From Candidatus Hadarchaeota archaeon (lineage in GTDB: Archaea > Hadarchaeota > Hadarchaeia > Hadarchaeales > JAGGTB01): 64,000 bases of DNA. Positions within the stretch are counted from its first letter, which is position 1, and each line of letters begins with the position of its first letter. The DNA is taken from contig CAYLJV010000001.1 of the NCBI GenBank assembly GCA_964384105.1, positions 224,001 through 288,000 of the forward strand, in the 5' to 3' direction. The notes beneath the pieces were generated by a model that saw only the letters and a program-made list of their open reading frames with translations, had not been told where the DNA came from and searched no databases. Shown here one piece after another: positions 1 through 64,000 of this stretch. Position numbers and translations under genes: made by a program.

Positions 1-2
1 TC

Positions 3-362
3 GGAGTAGAACATGCGATGGTTGATAAGGAGAAGTTGATCCAGTGGGATCCCGATATCATATTTGTGGATGAGGGGGGTTATTCCCTTGTCAAAAATGA
101 TTTAGAGGGAGTAGAGTATGGCTCTATGAGCGCTGTAAAGAACCGGGAGATTTACAGTTTATTACCTTATAACTACTATACTGCTAATTTTGGAATCTTG
201 CTTGCGAATTCATATTATATTGGGAAAGTTCTTTATCCCCATAGATTTGATGATATAGATCCTGAAAATAAAGCAGATGAAATTTTCAATAAGTTTGTGG
301 GCGAATCAGTCTATGAAGTTATAGAGGAGAACCTTGGGGGTTTTAAGAGATTTGACTTTTAG
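3..362 (+). CDS. Iron/cobalamin-type ABC transporter substrate-binding protein, C-terminal part (5' truncated by the window)
   Basis: Frame is open to the window start. The 'EKLIQWDPDIIFVD...AVKN.EIY...YIGKVLYP.RF' pattern is typical of FepB/BtuF-type binding proteins, and it precedes a FecCD permease. Confidence 0.85.
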   Translation, partial: GVEHAMVDKEKLIQWDPDIIFVDEGGYSLVKNDLEGVEYGSMSAVKNREIYSLLPYNYYTANFGILLANSYYIGKVLYPHRFDDIDPENKADEIFNKFVGESVYEVIEENLGGFKRFDF

Positions 363-367
363 GAGTA

Positions 368-1480
368 TTGAGAATGAACGACGAGAGAAAAGAATACTCC
401 GATGATTCTAACGATAGTTTGAGTAATAAAGTATTGAGAGGATACGAGGAGCATAAAAATAAAGCAAAGCTTTTCATAATCCTTTCATTTTTTTTGCTCA
501 TAGTGCTAGTCCTTTTTTCTGTATCCATAGGCAGTGCAAATATACCTATATCTGATGTAGTGAGTGCAGTTTTTGGTAATGCGGAGGGTAGTCTACACCG
601 GATTATATGGTATGTAAGGATACCAGAAGTGTTAGTTGCTATTGTTGCCGGTGCAGGATTGTCCGTTGCAGGAGTTGTAATGCAGAGCACTTTAAGAAAT
701 CCTATTGGCTCTCCTTATACTCTAGGTATTTCTCACGCAGCAGCATTTGGAGCGGCTTTTTCGGTTATAGTTTTAGGAGCAGGGACAACTCACAGTAGCG
801 GTCAAGATGCGGTTTTAATAAATAATCCGTATCTCATTACTATTTTTGCCTTCATTTTTTCTCTAGTCTCGATGTCGATAATGATAGTCCTTGCAAAATG
901 GAGAAGGACTACACCAGCTACGATGATACTCACGGGAGTTGCATTAGGCTCTATGTTTACTGCGGGCTATACTGCCTTGCAGTACTTTGCGAGCCAAACT
1001 GAACTCGCGTCGGTAGTTTTTTGGACTTTTGGTGATGTGAGAAGGGCCACTTGGAGAGACCTGGGTATAATGACCGCGGCCGTTGTTCCTTCTTTTGTGT
1101 ATTTTGTGAACAGAAGTTGGGACTACAACGTAATGGACTCTGGTGATGAGTCTGCTATTAGTTTGGGTGTTGATGTGGAAAGATTGAGACTGTGTGGGAT
1201 GATCTTGTCTAGTCTTGTTACTGCTCTGATCGTTTCTTTTATAGGAATAATAGGATTTGTTGGTCTTGTAGTGCCCCATATAGTTAGAAAGTTGATAGGT
1301 GGAGATGAGAGGTTTCTTATTCCGGCTTCCTGTGTCTTTGGTGGCTTTTTATTACTCGCATCTGATACGGTCGCTAGAACTATAATTTCTCCGATGGTTC
1401 TACCGGTTGGGGTTCTTACTTCTTTTATGGGTGCTCCGCTCTTTCTTTATCTTGTTGTAAAAGGGAGGGAATATTGGTGA
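368..1480 (+). CDS. FecCD/BtuC-family ABC transporter permease
   Basis: Multi-TM protein with 'IWYVRIP', 'QSTLRNPIGSPYTLGIS', 'GDESAISLGV' and 'GIIGFVGLVVPH' motifs. Confidence 0.93.
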   Translation: MRMNDERKEYSDDSNDSLSNKVLRGYEEHKNKAKLFIILSFFLLIVLVLFSVSIGSANIPISDVVSAVFGNAEGSLHRIIWYVRIPEVLVAIVAGAGLSVAGVVMQSTLRNPIGSPYTLGISHAAAFGAAFSVIVLGAGTTHSSGQDAVLINNPYLITIFAFIFSLVSMSIMIVLAKWRRTTPATMILTGVALGSMFTAGYTALQYFASQTELASVVFWTFGDVRRATWRDLGIMTAAVVPSFVYFVNRSWDYNVMDSGDESAISLGVDVERLRLCGMILSSLVTALIVSFIGIIGFVGLVVPHIVRKLIGGDERFLIPASCVFGGFLLLASDTVARTIISPMVLPVGVLTSFMGAPLFLYLVVKGREYW

Positions 1481-2253
1481 AGCTTGAGATAAGGGATCTA
1501 GAATTTAGTTATGATAGTACACCTGTTTTAGAAGATTTGAATTTGAGAGTAGAAGCGGGAGAAGTTTTGGGCATAATTGGACCAAACGGTTCTGGTAAGA
1601 CCACCCTTTTAAAGTGTATAAACAGGATTTTAGAGCCTCAGTTTGGGGAAATATTAGTAGGATCAACGGGGATCTCCGAGCTTGATAGGATTGAAATAGC
1701 TAAGAAGATGGGATACGTCTCTCAGATCCGAGGAAAAAGTTTTCCATCTACAGTTTTCGATACAATACTAATGGGTAGAAAGCCACATGGAGGTTGGAAA
1801 CCCAGTTCGAAAGACTTTGAAAAGACTTCTCGGATTATAGAGGTTCTTGGATTGGAAGAGATTTCGATGAGAGATGTGGGGCAGATAAGTGGGGGGCAAT
1901 TACAGAAGGTTATGATTGGCAGGGCTCTTGCGCAAGAGCCCAAGACCCTTCTCTTGGATGAACCTACCAGTAGCTTAGACCTGAAACACCAGCTGGAGGT
2001 AATGAATTTAATTAGTGATCAGGCAAGTAAAGGTGTTTCAGTTATAATGGTTATACATGATTTGAATCTAGCTGGTAGATATAGTGACAAGCTTGTAATG
2101 CTTTGTGATGGCAAGGTTTCGGCTGCGGGTGGACTTGAAATATTGAATTCGGATAATATAAGAAATATTTATGGGGTTGAAGCTGAAGTAGAGAGACGAC
2201 CTTACGGAGTAGTTGTGTTTCCTATAGACTCTGATAAAAATAATGTTTTATAG
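1474..2253 (+). CDS. Fe-siderophore/cobalamin ABC transporter ATP-binding protein
   Basis: Walker A GPNGSGKT, signature ISGGQ, Walker B LLLDEPT, and HDLNLA. Confidence 0.93.
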   Translation: MVKLEIRDLEFSYDSTPVLEDLNLRVEAGEVLGIIGPNGSGKTTLLKCINRILEPQFGEILVGSTGISELDRIEIAKKMGYVSQIRGKSFPSTVFDTILMGRKPHGGWKPSSKDFEKTSRIIEVLGLEEISMRDVGQISGGQLQKVMIGRALAQEPKTLLLDEPTSSLDLKHQLEVMNLISDQASKGVSVIMVIHDLNLAGRYSDKLVMLCDGKVSAAGGLEILNSDNIRNIYGVEAEVERRPYGVVVFPIDSDKNNVL

Positions 2254-2281
2254 TAGGGGCGTTTTTCCTTTAGGCCCGAAA

Positions 2282-2596
2282 TTATTTTCTTTCCTTTTTT
2301 TCTAATTTTTCCTCTACGGATTTCTTTTTTCCTTCTATTGTCAGATCTTTGTCTCTCCGATCATCAATCTCGAGAAAAGTCACGACCCGGGAGACCTCTT
2401 TATCGAAAACACTTTCATGCATTTTTTTGACAACTTTCAGGACTTCATCTAGCTCTCCTTCGATTATTGTGCCGGTAGAAGTAAGTTCATGTTCTAGGCC
2501 TGAATTACTTAGCTCTTTTGAGGCTTTTGCGACGTAATCGCTAAGTGAAGGACTTTTTGTTCCGATAGGTATTATCGTTACTTCAACAACGACCAA
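2282..2596 (-). CDS. MTH1187/YkoF-like thiamine-binding protein
   Basis: 'EVTIIPIGT.SPSLSDYVA...LTSTGTIIEG...IDDRRDK...K.KSV' pattern; TTG start. Confidence 0.88.
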   Translation of the reverse strand: MVVVEVTIIPIGTKSPSLSDYVAKASKELSNSGLEHELTSTGTIIEGELDEVLKVVKKMHESVFDKEVSRVVTFLEIDDRRDKDLTIEGKKKSVEEKLEKKERK

Positions 2597-2815
2597 TTTA
2601 TCCCCTCCACCTATAATCGAGTTGTTGCTGGCTAATTATTTTTTCCATTTTTTTTAATAGTCTTGGTCAATTTTTTGTCAGGGTATAATGATAAGGTATG
2701 TCCGGAACATTTTTCAGAATATTTTTTAAATCTCGCCTCAGTTGGTTTTTCTGTAGATTTCAAATCTACGTAAAGATTTACATAATGGATGTTCAAGATT
2801 AAGTTGGAGTATACA

Positions 2816-4012
2816 ATGGTCAAGATTAAAGAAGATATTAGTTGGATCGGGGTGAATGATCGTGTTACCGACCTTTTTGAAGGGGTTTGGCCGATTCCGG
2901 AAGGGGTCAGTTATAATTCTTATCTTATAGAAGATGAAAAGATAGCTTTAATAGATTCTGTTAAATCTTGCTTTGAAGATGAGTTTATAGAAAATATTGA
3001 AGAGCTAGTGGATCCTCGGGATATAGATTACATAATAGTGAATCATATGGAGCCTGATCATAGTGGTGCTCTTCCGACCATTAGAAAGCTAGCTCCTGAG
3101 GCCAAAATTATCTGTACGAAAAAAGCAGTAAGCTTATTGGAGTCTTTCTATGGATTCACTGATAACATTCACCCAGTTAGGGAAGGAGACACTCTAGATT
3201 TGGGCAAAAGAGAACTCAAATTTTTTGAAACTCCTTTCGTTCATTGGCCAGAGTCTATGGTGACATATGAAACTTCTGAAAGAGTTTTGTTTTCCAATGA
3301 CGCTTTTGGTGGTTTTGGAGCTTTGGAGGGTGGTAATTTTGATGATGAAGTAAATTTAGATTACTACGAAGATCAAATCCTTAGATATTTTTCTAATATA
3401 GTTGGAGCATATTCTGCTCCTGTACAAGCTGCACTCGAGAAATTAAGCGATCTTGACATTGAGATTATTGCACCCTCACATGGCCCTATATGGCGAAGTG
3501 AACCCAATACTATCGTGAAGCTGTACGATAAGTGGAGTAGACTGGAAGGAGAAAAAGGAGTTACTTTGATCTATGGATCTATGTATGGAAACACTTCTGA
3601 AATGATGGAAGCAGTAGCGCGAGGATTGAAGTCGAAGGAGTGTACAAATATCAAGATTCTTGATGCATCTAGGGTTCATATGAGTTACCTCCTTTCGGAG
3701 TCTTGGCGAAGAAAGGGGTTAATAATTGGGACACCGACCTATGATGGAAGAATTTTTCCTCCTGTAGATCATTTTGTTCAACTCGCTAGGAAAAAGAAAT
3801 TGAAGGATAGAGTCGTAGGCTTGTTTGGTTCGTTTGGCTGGTCCGGCGGTGCATTAGATAGAGTAAAATCGGTTTCAGAGCAGCTTAATTGGAATTTAAT
3901 TGAGCCAATTTGCGAATTTAATGGTAAACCTACGAATGCGGATTTAAAGAGGGGTAAAGAACTGGGTGAAAAAATTATCGAGAGGGTTTTTGAGACTTGT
4001 GAAAATAAATAG
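2816..4012 (+). CDS. fprA: Flavodiiron protein (FprA / A-type flavoprotein; O2/NO reductase)
   Basis: Metallo-beta-lactamase ligands NHMEPDHSG, HWP, NDAFG and PSHG, plus a flavodoxin domain (YGSMYGNT, GSFGWSGG). Confidence 0.93.
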   Translation: MVKIKEDISWIGVNDRVTDLFEGVWPIPEGVSYNSYLIEDEKIALIDSVKSCFEDEFIENIEELVDPRDIDYIIVNHMEPDHSGALPTIRKLAPEAKIICTKKAVSLLESFYGFTDNIHPVREGDTLDLGKRELKFFETPFVHWPESMVTYETSERVLFSNDAFGGFGALEGGNFDDEVNLDYYEDQILRYFSNIVGAYSAPVQAALEKLSDLDIEIIAPSHGPIWRSEPNTIVKLYDKWSRLEGEKGVTLIYGSMYGNTSEMMEAVARGLKSKECTNIKILDASRVHMSYLLSESWRRKGLIIGTPTYDGRIFPPVDHFVQLARKKKLKDRVVGLFGSFGWSGGALDRVKSVSEQLNWNLIEPICEFNGKPTNADLKRGKELGEKIIERVFETCENK

Positions 4013-4116
4013 TATTTCTTTTTTGAAAAGTGATAAAAATTAGAATTATTTTCGTTTTTTAGAATTACGAATTTCAACTAAAGAAGAAATAATTGAGATA
4101 ATTGAAGGGAGACTTG

Positions 4117-5286
4117 ATGAATTCTAAGAAAAAGATTGATTATAGTAGAGTATTAGAGAATTTGATAGAACTTAACACGAGTGTACCTCCCGGAGAGAAC
4201 TATGGGGAGTCAATTAATTATCTCGAAAGCTTGTTTGAAAAAGTTGGTTGTGAAACAGAGACGGTGAATATTCCTAAAAAGAAAGCTGAAGGACGAGAGG
4301 GACGGGTTAATCTTTTGGCGCATAGAAGAAACAATGGAAAACCTCGATTGATTTTTTATTCTCATATAGACGTTGTTCCTGTTCAAGGATGGAAAGGTTT
4401 TAAACCAAAGATAAAGAATGGGAGGCTCTATGGTAGAGGGGCTGCGGATATGAAAGGTGCTATACCGGCCCTGCTTTTGGCACTTGAAAAGCTTGAAAGA
4501 GATAATATAGATTCTAAGTACGATGTTTCAATTGTTGTCACAACGGATGAGGAGGTTGGTCAAGCTAGTCAACTTCATTATTTGAAAAAATTTTTAGAAC
4601 CTGTGAATAATGCATATATTTTTAATCTGGATACGGACTTCGGTTTTGTGACAATCGCTTCGTTGGGGATATTACAAATTAAAATTAAAATAAAAGGAAA
4701 ATCGGTTCACTCGGGACTGTCACATTTGGGTAGAAACGCTGTTGAGGATGCTGTACTTGCTATCGGAGAGCTTTTTGACCTAAAGAAGAAGGTTATGTCT
4801 AGAAAATCTAACATAAACGCAAACCCGGCCACGAAGCTGGAGAAGATGGAGGGGCGGTTGAATATAAATGTGATCGAAGGTGGAAAAAAAGAGAATGTTA
4901 TTCCTGATGAGTGTTTGTTTACCATCGATCGGAGATTAATACCTGAGGAAAATATGGATGAGGCCGAAGAAGAGTTGATTGCAGCGTTGGACTCCGCAAG
5001 AAACGTAAATTGGGAAATTTTGAATACACTCAAAGTTCCTTCATATTCTATTGATGATCCAATAGTGAATGAGTTGAAATTATTGATCGAAGAGGTGACT
5101 GGTGAGAGTGGCAAATATGGGATGATGGGCTCGGGGGATATATATTCAGTTGGTTCTAGCTGGGGTGCAATGGTTTTTGGAGTAGGGGTTATTCGACCCG
5201 ATTCTAATATTCATGGAAAAAATGAATTTGTAAGGCTTAAGGACATTGAGAATTTGGGTAGAATTATTTACGAATTTTTGAAATAA
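4117..5286 (+). CDS. M20 family metallohydrolase (ArgE/DapE-like)
   Basis: SHIDVVP, YGRGAADMKG, TTDEEVG, NVIP and C-terminal HGKNE motifs. Confidence 0.9.
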   Translation: MNSKKKIDYSRVLENLIELNTSVPPGENYGESINYLESLFEKVGCETETVNIPKKKAEGREGRVNLLAHRRNNGKPRLIFYSHIDVVPVQGWKGFKPKIKNGRLYGRGAADMKGAIPALLLALEKLERDNIDSKYDVSIVVTTDEEVGQASQLHYLKKFLEPVNNAYIFNLDTDFGFVTIASLGILQIKIKIKGKSVHSGLSHLGRNAVEDAVLAIGELFDLKKKVMSRKSNINANPATKLEKMEGRLNINVIEGGKKENVIPDECLFTIDRRLIPEENMDEAEEELIAALDSARNVNWEILNTLKVPSYSIDDPIVNELKLLIEEVTGESGKYGMMGSGDIYSVGSSWGAMVFGVGVIRPDSNIHGKNEFVRLKDIENLGRIIYEFLK

Positions 5287-5464
5287 TGCTGTCTTTGCAT
5301 TTTATCTGGTTGACAGATCGATAATAGGTACGATATTTAATGTTTTTGTACAATATTAGTGAGAATTTCAAGGGATAGAGATTCATTTTTTCTCAGTTGT
5401 ATTAGGGAAATGATTGAGGGAAACCAATAAATAATGAGTAAGCAGTTTTGTAAATGGGAAAATA

Positions 5465-5737
5465 ATGGTAGAAGATATTGTAGAGAAGAAAAAAGTGGGA
5501 GAAATAACTCACTATTTCACAAATATTGGTGTTGGCGTGATAAAACTTAGCGACAAACTCCAGGTTGGAGATAGAATTTCTGTAGAAGGAGAAACAACTA
5601 ACTTTCAACAGGAAATCGAATCTATGCAGATAGAGCATGATGATGTAGAATCGGCAGATTCCGGTGAATCGGTTGGAATTAAAGTAAAAGATCGCGTTCG
5701 AGAAGGCGATGTGGTTTATAAGATTGAGAGTCAATAG
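5465..5737 (+). CDS. Small translation-factor-like beta-barrel protein (EF-Tu domain II / U32 C-terminal-like)
   Basis: 'VGEITHYF.NIGVGVI.L...L.VGD.I...G.TT.F.Q.IESMQIEH..V..A..G..VGIKV..RVREGD.VYK'. Confidence 0.8.
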   Translation: MVEDIVEKKKVGEITHYFTNIGVGVIKLSDKLQVGDRISVEGETTNFQQEIESMQIEHDDVESADSGESVGIKVKDRVREGDVVYKIESQ

Positions 5738-5802
5738 ACTGGTTAACTCAATAGTGGAAAATAGTTCTATTTCTTGTTCTGTGAAGCGAGATTAAATTTT
5801 TG

Positions 5803-6191
5803 TTATTTTTTCATGAGCGCATTTTTTAATTCAGGTATTCTTTTTTTGAGTTCTGGAGAGATCCCCTCCAACCGAAAAGTTATTGGGTTGTATATCTATT
5901 ATCAGCACTTTTTTCGGTGCTCCTTTCAATTTTTTAAAGAGCCCTACTATTTCTAGTAAGTCGTAGTTGTGGGGATTATTGGGACTATGGAGTGAATTTA
6001 CTTGATGCGGTTTAAAAAACAGATAATCCCCTGACTTTTTATTCATCAAAATTGTGTCACGATTATTACTTTTACTAGTTTTTCTAAAATATGTAGAATT
6101 TTTATTTCGTTTGAGTCTGTATCAATGAGTTCTATATTAGGGGGGGAGGTTCTCTTTCCTCATCGTCTTGCCTTAGAGGGTTTCCAATCAT
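5803..6191 (-). pseudogene. Hydrogenase maturation protease (HycI/HyaD family), frameshifted remnant
   Basis: Manual minus-strand translation gives fragments in different frames: MIGNPLRQDD (6191), PNIELID...LEKLVKVIIV, ...PHNYDL...PKKVLIIDIQPNNFSVGGDLS, and KRIPELKNAL. It lies directly after hydA. Confidence 0.8.
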
Positions 6192-6245
6192 ACTATACTT
6201 TTTTCTATAGGGTATTCCACTGAACAGAATAAATTCGATAGCGGT

Positions 6246-7556
6246 TTATTCGGTAAATTCCACGTCCAGATAATGTGTTGAGCAGGAGATGCAGGGGTCA
6301 TAGGCTCTTACCAGCATCTCTAGGTTAATTTCAATTTCTTCCTTTGGCTTACCTAAGATTTTTGGAACCATTTTTTCCATGTCTGCTTGTATATTTCCGT
6401 GATTCTGATTAGTAGGGATAATACAATTTGCTTCTTTACAGACTCCGTTTTTGTCATAAGTGTAATCGTGGAAGAGAATTCCTCTAGGTGCTTCGACTAC
6501 CCCGATTCCTCTACCTTTCTTCACATCTATGTCTGGTTGGTTATAAGGTCCCACAGGCTCTATGCCTCTGTTTTTTAGTTCTTCGATTATTCTAACTGAA
6601 TCTTCAATACTGTGTACACATTCTACTAGCTGTGCTATATTGTTCATGAACGGATTGTGGGTCATGGGTTTTATTCCAAATGTATTAGCAATTTCTTTTG
6701 CTGTGGTGGTTAGTTTTTCAAAGTTGTTATTCAGCCTCGCAAGGGCTCCTACCATGTAAGATTCTCTGTTGTGTTTAGTATATTTTGCAGTTGATTGTGG
6801 AACTATGTATTCGTTCGTGAAATCTAGATAGTTGTCCACTGGAGCAGTCCCTGTATCGGTAGAAGCTAAAATTCCGTCATATAAAGCATATTCATCTTCG
6901 GTTTTTAGTGAAATGAATTCGGTTTCTCTAGAGAAATCGGGGAATTTATTCGCTAGTTTTTTGAATAGGTTTTTGACTGTGTTTAAGTCTTCCATGGAGT
7001 TCTCAAGTCGTTTTTTGAGCTCTTCTAATTCTTCTTCAGAGGGAGTTTTTGAGAATCCTCCAGGAATAAGTCGCTGGGGATGTGTGGTTCTCCCTCCGGT
7101 CAGTTCTGACATTTCGTTTGCTAGTCTATGTAGTCTTATTACGGTTTTTACTTCTTCTTTGTGAGAGGAGACTAGAGGAACTATCGATTTAGAATCCATG
7201 AGATCTGGAAGAGCTAAGTACCCTAAGTGTAAAATGTGACTTTGAATATTTTCCCCGTGAAGGGCGAGTTTCCTTAAGAGTTTGTCTTGCTCTGAAATTT
7301 CAATATCTAATGCAGACTCAGTCGCTTTTAACGAAGCTAATGTATGAGCTATAGAGCATATCCCACATATTCTAGAGGTTATGTGATGTAGTTCTTTCCA
7401 GTTTCTCCCCACTACCATCGATTCGAAATATCTTGGTGATTCTACGACCTGCCATTCGCATTTTTTTATATTTCCATTGTTTGCGTTAACTACGATATTT
7501 CCGTGTCCTTCCACCCGAGTAAGATATTCAATATTTACGTCAACTTTTTTACTCAT
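6246..7556 (-). CDS. hydA: Group 3b NiFe (sulf)hydrogenase large (alpha) subunit
   Basis: RVEGHG, L1 motif RICGIC, EAPRG, and L2 motif DPCISCSTH followed by a short cleavable tail. Confidence 0.95.
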   Translation of the reverse strand: MSKKVDVNIEYLTRVEGHGNIVVNANNGNIKKCEWQVVESPRYFESMVVGRNWKELHHITSRICGICSIAHTLASLKATESALDIEISEQDKLLRKLALHGENIQSHILHLGYLALPDLMDSKSIVPLVSSHKEEVKTVIRLHRLANEMSELTGGRTTHPQRLIPGGFSKTPSEEELEELKKRLENSMEDLNTVKNLFKKLANKFPDFSRETEFISLKTEDEYALYDGILASTDTGTAPVDNYLDFTNEYIVPQSTAKYTKHNRESYMVGALARLNNNFEKLTTTAKEIANTFGIKPMTHNPFMNNIAQLVECVHSIEDSVRIIEELKNRGIEPVGPYNQPDIDVKKGRGIGVVEAPRGILFHDYTYDKNGVCKEANCIIPTNQNHGNIQADMEKMVPKILGKPKEEIEINLEMLVRAYDPCISCSTHYLDVEFTE

Positions 7557-8304
7557 TTTCCATTGCCTCCTTCTGCCAGCCGAAATAGAGATTTAATTTT
7601 TTGAGTATTTCTTCTGAAGTTAGTCCATATTCCTCTAGTACTTCCTTGTAGGAGTCTGTATTTGGATTGTCTACCAAACCTCTACATCCCCAGCATATCG
7701 TCCCTTCATTTATACAACATGCATTGCATCCTGCTCTGGTAATTGGTCCTGCGCAGATTTCGTCTCTTTCGAAAGCGCAAATATTTTCGTTCAACTTACA
7801 TTCTAGACATACGGGGTAATTTGGGATGTATGGGTCCTTACCCACTAATAGAGATTTTGTTACTTCCAAAAACTCATCTCTATCTATTGGGCACCCATGG
7901 ACTTTGTAATCAACTGGTATAATCGCCTCTATCGGTTTTGCCTTGTTCCAAGACTCAAATAAATCCTTTTTCTCTCCATAAACTCTTTCTTTGGTTTTTT
8001 CAAGGTCTTCTGAATTTCTAATAGAGTTTATTCCTCCGATAGTGGCGCATGCACCTATAGCTACCACTGTGTCCGCATTTTCTCGGATTTTCTTTAGTCT
8101 CTTTTCTGCATGTGGTGTAGTGGCGGATCCTTCTACGAAGGCTATGTCATAGTCGTCACTATGTTCTTTCATGACTTCTCTGAAACTGACGACTTCCACT
8201 ACGTCCAGGAGATCTAGGATTTTCTCTTCTAAGTTCGCTATTTGTAGTTGGTCACCTTCACAGCCTGAAAAATCGAAGAAGGCTACCTTGGGTCTATCCT
8301 TCAT
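7549..8304 (-). CDS. hydD: Group 3b hydrogenase small (delta) subunit
   Basis: GCEGDQ, VEGS, GACA..GG, HGCP, C..C, and GP.TRAGC...C.GCRG motifs. Confidence 0.92.
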   Translation of the reverse strand: MKDRPKVAFFDFSGCEGDQLQIANLEEKILDLLDVVEVVSFREVMKEHSDDYDIAFVEGSATTPHAEKRLKKIRENADTVVAIGACATIGGINSIRNSEDLEKTKERVYGEKKDLFESWNKAKPIEAIIPVDYKVHGCPIDRDEFLEVTKSLLVGKDPYIPNYPVCLECKLNENICAFERDEICAGPITRAGCNACCINEGTICWGCRGLVDNPNTDSYKEVLEEYGLTSEEILKKLNLYFGWQKEAMENE

Positions 8305-9134
8305 ACAAAGGCCTCCTCTAGGTCCTCAACTTCTTCGTAGTTGAACACGGGTCCGTCTTGACATACATATAATCCACCCATTTGGCAGTGCCCACATTTT
8401 CCTACCCCACACCTCATTCTTCTCTCGAAGGAGAGGAATCTATGATCCTTTGGAAGGCCCGCTTCATCAAGCTCTTTCATTACAAATTGGTACATGACTG
8501 GTGGGCCACATACGGCCGCATAGGTGGTCTCGGGATCGAAATCAAGTTCGGGTATTAATGTTGTTATAACTCCAATGTTTCCTTCCCAACAAACATCTTC
8601 TGGGCAATTATCAACTGTTTCTCTGCAATCTATATCGCATTCTTTTTTCCATCTCTCAAGATCGTCTAAGAACAGTCTCTCGCAAGGTTCTTTGCACCCA
8701 TAGAGAACGGTCGAGTCTCCAAACTGCTCTTTTTTGTCAATTACATAATTTATCAGGGATCTTAATGGGGCAAGACCCAAACCACCACCTATCATTATCA
8801 GATCCTTTCCTTCAAGTAACCCTAGATCGAATCCGTTACCGAAAGGCCCCCTGATTCCTACTTTGTCGCCTTCTTCCATATTATGAAGAGTTTTGGTCAC
8901 GCTTCCGACTGCTCTAACACATAGTTCGAAGAATAAACCAGTTGTGGGTGAAGATGAGATGGATATAGGGGCCTCTCCGATCCCAGGTACGTATACCTCT
9001 ACGAATTGACCGGGTATATGCTCTATCTCTTCTTCACTGTCTAATTTTACTCTAAATAGTTTGTCTTTACCCGTTAGAGTTTCTATTTCTAGAATAGTAG
9101 CTTTCTTTGATTTAAATAGAGATTCCCCATTCAC
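8301..9134 (-). CDS. hydG: Sulfhydrogenase gamma subunit (FAD/NAD(P)-binding, 2Fe-2S)
   Basis: PGQF, GEAPISI, RGPFGNGF, GGGLGLAPLR, CGPPVM and RMRCGVGKCGHC motifs. Confidence 0.93.
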   Translation of the reverse strand: MNGESLFKSKKATILEIETLTGKDKLFRVKLDSEEEIEHIPGQFVEVYVPGIGEAPISISSSPTTGLFFELCVRAVGSVTKTLHNMEEGDKVGIRGPFGNGFDLGLLEGKDLIMIGGGLGLAPLRSLINYVIDKKEQFGDSTVLYGCKEPCERLFLDDLERWKKECDIDCRETVDNCPEDVCWEGNIGVITTLIPELDFDPETTYAAVCGPPVMYQFVMKELDEAGLPKDHRFLSFERRMRCGVGKCGHCQMGGLYVCQDGPVFNYEEVEDLEEAFV

Positions 9135-10165
9135 ATTTCTCCCTCCTTTAATTTGTTGAATATTTTACAGGGGTCTGCTATATCGGGTATGCAATGAGAT
9201 CCGCATCTTCCGCATCCAACGCAGGATATATCTCCGTATTTGTCATGGATGTATTTTCCCTTTCTCATATATCGGTGTCTGTATCTTTCAGCTCTCGTTC
9301 TCCTAAAATTTTCTCCACTTGCTACTGCCGCAAATTCTCTAATTAGACACCCATCCCATCTTCTTTTTCGATGGCCTTCAGTCATGTCTATATGTGAAAG
9401 TTCTTCTAGATCAAAGCAGTAACAGGTGGGGCAAACGAGATTACAGCTTGCGCAACTAAAGCACTTCTCTGAATTCTTTTCCCAGAATTCCATATTATCA
9501 TAATTTTCTTCAAGGATAGTTGGAAGTTCTTCTACTGGAAAATCTAATTTCTTTTCAAATTTATCAACTATTTTTTCCTTTTTTTCTCTGACCTTGGCGA
9601 TTTCTTCCGATTTTGCGCTTCGCATCGGAACATTTTCTATAAGTTCGCTTCCTTTGGAGGAGCCGATTTCAATCGTGTATTTATCGTCTATGTGGGTGAG
9701 CATGAGGTCATATCCGGATTTAGTTGTAGCTGTCCCCATGCTACCAGCAAAAGACCACTCTGAGACATTTTCCATATTCACCCCTATCAAGAAGCATTTT
9801 TCTCGTTTGGTCAGATAGTTTGCATCCTCATAAGTGTCGGAGAAGATCTTGTCCATCTGTTCGATAGCTATCAGATCATAAGGGTGAATCCCTACGATTA
9901 TCTTAGGTTCTACTTCGACTACGGGTTCAACGGATATTTTATAAGGAGACTTCTTGAATCTCAGTATTGTTTCTCGGGGTGGCATGAAATATTTTTTAGG
10001 TGGTAACATTGTGACGTCATAATCGAGTCTTAATTCTTCAGAAGATTTTAATGGTCCAAACGCGAATTTTGATCCTTTGGATTTTACTCCTACTACTTCT
10101 CTTGGATCGTTTTCTATTAGATCATCCACGAAGTTTTCAAACTCTGCTTTGCCAATAGTTTTCAT
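9131..10165 (-). CDS. hydB: Sulfhydrogenase beta subunit (AsrA-like 4Fe-4S protein)
   Basis: PPKKYF, CFSCASCNLVCPTCYCF, RRWDGC and CVGCGRC motifs. Confidence 0.92.
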   Translation of the reverse strand: MKTIGKAEFENFVDDLIENDPREVVGVKSKGSKFAFGPLKSSEELRLDYDVTMLPPKKYFMPPRETILRFKKSPYKISVEPVVEVEPKIIVGIHPYDLIAIEQMDKIFSDTYEDANYLTKREKCFLIGVNMENVSEWSFAGSMGTATTKSGYDLMLTHIDDKYTIEIGSSKGSELIENVPMRSAKSEEIAKVREKKEKIVDKFEKKLDFPVEELPTILEENYDNMEFWEKNSEKCFSCASCNLVCPTCYCFDLEELSHIDMTEGHRKRRWDGCLIREFAAVASGENFRRTRAERYRHRYMRKGKYIHDKYGDISCVGCGRCGSHCIPDIADPCKIFNKLKEGEM

Positions 10166-10436
10166 TTTTCACCTCTTATGTTCTGAGGGATAATTTCCTT
10201 CCAGAGTCTATCGGTAGAATCAGATTTGATGTGGCCCTTGGTAGTTTTGGAATTTTTTTACTTTTCTTTATGATTTCTTTTATTGAAACATTGCTAGGTA
10301 AAAGCTGTTTTATAAGGGGTTTAGTTAACAGTGTTATCTCCCGCTTGATTACCTATATTAATATGAAGTTTAATAACTAATGAGGGGGACTGAATGTTCA
10401 ATATTTCTATTTTTATCTAACAAAATGCGAAAGGGG

Positions 10437-10913
10437 ATGGTTAAAATTGTCGAATATTTAGATGAGACTGATAAAAAAATAGTCCAGTATGTGTGTAGGG
10501 GTACATATTCCTATTCTGAGCTCGCTGAGATCGTGGGGGTTAGTCGAAATACGATTTATCGAAGGCTTAGTAGACTGGAAGACAGTGGTGTGATTAAAAA
10601 GAGAGTAATGGCAATTCTTGACTTTGAAAAAATAGGTTTTTCTTCGATCATAGTTTGTTTGAAGGTAGGGCTAGGTGATTTGGAAAAAACGGTAAATTTT
10701 CTTAAAGGTTTAGAACAGGTTAAGTTTCTCTGGAAAACATATGGGGAGTATGAGGTCGTCGCGGTCCTTATGTGCGACAAGAGGAATGTTGGAACCTGCA
10801 TTAACAATTTGAAAGAGGCATTAGAGAAGCTGAAAGTGGAAGTGAATGAGTTTAATGCGGCACCGAGTATATCTTGGGAAAAGGTTGAATTAGCGCCTCA
10901 TAATGAATTGTAG
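10437..10913 (+). CDS. Lrp/AsnC family transcriptional regulator
   Basis: N-terminal HTH 'LDETDKKI...SYSELAE.VGVSR.TI.RRL..LE..GVIK' plus a RAM domain; divergent from the hydrogenase operon. Confidence 0.85.
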   Translation: MVKIVEYLDETDKKIVQYVCRGTYSYSELAEIVGVSRNTIYRRLSRLEDSGVIKKRVMAILDFEKIGFSSIIVCLKVGLGDLEKTVNFLKGLEQVKFLWKTYGEYEVVAVLMCDKRNVGTCINNLKEALEKLKVEVNEFNAAPSISWEKVELAPHNEL

Positions 10914-10973
10914 TTCTGCTTTTTAATCAAAAGACAATTAAACTTAAAATCCAAATTACACCCAGATGATCAA

Positions 10974-11201
10974 ATGAGTAAGAAAAAAGGTAAAAGATGT
11001 CCGGATTGTGGCGGAAAGGGAATACCGACTGGTAAGACTTGGCCCTTGACAAGCCCAATGGCATTGATGGGTGGAAAACTCATAATCATGGGAACTTTCG
11101 AGTGCGAAGAGTGCGGAAAAAAGTTTAGAAAGAAAGTAAAAGAGATGCCGCTTGAAGGACCTGAAGCTAAGGAAGAAATGAAGAAGTCAAAAGAAGATTA
11201 A
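10974..11201 (+). CDS. Small basic Zn-ribbon protein, Cren7-like putative chromatin protein
   Basis: CPDCG...KTWPL.SP...IMGTFECEECGKKFR resembles the Cren7 'K.W.L.P...IG.F..P..GK.FR' pattern. Confidence 0.6.
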   Translation: MSKKKGKRCPDCGGKGIPTGKTWPLTSPMALMGGKLIIMGTFECEECGKKFRKKVKEMPLEGPEAKEEMKKSKED

Positions 11202-11423
11202 CTATCGACTTTCAAGTTTGTTTAGAAGGATCTTATAATCGGCTTTGATGGTTGGGTCTTCTTCTTTCAAAATTATTTTTCCAAAATTATTTTTGAAGTC
11301 CTCCAGATCTACGGATTTTTGTATAAGTTTTTCTACTGTTTTTTCTAGGTTGGATGTAGATGTTAGATATGGTTGAATTGACGTGATCATATCTCTGAGT
11401 TTTTCTTTTTCATTCTCTTTCAT
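11202..11423 (-). CDS. Hypothetical small helical protein
   Basis: 73-aa ORF with ATG and a GAGGA RBS, just downstream of an Lrp gene on the same strand; no family recognised. Confidence 0.65.
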   Translation of the reverse strand: MKENEKEKLRDMITSIQPYLTSTSNLEKTVEKLIQKSVDLEDFKNNFGKIILKEEDPTIKADYKILLNKLESR

Positions 11424-11431
11424 TTCCTCAC

Positions 11432-11878
11432 CTACATGTCTAGTAAATCTTCTTTGTAAGTTCTGATTGCCATTGTTATTTTAACGTCCTTTACTCCTTG
11501 ATAGGTACTGACTCTGTCTTCTACAAAGTCACTTATAGTACCCCTATCCTGTGCTCTAACTTTTGCTATCAACCCATGATTTCCTGTAGTTTTGTGTACT
11601 TCGCAGACTCCTTTACAACGTGAAAGGACACCTGCCACCCTTCCGGCTTCTGCGGAATCTACATCGATGTTGAGAAAGGCTACAATATCATATCCTGCTT
11701 TTTCAGGGTCGATCTTTGCAGTATAATTTTTGATTACATCTTCTCTCTCTAATTTTTTGATCCTTCTTCTTACACCTGATTTGCTTAGCCCAACTTCTCC
11801 TGATAATTTGCTTAAAGTTTCTTTTCCGTTCTCCATTAACATTTTCAGAATCTTAATATCAATACTGTCTAACTCCAA
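11432..11878 (-). CDS. Lrp/AsnC family transcriptional regulator
   Basis: 'LDSIDIKILKML...LSKLS.EVGLS.SGVRRRIKKLE...VIK.YTA.IDP.K.G' plus a RAM domain. Confidence 0.92.
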   Translation of the reverse strand: MELDSIDIKILKMLMENGKETLSKLSGEVGLSKSGVRRRIKKLEREDVIKNYTAKIDPEKAGYDIVAFLNIDVDSAEAGRVAGVLSRCKGVCEVHKTTGNHGLIAKVRAQDRGTISDFVEDRVSTYQGVKDVKITMAIRTYKEDLLDM

Positions 11879-12005
11879 GAATATCTCCTCGTCCAGCCCC
11901 TTTAGTTGAAGAGCCTGGTATTAGATAGTCTCACTCTAAATATTTATCAGTTTACCATATTCCAATTTTGAGGTTTGATCTAGATGTACGTCTCCAGGAT
12001 TAAAT

Positions 12006-13205
12006 CTAATAGACCTGCAGTTCTCCTGCCAGTATTCTTCCAGAAAGCGATTCTATATCTTCTAACTTTTCTTCGGCAATGTTTTTACTTTCTTTTTCTA
12101 ACGCAGAAATTTTTTCTTCTTTTTCCGGAACTATTTGTATAGTTAGAATTTGTGGCTGATCGATTGGTTTTCCTATTCGACTCAGAGCTTTAACAAAAAC
12201 TTCTTCAATGCCCTCAACTTTTTCCGAAATTTCTTTAGCTATTTCTCCGGATAGCAGGTTGTACAATTTTCCTACATGGTTTACTGGATTTTTTCCGGCG
12301 GCAGCTTCTAAGGACATTGGTCTCCCAAATGAGATAAGTCCGTTTGATCGGTTTCCCCTACCAGTCATTCCGTCATCCCCCTGCTCTGCTGAAGTGCCGG
12401 TTACTGTATAGTATATCACACCCTTTTCCTCATCGTCTGCCGTGTTTATGTGAACTTTTACTTGTTTGTCTGTGATTTTGGTTGCCAGATTTTCTACGTG
12501 ATCTTTTACTTCATTCTTCAGGGAGATATAGTGATCCAAATCGTCTAGTAGACCAGAGATAGTAGCCATAGCAATTGTTAGATCAATGTGTTGATTTTCT
12601 CTTTGGGCCATCACCTTTATGTCTTCTCCAACTGCAGGAAATTTTCTTTTAATTTTATCAGAGTTCAGCGATTTCTCGGTTTCCATTACTAGTTTTTCTG
12701 TTTCAGAGAGCGGCGCATATCCAACTCCTATGGACGTATCATTTGCTGAGGGTATTCCCTTTCTTTCGAAGACATCCTTTAAGTCCACTGAACCACTGCC
12801 TATTCTTGATTCAAGCTCAAGGTGCTTCTCTGTGTCTAAAAATCTAACTATGTTTTCTAGAAATTCCTTTGCGGATTTCTTCGCTATTTCATCTATGGGT
12901 ATTTCTTCATCCCCAGCGTATTTAGTTCCTCTACCGGACAGGACGATGTGAATTGGTTTTTCTATTTTCCCACCTCTGAACTCCGTTTTTGCGCTACCAC
13001 CCACAATCAGGACTTTGTCAGTATTGTGATGTAGAATACTACCAAATCTATCCAAGTACTCCTGACTTAGTGCTCTGCTAACTGCCTCAGATAGTCCGTC
13101 TGCTAGAGTGTCAGGATGTCCGATCCCTTTACGTTCCACGATTTCTATGTTCTGATTTTCAATTCCGTGACATCGATATTCTTCGACTATAATATTTCTA
13201 TTCAT
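12006..13205 (-). CDS. mat: Archaeal S-adenosylmethionine synthetase
   Basis: EIVERKGIGHPDT, HHNTDK, ANDTS, GEDIKVM, GRGNR and GKNPVNHVGK motifs. Confidence 0.96.
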   Translation of the reverse strand: MNRNIIVEEYRCHGIENQNIEIVERKGIGHPDTLADGLSEAVSRALSQEYLDRFGSILHHNTDKVLIVGGSAKTEFRGGKIEKPIHIVLSGRGTKYAGDEEIPIDEIAKKSAKEFLENIVRFLDTEKHLELESRIGSGSVDLKDVFERKGIPSANDTSIGVGYAPLSETEKLVMETEKSLNSDKIKRKFPAVGEDIKVMAQRENQHIDLTIAMATISGLLDDLDHYISLKNEVKDHVENLATKITDKQVKVHINTADDEEKGVIYYTVTGTSAEQGDDGMTGRGNRSNGLISFGRPMSLEAAAGKNPVNHVGKLYNLLSGEIAKEISEKVEGIEEVFVKALSRIGKPIDQPQILTIQIVPEKEEKISALEKESKNIAEEKLEDIESLSGRILAGELQVY

Positions 13206-13391
13206 TAAGCCACCAAGTATTATCTATTTTCCAACCACCCATTGTTCTCATCTAATTTAATTATAACCCATTTTTATGGATAAATTGGTCTGTATAGTTT
13301 TTTGAACTCTATAGTGAAATAGTGGTACTTAAGTATTGCAAAATTTGATTAGATTGAATTTAGAAATGAACATTTAGAGGGTAGGAAGCCA

Positions 13392-14129
13392 ATGTTTGAT
13401 GATGCTACAAAAAATCGGGTTGCAAGATGGATAGCTGGTGATATTTCCTTATCCGAGGATCCCGGGTCTTCTATAAAACGTTGGAGGGGTAAGTTCGGAA
13501 TAAAGCAGAAGACTTTGGCTAAAGAAATAGAGATTTCCCCATCGGTTATAAGTGATTATGAGTCGGGAAGGCGAAAATCTCCGGGTGCAGGGGTAATAAG
13601 AAAAATAGTCGAGGCACTCATAAGGGCGGATGAAGAAACTGGAGGACAGGTTACTCGGGCTTTTGCTCATAGGTTTGGGGCATATCTACCTCCGGAAATA
13701 GTACTTAGTATGAGTGAATTTGAAAATCCTATAGATGGTAATAAGCTTGTCGAAATAGTCCAGGGTAAAACTCTTGCTAACGAGGAATCGCTTGATAGGA
13801 AGATATTTGGATATACTGTTATAGACGGTCCAAAGGCTGTTTTGGAACTTTCTTCGGAGGATTTTATGGGCTTATATGGATTAACTACGGAGAGAGCTCT
13901 GATTTTTACTGGTGTTTCAACGGGGAGGTCACCTCTGATAGCTATAAAGGTTCGAGGAATAAATCCCGGTGCCGTGATATTACATGGAAAGATAGATAAA
14001 CCAGATAGACTGGGAGTAAAAATAGCGGAGAGATTAAAAATTCCGTTAATATTGTCCCAGATTAGTGAAGTTGATGATTTGATTAAGAATCTTCGCAACT
14101 TTACTACCATAAACGACAATCGTCGATAA
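13392..14129 (+). CDS. Xre-HTH transcriptional regulator (COG1709-like)
   Basis: 'IAGDI.LS..PG..IKRWR..F...Q..LA....SPSVISDYESGRRKSPG' and 'ERALIFTGVSTGRSP'; usual neighbour of HMG-CoA synthase. Confidence 0.88.
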   Translation: MFDDATKNRVARWIAGDISLSEDPGSSIKRWRGKFGIKQKTLAKEIEISPSVISDYESGRRKSPGAGVIRKIVEALIRADEETGGQVTRAFAHRFGAYLPPEIVLSMSEFENPIDGNKLVEIVQGKTLANEESLDRKIFGYTVIDGPKAVLELSSEDFMGLYGLTTERALIFTGVSTGRSPLIAIKVRGINPGAVILHGKIDKPDRLGVKIAERLKIPLILSQISEVDDLIKNLRNFTTINDNRR

Positions 14130-14217
14130 TTTTCTAGACAATTGACAGTAAAGCTTTTATGATATATCGGACCGTTGGAAGTTAAACAGATACTCGATAA
14201 TTTTTGGAGGCTTGTGA

Positions 14218-15264
14218 ATGGTTACTTCAATAGTAGGTTATGGTGTATACATACCAAAATACAGAATAAAGGTAGAGGAAATAGCGGAAATTTGGGGTTC
14301 TGAACCTGAACAGATTAAAAATGGTCTTTTCATAAAAGAGAAGTCTGTTCCTGGACCTGATGAAGATACTGCTACAATATCGGCGGCAGCTGCAAGAAAT
14401 GCAATAAAGAGATCTCAAATAGATCCACAGGATATCGGTGCGATCTATGTTGGTTCAGAATCCCATCCTTATGCTGTGAAGCCTACTGCTACGATGGTCG
14501 CTGAAGCTATTAGGGCGACTCCTAATTTGACAGCTGCGGATTACGAATTTGCATGTAAAGCGGGGACTGCTGCTGTTCAGTCTTGTATGGGTTTGGTGGA
14601 ATCAGGTATGTGTAAATATGGCCTGGCGATTGGTGCCGATACAGCTCAAAGTAAACCTGGTGACCCTTTAGAATATACTGCAGCAGCTGGTGGTGGGGCG
14701 TTCATAATAGGTCATGATGGTGATAGTTCTATCGCAAGGATTGATGGGACTTACTCTTACACTACAGATACTCCTGATTTCTGGAGGCGAGAAATGGAAC
14801 CCTATCCGGAGCATGGAGGTCGATTTACGGGAAAGCCAGCTTACTTCAAACACGTCCTTTCGGCCGCTAATGGATTATTAAGAAAACTTCAACTTACTTC
14901 TGAAGAATTTGATTACGTGGTTTTCCATCAACCTAATGGTAAATTCCCCCTGAGAGCGGCAAAAAGGCTCGGTTTTTCAAAAGAAAAGGTTATGCCAGGT
15001 CTTATGACTCCTGAGATTGGAAATACTTATTCTGGCGCTACTTTGGTCGGTCTTGCAGCGGTCTTGGATCAAGCCAAACCTGAAGATCGGATTTTGGTAG
15101 TTTCTTTTGGTTCGGGGGCGGGGAGTGATGCTTTTGCGCTTACAGTTGAGGAAGGTATAAACGATAATCCGGATTCTGTACCAAGTGTGTCGGATTATGT
15201 GGAAAATAAGGCGTATATCCATTATGGGGAATATGCAAAATCAAGGAAATTGCTGGTGAGATAA
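14218..15264 (+). CDS. Hydroxymethylglutaryl-CoA synthase (archaeal)
   Basis: [30 protein letters not shown] and SFGSGAGSD motifs. Confidence 0.95.
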
Positions 15265-15265
15265 A

Positions 15266-16429
15266 TTGAGAGATGTAGCTGTTATTGGAATAGGGGTTAC
15301 AAAGTTTGGAGAACTTTGGGATACCTCATTTAGAGACCTATTTGTAGATGCTGGTTTGAGAGCGCTTGAGGATGCGGAGATGGATGGTGGAGAAATTGAT
15401 GCACTGTATGTGGGTAATATGTCTGCGGGTCAGTTTATTCAGCAGGAACATGTGGCTTCTCTTATTGCAGATCATGCAGGTTTAGTTCCTGCACCCTGTA
15501 CCCGGGTGGAAGCTGCTTGTGCTTCAGGTGGGCTTGCACTTAGACAGGCTTTCATCTCTGTAGCTTCAGGGATACATGATATTGTAGTGGCAGGTGGTAT
15601 TGAGAAAATGACGGATATCCTTTCAGATCAAACTACTGGAGCTTTGGCTACTGCGGCTGATCGGGAATGGGAGGCATATGTTGGAACTACTTTCCCTGGT
15701 TTATATGCTCTGATGGCTAGGAGGCACATGCATAATTTTGGTACAACTAAGGAACAAATGGCTGAGGTAGCTGTTAAAAATCATAAGAACGGAGTTCTTA
15801 ATCCTTATGCACAGTACCAGAGAGAAATAACAGTAGAAACAGTGCTGAATTCCCCGGTTGTAACTGAGCCTTTAAATCTCTTTGATTGTTCTCCGATTAG
15901 TGATGGTGGCGCTGCCATAATTCTGGCCCCCATCGAAAAAGCAAAAGAATATTCGGACACGCCGATCACGATAGCTGGTTCAGGGCAAGCAAGTGGTACC
16001 CTTTCTTTGCACGATCGAAAAACATTGACAGGGATATTGGCGTCGGAGCAAGCTGCAAAGATGGCTTATGAGATGGCGGATGTAGGTCCTAAAGACATTG
16101 ATTTAGCGGAGGTTCACGATTGTTTTACGATTGCTGAAATAATGGCAATAGAAGATCTTGGTTTTTGTGAGAAAGGAGAGGGAGGTAAGATGGTAGAAGA
16201 AGGAGAAACATATCCAGATGGTAGCATTCCTGTGAATGTTAGTGGGGGGTTGAAGGCCAAAGGTCATCCTGTTGGGGCTACTGGTATTGCTCAAGCTGTG
16301 GAGGTTGTGACGCAATTAAGAGGGGAAGCTGGTAAGAGACAGATTGAAGGAGCGAAAATAGGCTTAACTCATAATGTGGGAGGTTCGGGGGGAACGGGTG
16401 TCGTGCACATTTTGAAGAGAGGTGATTAG
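15266..16429 (+). CDS. Acetoacetyl-CoA thiolase (archaeal)
   Basis: [31 protein letters not shown] and HNVGG motifs. Confidence 0.95.
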
Positions 16430-16834
16430 ATGCCAGCGGTTCCTAGGTTTTGGAGAAGGATACCAAATCGGTATAATCTTATAGGTACGAAATGCAAGAA
16501 GTGTGATTCTGTATTTTTCCCACCTCGTAGCGTTTGTCCAGAGTGTAGAAGTGTTGGAAAATTAGAATCTTTCGACCTTAAGGGAACTGGAACTGTTGTT
16601 TCTTATACAGTGGTTAGAGTGCCTCCGGAAGGTTTTGAAAATGAGGCGCCATATAATCTAGCTATAGTAGAGTTGGATGAGGGACCAAGGATTACTGGTC
16701 AAATTACGGACTCTAAACCTGGCGAGGTCGGGATTGGAGATCGAGTTGAAGCAATATTTAGAAAGATAGGAGAAGATGGATCTAGGGGTATAATTCATTA
16801 TGGGTATAAGTTTAGGCTTATAAACTGTAAATAG
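16430..16834 (+). CDS. DUF35 Zn-ribbon/OB-fold scaffold of the thiolase-HMGS complex
   Basis: C..C...FFPPR..CP.C and 'I.YGYKF'; follows the thiolase. Confidence 0.92.
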   Translation: MPAVPRFWRRIPNRYNLIGTKCKKCDSVFFPPRSVCPECRSVGKLESFDLKGTGTVVSYTVVRVPPEGFENEAPYNLAIVELDEGPRITGQITDSKPGEVGIGDRVEAIFRKIGEDGSRGIIHYGYKFRLINCK

Positions 16835-16947
16835 CGGTTCTTCTTAGTAATCATGTATCTGGTATTTTTTCTAATTTTATTTATAAGATATGCTAACTTT
16901 TTCTAAAAATTAAATAAGTCTTTGTTGTTTTACTACTGTGGGTTTAG

Positions 16948-17862
16948 ATGAATATTTCATGGCCTCTCGAAAACTTATCGAACAAGCATTTGATTATCAT
17001 ACCCCTATTGTTGGCTGCTATCTTTGGTTCAGTTGTTGCATATAATTGGCAGTCTACTGGTAATCCTGTACCACTGAGTCTCGAATTCGCTGGTGGTAGC
17101 TATATTAGGATTGACGGAGTCGGACAGCTAAGCGATGTAGAAGTAAATGAGATTAGTGTTGCGTTCCAAAGTGAATTTAACAGTGATCCGCCTGACGTTA
17201 GAGCTGTGGATGATAGTATTGAGATAGAAACTTCTGTGGATTTGATTACAGCTAATGAAAATCAGATTGCAGAGACTAGAATTAGGGATCTACTGGCCGG
17301 GGCGGGTGTTGAGGGGGACCTAGACATTAGAATCACATCAATGGGGTCCATAATAACCGAATTGTACAAAAATCAAGCAAGGAATGCTGCTATAGCAGCA
17401 CTTGTCGTTATGGCTGTGATATTGTTCATTGCATTGCGGAATTATGTGACTGTAGGAGGGATACTACTCGTAGTTGGTTTGGATTTTGTTGGTATTTTGG
17501 GTGGCATGACTTTATTGAATATACCTTTGAGTCTTGCTTCTATGGCTGGCATACTTTTGATTTTTGGGTATGCTGTGAATACGAACATCCTTCTAAGCAC
17601 GAATATCGTTAAGAGGAAGGGAGGGACGGCTCGAGAAAGGGCTTCTAGAGCGATGTCTACAGGAATAAAGATGAGTACAACTTCTGCAGCGGCGATGATC
17701 GTCTTGAATATAGCTACAACTGCTCCAGAGTTGGATCAAATTTCAGCTGTTTTGGCAATAGGTATATTGGTAGATATGGTGAATACATGGCTATTAAATT
17801 CAGGACTGATCTTGAGAAGTTATGAGGAAGAAGGAGGAGGAAAGTATCATGCCAGGATTTAG
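16948..17862 (+). CDS. secF: Protein translocase subunit SecF
   Basis: TM plus 'LEFAGG', an extracytoplasmic domain, then a TM block with 'GYAVNTNILL'; precedes secD. Confidence 0.85.
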   Translation: MNISWPLENLSNKHLIIIPLLLAAIFGSVVAYNWQSTGNPVPLSLEFAGGSYIRIDGVGQLSDVEVNEISVAFQSEFNSDPPDVRAVDDSIEIETSVDLITANENQIAETRIRDLLAGAGVEGDLDIRITSMGSIITELYKNQARNAAIAALVVMAVILFIALRNYVTVGGILLVVGLDFVGILGGMTLLNIPLSLASMAGILLIFGYAVNTNILLSTNIVKRKGGTARERASRAMSTGIKMSTTSAAAMIVLNIATTAPELDQISAVLAIGILVDMVNTWLLNSGLILRSYEEEGGGKYHARI

Positions 17863-19744
17863 GGATAGAAGGATAGGGTTGTTGATTCTTGCTTTATTGG
17901 TCGCGAGTATTTTCATTGCCTCACCTTGGAAGGAACCCCAGCCTGAAGGAGCCCCGTTATCTGAGGTAGTTAAAGGGCCTAATTGGGGGATTGACATAAC
18001 TGGTGGCTCTAGGATAATGTTGAGATTGGAAGCTACGCAAGCTACTATCCGCCTTTCAGATGATTCATCAGACGATTTAGATGAATTTGTAAGTAGGTTT
18101 AGTGAAAATTTGGAAGTTCCTGTGAATGCTATTGGATATGAGAACGAAGATGTGGAATCGGTTATTACTATAGAAATTGGACGATACGTCTCTGAGAGTC
18201 GCATTATCTCTATGTTGAAGGAAGGAGAGCAGTTGCTGGAGGTAAAACAAGCTGTCTCGCAGGCCACCCAGGATCAAGTAAAGAACTCTCTTGAGATGAG
18301 GGTGGATCCATACGGGACACTAGGTGCTCAGTTTAAACCACTGGGGGAAAGAAACCAATATCTCCAATTTGAGGTTGCCTTGGATCTAGAAAGGGCAAAA
18401 ACTCTTCTAGGAAAGGAGGGTTTACCCGAGGTTTTTGTGGATAACTACAGAACAGTTTGGAGTGAACACATACGGAATGTTTCTAGAGGAACCGGTCCGA
18501 ATGGCGAGTGGCAGGTATCATTTACCCTTACTGAGGAAGGTAAGGAGAGATTTGCGGATTATACTGGGAGAATGAGTGGGATTCCAGATAAGAGAGGCCA
18601 TCCAGGAGTTATATATTTAGATAGACCTTCAGATTCAGTCTTATTATTTAAACAGGACTTAGAAGAGGGAATAGGACAGGAAGCCCCTCAGCTGGGGTTA
18701 GAAGCCGCCGAATATTTCGAGAATATTTACAGGTTTAGATACATGACTGCGGACCGTCCTGAGACTACCCTAGATGAAGGTCATTGGTTTTACCTTCAAG
18801 TCCCAGCAGTCAAGGTAGATGAAGACGGTTTGGACCCATCATCTGAAAGTTACATTTCTTCTTTGAGTAAAAGTGGAGAGTTGAACCAAGCTATTCTACT
18901 AGGTAGAAAGGATTCATTCCCAAATATCCAGGATGATAGTTTAGTTATCGATGATGAGGTCGTTTTACCTGCAGAGAACGTAACTAGGATGGAAACGGAG
19001 AGGTATATAGATTGGTTAAATCGGGTTATTGGGTTAGAATCTTGGCCCACTCTTCAGCCTTCTATTACAGCCAATGTTGAGAATTTAGAAAGAGGTCTTA
19101 GAATAACTACTGGTACAGGTGAAGATGCGAGAGAAAGAGCTGAATCTTTGAGGATCATACTTTCTCAGAGACTCCCAGTAACTGTAACTCATATCAGTGA
19201 GGAGGATATCGGGGGCAGATTAGGAGAAGGATTCGTAAGACAAGCAGCTTTTGCAGGTATAGTGGCCTTCATCGTAGTTGGTATATTGATCTTTAGTTTT
19301 TATCGAAAGTTTAAGATAGTTATTCCGCTGTTGTTTACGATGGCATGTGAGGTTATAATCACTCTCGGAGCTGCTTCTGCTGTTCCAGATGGTCTTATGT
19401 CAATAGGACTTCCGGGAATTGGAGGACTGATTGCAGTTGTAGGCACAGGAGTCGATCATCAGATCATAATTACGGATGAAGTTCTTGGAAAGAAATTTTC
19501 TGATGCTAAAAGATTACCTATAGATCGACGTACTGGTAGAGCTTTTTCTGTCATATTTGCGGCTGCGGCTACTACAGTAGCTGCAATGGTTGCATTGGCG
19601 GCCTTTGGTTTTGGAGCGATGAGGGGTTTTGCAATAGTTACCCTTTTCGGTGTTCTAATAAGTGTGCTAGTTACTCGCCCTGCTTACGCTAAGATCGTCG
19701 GGATTTTATTGGAAAGGGAACAGGAAAGTAAAGAGGGTAGATAG
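17849..19744 (+). CDS. secD: Protein translocase subunit SecD
   Basis: 'GIDITGGSR', 'RVDPYG', a large P1 domain and 'IAVVGTGVDHQIIITDE'. Confidence 0.9.
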   Translation: MPGFRDRRIGLLILALLVASIFIASPWKEPQPEGAPLSEVVKGPNWGIDITGGSRIMLRLEATQATIRLSDDSSDDLDEFVSRFSENLEVPVNAIGYENEDVESVITIEIGRYVSESRIISMLKEGEQLLEVKQAVSQATQDQVKNSLEMRVDPYGTLGAQFKPLGERNQYLQFEVALDLERAKTLLGKEGLPEVFVDNYRTVWSEHIRNVSRGTGPNGEWQVSFTLTEEGKERFADYTGRMSGIPDKRGHPGVIYLDRPSDSVLLFKQDLEEGIGQEAPQLGLEAAEYFENIYRFRYMTADRPETTLDEGHWFYLQVPAVKVDEDGLDPSSESYISSLSKSGELNQAILLGRKDSFPNIQDDSLVIDDEVVLPAENVTRMETERYIDWLNRVIGLESWPTLQPSITANVENLERGLRITTGTGEDARERAESLRIILSQRLPVTVTHISEEDIGGRLGEGFVRQAAFAGIVAFIVVGILIFSFYRKFKIVIPLLFTMACEVIITLGAASAVPDGLMSIGLPGIGGLIAVVGTGVDHQIIITDEVLGKKFSDAKRLPIDRRTGRAFSVIFAAAATTVAAMVALAAFGFGAMRGFAIVTLFGVLISVLVTRPAYAKIVGILLEREQESKEGR

Positions 19745-19823
19745 TGAACTTAATTTTTCTTGTCAGAGGAGAATGATCTATTAATACTTTCGAGTTTATA
19801 AAATCACGAGGAATTAGCAGGTT

Positions 19824-20687
19824 ATGAAAAAATCTAAGGTAAAATCTAATGGGCCTATGCCTGACTGGGGCGTTGCCATACTCGGCTGTGGTTCTATTGG
19901 GGGTATACTGGCAAATGCGATAGACAGAGGTAATGCCGGGAAGACTAATTTGATAACTCTTTTTGATTCCAGTTTTAAAAAAGCTGAAGAATTGTCTGAA
20001 AGACTGTCAAGCAGTCCTTCTATCTCAAAGAGTATACAGGAAGTTATTGAGAACCGGGAGGTAGATATTGTCGTAGAGGCAGCATCTCAAAAAGCTGTAC
20101 GTGATTATGCTGTTGACATACTGAGATCCGATAAAGATGTTATTGTTTTGAGTGTGGGGGCATTTGCAGATAAAAAATTACTAGACGAGGTTAGAGATGT
20201 TGCAGAAAAGAGAGGAAGAAGAATTTGTATTCCCTCTGGTGCTATTTTGGGCCTTGATGGGGTGCAGGCTGCGGGAATAGCTGATATCGAGGAGGTTTCT
20301 TTAACTACTAGAAAACCACCTAAAACACTCTCTACTACAAAGTTTGTAAAAGAAAGAAATATTGACATTTCAAGTTTGGAGAAGCCAAAGGTAATATTTG
20401 AGGGGGTTGCGAGTGAAGCCGTTGAACAATTTCCCGAGAGTGTTAACGTAGCTGCTTCTTTGAGTCTAGCTGGGATAGGATTCAAAAAAACCAAAGTTAA
20501 GATAATAGCGGATCCATCTCTAAGTCAAAATTTTCATGAGATAAGAGTTAAAGGAGAAGCAGGTGAGTTTGAGACAAAAGCTCACGATTTTCCCTCTCCC
20601 GAAAATCCAAAAACTAGCTATCTAGCTGCTTTGTCTACTATTAGGACGCTTAGTAATCTTACGGGGTCATTCTTGATAGGAATTTAA
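19824..20687 (+). CDS. nadX: L-aspartate dehydrogenase
   Basis: GCGSIG, VEAASQ, SVGA, PSGAI.GLD, TRKPP, FP.SVNVAA and NPKTS motifs; precedes nadA and nadC. Confidence 0.93.
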   Translation: MKKSKVKSNGPMPDWGVAILGCGSIGGILANAIDRGNAGKTNLITLFDSSFKKAEELSERLSSSPSISKSIQEVIENREVDIVVEAASQKAVRDYAVDILRSDKDVIVLSVGAFADKKLLDEVRDVAEKRGRRICIPSGAILGLDGVQAAGIADIEEVSLTTRKPPKTLSTTKFVKERNIDISSLEKPKVIFEGVASEAVEQFPESVNVAASLSLAGIGFKKTKVKIIADPSLSQNFHEIRVKGEAGEFETKAHDFPSPENPKTSYLAALSTIRTLSNLTGSFLIGI

Positions 20688-20726
20688 TTTTTTAGTTAGC
20701 TAACTAAAGTTATTGTGGTTGTAAAA

Positions 20727-21641
20727 ATGAAAAAAGAAGAACTATCTCGAAAGATTTCAGAACTGAAAGAGCAAAAAAATGCGATTTTGCTTGCTCATAA
20801 CTATCAAATTCCAGAAATTCAGCTTCAGGCAGATTTTTTGGGGGACTCTTTAGGACTTGCAAAAAAATCTTCTGAAGTAGATGCTGATATAATAGTTTTT
20901 GCAGGAGTAGATTTTATGGCCGAGACTGCTGCTATACTAAATCCAGAAAAAAAGGTTTTGATACCAGATAGAGGAGCAAGATGTCCTATGGCTGGGATGC
21001 TACCAGTTAGTGAGGTTAGGAATGCTAAGAAAAAGTATCCTAATGCTGCAGTAGTTTTGTACGTTAATACTCTTGCGGAAGCCAGAGCGGAAGCCGATGT
21101 AACTTGTACATCTGCAAACTCAGTAAAAGTGGTTAACGCTCTCGAAGAGGATCAAATTTTGTTTGGACCAGATCAAAATCTTGCGTGGCACGTTGCCCAG
21201 AATACGGAGAAAGAAATAATACCGATTCCAGAGGAGGGGCACTGTTATGTTCACAGAAAGTTTTCTGTTGAGGATATTGAATTATTGAGGGAGAAGCATC
21301 CTAATGCGGAGGTGCTTGTACATCCAGAAGCTGCTCCGGAGGTTCAAACTCATTCTGATTATATTTGTAGTACCAGCCAGATGCTGGAGCGAGCAGAGAA
21401 GTCTGAAAGTGAAGAGTTTATTATAACTACCGAAATTGGTTTAGTACACAGATTGAGAAGAGAATATCCTAACAAAAAATTTTATCCTGTTTTGGACGAG
21501 GCTATTTGCAAAGAAATGAAAAAACATACCTTAAAAAAAGTGTACCGCTCTCTCAGAGAAGAGAAATTTGTAGTTGAAGTTCCGAGCCAGATAGCGAAAA
21601 GGGCTAAAAAAGCTACCGAAAGAATGCTGGAACTTTCTTGA
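20727..21641 (+). CDS. nadA: Quinolinate synthase
   Basis: LAHNYQ, GDSL, GVDFMAE, CPMA, YVNT, CTS, CYVH and C.EMK motifs. Confidence 0.96.
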   Translation: MKKEELSRKISELKEQKNAILLAHNYQIPEIQLQADFLGDSLGLAKKSSEVDADIIVFAGVDFMAETAAILNPEKKVLIPDRGARCPMAGMLPVSEVRNAKKKYPNAAVVLYVNTLAEARAEADVTCTSANSVKVVNALEEDQILFGPDQNLAWHVAQNTEKEIIPIPEEGHCYVHRKFSVEDIELLREKHPNAEVLVHPEAAPEVQTHSDYICSTSQMLERAEKSESEEFIITTEIGLVHRLRREYPNKKFYPVLDEAICKEMKKHTLKKVYRSLREEKFVVEVPSQIAKRAKKATERMLELS

Positions 21642-21650
21642 GATGGTTAG

Positions 21651-22502
21651 ATGATAGATAAAGAGACTAAGGACGATATCCATAGGATGATGCAGGAAGA
21701 CCTTGGATGGGGAGATGTGACTAGCGAATCGGTGGTTTCCGATAATACAAAAGCGAAAGCTAAGATAATTGCAGGAGAGTCGGGATATCTGGCCGGTGTA
21801 CAAGAGACGGTGGCTATTTTCAAAGAGCTAAAAGTGGATGCACTGCCAAATAAAGTGGATGGCGAAAAATTTGGGAAAAGTGAGGTTTTGTTAGAAGTTC
21901 AGGGACCTGCCAAAGGTATACTTGCAGCAGAGCGTGTTGCTTTGAATCTTTTATCGAGAATGAGTGGTATTGCTACAGCGACTCGAGAGCTAATAGATAA
22001 AGTAAATGAGGTTAATTCGGAAGTGGAAATTGCTGCAACGAGGAAGACTGCCCCCCTGTTAAGAAAATTTGATAAAAAGGCGGTTGAAGCAGTTGGGGGT
22101 GAACCTCATAGATACCATCTCGGAGATTTCGTATTGATAAAAGATAATCATCTGAAGCTGGTTGATTCCATTGAGGAAGCGGTTAAAAAAGCTAAAAAAA
22201 GTGGTCTTTCTGATAAGATTGAAGTAGAAGTTGTAAATGAAGAGGAGGCTTTAATCGCTGCCAAAGCAGGAGCAGACATAGTAATGTTAGATAATTTTGA
22301 CCCCGAACGAGCTAAAAATGCGGTAAAGACTCTGGAAAAAGCGGGTTTAAGAGATAAAGTTTTACTCGAGGCTTCAGGTGGAATAGATTCTTCGAATGTG
22401 CGAGACTATGCGGAAGCTGGTGTTGATGTTATCTCTTCAAGTTATATGACTATGAAATCTCCTGCTCTTGATATAAAATTAGAGATTTCGGAAAAATTAT
22501 GA
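21651..22502 (+). CDS. nadC: Quinolinate phosphoribosyltransferase
   Basis: ERVALNLL..MSGIAT, TRKT, HR, IKDNH, EVEV, MLDN and EASGGI motifs. Confidence 0.96.
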   Translation: MIDKETKDDIHRMMQEDLGWGDVTSESVVSDNTKAKAKIIAGESGYLAGVQETVAIFKELKVDALPNKVDGEKFGKSEVLLEVQGPAKGILAAERVALNLLSRMSGIATATRELIDKVNEVNSEVEIAATRKTAPLLRKFDKKAVEAVGGEPHRYHLGDFVLIKDNHLKLVDSIEEAVKKAKKSGLSDKIEVEVVNEEEALIAAKAGADIVMLDNFDPERAKNAVKTLEKAGLRDKVLLEASGGIDSSNVRDYAEAGVDVISSSYMTMKSPALDIKLEISEKL

Positions 22503-22505
22503 GTC

Positions 22506-23639
22506 TCATTTGCTATCGTTAGTATTTTGTTTCGTGAAGTGTCTCAGTCTTTTTATTGCTTTTATTTTTTCTTTTTTTCCGATCTCTGCTCCATCTATTG
22601 CATTTCTAAGAGTTTTATTGGCTTCGTCCATTGCTTTCTTATTCACTGGATAGGGTACTCCGTCTTTTCCCCCAAATGCGAAAGAAAATCTAGCTGGGTC
22701 TTTTTTGCTCACTGGTTCATCGTAGATTAGCTCTGATATTAGTGCTAGCCCTCTTATTGTGGCGGGTCCAATTCCTTTCGTACCTATAAACTCTTCATAA
22801 TTTTTTGGTTGGAGTTCGTAGGTTCTTTCTAGAGCTTTCCAGTTCATTCTCTTTGGTAGGTCTAAAAAAGGAATTTTCGATTTTTTACTCTTTGATTCGG
22901 GAATCCATTCATTCAAGGTTTTTTGATTTTTTGGAGTGAGGGCTTGAAAGTCTTTTTTTATTGTTTTTGGCCCTTCTTTAGCTAGATCGGTTGAAGTTTT
23001 CCTGCATTTTTTGCTTTCTTTTGCAGTCATATCAAGGATGTGCTCCTCTGGTTTTTCTGCTATAATACCTTCATGAGGCTCTTTAACGAAACTCTTTACC
23101 TCTTTTGATAGCCAATGGTATCGTCTGGCAATTTTTCTCTTAGTGTTCATTCCCTGTTGTATCACTGTCCATTCGCCATCTCTTGAACAGAAAAATGCGT
23201 GATGATAGAGGGGGGCTCCGGCTTGAATAGCAGAATTGTCTACTTTCGCACTCATCCGGCTCGAATTTTTTAGATCATATATTATACCATCTTGAAATTC
23301 AAAGTCTTTAGAGAGTTCTTCTATCTCTTTAGGGGTTTTAAGGGAAGCTTTTCCTTTTCCTCCTGCTACGAATATTCCGATTTCTCTGGGGTCGATTGCT
23401 TCTTTCAAGACACCTGTAGTTACTGTTGTAAGACCTGAGGAATGCCAGTCGTATCCGAGAACACACCCGAGGGCTTGAAACCAGTATGGGTCAGATAGTC
23501 TTTGAAGAAGTACATTTTGTCCGTATTCATCTACTATTAATTTAACAATAGGCTCTGCAAGCTCTATCATCCGGTCTACTAGCCAGGAGGGAGCCTTTCC
23601 ACCATGAAGGGGTAAGTTAGATATTCCGGTTCTTTTCAT
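22506..23639 (-). CDS. DUF763 family protein
   Basis: 'LPLHGGKAP.WL', 'DWHSSG.TT', 'YHH', 'QQGMN', 'RRYHW' and 'FAFGGKDGVP' motifs. Confidence 0.9.
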   Translation of the reverse strand: MKRTGISNLPLHGGKAPSWLVDRMIELAEPIVKLIVDEYGQNVLLQRLSDPYWFQALGCVLGYDWHSSGLTTVTTGVLKEAIDPREIGIFVAGGKGKASLKTPKEIEELSKDFEFQDGIIYDLKNSSRMSAKVDNSAIQAGAPLYHHAFFCSRDGEWTVIQQGMNTKRKIARRYHWLSKEVKSFVKEPHEGIIAEKPEEHILDMTAKESKKCRKTSTDLAKEGPKTIKKDFQALTPKNQKTLNEWIPESKSKKSKIPFLDLPKRMNWKALERTYELQPKNYEEFIGTKGIGPATIRGLALISELIYDEPVSKKDPARFSFAFGGKDGVPYPVNKKAMDEANKTLRNAIDGAEIGKKEKIKAIKRLRHFTKQNTNDSK

Positions 23640-23738
23640 GGTATCTCATTATGAATATTTTTAGGATAGGGGTTAACTTTTTTCACTAGAGAGAGCGGAA
23701 AACATTAAAAGATATTACTGTTGCAGAAGATAGTAAGA

Positions 23739-23815
23739 CCCGCGGTAGCTCAATCTGGCAGAGCGGTCGGCTGTAGACCGACTGGTTGCCCGTTCAAGTC
23801 GGGCCCGCGGGACCA
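23739..23815 (+). tRNA. tRNA-Tyr(GTA), intron-less, CCA encoded
   Basis: Acceptor stem CCCGCGG/CCGCGGG (C1-G72), anticodon arm GTCGG-CTGTAGA-CCGAC, T-loop TTCAAGT, ends ACCA. Confidence 0.96.
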
Positions 23816-23913
23816 TTATTTTTAGTTTCATATTTTGGTGAATTTAGCAAATGAAGACATTTTTCTCCGGTTTTAGAAACAAACTTTTTAACTGAATTTA
23901 TCTCTCAATATCT

Positions 23914-24038
23914 TGGCTGGCGGTCACAGCGGCGGGGTAACACCCGGACCCATTCCGAACCCGGAAGTAAAGCTCGCCAGCGATCCGGACAGTACTCTGG
24001 TGCGAGAGCCCAGGGGAACTCCGGGACGCTGCCAGCCA
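23914..24038 (+). rRNA. rrf: 5S rRNA
   Basis: Terminal helix TGGCTGGC/GCCAGCCA and the conserved CCCATTCCGAACCCGGAAGTAAAG and AGTACT segments. Confidence 0.95.
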
Positions 24039-24084
24039 TTTTTAACAAAACAATTAATATCTTTGCAGAGATATTTAGAGAACG

Positions 24085-24157
24085 GCCCTGGTAGTGTAGT
24101 GGACGATCATGTGGCCCTGTCGAGGCCATGACCCGGGTTCGAATCCCGGCCGGGGCG
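24085..24157 (+). tRNA. tRNA-Asp(GTC)
   Basis: Acceptor GCCCTGG/CCGGGGC, anticodon arm TGGCC-CTGTCGA-GGCCA, and GGTTCGAATCC. Confidence 0.95.
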
Positions 24158-24257
24158 CCTCTACCAGATTAGGGGAAAGCTTTAAATTAATAAGATAGAA
24201 TTTTAAAAAGCAAAAAACTAAAATAGTAATGGCGGTTTTAGAACATTCATGTTCGAA

Positions 24258-24332
24258 GGGCCCGTGGCGCAGTCTGGCTAGCGCATCGGCCTTTTAAGCC
24301 GGTTGTCGCGGGTTCAAATCCCGCCGGGCCCG
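24258..24332 (+). tRNA. tRNA-Lys(TTT)
   Basis: Acceptor GGGCCCG/CGGGCCC, anticodon loop CTTTTAA, and GGTTCAAATCC. Confidence 0.95.
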
Positions 24333-24358
24333 CTAAGGAGCGCCTTTGAGGTAATATT

Positions 24359-24601
24359 GTGACAAAGAAGAAAGGTTTTGACGTAACGGAGCATAAGCTT
24401 GTCCCTGAGCATACGATATTGTCAGATGAAGAGTCTCAGGAATTGTTGAATAAGTATGATATAGAAGCTCATCAGCTCCCTAAGATTAGCTCTAAAGATC
24501 CGGTAGCAAAAGCTATTGGTGCAGAGACGGGGCAAATTGTGAAGATTAATCGGGAGAGTCCTACGAAAGGTAAGGCTGTAGTTTATAGGTTTGTAATTTA
24601 G
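24359..24601 (+). CDS. rpoH: RNA polymerase subunit H (Rpo5)
   Basis: 'HKLVPEH..LS...LPKI...DPVAKAIGA..G..VKI.R.SPT.G....YR'. Confidence 0.96.
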   Translation: MTKKKGFDVTEHKLVPEHTILSDEESQELLNKYDIEAHQLPKISSKDPVAKAIGAETGQIVKINRESPTKGKAVVYRFVI

Positions 24602-24611
24602 GTGTATATGT

Positions 24612-27600
24612 ATGGATACTTGGAAACCACTCGAAAAATTCTTTGAAGAAAAAGGCTTGGTAAGGCAGCATCTAGACTCTTATAATGAGTTCGTTAAGGA
24701 GGGACTTCAACGCGTTATTGATAATCATGGCGATCACCCCGATGCAGGTTGGATCGAATTGGATATTGAAGAGTTTGACGTTAAACTCGGAAATATCCGA
24801 GTTGGAAAACCGTCTGTTAGAGAGGCGGATGGTTCTAAACCTTTGATTACGCCTAATGAAGCACGACTGAGAAATCTCAACTATTCTGCCCCCTTATGGT
24901 TGGAGATGACTCCGGTTATAGGTGGGGAGGAAAGAGAGACTCAAGAAGTTTATATTGGTGATCTTCCTGTAATGGCCAATTCTGATATTTGTCCACTGAA
25001 CGAAATGTCTAGAGAGGAGCGAGTGGACGCTGGAGAGGATCCGTTGGATCCCGGTGGTTACTTTATCGTTAATGGCAAGGAGCGGGCACTTGTAACCCAG
25101 GAGGACCTTGCTTCCAATCGTATTTTGATCGAACGTGGGGGCCGTGGTTCTACGCAGGTGGCTAAGGTCTTTTCTTCTCAGGAAGGCTTCAGAGCCTTGG
25201 CTGTGGTTGAAAGGAAGAAGGATGCTTTAATTCATGTATCACTTCCTTCCGTTCCCGGAAATATTCCTTTTGTTGTGATGATGAGGGCTCTTGGTTTGGA
25301 GAGTGATAAGGAGATCGTAGACGCAGTTTCTGAAGATCCCGAAATAACAAAAGAATTTATAGAAAATCTTCAGGAGGATACGGGAGTTAATAGCCAAGAG
25401 GAGGCTCTCGATTTTATAGGAAAGAGGGTAGCGAGGGGTCAGGCTAAAGATTATAGATTGGAACGTGCTGAGTCTACGTTAAACAAATATCTTCTTCCTC
25501 ACATCGGTTCAGATGAGGAGTCTTGGGTTAGTAAGGCCTATTATTTGGGTAGAATGGCAGAGCAGACTATTGAGCTTGCTCTTGGAAAGAGAGGCGTAAA
25601 TGACAAGGATCATTATGCTAACAAAAGGTTAAAGTTGGCAGGAGACTTGATTGAGAACGTCTTTAGATTGGCTTTTATCAAACTTGCGCGTGATGTCAAG
25701 TATCAGCTTGAGCGTGCGGAATCGAGGGGTAGAGAGCCCAATGTTAAGACTGCTGCAAGAGCAGATGTTTTGACTGAAAGGATTCGTCATGCTTTATCTA
25801 CTGGTAACTGGCCGGGTGGGAGAACTGGAGTCAGTCAGCTTTTAGAGAGAACTAATTATGTTGGGACACTTTCTCATTTGAGACGAGTAGTTTCTCCGTT
25901 AAGTAGATCTCGCCCTCACTTTGAGGCTCGAGACCTTCACCCTACTCACTGGGGCAGAGTCTGTCCTAATGAAACTCCTGAAGGACCTAACTGTGGTCTG
26001 GTTAAAAACTTTGCATTAATGGCTTTAGTTTCAGTTGGTGCGGACGAGGAAGAGGTCGAAAGGAAAATAAGGGACTTAGGTGTGGAAAAAATAGAGAAGG
26101 GTATCGAGTGGTCTGGAAAATCTTCAGTTTATCTTAATGGTAAGTTACTTGGCCCTGTGGAGAATGGGGGGGAATTCGTCAAAAGTGTAAGAGCAGAAAG
26201 AAGAATGGGGGAGTTGAGCGATCAAGTTAATATTACTTCATATAAGGAAACTGATGAGATTATAATCAATTCGGATCACGGTAGAACTAGAAGACCTTTG
26301 ATAGTTGTTGAGGATGGGGAACCAAAACTTACTGATGAGGTTCTGGAAGGACTAAAATCAAATGAGTTGAACTGGGCCGATTTGATTGAGAATGGAGTAA
26401 TAGAATATTTGGATGCCGAAGAGGAAGAGAATGCATTTATTGCTATTTATCCCGAAGAGTTAACGGAAGAACATACTCATCTTGAGCTTGATACGATAGG
26501 GATATTAGGTGTAAGTGCTGCTCTGGTTCCATATGCAGAACACAACCAATCTCCTAGAAATACGTATGGCGCGAACATGGCAAAGCAGGGGCTGGGTATA
26601 CCAACTTCTAACTTCCAAATTCGTGCTGATACAAGGTCACATCTTTTACATTATCCACAGAAGTCTCTAGTTAAGACAAGAGTAATGGATGTTATGGATT
26701 ACAATAAACGGCCAGCTTGCCAGAATTTTGTTGTTGCGCTAATGTCTTTTGAAGGCTATAATATGGAAGATGCTTTGATTATGAATAAGGATTCGATAGA
26801 TCGAGGGTTAGCTCGATCAACTTTCTGTAGATTATATGAGACAGAAGAGGGAAGATATCCGGGTGGACAGGTGGATAGATTGGAGAAGCCTAGCGAGGAA
26901 ATCCGAGGTTATGCGGAAGAAGAGCTCTATCGAAATCTAGATGATGATGGTTTGATCCAAGTAGGTTCAGAAGTCAAAGGAAAGGATGTATTGATAGGGA
27001 AGACTAGTCCACCTAGATTTCTTGAAGAAGCTGATGAGTTCGGTCTAGCGATGCATCACGCTCGTAGAGAGAGCTCAGAAAGAATGAGGCCCAATGAGGA
27101 GGGTATTGTTGACATGTCTCTGTTAACTGAGAATGTTGATGGAGATAAACTCGCCAGGGTTAGGGTTCGCGATCCGAGAATTCCAGAAATCGGGGACAAA
27201 TTCGCTTCTAGACACGGTCAGAAGGGAGTTATTGGTATGGTCGTAAAAGGAGCAGATATGCCGTTTACAGAAGATGGGATTTCTCCTGATCTAATTATTA
27301 ACTCTCATGCAATTCCTTCGCGTATGACTGTTGCTCAGCTTTTGGAAACAATAGCGGGCAAAGTTGGAGCTCTGGAAGGGGAGCAAATCGACGGTAGTCC
27401 GTTTGGTGGAGTCTCAGAGGATGAGTTGAAAAAGATGCTGAAGGAGTATGGATTTAGAAAGACAGGGGAGGAAACAATGTATGATGGTAAAACTGGTGAA
27501 CGATTAAAAGCCCAGGTTTTCATAGGAATAGCCCATTATCGTAAACTCCATCACATGGTTTCTGACAAGATACATGCTAGATCTAGAGGTCCTTATCAGA

Positions 27601-27929
27601 TGTTAGCTCGTCAACCGACTGAAGGTAGAGCTAGAGAAGGTGGTCTGAGGTTTGGAGAGATGGAACGTGATTGCTTGATAGGACACGGTGCTGCTAGGTT
27701 GTTGAAGGATAGATTGTTAGATTCTTCTGATAAATACACTGCTAAGATTTGTGAAAAATGTGGAAATTTCGCTGTGGAAGATGATCGTAGGAATAGAATA
27801 TATTGTCCGGTTTGTGGAGATGATTCAGAGATAAGTGAAGTTGAAACTTCTTATGCTTTCAAATTGTTACTTGATGAGTTGAGATCAATGTGTATGGCTC
27901 CAAGATTAAGATTAAAAGAGAGGGCTTAG
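24612..27929 (+). CDS. rpoB: RNA polymerase subunit B (Rpo2), unsplit
   Basis: GGYFIVNG, CPNETPEG, GDKFASRHGQKG and GLRFGEMERD all lie in one 1105-aa ORF. Confidence 0.97.
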   Translation: MDTWKPLEKFFEEKGLVRQHLDSYNEFVKEGLQRVIDNHGDHPDAGWIELDIEEFDVKLGNIRVGKPSVREADGSKPLITPNEARLRNLNYSAPLWLEMTPVIGGEERETQEVYIGDLPVMANSDICPLNEMSREERVDAGEDPLDPGGYFIVNGKERALVTQEDLASNRILIERGGRGSTQVAKVFSSQEGFRALAVVERKKDALIHVSLPSVPGNIPFVVMMRALGLESDKEIVDAVSEDPEITKEFIENLQEDTGVNSQEEALDFIGKRVARGQAKDYRLERAESTLNKYLLPHIGSDEESWVSKAYYLGRMAEQTIELALGKRGVNDKDHYANKRLKLAGDLIENVFRLAFIKLARDVKYQLERAESRGREPNVKTAARADVLTERIRHALSTGNWPGGRTGVSQLLERTNYVGTLSHLRRVVSPLSRSRPHFEARDLHPTHWGRVCPNETPEGPNCGLVKNFALMALVSVGADEEEVERKIRDLGVEKIEKGIEWSGKSSVYLNGKLLGPVENGGEFVKSVRAERRMGELSDQVNITSYKETDEIIINSDHGRTRRPLIVVEDGEPKLTDEVLEGLKSNELNWADLIENGVIEYLDAEEEENAFIAIYPEELTEEHTHLELDTIGILGVSAALVPYAEHNQSPRNTYGANMAKQGLGIPTSNFQIRADTRSHLLHYPQKSLVKTRVMDVMDYNKRPACQNFVVALMSFEGYNMEDALIMNKDSIDRGLARSTFCRLYETEEGRYPGGQVDRLEKPSEEIRGYAEEELYRNLDDDGLIQVGSEVKGKDVLIGKTSPPRFLEEADEFGLAMHHARRESSERMRPNEEGIVDMSLLTENVDGDKLARVRVRDPRIPEIGDKFASRHGQKGVIGMVVKGADMPFTEDGISPDLIINSHAIPSRMTVAQLLETIAGKVGALEGEQIDGSPFGGVSEDELKKMLKEYGFRKTGEETMYDGKTGERLKAQVFIGIAHYRKLHHMVSDKIHARSRGPYQMLARQPTEGRAREGGLRFGEMERDCLIGHGAARLLKDRLLDSSDKYTAKICEKCGNFAVEDDRRNRIYCPVCGDDSEISEVETSYAFKLLLDELRSMCMAPRLRLKERA

Positions 27930-27937
27930 GTGGTATT

Positions 27938-30583
27938 GTGCCGAGAGTATCAAAAGCGTTAGATAGAATAGAGTTTGGCTTACTTTCTCCAGAGGAGATT
28001 AGGGATTTATCAGTTTCTCGAATAGTTACTGCAGACACTTACGATGAAGATGGGTATCCCATAGAACGTGGGCTGATGGATCCAAGATTGGGAGTTATAG
28101 ATCCAGGTATAAGGTGCGGAACTTGTGGAAAGAGATCTGGAGTTTGTCCTGGTCATTTTGGTCGGATAGAGCTTTCCAGACCAGTAGTCCATGTAGGTTT
28201 TGCAAGAACTGTCTACAATTTGATTAGAGCTACATGCCGAAAGTGTGGTAGAATTCTTTTGGCAGAGGATAAATTAGAAAGATATAGGGATAAACGAGCC
28301 GAGGCGAAGAAACTATCTCAGTCTTGGACTGAATATTCAAAGAGAGTTATGAGGCGGGCTAATCGAAGAGATGAGTGTCCTCACTGTGGGGCGGAACAAG
28401 AAAAGATCAAATTCGAAAAACCAACTACATATTATGAAGGCAAGAAAAGACTAACCCCTTCTGACGTTAGAAGAAGATTGGAAGATATAACTGATTCTGA
28501 TGCGAAGTTGCTTGGTTTAGATCCTAAAGTTGCGAGACCCGAGTGGATGATTTTAACTGTTCTTCCAGTACCCCCGGTTACAGTTAGACCAAGTATTACT
28601 CTAGAGACTGGTGTCCGTTCAGAGGATGATCTTACTCATAAGCTTGTAGATGTTATAAGAATAAACCAAAGGCTTAGTGAGAATCTAGAAGCAGGAGCCC
28701 CGCATTTGATAATAGAAGATTTGTGGGAACTTCTTCAATATCACGTTACTACATTCTTCACGAATCAGGTTTCAGGCGTGCCTCCTGCTAGACATAGATC
28801 AGGTAGAAATCTGAGAACGCTTGCTCAAAGGCTTAAGGGAAAAGGTGGACGTTTTCGTGGAAACCTCTCTGGTAAACGAGTAGATTTCTCTGCTAGGTCG
28901 GTTATTTCTCCTGATCCAAATATTAGCATAAATGAGGTTGGAGTTCCCGAGTATGTAGCTAGGAACATGACTGTTCCCGTTCAGGTCACTGAGTACAATA
29001 TTGAGGAAGTTCGAAACTTGATTAGGAGGGGCCCTGAAATACATCCAGGGGCCACTTCTTTGGAGGGTCCTGACGGAAGTAGGTTCGACCTTCGCTATGC
29101 TGATAGGGAAGAATTGGCCAAAATGATAGAACCTGGTTATAAAATTGAACGCCATCTTAAGGATGGGGACATAGTTCTTTTCAATAGGCAGCCAACTTTG
29201 CATAGGATGTCAATAATGGCTCACGAGGTCAAGGTTATGCCAGGCCAGACCTTTAGACTCAATCTTTCGGTTTGTCCTCCTTACAACGCTGATTTTGATG
29301 GGGATGAGATGAACCTTCATGTACCTCAGAGCAAAGAGGCTCAAGCCGAAGCAAAAATCTTAATGAGAGTTCAAGAGCAAATTCTGTCCCCGAGGTTTGG
29401 TGCCCCGATCATTGGTGGAATTCAGGATCACATAACTGGGCTTTATCTGCTTACCAAAGAAGGGTTCAGGCTGAAAAAAGAAAAAGCGCAGCAGATTCTT
29501 GCGTCAGCGGGAGTGGAGCCGGAACTTCCTGAACCATCAGGTGAGGAAGATGGAGAGGAATATTGGACAGGCAAGGATATATTCAGCTTGTTCCTACCGG
29601 ATGATCTTAATCTAAGCTATAAGGCTAGTATCTGTGATAGAGGGGGAGACTGTCAGGAGTGTGAGAGATGGGAAGATGAGGGATGCGAAATAGATGGATG
29701 GGTTAAGATAAGGAATGGTAGACTTTTGGAAGGAGTCATAGATTCAGCTTCATACGAGGCCTTATCGGATTGCAGAGTATTAGATAGAATTATTAAAAGC
29801 CATGGCACAGATGCAGCCCGAGATTTTCTTGACAAAACTACCAGATTAGCAATTGCTGTTATTAGAGGATTTGGATTCACTACTGGCCTTAATGATGAAG
29901 AGGTTCCGGAAGAAGCTAAGGAGAAGATAAAGGATGTTCTTGAGGATGCAAAGGAAAAGGTGCAAGAACTAATCGGGGTATACGATCGAGGAGAACTAGA
30001 GCACTTACCCGGTAGGTCTTTAAAAGAAACACTTGAGATGAGAATTATGGAAGTTCTTGCTGAGGCCAGAGACAAGACGGGAGAAATAGCGGGGGATCAT
30101 CTTGGGTTGAATAACAGCGCAGTTATAATGGCTAGAACAGGCGCTAGAGGAAGTATGTTAAATCTTACTCAGATGGCAGGTTGTGTTGGGCAGCAGTCTG
30201 TTCGTGGAGAGAGGCCTTCCAGAGGGTATGAGGGTAGAGCGCTCTCGCATTTCAAAGAAGGAGATCTTTCTGGAGAAGCAAGAGGTTTTGCAAGTTCTAG
30301 TTATAAGGCGGGGCTTAACCCTACAGAATTTTTCTTCCACGCTATGGGTGGGAGAGAAGGGCTTGTTGATACTGCGGTGAGGACTGCTCAGAGTGGGTAC
30401 ATGCAAAGACGTCTAATTAATGCTTTGCAGGATTTACGAGTTGAACATGATGGAACAGTAAGAGATGATCACGAAAATATTGTACAGTTTGAGTATGGTG
30501 ATGATTTGGTTGATCCGGCTAGAAGTGATAGAGGGAAGGCTGTTAATATAGATCAGATAATTGAGGAAATAGTTGAGGAATAG
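27938..30583 (+). CDS. rpoA1: RNA polymerase subunit A' (Rpo1N)
   Basis: CPGHFG, NADFDGD catalytic motif and GGREGLVDTAVRTA; GTG start after a GGTGG RBS. Confidence 0.97.
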   Translation: MPRVSKALDRIEFGLLSPEEIRDLSVSRIVTADTYDEDGYPIERGLMDPRLGVIDPGIRCGTCGKRSGVCPGHFGRIELSRPVVHVGFARTVYNLIRATCRKCGRILLAEDKLERYRDKRAEAKKLSQSWTEYSKRVMRRANRRDECPHCGAEQEKIKFEKPTTYYEGKKRLTPSDVRRRLEDITDSDAKLLGLDPKVARPEWMILTVLPVPPVTVRPSITLETGVRSEDDLTHKLVDVIRINQRLSENLEAGAPHLIIEDLWELLQYHVTTFFTNQVSGVPPARHRSGRNLRTLAQRLKGKGGRFRGNLSGKRVDFSARSVISPDPNISINEVGVPEYVARNMTVPVQVTEYNIEEVRNLIRRGPEIHPGATSLEGPDGSRFDLRYADREELAKMIEPGYKIERHLKDGDIVLFNRQPTLHRMSIMAHEVKVMPGQTFRLNLSVCPPYNADFDGDEMNLHVPQSKEAQAEAKILMRVQEQILSPRFGAPIIGGIQDHITGLYLLTKEGFRLKKEKAQQILASAGVEPELPEPSGEEDGEEYWTGKDIFSLFLPDDLNLSYKASICDRGGDCQECERWEDEGCEIDGWVKIRNGRLLEGVIDSASYEALSDCRVLDRIIKSHGTDAARDFLDKTTRLAIAVIRGFGFTTGLNDEEVPEEAKEKIKDVLEDAKEKVQELIGVYDRGELEHLPGRSLKETLEMRIMEVLAEARDKTGEIAGDHLGLNNSAVIMARTGARGSMLNLTQMAGCVGQQSVRGERPSRGYEGRALSHFKEGDLSGEARGFASSSYKAGLNPTEFFFHAMGGREGLVDTAVRTAQSGYMQRRLINALQDLRVEHDGTVRDDHENIVQFEYGDDLVDPARSDRGKAVNIDQIIEEIVEE

Positions 30584-30592
30584 GTGTTATGA

Positions 30593-32062
<1,470 letters not shown>

Positions 32063-32066
<4 letters not shown>

Positions 32067-32491
32067 AAATCAAGCTTAGTAATGAGAAACTTCGATATAT
32101 TGCGCTGTTCGAGGAATTGACGGGGGTTACTCCAAAGGATTTTGTAAAAAGCGGAAACAAAAACCGTTTTACTTTCGTAGTATCCGAGGTGGATATGGGT
32201 AAGGCCATTGGGGAGAATGGTAGGAATATTAAAAAAGTTAGGCAGAAGCTTAGCAAGGATGTAAATGTGGTAAAGTATTCTCCTGATCCAAAGGAGTTTC
32301 TAAAGAATATTTTTTCACCGATCGAGATTCAAAAAATAAGAATAGATGAGGAAGAAGAAAAAAAGAAAGCAATTGTTAATGTGGATATGTCTGAGAAAGG
32401 ACGTGTTGTGGGCCGAAACGGCTGGAATATAGAACGGGCAAGAAAGCTCTTGGACCGTCACCACGGAATATCAGAAATTATATTAGCATGA
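32063..32491 (+). CDS. nusA: Archaeal NusA (two KH domains)
   Basis: KH loops GKAIGENG and GRVVGRNG; canonical position. Confidence 0.93.
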
Positions 32492-32546
32492 ACGTGACTT
32501 TTAAGAAAGAATTGCGATTTAATGATAATGAAAAAGAGGTTAAAAT

Positions 32547-32984
32547 ATGAGTAAAGGTGCTAGTGGAGAATTTGCTGCTAGAAAACTTAAGAAGAGCAGG
32601 CAGAAGGATAGATGGCAGGATGAGGACTATCGAAGACGGATGTTAGGTCTAGATGAAAAGACTGACCCATTAGGTGGTTCTCCACAAGCAAGAGGAATTG
32701 TTCTCTCAAAAGTTGGTGTAGAGGCTAAACAGCCTAATTCAGCTATAAGGAAATGTGTTAGAGTTCAGATAATTAAGAATGGTAGAAGAATAACAGCGTT
32801 TGTTCCAGGAACAAATGCTATTAGCTTTATCGATGAACATGACGAGGTTCTCATAGAGGGTATCGGAGGAGCAGAAGGCGGGGCGAAAGGGGATATTCCT
32901 GGAGTTGGACATAAGGTTATAAAAGTCAATGGGGTTTCTCTAGAAGAGTTGGTCAGAGGCAGAAAGGAGAAGCCTGCTAGGTGA
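32547..32984 (+). CDS. rps12: 30S ribosomal protein S12 (uS12)
   Basis: [16 protein letters not shown] and GDIPGV motifs. Confidence 0.97.
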
Positions 32985-33595
32985 TTTTTTTGGAATTAAA
33001 ATATTTTGGAAAATGGTCAGTTGATGACGTTAAAGTTGAAGATCGTGGTCTTAGAAGGTATATGAAGCTAGAACCCAGGCTTTCACCCCATGTTGCGGGA
33101 AGACAAAACGCGAAACGTTTCAAAAAAGAGGAAGTTCCGATAGTCGAAAGGCTGATGAATAAATTAATGAGGTCCGGACCAGGTAAGGGTAAAGTAGGCG
33201 GGAAAAGTATTAGAGGGGGAAAAGCGTGTGGGAAGAAGCAAAAGGCCTATCAAATCGTTCTTGAGGCCTTCGAGATAATAGAGAAAAAGGAAAACAAAAA
33301 TCCGATTCAAGTTTTGGTTGACGCTATTCAAAATTCGGCACCGCGAGAGGAGACCACTAAAATAAGCTATGGGGGCATAACTTATCACGAGGCTGTTGAT
33401 TCTTCACCCCTTCGTAGACTTGATATAGCTTTGAAAAACTTAGCGGATGGAGCTTATTCTTCCTCATTTAAAAATAAAAAGTCTATAGAAGAGTGTTTGG
33501 CAGAAGAACTTATTCTAGCCGCTGAGGGCGATACAAAAAGCTATGGCGTAGAAAAGAAAGGCGGAATTGAGCGAATAGCAAAGGGTGCTAGGTAA
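32981..33595 (+). CDS. rps7: 30S ribosomal protein S7 (uS7)
   Basis: [26 protein letters not shown] and AVD.SP.RR.D motifs. Confidence 0.96.
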
Positions 33596-33647
33596 TTAGC
33601 GAAAGCCTTTTTAATAGGTTTGTAAAAGTTACATCGAGGAGAAATAA

Positions 33648-34913
33648 ATGGCTGAAAAACCACACATGAATCTGGCGGTTATCGGTCATGTCGACCATGG
33701 AAAGTCTACCCTTATTGGTAGGACTTTTTATGAAACAGGATTGATCGACGATTCAGTTATCGACGAATTCGAGAAAATGGGCGAAAAAGGTAAGACCTTC
33801 AAATTCGCTTGGGTCATGGATGCTGTTAAAGAAGAGAGAGAAAGAGGTCTGACGATAGATCTTGCTCACGAAAAATTTGAGACGGACGAGTTTTACTTCA
33901 CGGTTATCGATGCGCCGGGACACAAGGACTTCGTTAAGAACATGATTACTGGAGCTAGTCAGGCAGATGCAGCTGTTCTAGTTGTTGCTGCTGACGATGG
34001 AGTAATGCCACAGACTCGGGAACACGCGGCGCTAGCTTACACTTTAGGAATAAACCAACTTGTTGTTGTGATAAACAAGATGGACAAAGTTGGATACAAA
34101 CAAGATACGTATGAGCAGGTCAAGAAGAACTTGATTAAACTCCTTAGTGGAATTGGATATAAGAATCCAAAAGATTTTGTATATCTTCCTGCTTCTGCTT
34201 TTGAGGGGAAGAATATTGCAGAGCCTGCTGAGGAGATAGACTGGTACGATGGACCAACTTTCATTAAAGCCTTGGACACTTTCGAAGTTCCAGAAAAGCC
34301 CGTTGACAAACCATTGAGAATACCCGTGCAAGATGTTTACTCTATCACAGGTGTAGGAACAGTCCCTGTTGGGAGAGTTGAAACGGGTACTATAAAAATC
34401 GGAGATAAGATTGTATTCCTACCTTCCGATAAGCAAGGTGAAGTAAAGTCTATTGAAATGCATCATGAAGAAATAGAGAATGCAGAACCCGGAGATAACA
34501 TCGGATTTAATATAAGAGGTATCGGAAAGGATGAGATCAGACGTGGTGATGTAGCGGGTCACCCAGATAATCCTCCAACAGTTGTTGAGGAATTCACAGC
34601 TCGAATTGCTGTTCTGGAACATCCTTCGGCGATTACTGCAGGTTATACTCCAGTTTTCCATGCGCACACGGCACAGGTTTCCAGTGAGATCGTTGAAATA
34701 ATGCAAAAATTGGACCCGAAAACTGGTGAAGTACTTGAAGAAAATCCTGACTTCATAAAGAAGGGAGATATGGCTACGATCAGAGTTAGGCCTAAGAGAC
34801 CTTTAGTAATAGAAAAAGCCTCTGAAATACCTCATATGAGCAGATTTGCGATAAGAGATATGGGCCAGACTGTAGCTGCCGGAGTAGTTACTGATTTGAA
34901 AGAGAAAAAATAA
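33648..34913 (+). CDS. tuf: Elongation factor EF-1 alpha
   Basis: [27 protein letters not shown] and RFAIRDMG motifs. Confidence 0.98.
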
Positions 34914-34960
34914 CCTCTTTTGAGGTAAAATCTCTTTTTTCTTTTCTTACTTTGTTTTCT
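34913..34960 (+). terminator. Putative hairpin plus T-tract terminator after tuf
   Basis: ACCTC-TTTT-GAGGT inverted repeat at the stop codon, followed by TCTCTTTTTTCTTTTC. Confidence 0.45.
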
Positions 34961-35075
34961 TTGAAGGAAACTTCCTTGTTTTTGAGTGCCATTATTAATT
35001 TATATTCGTAGATTTTCACGAAAAGGAAAAACTTTTTTATCTATTCATCGCTTCTTTGGTAGAGTGGGATTAAAC

Positions 35076-35384
35076 TTGCAAAAAGCTAGAATAAAATTAT
35101 CCGGAACGGATGCAGAGAAACTTGACGAGGTTTGTAAAGAGCTCATCGGCATAGCGGAGCGAATAGGTGCGGAAAAGTCGGGCCCTATACCTCTTCCTAC
35201 TAATAGGGTTAAAATCCCCATTAGGAAATCCCCCGATGGTGAGGGTACTGCCACTTGGGATAAATGGGAACTTAGGATCCATAAAAGATTGATTGATATG
35301 GAAGCTAATGAGCGAGCTATGAAACAGATAATGAGAGTTCAAGTTCCTGAAGAAGTTAATATTGAGATAGAAATGACTTCATGA
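35076..35384 (+). CDS. rps10: 30S ribosomal protein S10 (uS10)
   Basis: [24 protein letters not shown] and IHKRLID motifs; TTG start inferred at 35076. Confidence 0.96.
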
Positions 35385-35452
35385 TTCTTCCAGATTTAAT
35401 CTTTTCTTGAGAACTAGTTTTAAGCTCTGAGTTTGTTTATTAATAACTGAGA

Positions 35453-35537
35453 GCCGGGGTGGCAGAATCTGGCAATGCGCCGGCTTTGAGAGCCGGTGGC
35501 CGTTATGGCCTTCTGGGTTCAAATCCCAGCCCCGGCG
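35453..35537 (+). tRNA. tRNA-Ser(TGA)
   Basis: Acceptor GCCGGGG/CCCCGGC, anticodon arm CCGGC-TTTGAGA-GCCGG, long variable arm GGCC-GTTAT-GGCC, discriminator G. Confidence 0.95.
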
Positions 35538-35553
35538 CCTAAAAGTGATTCAG

Positions 35554-35979
35554 ATGAAGAAATTTGAGTGGGTAGACCACCCTTCGGATATAGGTTTTAG
35601 AGCATATGGCAGAGATTTGAGAGAGGCTTTTGAAAATGCAGCTTTGGCTCTTACTGAGATTATTACAGATGCGAAGAAGGTTAAAGCCGAAAAAGAGGTT
35701 TCTATTGAGTTAAGATCTGAGGACAAAGAAGCTTTACTATATGACTGGCTAGATCATCTTCTATATCTTCATGGTGCGGAGAGGTTTATTGGATCTAAAT
35801 TCAAGGTTAAAGAGATCTCAAGTAATGAAGAACTTGAGTTGAAGGCAAAAGCATGGGGGGAAAAGCATGATCCAGAACGCCATGGGCCAGGGACTGAAGT
35901 GAAAGCGGTTACCTATCATATGATGGAGATTGATTGTGGGAATGATCAATGCTCAGTTCAGGTTGTTGTAGACATATAG
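35554..35979 (+). CDS. Archease (RtcB activator)
   Basis: 'DHPSDIG..AYG..L.EAF.NAA', 'EVKAVTYH' and C-terminal 'DI'. Confidence 0.94.
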   Translation: MKKFEWVDHPSDIGFRAYGRDLREAFENAALALTEIITDAKKVKAEKEVSIELRSEDKEALLYDWLDHLLYLHGAERFIGSKFKVKEISSNEELELKAKAWGEKHDPERHGPGTEVKAVTYHMMEIDCGNDQCSVQVVVDI

Positions 35980-36187
35980 TTTTCTAAGAGGAAATTTTCG
36001 ACCTTCTTATCCTTCTAGAGTTTAGAAAAATCAAGTAGTTCCTTATTCTACTAAATGAAAGCTTTAAAAGACCGATATTTATTTTAAAACTTTCGATGCT
36101 CTATATAGATGGTAATAGCTCTAAATCAGGACTTTTTTTAGTTAAAGTTAAGAGTCTAGAGAATCAAAATGGAATGGGGAGATTTAA

Positions 36188-36901
36188 TTGGATATTTCCG
36201 AGCTTAGAGAACGGATTAGAGAGCGAGAAGAAGATTACGTTATGCCGGTGTACCTTCCATATCTACCCGCTATTCTGGGAATTATTTCGATACCGATTAT
36301 AGTGATTTCAGCAGTCCTTGGGTTTGATAATATAGGATTTTTTGCTTCGGGAATGGTTTTTGTTGCTATTTTGGGGATCGCGGGAGCAATTATAGGACTC
36401 TTTGTTTTATACAAATGGATAGATAGGAGAAATGGTCACTTCAAGAGAGTACAGTTACTATACGAGAATTTGTTGGATTTTTTGAGCGGAAAAGGATCCG
36501 AAGAGGACATTAGAAGAGCGAGAAGATCCCTTAGAGAAATGGAAAGTGAATCAGACAAAAAAAATCCAGTTTTATGGATAATATTAGCAATAGTTTTCTG
36601 GCCAATTTGGTTCTATATATTCCATTTCTTAACCAAGGATTTTTTCGATCATCAGAAACGAGAAAACTTTGTATTTGAAGATATCGGTAAAGCTATTGAA
36701 TCAGCTGGTGGAGAATTTAGTTTCCGAGGGTATGACACAATAGAGAATAGGAATACGATTCTATACATAGTATTAACAATAATTACTCTAGGGCTCTTTG
36801 GGCTATACTGGATATACGTTATTACAAAGGATCCCAACAAGCATTTCAAAGAATCGGCCAGAGTAGAAAGTAGGCTACTGGAATCGTTGGAGTCTATCTA
36901 G
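36188..36901 (+). CDS. DUF4234-like membrane protein
   Basis: TM segments with repeated 'RN.HF', 'L.KDF..H' and 'TLGLFGLYWIY....D.N.HF' units. Confidence 0.75.
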   Translation: MDISELRERIREREEDYVMPVYLPYLPAILGIISIPIIVISAVLGFDNIGFFASGMVFVAILGIAGAIIGLFVLYKWIDRRNGHFKRVQLLYENLLDFLSGKGSEEDIRRARRSLREMESESDKKNPVLWIILAIVFWPIWFYIFHFLTKDFFDHQKRENFVFEDIGKAIESAGGEFSFRGYDTIENRNTILYIVLTIITLGLFGLYWIYVITKDPNKHFKESARVESRLLESLESI

Positions 36902-36967
36902 AAAATTAATTTTTAAAATTCCAATATTTTTTTACACTACCAACAGTTGTTAGTATTTGGTGTTTAG

Positions 36968-38425
36968 ATGAGCTGGAAAGGAAAACTGAAAAAGATAGAT
37001 GATATAAGATGGGAGATCCCCGCGGATTATAAGCCTGAGATGAGGGTACCTACTAGAATTTATGCGAATACTGCGCTCTTAAACGAGATGAAGGGTGACC
37101 TTACACTGGAGCAGGGATCAAATGTTGCATCTTTAGGCGGGATTTACAAGTATTCAGTTGTTCTTCCGGATGGTCACCAAGGTTATGGTTTTCCCATTGG
37201 TGGTGTTGCTGCGACTGATGCCGAAGAAGGAGTAGTCTCACCGGGGGGTGTGGGTTACGATATTAATTGTGGTGTCAGACTTCTAAGAACTAATTTACAA
37301 AATTCAGATGTAAAGCCTAAAATTAAGGACCTAGTCGAAACCTTGTTTAAGAATGTTCCTTCAGGAGTTGGAAGCGAGAGCAAGGTAGAATTTTCTGTTT
37401 CGGAGTTAGACAGTATACTTGAGGGAGGAGCTCAGTGGGTTGTAGAAAACGATTACGGCTGGGCTGAGGATGTCAAGCGGCTTGAAGAGAATGGGCGAAT
37501 AGATTTTGCTGATGCTTCCGGTGTTAGTTCTAAGGCGAAAAATAGGGGGAAGACTCAGATCGGAAGTTTAGGTAGTGGAAATCACTTTTTAGAGGTACAA
37601 TACGTGGATGAGATTTACAGACCAGAAGTGGCCAAGGAATTTGGTATCACCGAGGAGGGTCAAGTTACTGTTATGATTCATACTGGTTCGAGAGGATTTG
37701 GTCATCAGGTTTGTTCTGATAATCTTAGAAAGGTCGAGAAGGCCGCCAAAAAATATGGGATCGATTTGCCAGATCGAGAACTAGCCAATGTTCCTATAAC
37801 TTCTGATGAAGGCCAAGACTACTTATCTCAGATGGCATGTGCAGCGAATTTTGCTTGGGCTAATCGTCAGATGATTACGCATTGGGTCCGGGAGACCTTC
37901 GACCAAGTCTGGGGTGAGTCTGCCGGCAAGTTAGGTCTTGAGATAGTCTACGATGTCGCCCATAATATAGCAAAATTTGAGGAACATAAGGTGGATGGAG
38001 GCAAGAAGAATGTCTGTGTTCACAGAAAGGGCGCTACCAGAGCTTTTCCGCCAGGCCATTCCGAGATTCCACAGATATACAGAAGTGTTGGACAGCCGGT
38101 TATAATACCTGGAAACATGGGTACTGCTAGTTACGTACTAGTTGGCACTGAAAAGGGGATGAATGAGACTTTTGGATCCACCGCTCATGGAGCAGGTCGG
38201 AGAATGAGTAGATCAGGAGCCAAAGGTAAGTTCTGGGGTGAAGACGTCAAGAAAGATCTCTGGGATAAACAGAGTATCTATGTCAAGGCCACTCATGGGT
38301 CTGTAATCGCAGAGGAGGCGCCTGGAGCGTATAAAGACATAGATGAAGTCGTGAAAGTAAGCGATGAGGCAGGTATAGGTAATCTGGTGGCTCGGTTAAG
38401 ACCAATGGGTGTTGCTAAAGGGTAG
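36968..38425 (+). CDS. rtcB: tRNA-splicing ligase RtcB (no intein)
   Basis: [38 protein letters not shown] and HGAGR motifs. Confidence 0.97.
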
Positions 38426-38430
38426 ATTTT

Positions 38431-39114
38431 TTATCTTTGTATTATAACTCTTTTAGCTCCATAGATGTCTTTTACTTTTATTTCAAGGTTGGAATTTTCA
38501 ATTGCTAGTTCTATCTTTATACCTTCGCAGCGGTAGTTTTCGTTTAGACTATTTTCTAGATAATTCAATTTGTCAACTTTTACGTCTTCGGCTTTTTCAG
38601 ATATTTGATTTGCAATATATTTGAGTCTTTGAAACCTGGAGAGTACCGATGTTTTTAATGAGATTCCGTAGGCAATAGGACCTTTGACATGTCTTACTTT
38701 GCTTTTTAAGTAAGCTTTTACGATTAAACTACCGTTTGGTTGCCAGGTAAAGTCAATTGAGTTCTCGTTTATCAAAGGTATATTAACTTCGATGTTTGGA
38801 TAGTTCCAACCTTGCTGAATTTTTTGATTCATGTAGTTGATTATGAATTTTTCAATGTTTTCTTCTGTTCCGCCTTTTGATCCCACGTCATACATTGCTG
38901 CCGCTATTGAGGTATTTAGGGCCTTGTTCATTTCAGATTTTATGGATTCGTTAGTGGCTTTAGTGATATCTTCTGCGGTAAGCCTCTGTATTGTTGATAT
39001 TTCTTCTTGATTCGAATAATTTAGGTAGAGGATTACCATATTTGAGGATACTACTACAAAAATCAAAAAAATTGCGAGGACCGGGGCAATACCTCTTTCT
39101 GAATCCAACATCAT
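38431..39114 (-). CDS. Putative pilin-like protein with class III signal peptide
   Basis: N-terminus MMLDSERG|IAPVLAIFLIFVVV has a basic-Gly cleavage site followed by a hydrophobic helix. Confidence 0.65.
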   Translation of the reverse strand: MMLDSERGIAPVLAIFLIFVVVSSNMVILYLNYSNQEEISTIQRLTAEDITKATNESIKSEMNKALNTSIAAAMYDVGSKGGTEENIEKFIINYMNQKIQQGWNYPNIEVNIPLINENSIDFTWQPNGSLIVKAYLKSKVRHVKGPIAYGISLKTSVLSRFQRLKYIANQISEKAEDVKVDKLNYLENSLNENYRCEGIKIELAIENSNLEIKVKDIYGAKRVIIQR

Positions 39115-40124
39115 ATTTCTGCCTCTAGAGTAGGACTAGATTCAAAGACAAAGCAAGGTTGGTTTTCATTAACCTTCCAAAATACCATCGATAGGTAAGC
39201 AGTGATTGGGTTATCTTTTGAGTTGAGGTCGACACGCCAGGTTGGGTATCTAGAAATTTTAGTAGTGACAGTAGCTGCTTTTAGATTTATATTTTCTATT
39301 CTCAATATTTTGTTTTCATCTTTTATTTTCCAAGTTCTTCCTGTGAAGTGGGATCTTACTTCTTCCGGTTTAATAAACCAATTAGATAAATACGCTTTTC
39401 TAACAGAAGGGCAATCCTCGGAGAAAGAAAGGTTTGACTCAACTATTTTGTATTTTTCAATGAACCATGAGTTTTTTATATGTTCTATATTCTTTCGGTT
39501 TTCTTTCCCATAGATTTTTAACGTGGTTAGTAATGTTCCATTAGATGTAATTTTGGTTTTCAGAATATTTTCAGATTCCCATTTATAGTTTTTTATATCA
39601 AGATTTTCCTTACGTGGATATCTCCTTTTCACGTAGTGGTAGGAAGAGATAAGGGCTGCAGCTTCTCTTGGTTTATTTTTTGCAAAGTCATAGAAGGCTG
39701 GTGGCTTATGTATTTCTTCGAGTTCTAGATTTTCTCCAATTTTTATGGGGTTTGATGAAACGGATATTTTATTTTTGTCCCATCTTGTGTAGAGTTTTTC
39801 GCCGGGTTGAGGCACCGAAATTTTCTTTAATTCTGTTCCAACGTTTGTTTTGTATGTTTTTCCTTTTTGAGACCCGGTGATTATTTTTATTGCGAAATTG
39901 TTATTTTCTATATTCAATTCATATCTTGAATTTCCGATTGTTTTTGGTAATTCTATCGTTGATGTAGTTTCTTTATCAGTCGAGAACGCTATTTTAGCTA
40001 TACTATCGGCTAATTTCTGTGCCTCTTTTCCAGTCGAATAATCTTTTTGCTTATTTTTGTATGTTAGAAATATTCCTAGAATCAAAGATGCAATAACGAT
40101 TCCAAATAATATTCTCCAAATCAA
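39111..40124 (-). CDS. Membrane-anchored hypothetical protein (pilin/pseudopilin-like N-terminal domain)
   Basis: N-terminal TM, then 'EAQKLADSIAK...TIELP..IG...Y.L.I', a pattern seen in archaeal minor pilins. Confidence 0.55.
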   Translation of the reverse strand: MIWRILFGIVIASLILGIFLTYKNKQKDYSTGKEAQKLADSIAKIAFSTDKETTSTIELPKTIGNSRYELNIENNNFAIKIITGSQKGKTYKTNVGTELKKISVPQPGEKLYTRWDKNKISVSSNPIKIGENLELEEIHKPPAFYDFAKNKPREAAALISSYHYVKRRYPRKENLDIKNYKWESENILKTKITSNGTLLTTLKIYGKENRKNIEHIKNSWFIEKYKIVESNLSFSEDCPSVRKAYLSNWFIKPEEVRSHFTGRTWKIKDENKILRIENINLKAATVTTKISRYPTWRVDLNSKDNPITAYLSMVFWKVNENQPCFVFESSPTLEAEI

Positions 40125-40134
40125 GCCTTCTTGA

Positions 40135-40500
40135 TTATTTGATATTTATTTTCACCTTATTTTCTTTCTTTCTTAGGATGAGCGTATAGTCACCAAAAAT
40201 TAGGGTTGGACCTATTATTTCTAGATCCGTATTGTATGAGTGAGATTTTTTTATAACTGCTATAACTGATTTGTTGTCGAATATTATTTTACAGTCTTTC
40301 GGGACTTGGATTTTATAGGATTTCTGCGAACCTACTTCTTGTGAACTGAAGGAGTTAGCTATATTGGCTATTTTCTTTGAATCATTCTTGAATTCTTCTA
40401 GTTTTGTACTTCGATCCAATTTTTCTTTAAGCTGTAGTGATGTTCCCAGGATTATGAATGCAAGTATAATGCCTACTAAAAATTTTAAAGGACTTGACAA
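40135..40500 (-). CDS. Small pilin-like membrane-anchored protein
   Basis: 'SSPLKFLVGIILAFIIL' hydrophobic N-terminus, an amphipathic helix, then a 'GSQKSYKIQVP' beta-rich tail. Confidence 0.55.
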   Translation of the reverse strand: MSSPLKFLVGIILAFIILGTSLQLKEKLDRSTKLEEFKNDSKKIANIANSFSSQEVGSQKSYKIQVPKDCKIIFDNKSVIAVIKKSHSYNTDLEIIGPTLIFGDYTLILRKKENKVKINIK

Positions 40501-40723
40501 AGAATCAACCTAAATTCGGTGTCATTTTCTTAGTGTTCGTTGGTTCTGGCTCCAACTATTTCACTTAGCTATCCTAACACAGACTTTAAAATGTTTTTAG
40601 TAGTGCACTTCTTTTGTTTTCAAGCTCGCTTTTATTCAAAAAAGAGGGGATAAATAAAGCATTATTTGTTATAAGAAAGGGTGATTGTTCGAATGGGATG
40701 TATTCCCTTATGGAGGAAGGACA

Positions 40724-42964
40724 ATGAGTCGAAAGGGGGATAAATTCCAGCAACGAGCCGAAATAAGTCGTTCAGGACCGATTTTAATTGCAGAATGCGA
40801 CTGTCATGGTTGTGAGGGCTCAGGGGATTTGAATTCAGAAGTTTGCAGATTTTGCGTTTTCAGTGGTCTTGGTGGGGAAAGAAGGATTGATTGGGTTATT
40901 CTAAAAAAAAGTTATCATCGAATTTATCCTACACCAAAGATTTCGGATTTAGCAAATAAAATAGCTAGATTTAGGACAAAGATTCTTGACCGTGATTTTT
41001 GGGTCCAGAGTGATACTGGAGATCAATGCGAATCTTGTATTTCTAGAAAAGTAAAGAAGTTAGAAAACTTTCTACCGGAGCTGATGAGAAATCCTCATAA
41101 ATTTTCTGAAATCAAGAAAGAGATTTATTCAGAGCCGTTTCCTTTTGAGAGATGCGAATCGTGTATAAGAAAAAATTTTTTGAGTTCCTTGAAGGGCTTG
41201 GAATCTTCTTTGAATGAAGTCTTTTCTTCTGATCTTATGGATTTTGATTACAATGAGGGGTTAGGTTTTCGAGCAAAACCGTTTTTTATTGAGGGCTTAT
41301 GGAATTCATCCAAAAAAAGTGCTGAGATTCTCGATTCCTATAAATTACCCAATGAACGTGGAAGAGTTAACATTTACAATCAGAGTGGTAAGCCTATACC
41401 GTTTTATGAGTTAAAATTGCCTGAGTTTGATTTACCTGTTCAATTTGTCAATCTGTTGGATAATGCTTTTCAGATGGAAATAGATTCGGCTCCCACTCAT
41501 GCTCGTTTTGCTTATCCCGCTAATATAGCTCAGTTTTCTGAAGATTGGTATAATGCTCTTTTGAGGATTGTAAAGGAAAAAACTGAATTGGATATTTCTT
41601 CATCTCGACTTAGAGAACTTTCTAAGATAATGTCTAAATGGCTAGCATATAGAGTATTGGAACCTTTGAGTTGTGACGAAAAACTTACTGATATTTATAT
41701 AGAAGCCCCTCCTGAATTGCAACCTATTAGGGTGGTTCATCAGGATTGGGGTACATGTGAAACCGGTATTTATTGGTCTTCTGACTCTCTTCTAGGAATG
41801 GCCGAAGTCTTAGCTTCAAGATTGGGTCGTTCTTTTGATGAACCTAATCCTCAGCTCGATGTTGAACTTCCCGAGTTGGGTTTGAGATTGTTTATTAGTA
41901 GATATCCGGCTATTTGGACGAAAAATTCCGCTTCTGCCGCTATAAGGAAACGGAGGAGTAAACCTTGGACTCAATTGTTGTTTATGGAGAGGGGTTCGAT
42001 AACTCCGCTTGCTTCAGCTTTTGTTAGTAATCTTATCAGAAAAGGGGCTTCTATGTTTATCATTGGTGATATAGGTACAGCAAAGACATCTTATTTGTTT
42101 ACCCAGATTCCCGAAATAGGTCTATCTGAAAGAATAATTGTTTTTCAGGATACCAGAGAGATGCAATTTAAAAAATTTGTGAAAAAGGGATATGAAATAG
42201 AAAACGTTAGGGTTAGAAATCCTAAAAATCTCCAAAAACAAGTTAATTCTTTTTTAAGGGGTGGATCGGCTTATTGGCTTATAGCAGAAGCTAGATCCTC
42301 GGATGCGATTACGGCTACCCTTGCTGCTGCTGCTAGAAGAGGTAGTCAACCTATACTTTCTACTTTCCACGCTAGAACAAAACGGCAAATGTTTGATTTA
42401 GTATTTAATATAATGGATTTACATGAGTCTTCTTATAACTACATCGATTTAATAGTAGAAACTGCGAAATTTGAGACTCCAGATGGTACGATTCGGAGAA
42501 TAACGGAAGTCTCGGAGATTTTAAATGAATGGGAAGAGAAACCGAAGTATTCTAAGCTTTTTTCTGATGATAGGTCTGAGGATCTCTTAAAACCAGTGAA
42601 TGTTTTTGAGGGTCCTGAAGGTTTATTGAATGAAATAAGCTCTTATGACCTATCCAATGTTGACTTGGACAAAGCTAGAAAAAGTCTCAGTTTTTTATCT
42701 CCAGGAAAAGGTGGATCGGAATATGTACCGTGGTTGTGTAAACGTCTGGCTATAAAAAAAGAGGATTTCTTAGTCCAGATTTTGTCTGAAGCAAAAATGA
42801 AATCTGAACTTTTGAATAAAGCTATTAGAGAAGGGAAAGAGGAGATTCTTGAACTGCCATTTGTGACTAGGAGTTACAACAAATACTTTAGTGAATTAAA
42901 GAAAAAATCTCCCGATTTTAAAGAAGTGTTTTTGGATTGGAAGAGTTGGTTGGAGGGATTTTAG
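40724..42964 (+). CDS. Type II/IV secretion (VirB11/TadA-like) ATPase with Cys-rich N-terminus and degenerate motifs
   Basis: 'LEPL..DE.LTDIYI', 'F.E.NP.LD', 'AIRKRR..PWT', Walker A-like GDIGTAKTS, QDT.E, Walker B-like LIAEAR and His box TFHA. Confidence 0.82.
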   Translation: MSRKGDKFQQRAEISRSGPILIAECDCHGCEGSGDLNSEVCRFCVFSGLGGERRIDWVILKKSYHRIYPTPKISDLANKIARFRTKILDRDFWVQSDTGDQCESCISRKVKKLENFLPELMRNPHKFSEIKKEIYSEPFPFERCESCIRKNFLSSLKGLESSLNEVFSSDLMDFDYNEGLGFRAKPFFIEGLWNSSKKSAEILDSYKLPNERGRVNIYNQSGKPIPFYELKLPEFDLPVQFVNLLDNAFQMEIDSAPTHARFAYPANIAQFSEDWYNALLRIVKEKTELDISSSRLRELSKIMSKWLAYRVLEPLSCDEKLTDIYIEAPPELQPIRVVHQDWGTCETGIYWSSDSLLGMAEVLASRLGRSFDEPNPQLDVELPELGLRLFISRYPAIWTKNSASAAIRKRRSKPWTQLLFMERGSITPLASAFVSNLIRKGASMFIIGDIGTAKTSYLFTQIPEIGLSERIIVFQDTREMQFKKFVKKGYEIENVRVRNPKNLQKQVNSFLRGGSAYWLIAEARSSDAITATLAAAARRGSQPILSTFHARTKRQMFDLVFNIMDLHESSYNYIDLIVETAKFETPDGTIRRITEVSEILNEWEEKPKYSKLFSDDRSEDLLKPVNVFEGPEGLLNEISSYDLSNVDLDKARKSLSFLSPGKGGSEYVPWLCKRLAIKKEDFLVQILSEAKMKSELLNKAIREGKEEILELPFVTRSYNKYFSELKKKSPDFKEVFLDWKSWLEGF

Positions 42965-44923
42965 ATGAAAAAGAGTTCTAATCTGCCTTCTATTTCCAGA
43001 GATGTGAAGGAAATATTAGACGTTCTTGAAAGGCAGGAGGGGAGGGACCTTCGCTTTTACGAAAGTGTGTGTAAGTATTCCAAGAGATTTCTACATTTTT
43101 TTACAAAGGATATGAAGCTCGAGAGCAAGATGATGAAAAAGATAGCTTGGGCCAAACTGAGAGTAACTCCCTCTGAATGGTGGGCCGGATTTATCTCTCT
43201 CACTATGATACCGGTCTTGTTTTCTGTTTTCTTAGCTTTTACTTTGTTTGTTAGCGGAAGTTTAATGTCTCATTGGTATCTTCCGGTGTTTACTCTTGGT
43301 CTATCCGGTCTTTTAGGGACTTCTTTTTATTATTACCCGGTTAGTTTAGCGGACATAGAAAAAACAGAAGCTCAGTCCCGTGCAATTGAGACTATAATGT
43401 TGCTTAGTTTTGTTTTACAAAATAGAACTGATTTAAGAGGGGCTGCAATATTCGCTGGAAATGCAAGTGAGGGAAAACTTGCTGAAGAGATACGTGATGG
43501 TTTACTCAATCTTGACCAAAAACGTGATTATGACACGGTTAGAGAACTGTTCATATTTATAGCTCATAGGTGGAGGGAGATTGATGAAGGCATTCGGAGG
43601 GCTATTTTTGATATTTTAAGATCTACAGGCCAGTCTGAAGAGTCTTTAAGAAGGCAGGATGTGTCGAAAGCACCTGAAAGAGTGATTAATAGCTGTGAAA
43701 ATCAACTCGGAACAAAGTTAGATTCCATAGTAATGCCGACAATGACCTTTATGGTCTTTGGATCTTTAGCGATAGTGGGGGTAATTGGGCTTTCACCTAT
43801 TTATGGAATGATCGGGATGGAGTTCATTGATCTTAAGTTTTTCTTATTGGCTTCAGGTATTCTTATTGTGAGTTTTCTCGTCTTCACTATTCTTATAGAA
43901 AGACGTAGGCCAGTTACATTGCCACCTCCTAGAATTTCTCCGGAAGACCCCCGGGTTTATCCTGAAGGGAAATCCAAATTTTTTGGAAAATATGTGCCCA
44001 TTTGGGTTCCTTCTTTTATTTTATTCTTAGGAATCTCTTTTCCGGGTTTGCTATATGTTTCTGGTATTTTTACAGATATTTACTTGATTAGTGGATTGAA
44101 TACTTTTTGGTTTGTTTGGGCTGTGGCAGCGTCTTTTTCTCTTTATTCACATCTTAGAGTTGGTTCTAGGGCTGAAATAAGGGAAAAAGTTCGGAAAGCA
44201 ACTAGAGATTGGGTAATCGCTTTTAGTACTGTTGGTTCTAGAGTGATTGATGGACAACCTATGAAAAGAGCTATGAAGGAAACCTCGGAGATAATGTCTG
44301 AGTCGAAGGTCGGTAGACAACTGGAGCAGGCAACAGGAACTATGGACAGATTATCGGTAAGCATGAGCTACGCTTTTTTTAAGACCGGAATATCTAAGCG
44401 AATTTATAATCCTTTAATTTCCAGTTTTCTTGGAGTTATAATCGAAATTAAAAAGGGATCAGAAGAGGCCGCGGGTGAAGCTGCTATGTTGGCTTCTGAA
44501 TTTCTTGATACACTTGCTGGTGTTGAGAAAGGATTTAAGCAGCGAATAGGGGAGGCTACTGGAAATTTATGGTTAATGGCTATAGTCCTTTTACCGGTGG
44601 TAAGTTCCTTATCGGTATGGATCATGGATTTTATGGGTGAGATCTCCTTATCAGCTAGTTTATCAGCTGAGAAAGCAGGTCTATCTGATTTCCCTATACT
44701 AATCGAGTCTATGGGATCTTTGGAAATTGCTTTTTTGAAATTGATAATGGGATTAACTGTAATAGCATTGATAGTGATTTTGGTCAGACATATTTCGGTT
44801 ATTAGATCAGGTCGAGATTCAATAGATTTCTGGAATTCGCTTCCTTTTGCTGTTTTGTTGGGTACTTTCTTGTTTACCCTTTCTTATTGGGGATTTGGCC
44901 TTCTGAAGGCTGCTGGTATCTAG
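42965..44923 (+). CDS. TadB/TadC-like (T2SS F) membrane platform protein, two domains
   Basis: Two cytoplasmic-domain plus TM-block repeats; immediately follows the secretion ATPase. Confidence 0.72.
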   Translation: MKKSSNLPSISRDVKEILDVLERQEGRDLRFYESVCKYSKRFLHFFTKDMKLESKMMKKIAWAKLRVTPSEWWAGFISLTMIPVLFSVFLAFTLFVSGSLMSHWYLPVFTLGLSGLLGTSFYYYPVSLADIEKTEAQSRAIETIMLLSFVLQNRTDLRGAAIFAGNASEGKLAEEIRDGLLNLDQKRDYDTVRELFIFIAHRWREIDEGIRRAIFDILRSTGQSEESLRRQDVSKAPERVINSCENQLGTKLDSIVMPTMTFMVFGSLAIVGVIGLSPIYGMIGMEFIDLKFFLLASGILIVSFLVFTILIERRRPVTLPPPRISPEDPRVYPEGKSKFFGKYVPIWVPSFILFLGISFPGLLYVSGIFTDIYLISGLNTFWFVWAVAASFSLYSHLRVGSRAEIREKVRKATRDWVIAFSTVGSRVIDGQPMKRAMKETSEIMSESKVGRQLEQATGTMDRLSVSMSYAFFKTGISKRIYNPLISSFLGVIIEIKKGSEEAAGEAAMLASEFLDTLAGVEKGFKQRIGEATGNLWLMAIVLLPVVSSLSVWIMDFMGEISLSASLSAEKAGLSDFPILIESMGSLEIAFLKLIMGLTVIALIVILVRHISVIRSGRDSIDFWNSLPFAVLLGTFLFTLSYWGFGLLKAAGI

Positions 44924-45020
44924 TTTTTTAATTTTCTATCAGTTGAGGTGAATGGACCAATACTATAAATGATAGTTATCATATTGTGGATAGGTTATTG
45001 CTTCCGGATTTTGTGATAAA

Positions 45021-45977
45021 ATGAAATATGAAGTCGAATTGATAGAGCCTGAAGAGAAAGATAGGCTTATTGGCGAGAAATACAAGGAAAGCGTTTCTTA
45101 CGGTGGAAAAGCTAACCTAGAGGGAACTTGTATAAAATTACTGACGAATATCGAAGAATTCAAGGATATGTGGACAGACAATTTCAAAACTATGAGTGAA
45201 GATATCAGGCCCCATGGGCGGGTATTTGCTCTCTCTACTGAGGATGAGGCTAAGAGAGTATTGTACGAACCGATTTCAAAAACGTGTTTTCTTTTGAATT
45301 ACGGTTACTACGGCTTTGTCAAGAGTCTTGCATTAGCAGTAGCAGGAGATTTTTTGGAGGAGTACAGGTCGGTTCACTCACGTTACTCCGTTCATGGGGC
45401 TGCTGTTGATCATAAGGGGATAGGAACCGCCATAATCGCCCCCACCGGGGTTGGTAAGACGACCCAGTCTTATGGTCTATTGCTGGCAGGAGGAGTTAGG
45501 TTAGTTGCGGATGATTGGTTTTATACGACGCTTGTAGGAAACGAGGTAGAGGCTAAGGCATCAGAGAAGAATAATTATATTCGAGTTGAGATGGCTGCTG
45601 ACTGGGAAGAATATAAGGGTCTACTTAGCGGTTTGACCCTTGACGAGAGAGGGAGAGCAGTTGTAAATGTAAGAAGAATATTGGGTGAGGGGGCTATGAA
45701 GGACTTCACTACTTTGAGAAACGTTGTTCTTATGAAGAGGGATCGAGATGATGATGAAATATTTAAGGAGATTGGCAGCGATGAGGCACTTAAGTTTATA
45801 TTAAAACACGATTTTTGTAATCCCCACCAATTGGTTAGAGATAAGAGAAAGATGAATCTCCGAAAGAAATTTTTCAAAGATTTTTTTGAGAGAACTAACG
45901 TTTATATGATAAATACTACCGTTTCGGTGAAAGAGAATCAAGACCAACTTCGAAAAATAGTTTTCGAGGAATTCTAA
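45021..45977 (+). CDS. HPr-kinase/PEPCK-like P-loop protein
   Basis: 'SVHGAAVD..G.G.AIIAPTGVGKTT' and 'LVADDW' match the HprK-type nucleotide-binding motifs. Confidence 0.75.
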   Translation: MKYEVELIEPEEKDRLIGEKYKESVSYGGKANLEGTCIKLLTNIEEFKDMWTDNFKTMSEDIRPHGRVFALSTEDEAKRVLYEPISKTCFLLNYGYYGFVKSLALAVAGDFLEEYRSVHSRYSVHGAAVDHKGIGTAIIAPTGVGKTTQSYGLLLAGGVRLVADDWFYTTLVGNEVEAKASEKNNYIRVEMAADWEEYKGLLSGLTLDERGRAVVNVRRILGEGAMKDFTTLRNVVLMKRDRDDDEIFKEIGSDEALKFILKHDFCNPHQLVRDKRKMNLRKKFFKDFFERTNVYMINTTVSVKENQDQLRKIVFEEF

Positions 45978-46109
45978 ATTTTTTGATTTACACTTTTTAA
46001 AAAGAGGACACTTCTTTTGTTGTGTTTCTAGACGTTATCTACCTTTGATGTTGTTTAATGGGGGAAGACACATTAAATGAGATATCGCTAAAATCTTTAG
46101 AGGGATTGA

Positions 46110-46676
46110 ATGAACAGATCAGAAGTTATAAAGATAATCAGACAGGCTTTACCAATACTACTTTTTTGCGCTCTTATTCAATTGGGTTCTGGTTCTTTAT
46201 TGGGTGGTTTAGAAAATAAGTTCAACATGTTACCCGGTCTCTTAGTGATGGTTCCTCCTTTGTTGGATCTTAGGGGAAACATTAACGGGGCTTTAGCGTC
46301 CCGCCTTTCTTCTGGTCTTCATCAAGGAGTAGTAGATTCAGAAGTTCTTTGGGGATCAGAGGTTAAGACGAATTTGAAGGCCTCTATTTTCCTTACGTTT
46401 ATGGTCTCTGCTTTGACGGGAGTATTAGCTTTTTTAATAACGATTTTGACTGGCCTGCACCCGTTTTCAATTTATCTTTTGTTTGTTTTGATTTCTGTGG
46501 GATTGATTGCAGGGACAATTTCAGGATTTGGTTTGGCTAGTCTTACTATTATAGTAGCCATGATTTCTTACCGGAGAGGTTGGGACCCAGATAATATTAC
46601 TAGCCCCCTTATGGCGACTCTTGGAGATATTTTAACGGTTTTCGCGATTTATATAGCGATTTTTATGCTGGTGTGA
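46110..46676 (+). CDS. MgtE/SLC41-like divalent cation transporter membrane subunit
   Basis: 'P...DLRGNI.G.LASRLSS.LH.G' and 'GWDPDN..SP..ATLGD'. Confidence 0.88.
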   Translation: MNRSEVIKIIRQALPILLFCALIQLGSGSLLGGLENKFNMLPGLLVMVPPLLDLRGNINGALASRLSSGLHQGVVDSEVLWGSEVKTNLKASIFLTFMVSALTGVLAFLITILTGLHPFSIYLLFVLISVGLIAGTISGFGLASLTIIVAMISYRRGWDPDNITSPLMATLGDILTVFAIYIAIFMLV

Positions 46677-47233
46677 AAATGTCTGTTTATAGCTTCAAAA
46701 AGATAGTTCGAGAGAGTTATCGGATATTGATTGTTACAGTTTTGATTGGATTAGCGTCCGGGTACATGCTGGAGGCCTATTCTGGGAGAATCACTGCAAT
46801 AATTTTGGCTATGGTGCCACCAATAAATGGAATTGGGGGTAACATTGGGAGCATTCTTGGCGCTAGACTTTCTTCTGCATTACATCTGGGGACTGTGACT
46901 CCCGATTTCAGAGAGAATGAACCTTTAAAAACAAATATTTTCGCTTCGGCTTCATTGGGTGTAATAGTGTATGGTTTTATTGGGCTGTTTTTTTTTGTCT
47001 CTTCCTTAATTACAGGTAGCACGGCATTAGAGTCAATTAGAGTCGCGATGATTTTTTTTGGTGCGGGCATACTCCTGATTAGTATAATAATTTTTACGAG
47101 CGTATCTTCGGCATTTATATCGTATAGCAGAGGGACAGACCCGGATAATGTTGTAATCCCTGTGGTTACAACGATCGTGGATGTCGCAGGAGTAATAAGT
47201 TTACTTATGATGATAAGAATAATAGGAATGTGA
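46673..47233 (+). CDS. MgtE/SLC41-like transporter membrane subunit (paralog)
   Basis: 'P....GGNIGSILGARLSSALHLG' and 'G.DPDNVVIP.VTT..D'. Confidence 0.88.
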   Translation: MKMSVYSFKKIVRESYRILIVTVLIGLASGYMLEAYSGRITAIILAMVPPINGIGGNIGSILGARLSSALHLGTVTPDFRENEPLKTNIFASASLGVIVYGFIGLFFFVSSLITGSTALESIRVAMIFFGAGILLISIIIFTSVSSAFISYSRGTDPDNVVIPVVTTIVDVAGVISLLMMIRIIGM

Positions 47234-47237
47234 GCTT

Positions 47238-48425
47238 ATGGATAATGATCACAAAAAACCGATGAACGTTCGGGAGCTTTTGACCGAAACCAAGAACGTT
47301 TCTGACCTTATAATCGATCTTGCTTATGCTTCTGTTCTGTATGAAAGTGAGGATCTGGCGGAGCAGGTTCGGGAATTAGAAGAACGAATGGATGAGTTGA
47401 TGTACCAGATAAGGACTGAAGTAACCATTTCTGTGAGGAATTACGAAGATGCTGAAAGTGCAACTGGTATATTACAGGTTGCTGGTGCTGCAGAATCTAT
47501 TTCGAACGCAGCAGGTGATATCGCGAATCTTGTACTTAGGGATATTGAGATACATCCAGTGGTTAAGGACTCTTTGAGAGAAGCAAACGAGAAAATATCT
47601 AGGGTAGAGGTTGGTGGAGATTCTGACTTGAGGGGAGAGAGTTTATCAAGTCTTAATCTGCCTACAAGGTTTTCTGTTTGGGTTCTTGCTATAAATAAGG
47701 GTGATTCTTGGGTTGCTGCTCCAGATTCTAGCGAGGTTATTGAAGAAGGGGATGTTCTTGTAGTTAGGGGTTCTAGAGATGGGATCGATAAGTTCTGTCT
47801 TATGGCTGATTCACCTTCTATAGACTGGAAGGTGGGCAGGAAATATAAGCGGCTCAGGAATTTGTTGTCGAGTATGAGAGATAGTGGATGCTCCCTCGTT
47901 GATATGGCTTTCTATTCAGTTCTTTTCAAGTCAGAGGAGGTAGCGGAGGAAGTCAGGGAGTTAGAACAGAAGTTTGACGAGTTCAACTACGAAGCTTGGA
48001 GAGAGGTCCTAAAAGCTGCTAAGAGGGAAAAGGATGTTATGGAACTTAACAGTGCCCTTCAGGCAGTTAAGTCTCTTGAAAGTATATCCGATGCGGCCGA
48101 TTCTATTGCCGATGTTATATTGAGGGGAGTTGAACTCCATCCAGTGTTTGCACAAGCCTTGGATGAGGCGGAGGAGAGAATAGCAAAATTGGTTGTAAAT
48201 GAAAGTTCTTCTTTGATCGATCACACTTTTGAGGAGTTGGATCTGTGGAGAAGAATGGGATTGGATGTTTTTGTTATAAAAAAAGGAGATCATTATATTC
48301 TTAATCCTGGAATTCATACCACCATTCGTGCTGGAGACGTTTTGATCGTTAGAGGGTCTATTGATAGCGTTGAGGAACTTGTTGAAGTAGCTCAGGGAGA
48401 AAAGAAGTGGAGCCACTTAGAGTGA
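47238..48425 (+). CDS. PhoU-like/TrkA-C (RCK_C) regulatory protein, tandem-duplicated
   Basis: Two internal repeats 'L.D.A..SVL..SE..AE.VRELE...DE...ESIS.AA..IA...LR..E.HPV', each followed by a TrkA-C domain. Confidence 0.85.
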   Translation: MDNDHKKPMNVRELLTETKNVSDLIIDLAYASVLYESEDLAEQVRELEERMDELMYQIRTEVTISVRNYEDAESATGILQVAGAAESISNAAGDIANLVLRDIEIHPVVKDSLREANEKISRVEVGGDSDLRGESLSSLNLPTRFSVWVLAINKGDSWVAAPDSSEVIEEGDVLVVRGSRDGIDKFCLMADSPSIDWKVGRKYKRLRNLLSSMRDSGCSLVDMAFYSVLFKSEEVAEEVRELEQKFDEFNYEAWREVLKAAKREKDVMELNSALQAVKSLESISDAADSIADVILRGVELHPVFAQALDEAEERIAKLVVNESSSLIDHTFEELDLWRRMGLDVFVIKKGDHYILNPGIHTTIRAGDVLIVRGSIDSVEELVEVAQGEKKWSHLE

Positions 48426-48428
48426 ATT

Positions 48429-48974
48429 TTATATTTCGAGGCTTAAGAGTGCTGTATTTTCAAGTATGAGCTCTTCGATCGAGTAGTTTTTTAGAGATTT
48501 ATCAGAAATAGAATAGATTTTTATCAATTTTTCTTTCTTTTTGTCTGTCATCTCGAAAACGCTCCCTTCTCTCGTTATATTCAAACTTTTGACAATCCTT
48601 TTTCTGGTTTCTTTTACTTTTTTGTCGTCTTTCCCGATTGTGATAAGAGCTATCTTTTTTGAGTCTTTTTTAACTCCAACCAATCTTATTGCTTTGTCGA
48701 TTTGTCTTCTTCCAGCTACCCAGCAAGTCAATTCTATTTTTTGGGAGTCCGCAAAAGATTGATCGTTTTCTATAGCTTCAAGTGCCAGTTTTGAGGCGTG
48801 TAGTAAGTGTTTCTTTCCGACAATATTGTTGGCGTCAAAAATTTGGCTTATTGTTTTATTGGAGTTATCTATCTCATCGATCTTTTCTAGTGCCTTTTCT
48901 ATCTGAATTTTTTCAGACTTTCCACCGTATATATCTATGAATCTTTTACCAAAATTTCCTTTTACCTCTATCAT
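48429..48974 (-). CDS. cgi121: KEOPS complex subunit Cgi121
   Basis: 'Q.FDA..I.G..HL.HA...A', 'E....AGRRQI.KAI...G' and 'LE..ALL'. Confidence 0.85.
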   Translation of the reverse strand: MIEVKGNFGKRFIDIYGGKSEKIQIEKALEKIDEIDNSNKTISQIFDANNIVGKKHLLHASKLALEAIENDQSFADSQKIELTCWVAGRRQIDKAIRLVGVKKDSKKIALITIGKDDKKVKETRKRIVKSLNITREGSVFEMTDKKKEKLIKIYSISDKSLKNYSIEELILENTALLSLEI

Positions 48975-49098
48975 TTTCCTATTATGGGTTTTAGAGAATT
49001 ATTTAACTACTTTTGGTCGAAGTTTTTTCACAGATAAGGTTTTACCTTGAAAAAGCTCAATTACTTAAGTTTACTTTAGGTTGATTAGAAGGGTTATT

Positions 49099-49857
49099 AT
49101 GAGGTCAACGGCTAACAAACTGAAAATTGAAGACCTGATAAATGGTGAATATATTCAGTCTCCTGAAGGCGATCCGAATTATCTTGTTACTCCTTGGGAC
49201 CAGAAGGTTCTACGTATTAATCTAATTGCTACGATTGTTGACAGTTTCGTGAGGGACGATGGAGGTTATGCTACTTTAACTCTTGATGATGGAACTGGTA
49301 CTATTAGGGCCAAGTTTTGGTCTGATGAGGCTGACAAGGTGGAGGAATTTCAGATTGGTGATTTGGTTACTATAGTAGGAAAGGTTCGGGAATATGAGGG
49401 GGAGATTCATCTGGTTCCTGAGGTCGTAAGAGAGGTCGAGGATCCGAACTGGGAGCTTGTCAGGGAACTTGAAATTCTTGAAAACAGAAAGGGCTTGCTA
49501 CAAAAAGGGATCAAACCTGAGTTTGAAAGGGAAGCAGAGGGAGAACCGGAGGGACTTGAGTTTCCTTCTGAGTCGGAAGATGAGTTGGAACGAGTTGGAG
49601 AAATAGAAGACCTTGGCGAATCTTTGGATAAAGGAGAGCAGGAGGTATCAGATGAGCTGAAAGACAAGATCCTTTTGATATTAGATAAAATAGGGGATGA
49701 GGCAGGAGCTAATATAGAAGACGTATCTGACGAAATGGATGAGTCTCCTTCGGAAGTCGAAAAGGCCCTAGGGGTTTTATTAAATGAGGATAAAATATAC
49801 GAACCAGTAGCTGGTAAATTCAAAAGGTTAGGGTGGTCAGATGACGAAGAACTATGA
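49099..49857 (+). CDS. Replication protein A subunit (RPA32/RPA2-like: OB-fold, acidic linker, winged helix)
   Basis: OB-fold 'R.NL.ATIVD...TLDDGTG.IR...GK.REY', then 'PNWE', an acidic linker and C-terminal 'L....IYEP..G'. Confidence 0.8.
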   Translation: MRSTANKLKIEDLINGEYIQSPEGDPNYLVTPWDQKVLRINLIATIVDSFVRDDGGYATLTLDDGTGTIRAKFWSDEADKVEEFQIGDLVTIVGKVREYEGEIHLVPEVVREVEDPNWELVRELEILENRKGLLQKGIKPEFEREAEGEPEGLEFPSESEDELERVGEIEDLGESLDKGEQEVSDELKDKILLILDKIGDEAGANIEDVSDEMDESPSEVEKALGVLLNEDKIYEPVAGKFKRLGWSDDEEL

Positions 49858-50251
49858 AGAAATGTTGGATCAAGCATTAGGAGAGATTCCTGAGACATCA
49901 CGAAAAGAAGAGCGGTTTAAGATTCCTAAAGTAGAGGTAGATGTTTCTGGTAACCAAACAACTCTAAAAAATTTGAAGTCTATAGCGAATGACTTAGGGA
50001 GAGATCCCGATCACTTAATGAAGTATCTTCTAAATGAATTAGGAACTGCAGGTAACAGGGAAGGTTCGAAAGGGGTATTTCAAGGTAAGTTCAAAAAGAA
50101 ATCTATTCAGGAGAGAGTTAATGGTTACACGAGAGATTTTGTACTATGTGATGAGTGCGGTAAACCGGATACTAAACTGATTAAGGAAGGTCGCGTTAAG
50201 ATGAAAAAATGCGAAGCTTGTGGTGCCCGTTCTTCTATTCGGGGGGCCTAA
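49841..50251 (+). CDS. Translation initiation factor aIF-2 beta
   Basis: 'YEEMLD...ERF.IP', 'NELGT.G' and C..C..PDT...C.ACGA. Confidence 0.95.
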   Translation: MTKNYEEMLDQALGEIPETSRKEERFKIPKVEVDVSGNQTTLKNLKSIANDLGRDPDHLMKYLLNELGTAGNREGSKGVFQGKFKKKSIQERVNGYTRDFVLCDECGKPDTKLIKEGRVKMKKCEACGARSSIRGA

Positions 50252-50252
50252 A

Positions 50253-50543
50253 ATGCCTCAATTGTCTATAAAGAAGAGTAGTGGCGAAACAGTGGTAACA
50301 GTATGTGATTCCGATCTTTTCGGAAAAAGGCTTAGGGAAGGAAAATTCAAGCTAGAGGTTAAAGAATCTTTCTATGAGGGGGATGAAGCTAGCTTTGAAG
50401 AGTGTTTGGAGGCTCTAGATGAGGCCACTATAGGAAACCTTGTTGGTTCGATAGTGGAAAAGGCTATTGAAGCGGGTTATGTGAATCCGGATAATGTTTT
50501 AGAAATAGAAGGTGTCTCTCACGCACAGTTTGTGAGACTTTAA
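50253..50543 (+). CDS. DUF424 family protein
   Basis: 'VCD.DL.GK...G...L.V...FY.G', 'ATIGNLVG' and 'I.GV.HAQ'. Confidence 0.88.
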   Translation: MPQLSIKKSSGETVVTVCDSDLFGKRLREGKFKLEVKESFYEGDEASFEECLEALDEATIGNLVGSIVEKAIEAGYVNPDNVLEIEGVSHAQFVRL

Positions 50544-50653
50544 GCTGTCTTGCTAATTACCGGTAATAAGTTCTCTTATCTGTGGTTAAAGGAAATTTTT
50601 GACGATTATTTGGATTATCCTAATAACATTTGTCGGATATTGTTTACTAGGGG

Positions 50654-51439
50654 ATTGATAGCGTAGTTAGTTCTGTTTTTTCAGCGTTTATTTTAACAAT
50701 ATTTGCTGGTCTTTCTACAGGTGTAGGGGCTTTGATAGCTTATTTTATTAAGGAACCTAAGTTTAGCTACCTTTCTTTTCTGATGGGATTTTCTGCAGGT
50801 GTAATGATTTATATATCTTTTATGGAATTGCTTTCAACCGCTATTGGGGAGATTGGTTTTGTTCTTGCTAATTTAGGCTTTTTTGGTGGAATCGGAGCAA
50901 TTTATTTGGTGGATAAGTTCATTCCGCATGTTCATATGGATACTAAACCGGATACTTTTCACGAGTCAGAGGATTTTGCCGAAAAAAGAAAGAGGCTAGC
51001 AGATGTGGGAATACTTACTGCTATTGGTATAGCGATCCATAATTTTCCAGAGGGAATGGCAGTCTTTGCAGTTTCTTTGGAATCGATTTCGGTCGGGATT
51101 CCAATCGCTATTGCGATAGCAATCCATAATATTCCTGAGGGAATTGCCGTTTCTGTTCCTATCTACTATGCTACGGGCGATGAAAGAAAGGCTTTTGGAT
51201 ATTCCTTCTTTTCAGGGGTTGCGGAGCCAATTGGTGCGGCCATCGGATTTCTAATATTGTTACCCTTTTTGACGGATTTGGTGTTAAATCTTACACTTGC
51301 AGTCGTAGGTGGAATTATGGTTTTTATTAGTTTTGATGAGCTTCTGCCTATTTCAAAAGAATACGGTAACGAGCATCTTTCAAGCATGGGGTTATTTCTT
51401 GGAATGCTTGTCATGATGATTAGTTTATCGTTTTTGTGA
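50654..51439 (+). CDS. zupT: ZIP family zinc transporter ZupT (start probably ATT at 50654)
   Basis: HNFPEG and HNIPEG motifs plus SGVAEP. The conserved first TM (AFILTIFAGLSTGVG) lies in frame upstream of the tracked TTG at 50732. Confidence 0.9.
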   Translation: MDSVVSSVFSAFILTIFAGLSTGVGALIAYFIKEPKFSYLSFLMGFSAGVMIYISFMELLSTAIGEIGFVLANLGFFGGIGAIYLVDKFIPHVHMDTKPDTFHESEDFAEKRKRLADVGILTAIGIAIHNFPEGMAVFAVSLESISVGIPIAIAIAIHNIPEGIAVSVPIYYATGDERKAFGYSFFSGVAEPIGAAIGFLILLPFLTDLVLNLTLAVVGGIMVFISFDELLPISKEYGNEHLSSMGLFLGMLVMMISLSFL

Positions 51440-51533
51440 TTTTTTTAATAATTCAGTGTTGCTGGTTATTAGTGGACAACTATTTAACAAAAAAATAATT
51501 TTTTCTCTAGTTTGTGTTCAAAAAACCTTAAAA

Positions 51534-51574
51534 TTCATAAAAGTATGAAAAGTATTAAATGTATGAAAAGTAAT
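51534..51574 (+). promoter_or_regulatory. Four tandem 9-bp direct repeats upstream of an AbrB-family gene (putative operator)
   Basis: AAAAGTATG-AAAAGTATT-AAATGTATG-AAAAGTAAT at 51539-51574, overlapping the palindrome TTCATA-N4-TATGAA. Confidence 0.6.
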
Positions 51575-51584
51575 TCTTAATTAG

Positions 51585-51836
51585 ATGGTTAAAATGAAGG
51601 ATAAGAATAGTCATGAACCGAAATTCTATGGTTCTTCCTCTGTGGGATCAAAGGGTCAGATAGTAATACCTTCTGAGTTAAGGAAAGAAGTTGGGATAGA
51701 ACCCGGTGATAATCTGCTTTTTCTCTGTAGGCATGGGAATGAGAAAGGATTCAGTGTAATAAAGCCGGAGGCTCTTTTCGAAATGGAAGAGAAGATTCGA
51801 AAGCTGAGAGAAAAGGTTGAAGAAGTCAACGAGTAA
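51585..51836 (+). CDS. AbrB/MazE/SpoVT family DNA-binding protein
   Basis: 'FYGSSSVGSKGQIVIPSELRKEVGIEPGDNL'. Confidence 0.9.
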   Translation: MVKMKDKNSHEPKFYGSSSVGSKGQIVIPSELRKEVGIEPGDNLLFLCRHGNEKGFSVIKPEALFEMEEKIRKLREKVEEVNE

Positions 51837-51898
51837 ATGTTGGGATTAGATGTTCATTCGATTTTGATCTCTATAATTTTTGTTAAAAAGGAGAAATT

Positions 51899-52882
51899 AT
51901 GTCTGCGATAGAAACTAAGGGACTCACAAAAGAATATGATGGACTCGTAGCCGTTGATCATATTAGTCTGGAAATTAAAGAGGGTGAGCTGTTCGGGCTC
52001 CTCGGACCTAACGGGGCAGGAAAGACCACGTTAGTTCATATGCTTTCGACTATACTACCGCCAACGGAGGGAATGGCGAGAGTATGGAACAGTGATGTTA
52101 GTGAGGATCCGGACAAGGTCCGTTCTTCGATTGGAATAGTCTTTCAAGATCCTTCATCAGATCAGCAGTTGACTGGATTGGAAAATTTAGACTTTCACGG
52201 CCGAATGTATGGTATTCCAAAAGAGGAACGGAAAGAAAGATCAATACAATTGTTGAAGATGGTCGATCTTGAAGAAAGGTCAGGGAACCTTGTAAAGGAA
52301 TATTCTGGGGGTATGAGACGGAGACTGGAACTCGCTCGAGCATTTCTTCATCATCCAAAGGTTCTCTTTTTAGATGAACCGACATTAGGTCTTGACCCTC
52401 AAACTAGGAGGAGTATATGGGATTATATTCAGAAGCTGAACGACGAGGAGGGAATAACCATGATTCTGACTACTCATTATATGGAGGAGGCTGATTATCT
52501 ATGCGACCGTGTTGGGATTATTGATAGGGGAGAGTTAATAGCTATGGATACTCCATCTGCTCTGAAAAATGAACTGAAAGGTGACATAGTCACTTTGAGT
52601 TTTGATAAGCCAGAGAAGTTAGTAGAGGTGTTAAGTAATGTAGAACTTGTGAATGAAGTGAAATTAGTGGATGGAACGCTACAGCTCAGGGTTAATAATG
52701 GCGAGAGTTCAATTCCAAAGCTACTTTCTATAGTACAGGAGAACGATGCTGAGGTAAAGACAGTTGGATTGAGAAAGCCCACTTTGGAAGATGTTTTTAT
52801 TCACTATACTGGTCGAAGAATCAGGGAGGAAAAATCGGAGAAGACGAACTGGCAGCAATGGGGGAGGAAAAATAATAGGTGA
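51899..52882 (+). CDS. ABC-2 type (DrrA-like) exporter ATP-binding protein
   Basis: GPNGAGKTT, YSGGM.RRL, FLDEPT.GLDP, TTHYMEEAD and PTLEDVF motifs. Confidence 0.94.
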   Translation: MSAIETKGLTKEYDGLVAVDHISLEIKEGELFGLLGPNGAGKTTLVHMLSTILPPTEGMARVWNSDVSEDPDKVRSSIGIVFQDPSSDQQLTGLENLDFHGRMYGIPKEERKERSIQLLKMVDLEERSGNLVKEYSGGMRRRLELARAFLHHPKVLFLDEPTLGLDPQTRRSIWDYIQKLNDEEGITMILTTHYMEEADYLCDRVGIIDRGELIAMDTPSALKNELKGDIVTLSFDKPEKLVEVLSNVELVNEVKLVDGTLQLRVNNGESSIPKLLSIVQENDAEVKTVGLRKPTLEDVFIHYTGRRIREEKSEKTNWQQWGRKNNR

Positions 52883-52886
52883 TATT

Positions 52887-53651
52887 ATGAGAACTGAAGT
52901 TATTTATTCGCTCTGGCTTAGGGATATGAAACAGTATATTCGAGCTAAAACTCGAATTGTGACTTCTCTTACGATGCCTTTGCTATGGATGGGGATAATT
53001 GGAATAGGATTGAACTCGGCTTTTCCGAGTTTGCCAGGCACTAGCTTTGATTATCTTACATTTATGGCGCCCGGGATCGTTGGAATGACCATAATGTTCA
53101 CCGGCACGTTCTCTGGCATTTCAGTTTTATGGGACAAGCAGTTTGGTTTTATGAAAGAGATTCTCGTTGCTCCCGTTTCTAGGCTTCATGTAATGATGGG
53201 GAAAGTGCTAGGGGGAGCAACAACGGCTATAGTTCAGGGGGTTCTGATTATAGTTATCGCTCGGTTTTTCGGAGTTCCTCTACCAGGTTTTATTGGTTTT
53301 GGACTGGTTTTGATCTTTATGATACTCATCTCCTTTGCTTTTGTGAGCATTGGGCTTATTTTCGCGACTCAAATGGAGGATCCTCAGACCTTTCCGATGG
53401 CGATGAACTTTTTCATAATGCCGATGTTTTTTCTCTCGGGGGCACTCTATCCATTGAGTACTGCACCTACCTGGCTTAGGACAGTTGCTTATTTGAATCC
53501 ACTTGCCTATGGGGTGGATGGTTTGAGGGGTGCCATATTGAGTAATTATAGCACTTATTTTTCACTCTCAGTAGACATGTTAGTTTTAGTAGCATTTACC
53601 GTTGCAGCCATATTAATAGGAATCCGATTTTTTAGCCGGATGGAAGCTTAG
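52887..53651 (+). CDS. ABC-2 type exporter permease
   Basis: 'PGIVGM', 'D.QFGF.KEILVAPVSR', 'FFLSGA.YP' and 'NPL.YGVD'. Confidence 0.93.
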   Translation: MRTEVIYSLWLRDMKQYIRAKTRIVTSLTMPLLWMGIIGIGLNSAFPSLPGTSFDYLTFMAPGIVGMTIMFTGTFSGISVLWDKQFGFMKEILVAPVSRLHVMMGKVLGGATTAIVQGVLIIVIARFFGVPLPGFIGFGLVLIFMILISFAFVSIGLIFATQMEDPQTFPMAMNFFIMPMFFLSGALYPLSTAPTWLRTVAYLNPLAYGVDGLRGAILSNYSTYFSLSVDMLVLVAFTVAAILIGIRFFSRMEA

Positions 53652-53803
53652 ATTAGCAATAAGTTGCTGAAATTTTACTAGAAACCAGAATTATCCAATT
53701 CTTTGGTAAATCTTAGTTTGATAATCTGATTATTGGTAAGAAACTTTAGAGGAACCTTGACAAAAAATAAAGTATATCATAGTCATAGTTGGAGTGGATC
53801 TTT

Positions 53804-54601
53804 ATGAGTCGTAAGATCAGCAAATTTTGCTATAAATGTGGAGCTCTGGAAGAGCAAAAAGGCCCTTTGATCGAGGGTCTATGTCCGGATTGTTTTCTAG
53901 AAGATAACCCTATTTACAAAGTTCCAGAAAATCTAGATCTTATTATCTGCCCGTCTTGTTCTGCTTATCAGATGGACGGTGTTTGGAAAGATGTTGAGAA
54001 AGATCCTGTCTCCGAGTATATCGAAGCTGCGAAAGAACTCGTTTTGTCGAGGCTTAGAGTGCTTCAGAAAGATTCACTAGGATTGAGATACGTTGACTTA
54101 GACGAGTCTGAAAGTGTTGATGTAAGTTTGGAGGCTGAGTATTCCCCTCAGGATACCATAACCGTGAGTTTGGAGCTTTATGCGAGATTTTCGGAGTCCC
54201 AGGAAGAACCATTTGTGGACCGAGAGGAAGTTTTAGTCAATATTGTGAAGAAAACCTGTGATGTATGCCAAAAGCAAGCTTCTGGCTACTACGAAGCTAT
54301 TTTACAAATAAGGGGTGAAAAGGAGCTTTCAGATGAACAGATGTCTGAGATTTTTAAGAAGCTCGAGGTGGAAGTCTTTGAAAAGCAGAACTGGAGTAGA
54401 GACGAGTTCGTATCAAAAATAAAAAGAAAACACGGAGGTATGGATTTCTACGCGAGTTCTACAGAACTTGCAAGAGAACTGGCGAGATACTTGAAAAAGG
54501 AATATGACGCTGAGACAAGTGAATCTGCTGAGTTGATTGGTCAGACGAGTGATGGTCGAGAAAAATATAGAGTTACGGTTGTTGCGCGTTTGCCTTTTTA
54601 A
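53804..54601 (+). CDS. nmd3: NMD3-family ribosome export/biogenesis protein
   Basis: Four CxxC pairs, 'GYYEAILQIR' and 'G...YRVTV..R'. Confidence 0.88.
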   Translation: MSRKISKFCYKCGALEEQKGPLIEGLCPDCFLEDNPIYKVPENLDLIICPSCSAYQMDGVWKDVEKDPVSEYIEAAKELVLSRLRVLQKDSLGLRYVDLDESESVDVSLEAEYSPQDTITVSLELYARFSESQEEPFVDREEVLVNIVKKTCDVCQKQASGYYEAILQIRGEKELSDEQMSEIFKKLEVEVFEKQNWSRDEFVSKIKRKHGGMDFYASSTELARELARYLKKEYDAETSESAELIGQTSDGREKYRVTVVARLPF

Positions 54602-54615
54602 CCGGTGGTTCTATT

Positions 54616-56586
54616 CTAGAAACCCAAAGGGTTTAAGTGTGCAAATGCAGTTCCGGCAATTATCGCAATTGCAATTGTGGAGGCACTTATAACTATAGCT
54701 TCCTTCCACCCTAACTCCCTCTTTAGAACTCCAATAGTTGCAATACAGGGGACGTAGATTGCTACTACTAAAGCGAACACGAATAATTGTAGGGGAGTCA
54801 TGAAGTTACCAATACTGGATGTTCCAGAAACTGCTATTAGCAGAACTAATGCGCCTTCTTTTCTTATTACCCCATAGAGAAGTGGGATAATTACGACTGC
54901 GGGTAATCCGAGTGCTCCGGTTGTAAGTGGAGAGAGTGGCTGGATTATAGAATCCATAATTCCAGAAACTTCGAGTATCCCTATGGAGAAACTACCAATG
55001 AGAAGTAGTGGAGTAGCGATGTAGATGAATTCTTTCATTCGGTTCCATGTTTTTGAGAGAACAGGTTTTGGTACCGGCTTTCGCAATGGTGACATTTCCA
55101 TTATCATACCGGTACTCTCTCCTGATAGGAATCTGTTTAGAATTAGACCCACTAGGAATATCAAACCGAGTATTACTCCATAGATTACCAGAGCGGGGTA
55201 TATTCCCGCGAAGACACCGACTGTTCCTAATATAACAGCTGTCCTGGCCGAGCAGGGAACCATCGTGATCAAAAATGATGAGATTAGGCGTTGTCTTCGT
55301 GTGGTTAAACTCCTTGTGGCCATTATGGCGGGAACGTTGCATCCGAATCCTCCCAGCATGGGCACTACTGCTCTTCCATGTAGTCCTATTCTATGCATTA
55401 AAGAGTCCATAACATAGGCCATTCGGGATAGATACCCTGAATCCTCTAATACGGCAAGCGCTAGGAAGAAAATTGTTATGTATGGAAACATTACGAGGAG
55501 TATTCCCTTTATACCAAGGTTCAGACCAATATCCAAGACTTCGATTACAGAGGGATTCGAGGAAATGTTCTGAAAAAGAGTAATTAGTTGAGGTTGAGCG
55601 TAGCTGTCCCACCCACTTTCTAAAATTCCTTCAATAAATCCTCCCCCATAAAAAAGTAGCATCAGCAACCCAAGAAAGACTGTTATAAGGATCGGGATTC
55701 CAGTTTTCATTTCTGTAGTCCATTTACTGATTTTCTCGGACCAAGATGGCTCGACTTTAACGTAACTAGAAGATTCTTCCGCGATCAGGCTGGCTATACC
55801 GTGTCTTTCTCTGGCTATTCTAAATGCAGCAGCTTCTCCATGATCTTCTTTTATTTTTTGGGCCAGTTTCTGCGCTTTTCCTAGTATTTTTTCAGCTTTT
55901 TTTTCTTTTTTTAGGAAATTTATGAGCTCCTCGTCTCCCTCTAGTAGTTTGATTGATAGAGTTCTTGGAGCGAGGTTATATGGAATCGAATCTATGTTTT
56001 CTTGAATTGAATCTGAAAGAGATTTTATTATTTTTTCTAGGTCATTACCAAATCTTATTTCACTTTTCGGTCTCGCCTTTTTCTTAGCTAAGTTTATCGC
56101 TTCTGCAAAGACTTTAGATACGTTTTTACCTTGGGTCGAGACGGTGGGTATTACGGGAATCCCTAAATTTTCCGATAATTTTTCGGGATCTATTTTTATT
56201 CCTTCGTTAAGTGCTACATCGTATTGGTTTAATGCGATCACTACGGGTATATCCAATTCAAGTAACTGGAGGGTCAAATATAGGTTTCTTTCAAGATTAG
56301 TCGCATTTACTATGTTTATAATCGCGTCTACTTTTCCCCCTATAATGACTCTTCTAGCAACTTTTTCATCTTCCGCTACGGCCCCGACCGAATATACCCC
56401 CGGTAAGTCTATTACTTTGACAGAGTGGTTCTCATACTTGGTTACTCCTTCTGCTATTTCCACGGTGGTTCCAGGATAGTTAGAGATGTTAACTCCTATT
56501 CCCGTAACCTGGTGAAAGAATGCGCTTTTACCAACGTTCGGATTACCCGCCAGACCGATAGCGATATCGATGTTTCCTTTTTCCAT
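54616..56586 (-). CDS. feoB: Ferrous iron transporter FeoB
   Basis: GNPNVGKS, NYPGTTV, DLPG, LEDSGY, GFGCNVP, PCSAR and YVPC motifs. Confidence 0.96.
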   Translation of the reverse strand: MEKGNIDIAIGLAGNPNVGKSAFFHQVTGIGVNISNYPGTTVEIAEGVTKYENHSVKVIDLPGVYSVGAVAEDEKVARRVIIGGKVDAIINIVNATNLERNLYLTLQLLELDIPVVIALNQYDVALNEGIKIDPEKLSENLGIPVIPTVSTQGKNVSKVFAEAINLAKKKARPKSEIRFGNDLEKIIKSLSDSIQENIDSIPYNLAPRTLSIKLLEGDEELINFLKKEKKAEKILGKAQKLAQKIKEDHGEAAAFRIARERHGIASLIAEESSSYVKVEPSWSEKISKWTTEMKTGIPILITVFLGLLMLLFYGGGFIEGILESGWDSYAQPQLITLFQNISSNPSVIEVLDIGLNLGIKGILLVMFPYITIFFLALAVLEDSGYLSRMAYVMDSLMHRIGLHGRAVVPMLGGFGCNVPAIMATRSLTTRRQRLISSFLITMVPCSARTAVILGTVGVFAGIYPALVIYGVILGLIFLVGLILNRFLSGESTGMIMEMSPLRKPVPKPVLSKTWNRMKEFIYIATPLLLIGSFSIGILEVSGIMDSIIQPLSPLTTGALGLPAVVIIPLLYGVIRKEGALVLLIAVSGTSSIGNFMTPLQLFVFALVVAIYVPCIATIGVLKRELGWKEAIVISASTIAIAIIAGTAFAHLNPLGF

Positions 56587-57235
56587 ATTTTTCAACCATG
56601 ATTTTTGAGGCGATTCCCCGGCTTAGGGCGAGTTTGTCTCCCCCCCTCTTAATCATCAATGCACTAAAAGAGGGATTATCAACTAGCTCTATTTCTGTAC
56701 CCGGTAGTATCCCTAGTGGGAGTAGTCTTTGGATATCTTCTTTTTCCTCGGGGATTGTTCGAACTTTGTATTTTTCCCCTTCTTCCCCTTCTGTCAGCTT
56801 TATTAGTTCTCCTCTATCCTCCTCTTCTGGTGTAGGTATTGGCTGTCCGTGAGGGCAGGTTCGTGGATTTTCTAAGACTCGCGATATTTCGTTTGCGGTT
56901 TCGTCTGTTATTGAATGTTCTAGTTTGCAGGCTTCTTCATGGATTGAAGGGAGGTCTCTACCTAATACGTCGCATAAAAGTCGCTCTGCTAAACGGTGCC
57001 TCCGAGTTACTCTCATTCCAGTCTCCTCACCTTTTTTTGTTAAGCTTGCGCCGGTGTAGCTCTTGTAATCTACGAGGTTCTTCCTGTCTAACTTCTTCAA
57101 CATGCCCACTACGCTGGGTTCTTTTATTTTTAGGTCCTTTGCGAGTTTGCCAACTCTTACTCTTTCTTTTCCCCCGCTTAGCCGATACAAGGATTCTAAA
57201 TATTCTTCTTCAGATTCAGAGAGATTTTTCGACAT
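56543..57235 (-). CDS. DtxR/MntR-family metal-dependent repressor with C-terminal FeoA domain
   Basis: 'LSESEEEYLESLY', 'RRHRLAE', 'EAC.LEH', 'CPHG.PIP' and a FeoA-like 'LGILPG...ALSRG.A.KI.V'. Confidence 0.93.
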   Translation of the reverse strand: MSKNLSESEEEYLESLYRLSGGKERVRVGKLAKDLKIKEPSVVGMLKKLDRKNLVDYKSYTGASLTKKGEETGMRVTRRHRLAERLLCDVLGRDLPSIHEEACKLEHSITDETANEISRVLENPRTCPHGQPIPTPEEEDRGELIKLTEGEEGEKYKVRTIPEEKEDIQRLLPLGILPGTEIELVDNPSFSALMIKRGGDKLALSRGIASKIMVEKYGKRKHRYRYRSGG

Positions 57236-57279
57236 TTAGGTACTCCTAATTTCCTATTAAACATTTTAGGCTTACCTAA
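57236..57279. promoter_or_regulatory. Two DtxR-family operator palindromes TTAGG-N4-CCTAA
   Basis: TTAGGTACTCCTAA (57236-57249) and TTAGGCTTACCTAA (57266-57279) lie 30 bp apart, directly upstream of dtxR-feoB. Confidence 0.8.
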
Positions 57280-57310
57280 TTAAATACTTTCCTTTGGATT
57301 TTAAAAAATT

Positions 57311-57388
57311 TGGAGCCGGGGACCGGATTTGAACCGGTGTAAGCGGATCTGCAGTCCGCCGCCTCAAACCAGGCTCGGCCACCCCGGC
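57311..57388 (-). tRNA. tRNA-Cys(GCA), CCA encoded
   Basis: Reverse complement: GCCGGGG...GCGGA-CTGCAGA-TCCGC...GGTTCAAATCC...CCCGGC-T-CCA; G37 and U73. Confidence 0.95.
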
Positions 57389-57687
57389 TTGTCAGATCAG
57401 TTTAACAATTTCATAACGCTGTTATATAGTTGGTGGTTATTAATAATTATTGATACTTTTTGAAATTTTTATCTGGTTTTGTTGAGTTTATTAGAGAAAA
57501 ACTTTTAAATAAAATGTGAGTATTATTTGTATAACAGCGTTATATGAGGGCGACCAAGATGAAGAATAATCTAGGGGATCGTTTTTGTTGATGGCTACGG
57601 CATAATTCTTGTAGAGGATCCTCTCAATCTTTTTCTGGATACTTTTCTCAATTCTAAATTTACACATAATGAATGGGGTGTGCTTAA

Positions 57688-58655
57688 ATGGAAGCAATAT
57701 TGACAGGAATGTTTCTAGGCGTAATTTTTGGCTATGTATGCCAAAGAGGCCGGTTCTGCATGAATTCCGGATTTAGGGATATTTGATGACAAGGGATTTC
57801 AGGATTTTCAAAGCCTTTGTTCTGGCCGTTCTGTTTCAGCTTATTGTTGTAAATGCTCTAGCTGGTTTGGGGATTTTCCCAATTAGACAACTTCCTTTTT
57901 TGTGGGTAGGGAATATAGTTGGGGGATTGATTTTTGGTGTAGGAATGGTACTTGCAGCCGGCTGTGCTAGTGGAACGTGGTATCGTATGGGTGAAGGAAT
58001 GATGGGTAGTTTTGTTGCGGCTTTAGGATATATTTTAGCTGCTTTTTCGGCTAGAGGAGGGGCTTTATCTCCAATAGTACGGTCAGTTCATCAGTTTGGA
58101 ATTGATACTCCAGGATTACACACTTTGTTAGGGATAAATAAGTGGGTGATAATCGTAGTATTTGTGGTGGTTGCAGGATTCTGGCTTTTTAGAAATTTTG
58201 AGATCACATCGGGTGAGGGATGGAATTGGATAAAGACAGGTTTTGGAATCGGGATAGTCGGAGTTCTTGCTTGGTGGCTTAGCACTAGAACAGGTAGGAT
58301 TTACGGTTTAGGAATAACAGCTCCGTCGGCTTCTATAGGTGAATGGTTTACTACGAGTAACACTGCGTTGGTTAACTGGGGAACTTTTTTTGTAATCGCT
58401 ATACCTATTGGGGCTATGGTGGCTTCGTTCTTACATGGCGAATTTAAATTGCGGACCCCTCCTGCAAAAAGGGTACCTGTTCAGTTTGTTGGGGGATTGG
58501 CATTGGGTCTAGGTGCTACTCTCGCAGTTGGGTGCAATATTGGTGGAAGTGTAGCGGGGATACCCGTGTTAGCCGCCGGTAATATACTCGCAACAGTTTT
58601 CTTTATTTTGGGAAACTGGATGGCAGCTTATTTGCTATTTATGAGGAGGTGGTAA
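57688..58655 (+). pseudogene. YeeE/YedE (TsuA-like) sulfur-compound transporter with a 1-nt frameshift near 57783 (real or sequencing error)
   Basis: ATG at 57688 gives MEAILTG...QRGRFCMNSGFRDI then stop. The remainder (LAAGCASG, GCNIG) is in another frame, and one extra T at 'GAT ATTTG ATG' restores it. Confidence 0.85.
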
Positions 58656-58656
58656 A

Positions 58657-58896
58657 TTGACTAAGATAGATAGAGAAATAGATCTCAGAGGTGAAGTATG
58701 TCCCTATACTTTTGTTAAATCGAAACTGGCACTTGAAGAAATGGAAGTGGGCGAAGTTTTGAAAGTAATGATAGATTATCCAATGGCAGCAGAAAATATT
58801 CCTAGAAGTATGGAAAATGAAGGACAAGAAGTAGTGAATGTAGAAAAGGTCGGAAATTCTGAATGGGAGATAATATTGAAGAAGAAAAAAGATTAA
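58657..58896 (+). CDS. tusA: TusA/SirA family sulfur carrier (YeeD-like)
   Basis: 'IDLRGEVCPYTFVKSKLALEEM..GEVL.V..DYP.A..NIP'. Confidence 0.92.
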   Translation: MTKIDREIDLRGEVCPYTFVKSKLALEEMEVGEVLKVMIDYPMAAENIPRSMENEGQEVVNVEKVGNSEWEIILKKKKD

Positions 58897-58935
58897 TTTT
58901 TACTTATATTATTTTTGATTTCTTTGAGATATTTA

Positions 58936-59952
58936 CTACCTAGTTTGAGATTTAATGTCTTTTACTATCCCGATAAACTCAGTGAAAATACTGTTCATCA
59001 TTTCTTTAAATTCCTCTCTATCTGTTGCGATTTTTTCTAGGCCCTCATCAAATTCTTTTATCATTCCTATATCTAGCCAATTTTCTCTTTTGTTTGCAAA
59101 TCCATTTCCAGTGATAATTGGTTTTGCCGTTTCCATTGCTTTTTGTGCTTGTGATTCATCTCTGAATTTTAGTGGAAGATAAACAGTCATTTTTTTTACT
59201 GATCCGCTCTCGTCTTGGTCTAAGTATAGTCTTAGGGCTTTCCCTCTGTAGTAACCATGGAAGTGATCTGTTCCCTTGTCAAAATTCATTTCTTTTAGTG
59301 GTTCCACGAGATGGCTAGGTAGATTATCCATTATACATCCACAGAGGGCATCAGTTACATTGGGCTCGGATAATTGTTCTACTAGTTTAGTGAAAATATC
59401 GTATGGCATTCCCATAGCTAGTTCGTCGTCTTTGAATCCTCCAATGGAGCGGGCCCCTCCACAGAGTAAAGTCAGATTTGGTTTATCTTCCATGTATGGA
59501 ATAGCGGTTGCTTCACCGGCTATAGCAGACCCCTCGCTAGTGCAGCTTGATTCAATTCTTTCCTTTGACATTTGGTGATAGACCTGAAAGACTTTCATCA
59601 TTGTTTCGGGATCAGAAATTATTACGACTACATCAGGTGTTCCTTTTTCAAGTTCTAATGGTCTTACTGTTACAGCTTTTGTTTTTGAAGGTTTTATCCG
59701 AGGATATATTTCTGTATACTTTGGATCGGCAAATCCTAAGATGATTGTTGCAGTAAAATTGCTGAGATTTTTTTCCTTTAAAGTAAATGATTCTCTTAGT
59801 TTTGCCGCATTTCTTACGAAGTAACAGAAACGGTTTGAAGTATCTGGTGATGGACTATTGGTGTCTTGGATGTGAACGGTAATTGCCACAGGGCTCAACG
59901 GCATTTTAAAGAATTTTCTGAAACTATTTGAGAGCTCTTCATTATTTTCCAT
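58936..59952 (-). CDS. DUF169-like protein with an extra C-terminal domain
   Basis: 'PVAI', 'RFC.FV..A', 'PDVVVI...PE..M', 'P.....PN.TLLC.GAR..G...DDE..MG.P', followed by about 135 unassigned residues starting LCGC. Confidence 0.7.
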   Translation of the reverse strand: MENNEELSNSFRKFFKMPLSPVAITVHIQDTNSPSPDTSNRFCYFVRNAAKLRESFTLKEKNLSNFTATIILGFADPKYTEIYPRIKPSKTKAVTVRPLELEKGTPDVVVIISDPETMMKVFQVYHQMSKERIESSCTSEGSAIAGEATAIPYMEDKPNLTLLCGGARSIGGFKDDELAMGMPYDIFTKLVEQLSEPNVTDALCGCIMDNLPSHLVEPLKEMNFDKGTDHFHGYYRGKALRLYLDQDESGSVKKMTVYLPLKFRDESQAQKAMETAKPIITGNGFANKRENWLDIGMIKEFDEGLEKIATDREEFKEMMNSIFTEFIGIVKDIKSQTR

Positions 59953-59953
59953 C

Positions 59954-61150
59954 CTAATTACTCACCGGAATCTCATATTTTTCAGCAATTTCGTAAAAAG
60001 TATCTATCACATATTCAAGTTCATCTCTAGAAAGTCCATAGGTGTTAATCTTTATCATTTTTGTAACGCCAGGTTGTATACCGCTTATTTTTTTCTCTTT
60101 CAACTCGTCATACAAGAAAAATCCTCTTCTCTTATGTTCCTTCGAAATTTGGTGGAATGAAGGTGTTTCTAGTGACATAAGTGTATGTTTTCTTGGTCTT
60201 TGTCCGATTTGCCGAAAATCTCTGATTTTTTCTATCTGTTTAACAAACCATCGAGCATTTTCTATGTGTTTGTCCCATTCTTGAACACGTTTGTAGACAT
60301 GAGGGAAACTAGCCATTAAGGTAGCTATTGGGGCTCCAAATACAGGAGGGCAACCAAATAGACTGGGTATTTTCTTTGTGAAACCTCTTCCCGACCACGA
60401 TCCTCTGATTTTTGAGCCACTAAATGCTTCATCTGAGTACTCATAGCTTGTCATTAGCATTCCAATGGGACCTGAAGCTGCCCACGATTTGTGTCCACTA
60501 AACGTTATAAAATCGGCATTCCACTTTTTCCCGTCAATAGGCATTATTCCGCCGGTATAGGCTGCATTTACGATAAAGGGTATATCATATTCTCTAGCTA
60601 TCGAGCCAATTTTTTCCGGTTCGATGAGGTTTCCATACCTGTAGTCTACGTGAGTAAGAAATAGTGCAGCGGGCTTCTCATTTTTTTCTTCTATTGTCTC
60701 TTCTATTCTTTCTCTATAAGCCTCCGTCTCGAGTTCGAAATCAGGATATCCGTTGTGGGGTACTTCCTTGACTTCAAGCCCGAGATTTTCTGCTGCGAGA
60801 TAAGTTGTGTAATGTGCTAGAGAGTCAATTACGATAGTGTCACCCTCTTCAGCTACAGCTTTTAGAGCGATCCACTGTGCGTGTCTACATCCGGCTGTAA
60901 ACTCCGCATCATCCATGTTAACAAATCTCGCTAAATCATTTGAAAAGTCCGAAATGGGTGGTTTATCTACTAGGTCCACTCTCCCTTCTAAACAGAAGTC
61001 ACATGTACTGTATCCATCTCCAAAGGATTGTAGCGTTTCTTTTGATTCTGGAGGGAGCATTCCACCTCGTTGAATAGGATTTAGATTGATCCAATCCTCA
61101 TCGATTCTTCTTTTGATATTTTTGTATTTGTCTAAGTCTATACTTTCCAT
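59954..61150 (-). CDS. pscS: O-phosphoseryl-tRNA:Cys-tRNA synthase (SepCysS)
   Basis: 'NLNPIQRGG', GYSTCDFC, AHYTT, PLP-lysine motif SGHKSW, third Cys in LFGC, and 'RGFFLY.ELK'. Confidence 0.93.
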   Translation of the reverse strand: MESIDLDKYKNIKRRIDEDWINLNPIQRGGMLPPESKETLQSFGDGYSTCDFCLEGRVDLVDKPPISDFSNDLARFVNMDDAEFTAGCRHAQWIALKAVAEEGDTIVIDSLAHYTTYLAAENLGLEVKEVPHNGYPDFELETEAYRERIEETIEEKNEKPAALFLTHVDYRYGNLIEPEKIGSIAREYDIPFIVNAAYTGGIMPIDGKKWNADFITFSGHKSWAASGPIGMLMTSYEYSDEAFSGSKIRGSWSGRGFTKKIPSLFGCPPVFGAPIATLMASFPHVYKRVQEWDKHIENARWFVKQIEKIRDFRQIGQRPRKHTLMSLETPSFHQISKEHKRRGFFLYDELKEKKISGIQPGVTKMIKINTYGLSRDELEYVIDTFYEIAEKYEIPVSN

Positions 61151-61260
61151 TTTTTCACCCGTTTAATACAGCTTGATATAACAGCCTTATATTTATTAAA
61201 GACTTTGGCCTATACATAGTTGTTAAGAGATTTGGTTAATAATATTTTAAGAGGGAGATA

Positions 61261-62367
61261 ATGGTCGAGGTTATCGTGGATTTTCCCAACAAGAATGGGG
61301 CTGGAAGAAAAAAGGTAAATGTTATTTTTGAAGGGGATACTCTATCTGACCTTTTTGAAAAAATCACAGAAGGATACGGAAGATTGGTTGAGGGATTGTT
61401 TGATTTTGATCGGAAGATTCCCTTGGACCATGTAAACATTTTTATAAATAACGAGATGGCGGAGAAAAAAGAATTTGCCAGTAGTGAGGTTAGCTCTGGC
61501 TCTGAGGTCAAAATATTGCCATTAATAGCAGGAGGGTCAAAGAATAGTAAGCTTTTTGGATTTGATGAGGATCAAATCAAGAGATATAGTCGGCAGATAG
61601 TTCTTCCTGAGGTTGGTGGAAAAGGTCAGAGGAAACTTTTGGACTCAAATGTTTTGATAGTGGGAGCAGGTGGATTAGGTTCACCGGCTGCGATATATTT
61701 GGCTGCTGCGGGTGTAGGACGTATAGGAATAGTGGATGACGATGTTGTAGAGTTAAGCAATCTTCAAAGACAGATATTATATGGAACGGAAGACTTGAAA
61801 GATAGAAAAGTAAAAGTTGCAGAGAAGAGAATTCACGATATCAACCCTGAAGTTGAGGTAGTGACATATGATAAGTGTTTAACTCCCGAAAATGTCTTTG
61901 ATATCTTTGGAGAAAATTGGGATATCATTTTAGATGGTACTGATAATTTTCCTGCGAAGTTTTTGATAAATGATGCGTGCGTGATGGAAGGTATTCCTTT
62001 TTCTCATGGAGCTATTCTAAGATTTACAGGTATGGTGACTACAATACTGCCTAAGGACGGTCCTTGTTACAGATGTTTCACTCCAACGGCTCCTCCTCCT
62101 GGTTTGGTGCCTAGTTGTCAGGAAGCAGGAGTTCTGGGTGTAATGCCGGGAATAATAGGGTCTATTCAGTCAGCTGAGGTTCTAAAATACATTTTGGGTG
62201 TGGGAGGTCTTTTAAAAGGAAGGATTGTCTTTTTGGACGCTCAAGAAATGGAGTTTGAAGAATTTAAGCATAGTAGGAGGGATGAATGCCCTATATGTGG
62301 CAAAGAACCGAAAATTACTGATCTTGATCAAGTTGATTATGGGGATGTGTGTCAGGTTCGGTTTTGA
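61261..62367 (+). CDS. Ubiquitin-like (MoaD/SAMP) domain fused to a ThiF/MoeB/UbaA E1-like adenylyltransferase
   Basis: N-terminal beta-grasp ending 'VKILPLIAGG', then RYSRQ, GAGGLG, SNLQRQ, CYRC, SCQEAG and CPIC. Confidence 0.9.
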   Translation: MVEVIVDFPNKNGAGRKKVNVIFEGDTLSDLFEKITEGYGRLVEGLFDFDRKIPLDHVNIFINNEMAEKKEFASSEVSSGSEVKILPLIAGGSKNSKLFGFDEDQIKRYSRQIVLPEVGGKGQRKLLDSNVLIVGAGGLGSPAAIYLAAAGVGRIGIVDDDVVELSNLQRQILYGTEDLKDRKVKVAEKRIHDINPEVEVVTYDKCLTPENVFDIFGENWDIILDGTDNFPAKFLINDACVMEGIPFSHGAILRFTGMVTTILPKDGPCYRCFTPTAPPPGLVPSCQEAGVLGVMPGIIGSIQSAEVLKYILGVGGLLKGRIVFLDAQEMEFEEFKHSRRDECPICGKEPKITDLDQVDYGDVCQVRF

Positions 62368-62389
62368 AATAAAAATTTTGAGGTAAAAA

Positions 62390-63184
62390 ATGGGAACTAA
62401 AAAGTTTGGATCACTTGGCGAAAAAGATGTAACTAGGGCAATCTCCAATTCATTCAGAAAAACTTTTGAAGAATATACTGAGAGTGATGTGATAATTGTT
62501 GGCGGTGGACCTAGCGGTTTAATGACGGGGAAGGAACTAGCAGAAAATGGAGTAAAAGTGTTGCTCGTTGAGGCTAATAATTATCTCGGAGGCGGTTTCT
62601 GGCTTGGAGGTTATTTGATGAATAAGGTTACAGTAAGAGAACCCGCTCAAGAGGTATTGGATGACCTGGAGGTGCCTTACGAGAAGGCGAGTAGAAATAT
62701 TTATGTTTCTGATGGCCCACATGCTTGTTCTAAACTCATAGGAGCGGCATGCGATGCAGGTATAGAAATTCTGAATATGACTCGTTTTGAGGACGTTGTT
62801 CTTCGTGAAGGGAACCGAGTCGGGGGAGCTGTAATAAATTGGTCCCCAATAAAATCCTTGCCTAGGGAAATTACGTGTGTTGACCCTGTAGGAATGGAGT
62901 CGAAATTAGTCGTAGATGCGACGGGTCATGATGCGGAGGTTGCAAAGAAAATGGAGGAAAGAGGTTTCTTGGAAACTGTTGGGTATGGAGGGATGTGGGT
63001 TGAAAAATCAGAGGATTTAATTGTAGAACATACAGGGGTAGTTCATCCAGGTCTTGTTGCCACAGGGATGGCAGTGTCTACGACTTATGGACTTCCTAGA
63101 ATGGGACCTACATTTGGTGCTATGTTGCTTTCTGGCAAGAGGGCGGCGAATGTTGTTCAAGAGGAACTTAAAGAATTTAGATAA
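62390..63184 (+). CDS. thi4: Thiazole synthase Thi4 (Cys-type)
   Basis: GGGPSG, GGG.W.GG, ITCVDP, DATGH and [14 protein letters not shown] motifs. Confidence 0.94.
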
Positions 63185-63980
63185 AGATCGGATTAGAATC
63201 CACTTTTATGATGACCCCTCTACTAGACATCTCGATGTTGAAGAATTGTCTAGGTACGTCACTGAGAAGACTTCTTTTAGGAAGCCAGATGTTAGAAGAC
63301 CTCTTGTAGAAGGAAAAAAGATTTCAAAAAATGATTTGGCTCGGAAATTCGCAAAATCGAGAGTAAGGAATCTTGGGAAAACAAAGGAGGATTTTGAACC
63401 ACTTTATGGTGAAATTAGATTCGAGGAGAACCTTATCGAAAATCCAGGTAAGAATATCTCAGGTATTTTGTATGATGGATTTTTGCTGACTAAAATTTTT
63501 CGCGACCTTATTTCTGCGAATGAGCGAAATTATTTTCACATTCATATAATCTTTACAAACCGACTTTTTGGTACGTGGGATGATAATGATCGTAGATATC
63601 ATGCAAGGGTTTCTGTTTATGGATTTCCTACCATTATCTCTACTTCCGGCATTGTTGAGGCTCCCGCGAAACCAAAGGAATTTTACAGAAAAAAAAGGGA
63701 GTTAGCGAGTTTAGGGAATACTAGTGGGGCTATAGATCGAGCTAAAAAGAATTTTGAGGGGAGATTTGTTGAGTATAACGATAATCGATTAATGGAGATT
63801 ATGAAAGGTTATGCTATGCAAGCTGTCTTTTATCATTTAACTTCCAATCCATTTTGCGAAAAGAAATACTGTAGATTATACAATGCACACTGGCAGGAGG
63901 AAGTGCTTAGAGCACAATTAGAATCCCCTGAATTTTGTGAAAGTCATAAAAAAATGATTGAGAATTTGAAAAGTTACTGA
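63150..63980 (+). CDS. Putative metallopeptidase-like protein (DUF6775-like / archaemetzincin-related); start uncertain
   Basis: 'LYDG', '[15 protein letters not shown]', '[14 protein letters not shown]' and 'FC....[11 protein letters not shown]...FC..H'. Confidence 0.7.
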
Positions 63981-64000
63981 GATTTAGACTGTCACGGAAT

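Follow-up and report, generated by a model that had tools for sequence, protein, structure and literature searches.

A predicted sulfur-supply island around coupled SepCysS and DUF169 genes in a Hadarchaeota archaeon

Introduction

The segment 57311..63980 of the window, which is the whole 64,000-nucleotide stretch of DNA analysed here from an uncultured Hadarchaeota archaeon, is a sulfur-supply island predicted to be co-regulated from a palindrome that its promoters share. As judged by sequence comparison, its conserved core is a SepCysS gene translationally coupled to the gene for a two-domain DUF169 protein. In the preferred reading, to which a probability of about one half is assigned, this core is supplied with sulfur by TusA and a Ubl under the control of one regulator, and YeeE is an add-on; we infer all physical contacts and steps of sulfur transfer in this reading, among them the passage of sulfur to SepCysS from TusA or from a Ubl thiocarboxylate, from the genes present, their conservation and co-phylogeny, the distribution of the motif, conserved residues and predicted folds. 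The island names testable candidates for the long-unknown natural sulfur source of SepCysS; the cited part of an earlier study (PMC2330236) treats the donor in vivo as an open question.

The island and the cysteine route of its host

ARAGORN and profile searches located all eight loci that a reading made without database searches (the sequence-only reading) had placed in this segment. The route that it drew, from imported sulfur through TusA persulfide or Ubl thiocarboxylate to SepCysS with the substrate tRNA in the same locus, stands in part: SepRS and the links of DUF169, E1 and TusA support it, but those of YeeE and tRNA-Cys do not. Positions 57384-62299 are covered by a single contig of run X1, the junctions of TusA with DUF169, DUF169 with SepCysS and SepCysS with Ubl-E1 are bridged by contigs of run X2, and the sole branch point in the assembly graph is the 78-nt tRNA-Cys repeat. 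Beyond the end of the window the island goes on with a JAB/desampylase-like gene (G000:C1:288006-288425, where G000 denotes the host genome).

The host genome is Hadarchaeota-like, 1.6 Mb in size and 90% complete. A profile search of it found SepRS (536.6 bits), and within this 90% complete sequence neither CysRS (best 35.4 bits versus a cut-off of 340) nor CysE was found above the cut-off, and CysK/M was not found; the host thus appears to depend on tRNA-bound cysteine synthesis, the window carrying one of its two SepCysS systems. The search of the same sequence for McrA was also negative, in keeping with the earlier view of a probably non-methanogenic host. Three cysteine-desulfurase-like genes, whose presence does not favour the route first proposed, were identified; these, like a second E1 that is accompanied by a free Ubl, could serve general needs, which counts against the preferred reading.

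The tRNA-Cys(GCA) gene (57311..57388, minus strand; ARAGORN) has G37, U73 and an encoded CCA, and occurs in the genome as two copies identical at 78/78 positions. Each of the two SepCysS genes lies about 2.5 kb from one of them, and since these distances are 2.4-2.6 kb in a 1.6-Mb genome, the clustering exceeds chance. The neighbourhood survey covered three SepCysS clades of 61, 21 and 8 rows, the clade of 61 being that of the window; the proposed linkage of substrate tRNA to SepCysS is seen in one of its 61 rows, the window itself, and is typical of the clade of the other paralogue (6/8 rows).

SepCysS and the two-domain DUF169 protein

SepCysS (59954..61150, minus strand; 398 aa; TIGR02539, 470.9 bits versus a cut-off of 365.25) belongs in the tree to the DUF169-linked clade, where it sits on a long branch (0.52), a point against the preferred reading. 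The PLP-binding Lys221 and Cys50, Cys53 and Cys267 are conserved in the alignment to 3wkr and lie in invariant columns; an 8-aa insertion distinguishes the protein from the M. jannaschii SepCysS. The second copy in the host genome lies on contig C2 with a SepCysSn-like ORF. Members of the DUF169-linked clade are the only SepCysS found in four of the five genomes checked (Methanoperedens G041, Hydrothermarchaeota G043, Archaeoglobus G044 and Hadarchaeota G045), and on this sequence evidence, with all catalytic residues kept, the clade is a genuine housekeeping SepCysS.

The 338-aa DUF169 protein is encoded 1 nt from SepCysS (58936..59952, minus strand; PF02596, 101.6 bits, the match covering aa 82-192 only). 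It consists of an N-terminal DUF169 domain and a C-terminal domain that in the predicted structure (models of pLDDT 89.2 and 91.3) resembles YbjN and type III secretion chaperone folds (Z 9.1-8.7, rmsd 3.1-3.5 over 110-119 residues); structure comparison of the N-domain gave no match of Z 5 or more. Four cysteines (C43, C164, C204 and C206) are invariant among 21 sequences, the C-G-C motif falling in a low-confidence linker of the model. DUF169 adjoins SepCysS in 44 of the 53 rows of the window clade for which 1 kb or more of downstream sequence is available, versus 2/20 and 0/7 in the other two clades, as the sequence-only reading would predict. In the reverse direction, among 121 Methanosarcinia genomes, SepCysS lies directly upstream of 15/15 full-length two-domain DUF169 genes and of 0/15 single-domain DUF169 loci. 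These loci are phylogenetically non-independent, the Methanoperedens type making up 30 of the 61 rows of the window clade. The genomic evidence supports well the assignment of DUF169 as a dedicated SepCysS partner. Thioredoxin-like and TusA genes are frequent neighbours of DUF169 loci, and a convergent TusA follows DUF169 in 10/15 Methanosarcinia loci; in Methanoperedens, however, neither E1 nor TusA lies within 10 kb of the SepCysS-DUF169 pair, contrary to the preferred reading.

Ubl-E1, TusA and adjoining genes

The Ubl-E1 fusion (61261..62367, plus strand; PF02597, 34.3 bits; PF00899, 276 bits) joins a ThiS/MoaD-like beta-grasp domain ending in Gly-Gly (aa 91-92) through a short linker to a MoeB/UbaA-like E1 that scores below the UbaA and MoeB equivalog cut-offs; the Gly-Gly and linker are kept in 9/9 aligned fused proteins. 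The E1 tree has two clades (SH-aLRT 98 each). The window E1 falls in a TusA-linked clade (TusA adjacent in 12/18 rows) that is found in the four lineages which also hold the DUF169-type SepCysS, while members of the other clade adjoin SepCysS in 11/18 rows. E1 is adjacent to or near SepCysS in 13/61, 11/21 and 3/8 rows of the three SepCysS clades, and TusA is near it in 13/61 rows of the window clade, so that the survey bears out both linkages. TusA and an E1 of this one clade recur with the SepCysS-DUF169 pair in four archaeal lineages; in Hydrothermarchaeota (L086, L090) the order E1-TusA-SepCysS-DUF169-thioredoxin is colinear. The window TusA (58657..58896, plus strand; 79 aa with a Cys-Pro motif; PF01206, 79.2 bits) is orthologous to the TusA genes that follow E1 in relatives (56-64% identity; L043-L053). 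JAB is adjacent in the host genome and in L044, L045 and L110.

Downstream lies Thi4 thiazole synthase (62390..63184, plus strand; TIGR00292, 240 bits), rightly classified beforehand as Cys-type: the Cys that precedes V-D-P corresponds in the alignment to the active-site Cys in plant THI1 (1rp0), a position that by alignment and the cited part of PMC8454699 is His or Met in catalytic enzymes. A His-type copy is present elsewhere in the genome. The putative metallopeptidase DUF6775/DUF7001 (63150..63980, plus strand; PF20565, 345.9 bits) overlaps the end of Thi4, and its start is uncertain because the open frame reaches back to 63054 and the match to Pfam begins at aa 47. The Thi4(Cys)-DUF6775 pair also occurs in L045, L106, L116 and L150.

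A split YeeE

The YeeE/YedE locus lies where the sequence-only reading had it but is split. A 32-aa ORF (57688..57786, plus strand; NF052577 positions 2-30, E 2.5e-8) encodes the N-terminal helix of YeeE/TsuA and the first conserved Cys; the main ORF, in a different frame (57786..58655, plus strand, listed from TTG 57783; PF04143, 234.6 bits), matches NF052577 positions 32-330 at 226.9 bits, below the cut-off of 400, holds the second and third conserved Cys motifs, and aligns with PDB 6leo from residue 33. The proposed link of YeeE to SepCysS was found in 0/80 SepCysS loci. No comparable YeeE was found in 40 relatives, and split halves lie beside rhodanese in three same-genus genomes. YeeE is a lineage-specific split add-on outside the conserved system, and may import thiosulfate.

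A Hadarchaeota-specific palindrome

Exact copies of ATAAC-N3-GTTAT are found at 57413..57425, 25 nt away from the tRNA-Cys 5' end, and at 57531..57543, 145 nt upstream of the ORF for the YeeE N-terminus. The copy in the 110-nt divergent promoter region of SepCysS and Ubl-E1 (61178..61190; 28 and 71 nt from the starts of SepCysS and Ubl-E1, respectively) carries one mismatch, which weighs against the preferred reading. Eight of the nine exact sites in the host genome are intergenic, six of these eight within 400 nt upstream of sulfur genes, and the motif ranks first among 20 same-composition palindromes for intergenic matches. In the window alone the excess is modest: six sites with at most one mismatch versus a shuffle mean of 2.39, a count that 4/100 shuffles reach. 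The motif marks the promoters of YeeE-TusA and SepCysS/Ubl-E1 and those of distant homocysteine, MetY/NifS, E1-Ubl and tRNA-Thr-ED genes; among relatives it is found in SepCysS|TusA, DUF169|SepCysS, Thi4, ThiI-like|JAB and SepCysSn promoters. With 13 sites in 35 Hadarchaeota loci, versus at most three for any control palindrome, and none in 50 loci from outside this group, the motif is by these counts Hadarchaeota-specific and is new here.

Proposed mechanism and alternative explanations

In the preferred reading, DUF169 would be a dedicated accessory subunit whose chaperone-like C-terminal domain docks on SepCysS or the Sep-tRNA complex, and whose four cysteines would pass sulfur, as a persulfide relay or from an Fe-S site, to the three catalytic SepCysS cysteines. 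Sulfane sulfur would be carried by TusA, while the Ubl would be cut from the fusion at Gly-Gly by the JAB peptidase and adenylated by E1; TusA persulfide, replacing the rhodanese domain of MoeZ/Uba4, would then make the Ubl thiocarboxylate. TusA-SSH or Ubl-COSH would deliver sulfur to DUF169/SepCysS and probably also to the neighbouring Cys-type Thi4. A single regulator acting on ATAAC-N3-GTTAT would switch the island together with the homocysteine, MetY/NifS-NifU, second E1-Ubl and tRNA-Thr-ED genes.

A sulfur regulon without a relay is a possible but clearly less probable alternative, in which the genes are neighbours and co-regulated through a common response to sulfur supply, SepCysS uses free sulfide, YeeE-TusA is an ordinary, here damaged, thiosulfate uptake pair, and Ubl-E1/TusA/JAB is a general or remnant thiocarboxylate system with MetM/MetO-like homocysteine synthesis in relatives, Thi4, molybdopterin or tRNA thiolation as candidate roles. 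Sulfide alone suffices for SepCysS in vitro in the cited part of PMC2330236, and the palindrome also marks the FTR1 iron permease and isochorismatase genes, which are unrelated to SepCysS; MoaE, ThiI-like genes and a second Ubl are present in the host. Moreover, in close relatives the Ubl-E1/TusA/JAB module forms an operon with a threonine-synthase-like PLP enzyme (ThrC-like gene directly before Ubl-E1-TusA in L044, L049, L108, L114 and L198), an arrangement that resembles the MetM/MetO/MoeZ/Mec system for homocysteine, which has experimental support according to Table 2 of PMC13759103; SepCysS may therefore be a mere neighbour. No ThrC/MetM-like client was found in the host genome, however, although Ubl-E1, TusA and JAB are retained, and another acceptor is therefore needed. 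The colinear loci L086 and L090 also lack ThrC, the two distinct E1 clades each follow SepCysS clades, and the strict coupling of DUF169 to SepCysS would be left unexplained.

An unlikely alternative is that DUF169 is an adaptor rather than a sulfur donor, replacing SepCysE/SepCysSn in lineages where SepCysS lacks them: the chaperone-like domain, whose modelled fold suggests a protein-binding module, would tether SepCysS to SepRS/tRNA or stabilise it, and the cysteines would hold a structural metal. A SepCysSn-like ORF accompanies the other clade in 8/8 rows and the window clade in 0/61, a count from tblastn with a 58-aa SepCysSn, which is insensitive, and DUF169 occasionally lies beside SepRS in the cited part of Mukai 2022 (PMC8762117). 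The four invariant cysteines and the thioredoxin-like and TusA neighbours nevertheless fit redox or sulfur chemistry better, and adaptor and donor roles can coexist. Far more improbable is that the island is a laterally acquired, redundant or drifting second system, with the C2 SepCysSn-SepCysS as the housekeeping route. The same-genus genomes searched (G001-G006) show only the other SepCysS type and, beyond tRNA-Cys, none of the island DNA, which speaks for this alternative and against the preferred reading, as do the long terminal SepCysS branch and the split YeeE. All other ORFs are intact, however, catalytic and invariant residues are retained, palindrome sites are present, gene GC (0.34-0.44) brackets the window mean of 0.40, and the 32-aa ORF ends in a stop codon that overlaps the start ATG of the main YeeE ORF, an arrangement compatible with coupled translation.

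Relation to known systems

The CysO/CysM/MoeZ/Mec+ system of Mycobacterium carries out thiocarboxylate-dependent amino-acid synthesis. The same is listed for MetO/MetM/MoeZ/Mec of Streptomyces in Table 2 of PMC13759103. Like both, the island groups the genes for a Gly-Gly Ubl, E1, sulfurtransferase partner and JAB/JAMM hydrolase, and relatives add a ThrC-like PLP enzyme; in contrast to them, the Ubl is fused to E1, TusA stands in place of a rhodanese domain, no ThrC/CysM-like client was found in the host, and the substrate of the adjacent PLP enzyme is tRNA-bound. With YeeE/YeeD (TsuA/TsuB; 6leo, 8j4c; PMC7449682, PMC11073785) the island shares a YeeE-family membrane protein that has counterparts of the C91 and C293 Cys motifs and stands directly before a TusA-family protein. 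Here, however, YeeE is split after codon 32, the TsuA/TsuB equivalog cut-offs are not reached, TusA is orthologous to the E1-linked TusAs of relatives and not obviously to YeeD, and the pairing of YeeE with SepCysS is not conserved.

SepCysS is of the same family as that of the class I methanogen transsulfursome, SepRS-SepCysS(-SepCysE/SepCysSn) (3wkr, 5x6b; match to 3wkr of 386.9 bits), the PLP Lys and three Cys being kept and SepRS and G37/U73 tRNA-Cys present in the genome, but no SepCysE/SepCysSn was detected beside it, the coupled DUF169 and E1/TusA neighbours being found instead. SepCysS gene neighbourhoods were described by Mukai et al. in 2017 (PMC5424206) and 2022 (PMC8762117), the cited parts of which record some archaea with two copies of SepCysS and occasional cases of DUF169 next to SepRS, both also seen in the host genome. 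The proposal that the route is undescribed thus holds only in part, but in the main texts of these papers DUF169, TusA and E1 are not presented as partners of SepCysS, nor is a regulatory motif given; the supplementary loci may enlarge the overlap. Co-occurrence of homocysteine/sulfide assimilation genes with SepCysS is also reported in the cited part of the 2017 paper (PMC5424206). In other Hadarchaeota, methanogen-type homocysteine/sulfide genes (COG1900 HcyBio, NIL-ferredoxin, COG2122) share one operon with E1 and SepCysS; those of the host carry ATAAC-N3-GTTAT like the island and are on a different contig (C2:46369-48959), DUF169 and TusA taking their place in the window system.

Gene content and assembly of the sulfur island

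The eight loci that the sequence-only reading had placed at 57311–63980 were all recovered by ORF listing, ARAGORN, Pfam and NCBIfam. A minus-strand tRNA-Cys gene (57311–57388, ARAGORN) is followed on the plus strand by the main ORF of a YeeE/TsuA-family protein (57783–58655; PF04143, 234.6 bits against 27) and by TusA (58657–58896; PF01206, 79.2 bits), whose translation contains a Cys-Pro motif. The minus strand then encodes a 338-aa DUF169-like protein (58936–59952; PF02596, 101.6 bits against 27) and SepCysS (59954–61150; TIGR02539, 470.9 bits against a cut-off of 365.25), and the plus strand a ThiS-ThiF (Ubl-E1) fusion (61261–62367; PF02597, 34.3 bits; PF00899, 276 bits), Thi4 (62390–63184) and the putative metallopeptidase DUF6775 (ending at 63980; 345.9 bits against 27). 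A JAB/desampylase-like gene lies just past the window (G000:C1:288006–288425, in contig C1 of the source genome, G000). Judged from gene spacing only, the transcription units are probably YeeE-TusA, SepCysS-DUF169 on the minus strand, and Ubl-E1-Thi4-DUF6775; the gap between SepCysS and DUF169 is 1 nt, and the Ubl-E1 unit diverges from SepCysS across 110 nt. On the 3′ side of the JAB gene are a PadR-family gene, a heavy-metal ATPase, a 149-aa winged-helix protein and a standalone tRNA-Thr-ED, beyond which stand an O-acetylhomoserine/O-acetylserine sulfhydrylase family enzyme (TIGR01326, 607.6 bits) and NifS-NifU.

The island is real. An assembly chimera was ruled out for 57384–62299, which is spanned by a single contig of sequencing run X1, with three inner junctions bridged by contigs of run X2; the sole branch point was the 78-nt tRNA-Cys repeat. 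The adjoining segment of the window (54616–57235) encodes FeoB and a DtxR/MntR-type repressor with a C-terminal FeoA domain, and at the second SepCysS locus of this genome a DtxR-like gene and a metal ABC transporter lie between SepCysS and tRNA-Cys.

The tRNA-dependent cysteine pathway

The source genome (1.62 Mb, 12 contigs, 90.2% complete) appears to depend on Sep-tRNA for cysteine. SepRS is present (536.6 bits), no CysRS exceeded the cut-off (best 35.4 bits against 340, with 13 of 14 control genomes positive), and neither CysK/M nor a CysE over cut-off was found in the 90.2% complete assembly; McrA was likewise not found in it. Three desulfurase-like genes were identified, one SufS-like and two NifS/IscS-like with NifU, all scoring under the equivalog cut-offs, together with a COG1900/NIL-ferredoxin/COG2122 homocysteine operon on contig C2 and a second E1 with a free SAMP1/MoaD-type Ubl. 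SepCysS is encoded twice, and a 58-aa SepCysSn-like ORF overlaps the second copy (C2:197678–198862) on its 5′ side; the two tRNA-Cys genes are identical, carry G37 and U73, and each lie 2.4–2.6 kb from a SepCysS. The PLP lysine K221 and residues C50, C53 and C267 of SepCysS do not vary across 12 sequences and align with those of 3wkr. The SepRS cluster (L130, G000:C3:150381–155552) matches the type described by Mukai 2022, and in it a metallo-beta-lactamase-rhodanese fusion (412 aa) comes after SepRS, with a 210-aa PRK14562-family protein, a Taw1-like radical-SAM enzyme and a MarR/DUF7343 protein ahead of it.

SepCysS clades and their neighborhoods

A survey of 80 SepCysS loci with flanks of up to 10 kb was performed by tblastn with the window proteins. 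The proposed association of SepCysS with sulfur genes held for DUF169 (54/80), E1 (28/80) and TusA (18/80), but not for YeeE (0/80), whose link to SepCysS is unique to this genome; Thi4 was detected at 12 and DUF6775 at 3 of the 80 loci. The nearest relatives of the window SepCysS belong to Hadarchaeota MAGs (60–62% identity). A DNA-level search of the genus for the island matched only tRNA-Cys and short weak pieces, and no family could be assigned to the uncharacterized ORFs of 137, 325 and 58 aa in the relatives.

After the addition of 20 loci from relatives, 90 distinct SepCysS sequences fell into three clades in a quick IQ-TREE phylogeny. The DUF169-linked clade (61 rows, SH-aLRT 96) holds the window copy and spans Hydrothermarchaeota, Hadarchaeota, Archaeoglobaceae, Methanosarcinales, Methanoperedens and Methanocellales; a second clade (21 rows) is embedded in homocysteine operons; and the SepCysSn-linked clade (8 rows) includes the second copy of the source genome and the only copy found in genus relatives. 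Among rows with at least 1 kb downstream, DUF169 is adjacent in 44/53 of the DUF169-linked, 2/20 of the homocysteine-operon and 0/7 of the SepCysSn-linked clade; the nine exceptions in the first are four Argoarchaeum/Ethanoperedens rows and loci L084, L109, L115, L121 and L048. In the same order of clades, E1 is adjacent or within 5 kb in 13/61, 11/21 and 3/8 rows, TusA is near in 13/61, 2/21 and 0/8, and tRNA-Cys is near in 1/61 (the window itself), 2/21 and 6/8. A SepCysSn-like ORF was detected in 0/61 DUF169-linked versus 8/8 SepCysSn-linked rows by tblastn with the 58-aa query, a search insensitive for so short a peptide. Since 4 of the 5 genomes examined for it yielded no SepCysS other than the DUF169-linked one, this copy is predicted to be a working Sep-tRNA enzyme and not a side paralogue; the idea that this clade comprises a non-tRNA enzyme was rejected on the same count.

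The two-domain DUF169 protein

At the genomic level, one SepCysS clade is almost obligately paired with the DUF169 protein. In a reverse test, 121 genomes of the Methanoperedens class were searched, and 15 encoded a full-length two-domain DUF169; SepCysS lies directly upstream in all 15, and a convergent TusA downstream in 10. SepCysS was found within 1.5 kb of none of 15 single-domain DUF169 loci. The Pfam match of the window protein is limited to aa 82–192; relatives in the same subfamily cover the whole domain, and Pfam has no entry for the additional C-terminal domain. Four cysteines (C43, C164, C204 and C206) are invariant in 21 two-domain sequences, and a fifth, frequent elsewhere, is Ala in the subclade of the window.

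The AlphaFold model is a confident one (pLDDT 89.2), less so around the C-G-C motif of the linker that joins the two domains. In this predicted structure the C-terminal domain (209–338) resembles YbjN/AmyR and type III secretion chaperone folds (5fr7_A, Z 9.1, rmsd 3.1 over 116 residues; 4h5b_B, Z 9.0; 1xkp_B, Z 8.7; 3cxj_A, Z 8.7), a modest but consistent signal that it may be a protein-binding module. The N-terminal domain modelled alone (pLDDT 91.3) has no counterpart at Z ≥5 in 48,161 representative chains, the best being 2dvk_A (Z 4.8) and weak thiolase-like rows. A profile search against PDB sequences returned nothing meaningful, Foldseek found no PDB structure at E ≤1e-3, and an Atlas search retrieved only DUF169 clusters (score 0.89). 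A small thioredoxin-like gene (Thioredoxin_3) was observed directly upstream of SepCysS at 7/15 Methanosarcinaceae loci (tblastn; L186–L196) and directly 3′ of DUF169 in Hydrothermarchaeota (L083, L086). A STRING analysis (PMC5322559, Table 1) lists a DUF169 protein with the genes that it connects to the Slackia YedE of the selenium type, a second hint of a DUF169 role in S/Se trafficking.

Ubiquitin-like carriers and E1 lineages

E1 and TusA lineages track SepCysS lineages. An E1 tree of 36 rows has two clades (SH-aLRT 98 each): that of the window has an adjacent TusA in 12/18 rows and occurs in the same four lineages as DUF169-type SepCysS; the other, which includes the second E1 of the source genome, is SepCysS-adjacent in 11/18. 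Genus relatives show the order SepCysSn-SepCysS-E1-tRNA-Cys with an E1 of the latter clade, and two Hydrothermarchaeota loci (L086 and L090) contain a colinear E1-TusA-SepCysS-DUF169-thioredoxin cluster. The Ubl-E1 fusion of the window scores below the equivalog cut-offs (UbaA, 337.3 against 450 bits; MoeB, 345.6 against 449), and its Gly-Gly at aa 91–92 is conserved across fusions. Ubl fusions are present in both E1 clades, always with a Gly-Gly end followed by a 6–12-residue linker, and JAB genes adjoin them. A glycine in a peptide bond is not open to adenylation, and cleavage of the Ubl is therefore implied. In the closest relatives a gene of the threonine synthase family (thrC model, 287 bits) stands ahead of the Ubl-E1 module, an arrangement that parallels the MetM/MetO/MoeZ/Mec system (PMC13759103, Table 2). 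Unlike that system or the CysM/CysO type, the source genome has Ubl-E1, TusA and JAB with no client found: a weak 69-aa tblastn match was the only trace of a ThrC/CysM-like gene in the 90% complete assembly.

A putative operator shared by sulfur genes

The palindrome ATAAC-N3-GTTAT, new in this analysis as a shared operator, has nine exact sites in the source genome, eight of them intergenic. Two lie in the interval between tRNA-Cys and YeeE, one of these 25 nt from the tRNA 5′ end (57413–57425), and the others lie in the MetY/NifS divergent promoter and before tRNA-Thr-ED, the homocysteine operon, the second E1-Ubl pair, the FTR1 iron permease and isochorismatase. One-mismatch copies occur in the SepCysS/Ubl-E1 promoter and directly ahead of a ThiS-like ORF, MoaE and MsrAB, and others at unrelated genes. 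Among 20 palindromes of the same composition this one ranks first (8 intergenic hits against a median of 1); in the window alone its excess at ≤1 mismatch is weak. Across 35 non-redundant Hadarchaeota loci (536 kb) there are 13 sites versus ≤3 for any control palindrome, and 50 non-Hadarchaeota loci (729 kb) contain none. By our own reading, 11 of the 13 are in promoters: SepCysS/TusA, DUF169/SepCysS, Thi4, ThiI-like/JAB, SepCysSn/tRNA-Thr-ED and an aminotransferase-like gene. The same-genus loci L146–L148 have no exact site. This lineage-specific putative operator ties island genes to other sulfur-assimilation genes, and offers a first way into how Hadarchaeota, to our knowledge a lineage known only from metagenomes, control genes in response to sulfur.

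The site beside tRNA-Cys suggests that the tRNA gene is under sulfur control. In a relative (G013) the operator occurs 10 and 46 nt from tRNA-Cys (L150:5537–5585), and the second tRNA-Cys copy of the source genome has no operator site. As a lead only, the sulfur regulon may be controlled by the small 149-aa winged-helix protein (G000:C1:291525–291974, L178); homologues lie directly after SepCysS-DUF169 in Archaeoglobaceae (L100:2169–2447, L102:12164–12463) and beside the operator sites in G013 (L150:5023–5331). The standalone tRNA-Thr-ED homologue (G000:C1:291955–292380, L169; PF08915, 164 bits) is marked by an exact operator site of its own and stands 6.8 kb from SepCysS, downstream of a MetY-like gene; C1:568219–568632 encodes a second paralogue. 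Elsewhere in the window, a one-mismatch palindrome (10325–10337) precedes an AsnC/Lrp-type HTH gene (10380–10913, 177 aa) by 43 nt; this HTH gene is divergent from a 4Fe-4S protein gene.

The sulfur donor of SepCysS

In the proposed mechanism, DUF169 would bind SepCysS and pass sulfur to it, TusA persulfide and/or Ubl thiocarboxylate would feed the SepCysS-DUF169 pair, and JAB would mature the Ubl-E1 fusion. In its fullest form, to which we give roughly one chance in five, tRNA-bound cysteine would be made from a protein thiocarboxylate: a Ubl freed by JAB and charged with sulfur via TusA persulfide would serve as the SepCysS donor, presented by the cysteine-rich DUF169 adaptor, and one sulfur-sensing regulator, acting at ATAAC-N3-GTTAT, would switch the entire pathway, one tRNA-Cys gene included. 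Such a route might pass through a Ubl-acylated Cys-tRNA resolved by the JAB enzyme, and would be a tRNA-level counterpart of CysO/CysM/Mec+. DUF169 is a widespread family for which we know of no function or solved fold, and it would thereby gain a first anchored role.

The main rival is a sulfur regulon without direct hand-off, in which SepCysS uses sulfide. The distribution of the palindrome supports co-regulation of the marked genes and by itself is not evidence of a relay. PMC2330236 reports that sulfide suffices for SepCysS in vitro, states that the in vivo donor is unknown and describes the natural donor as open since the discovery of the pathway. Alongside these points stands the two-domain DUF169 protein, almost never found apart from one SepCysS clade. 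With two-domain DUF169, TusA and the two E1 lineages that track SepCysS lineages named as concrete, clonable candidates, the question of the donor becomes directly testable in vitro. In the literature, double SepCysS copies are noted in a passage of Mukai 2017 (PMC5424206), and DUF169 occasionally beside SepRS in one of Mukai 2022 (PMC8762117); among 15 papers retrieved, none joined SepCysS with TusA, and SepCysS and DUF169 appeared together only in PMC8762117, although supplementary figures may show more.

Sulfur import

Import by YeeE is the weakest part of the proposal: the gene is split, and its link to SepCysS is peculiar to the source genome. The main ORF (290 aa) aligns with the solved S. 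thermophila protein from residue 33 and covers TsuA model positions 32–330, scoring below the TsuA equivalog cut-off (226.9 bits against 400); TusA likewise falls below that of YeeD/TsuB (44.9 against 147.5). A 32-aa N-terminal piece (57688–57786, plus strand), in another frame, corresponds to model positions 2–30 (NCBIfam, E 2.5e-8; no Pfam match), and its stop overlaps the main ATG. According to a portion of Tanaka et al. 2020 (PMC7449682), YeeE has three conserved cysteines (C22, C91 and C293), all essential in E. coli, and C22A of the S. thermophila protein still complemented. An intact single polypeptide is not encoded here; the three cysteines are, but across two pieces in different frames, so that the locus encodes either a transporter in two coupled pieces or a damaged one. 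At the split (57688–57788), contigs from runs X2 and X4 stop at 57784 and 57791, which might reflect strain variation there.

Thi4 and DUF6775

Thi4 is of the Cys type, as had been read from the sequence: a pattern scan places Cys immediately before V-D-P, and this residue aligns with the plant THI1 Cys (1rp0). The position is His or Met in 6hk1, 4y4m and 7rk0, and His in the second Thi4 of the source genome. A non-Cys assignment, prompted by a T-G-H-D motif and the NCBIfam name, was rejected by alignment to solved structures and by the definition of Cys-type (suicide) Thi4 in the relevant part of Joshi 2021 (PMC8454699), the deciding residue being that before V-D-P. The putative peptidase DUF6775 might dispose of or service spent Thi4. 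In anaerobic Hadarchaeota that also have a His-type Thi4, the Cys-type gene is always followed by DUF6775 (window 62390–63980; L045, L106, L116, L150).
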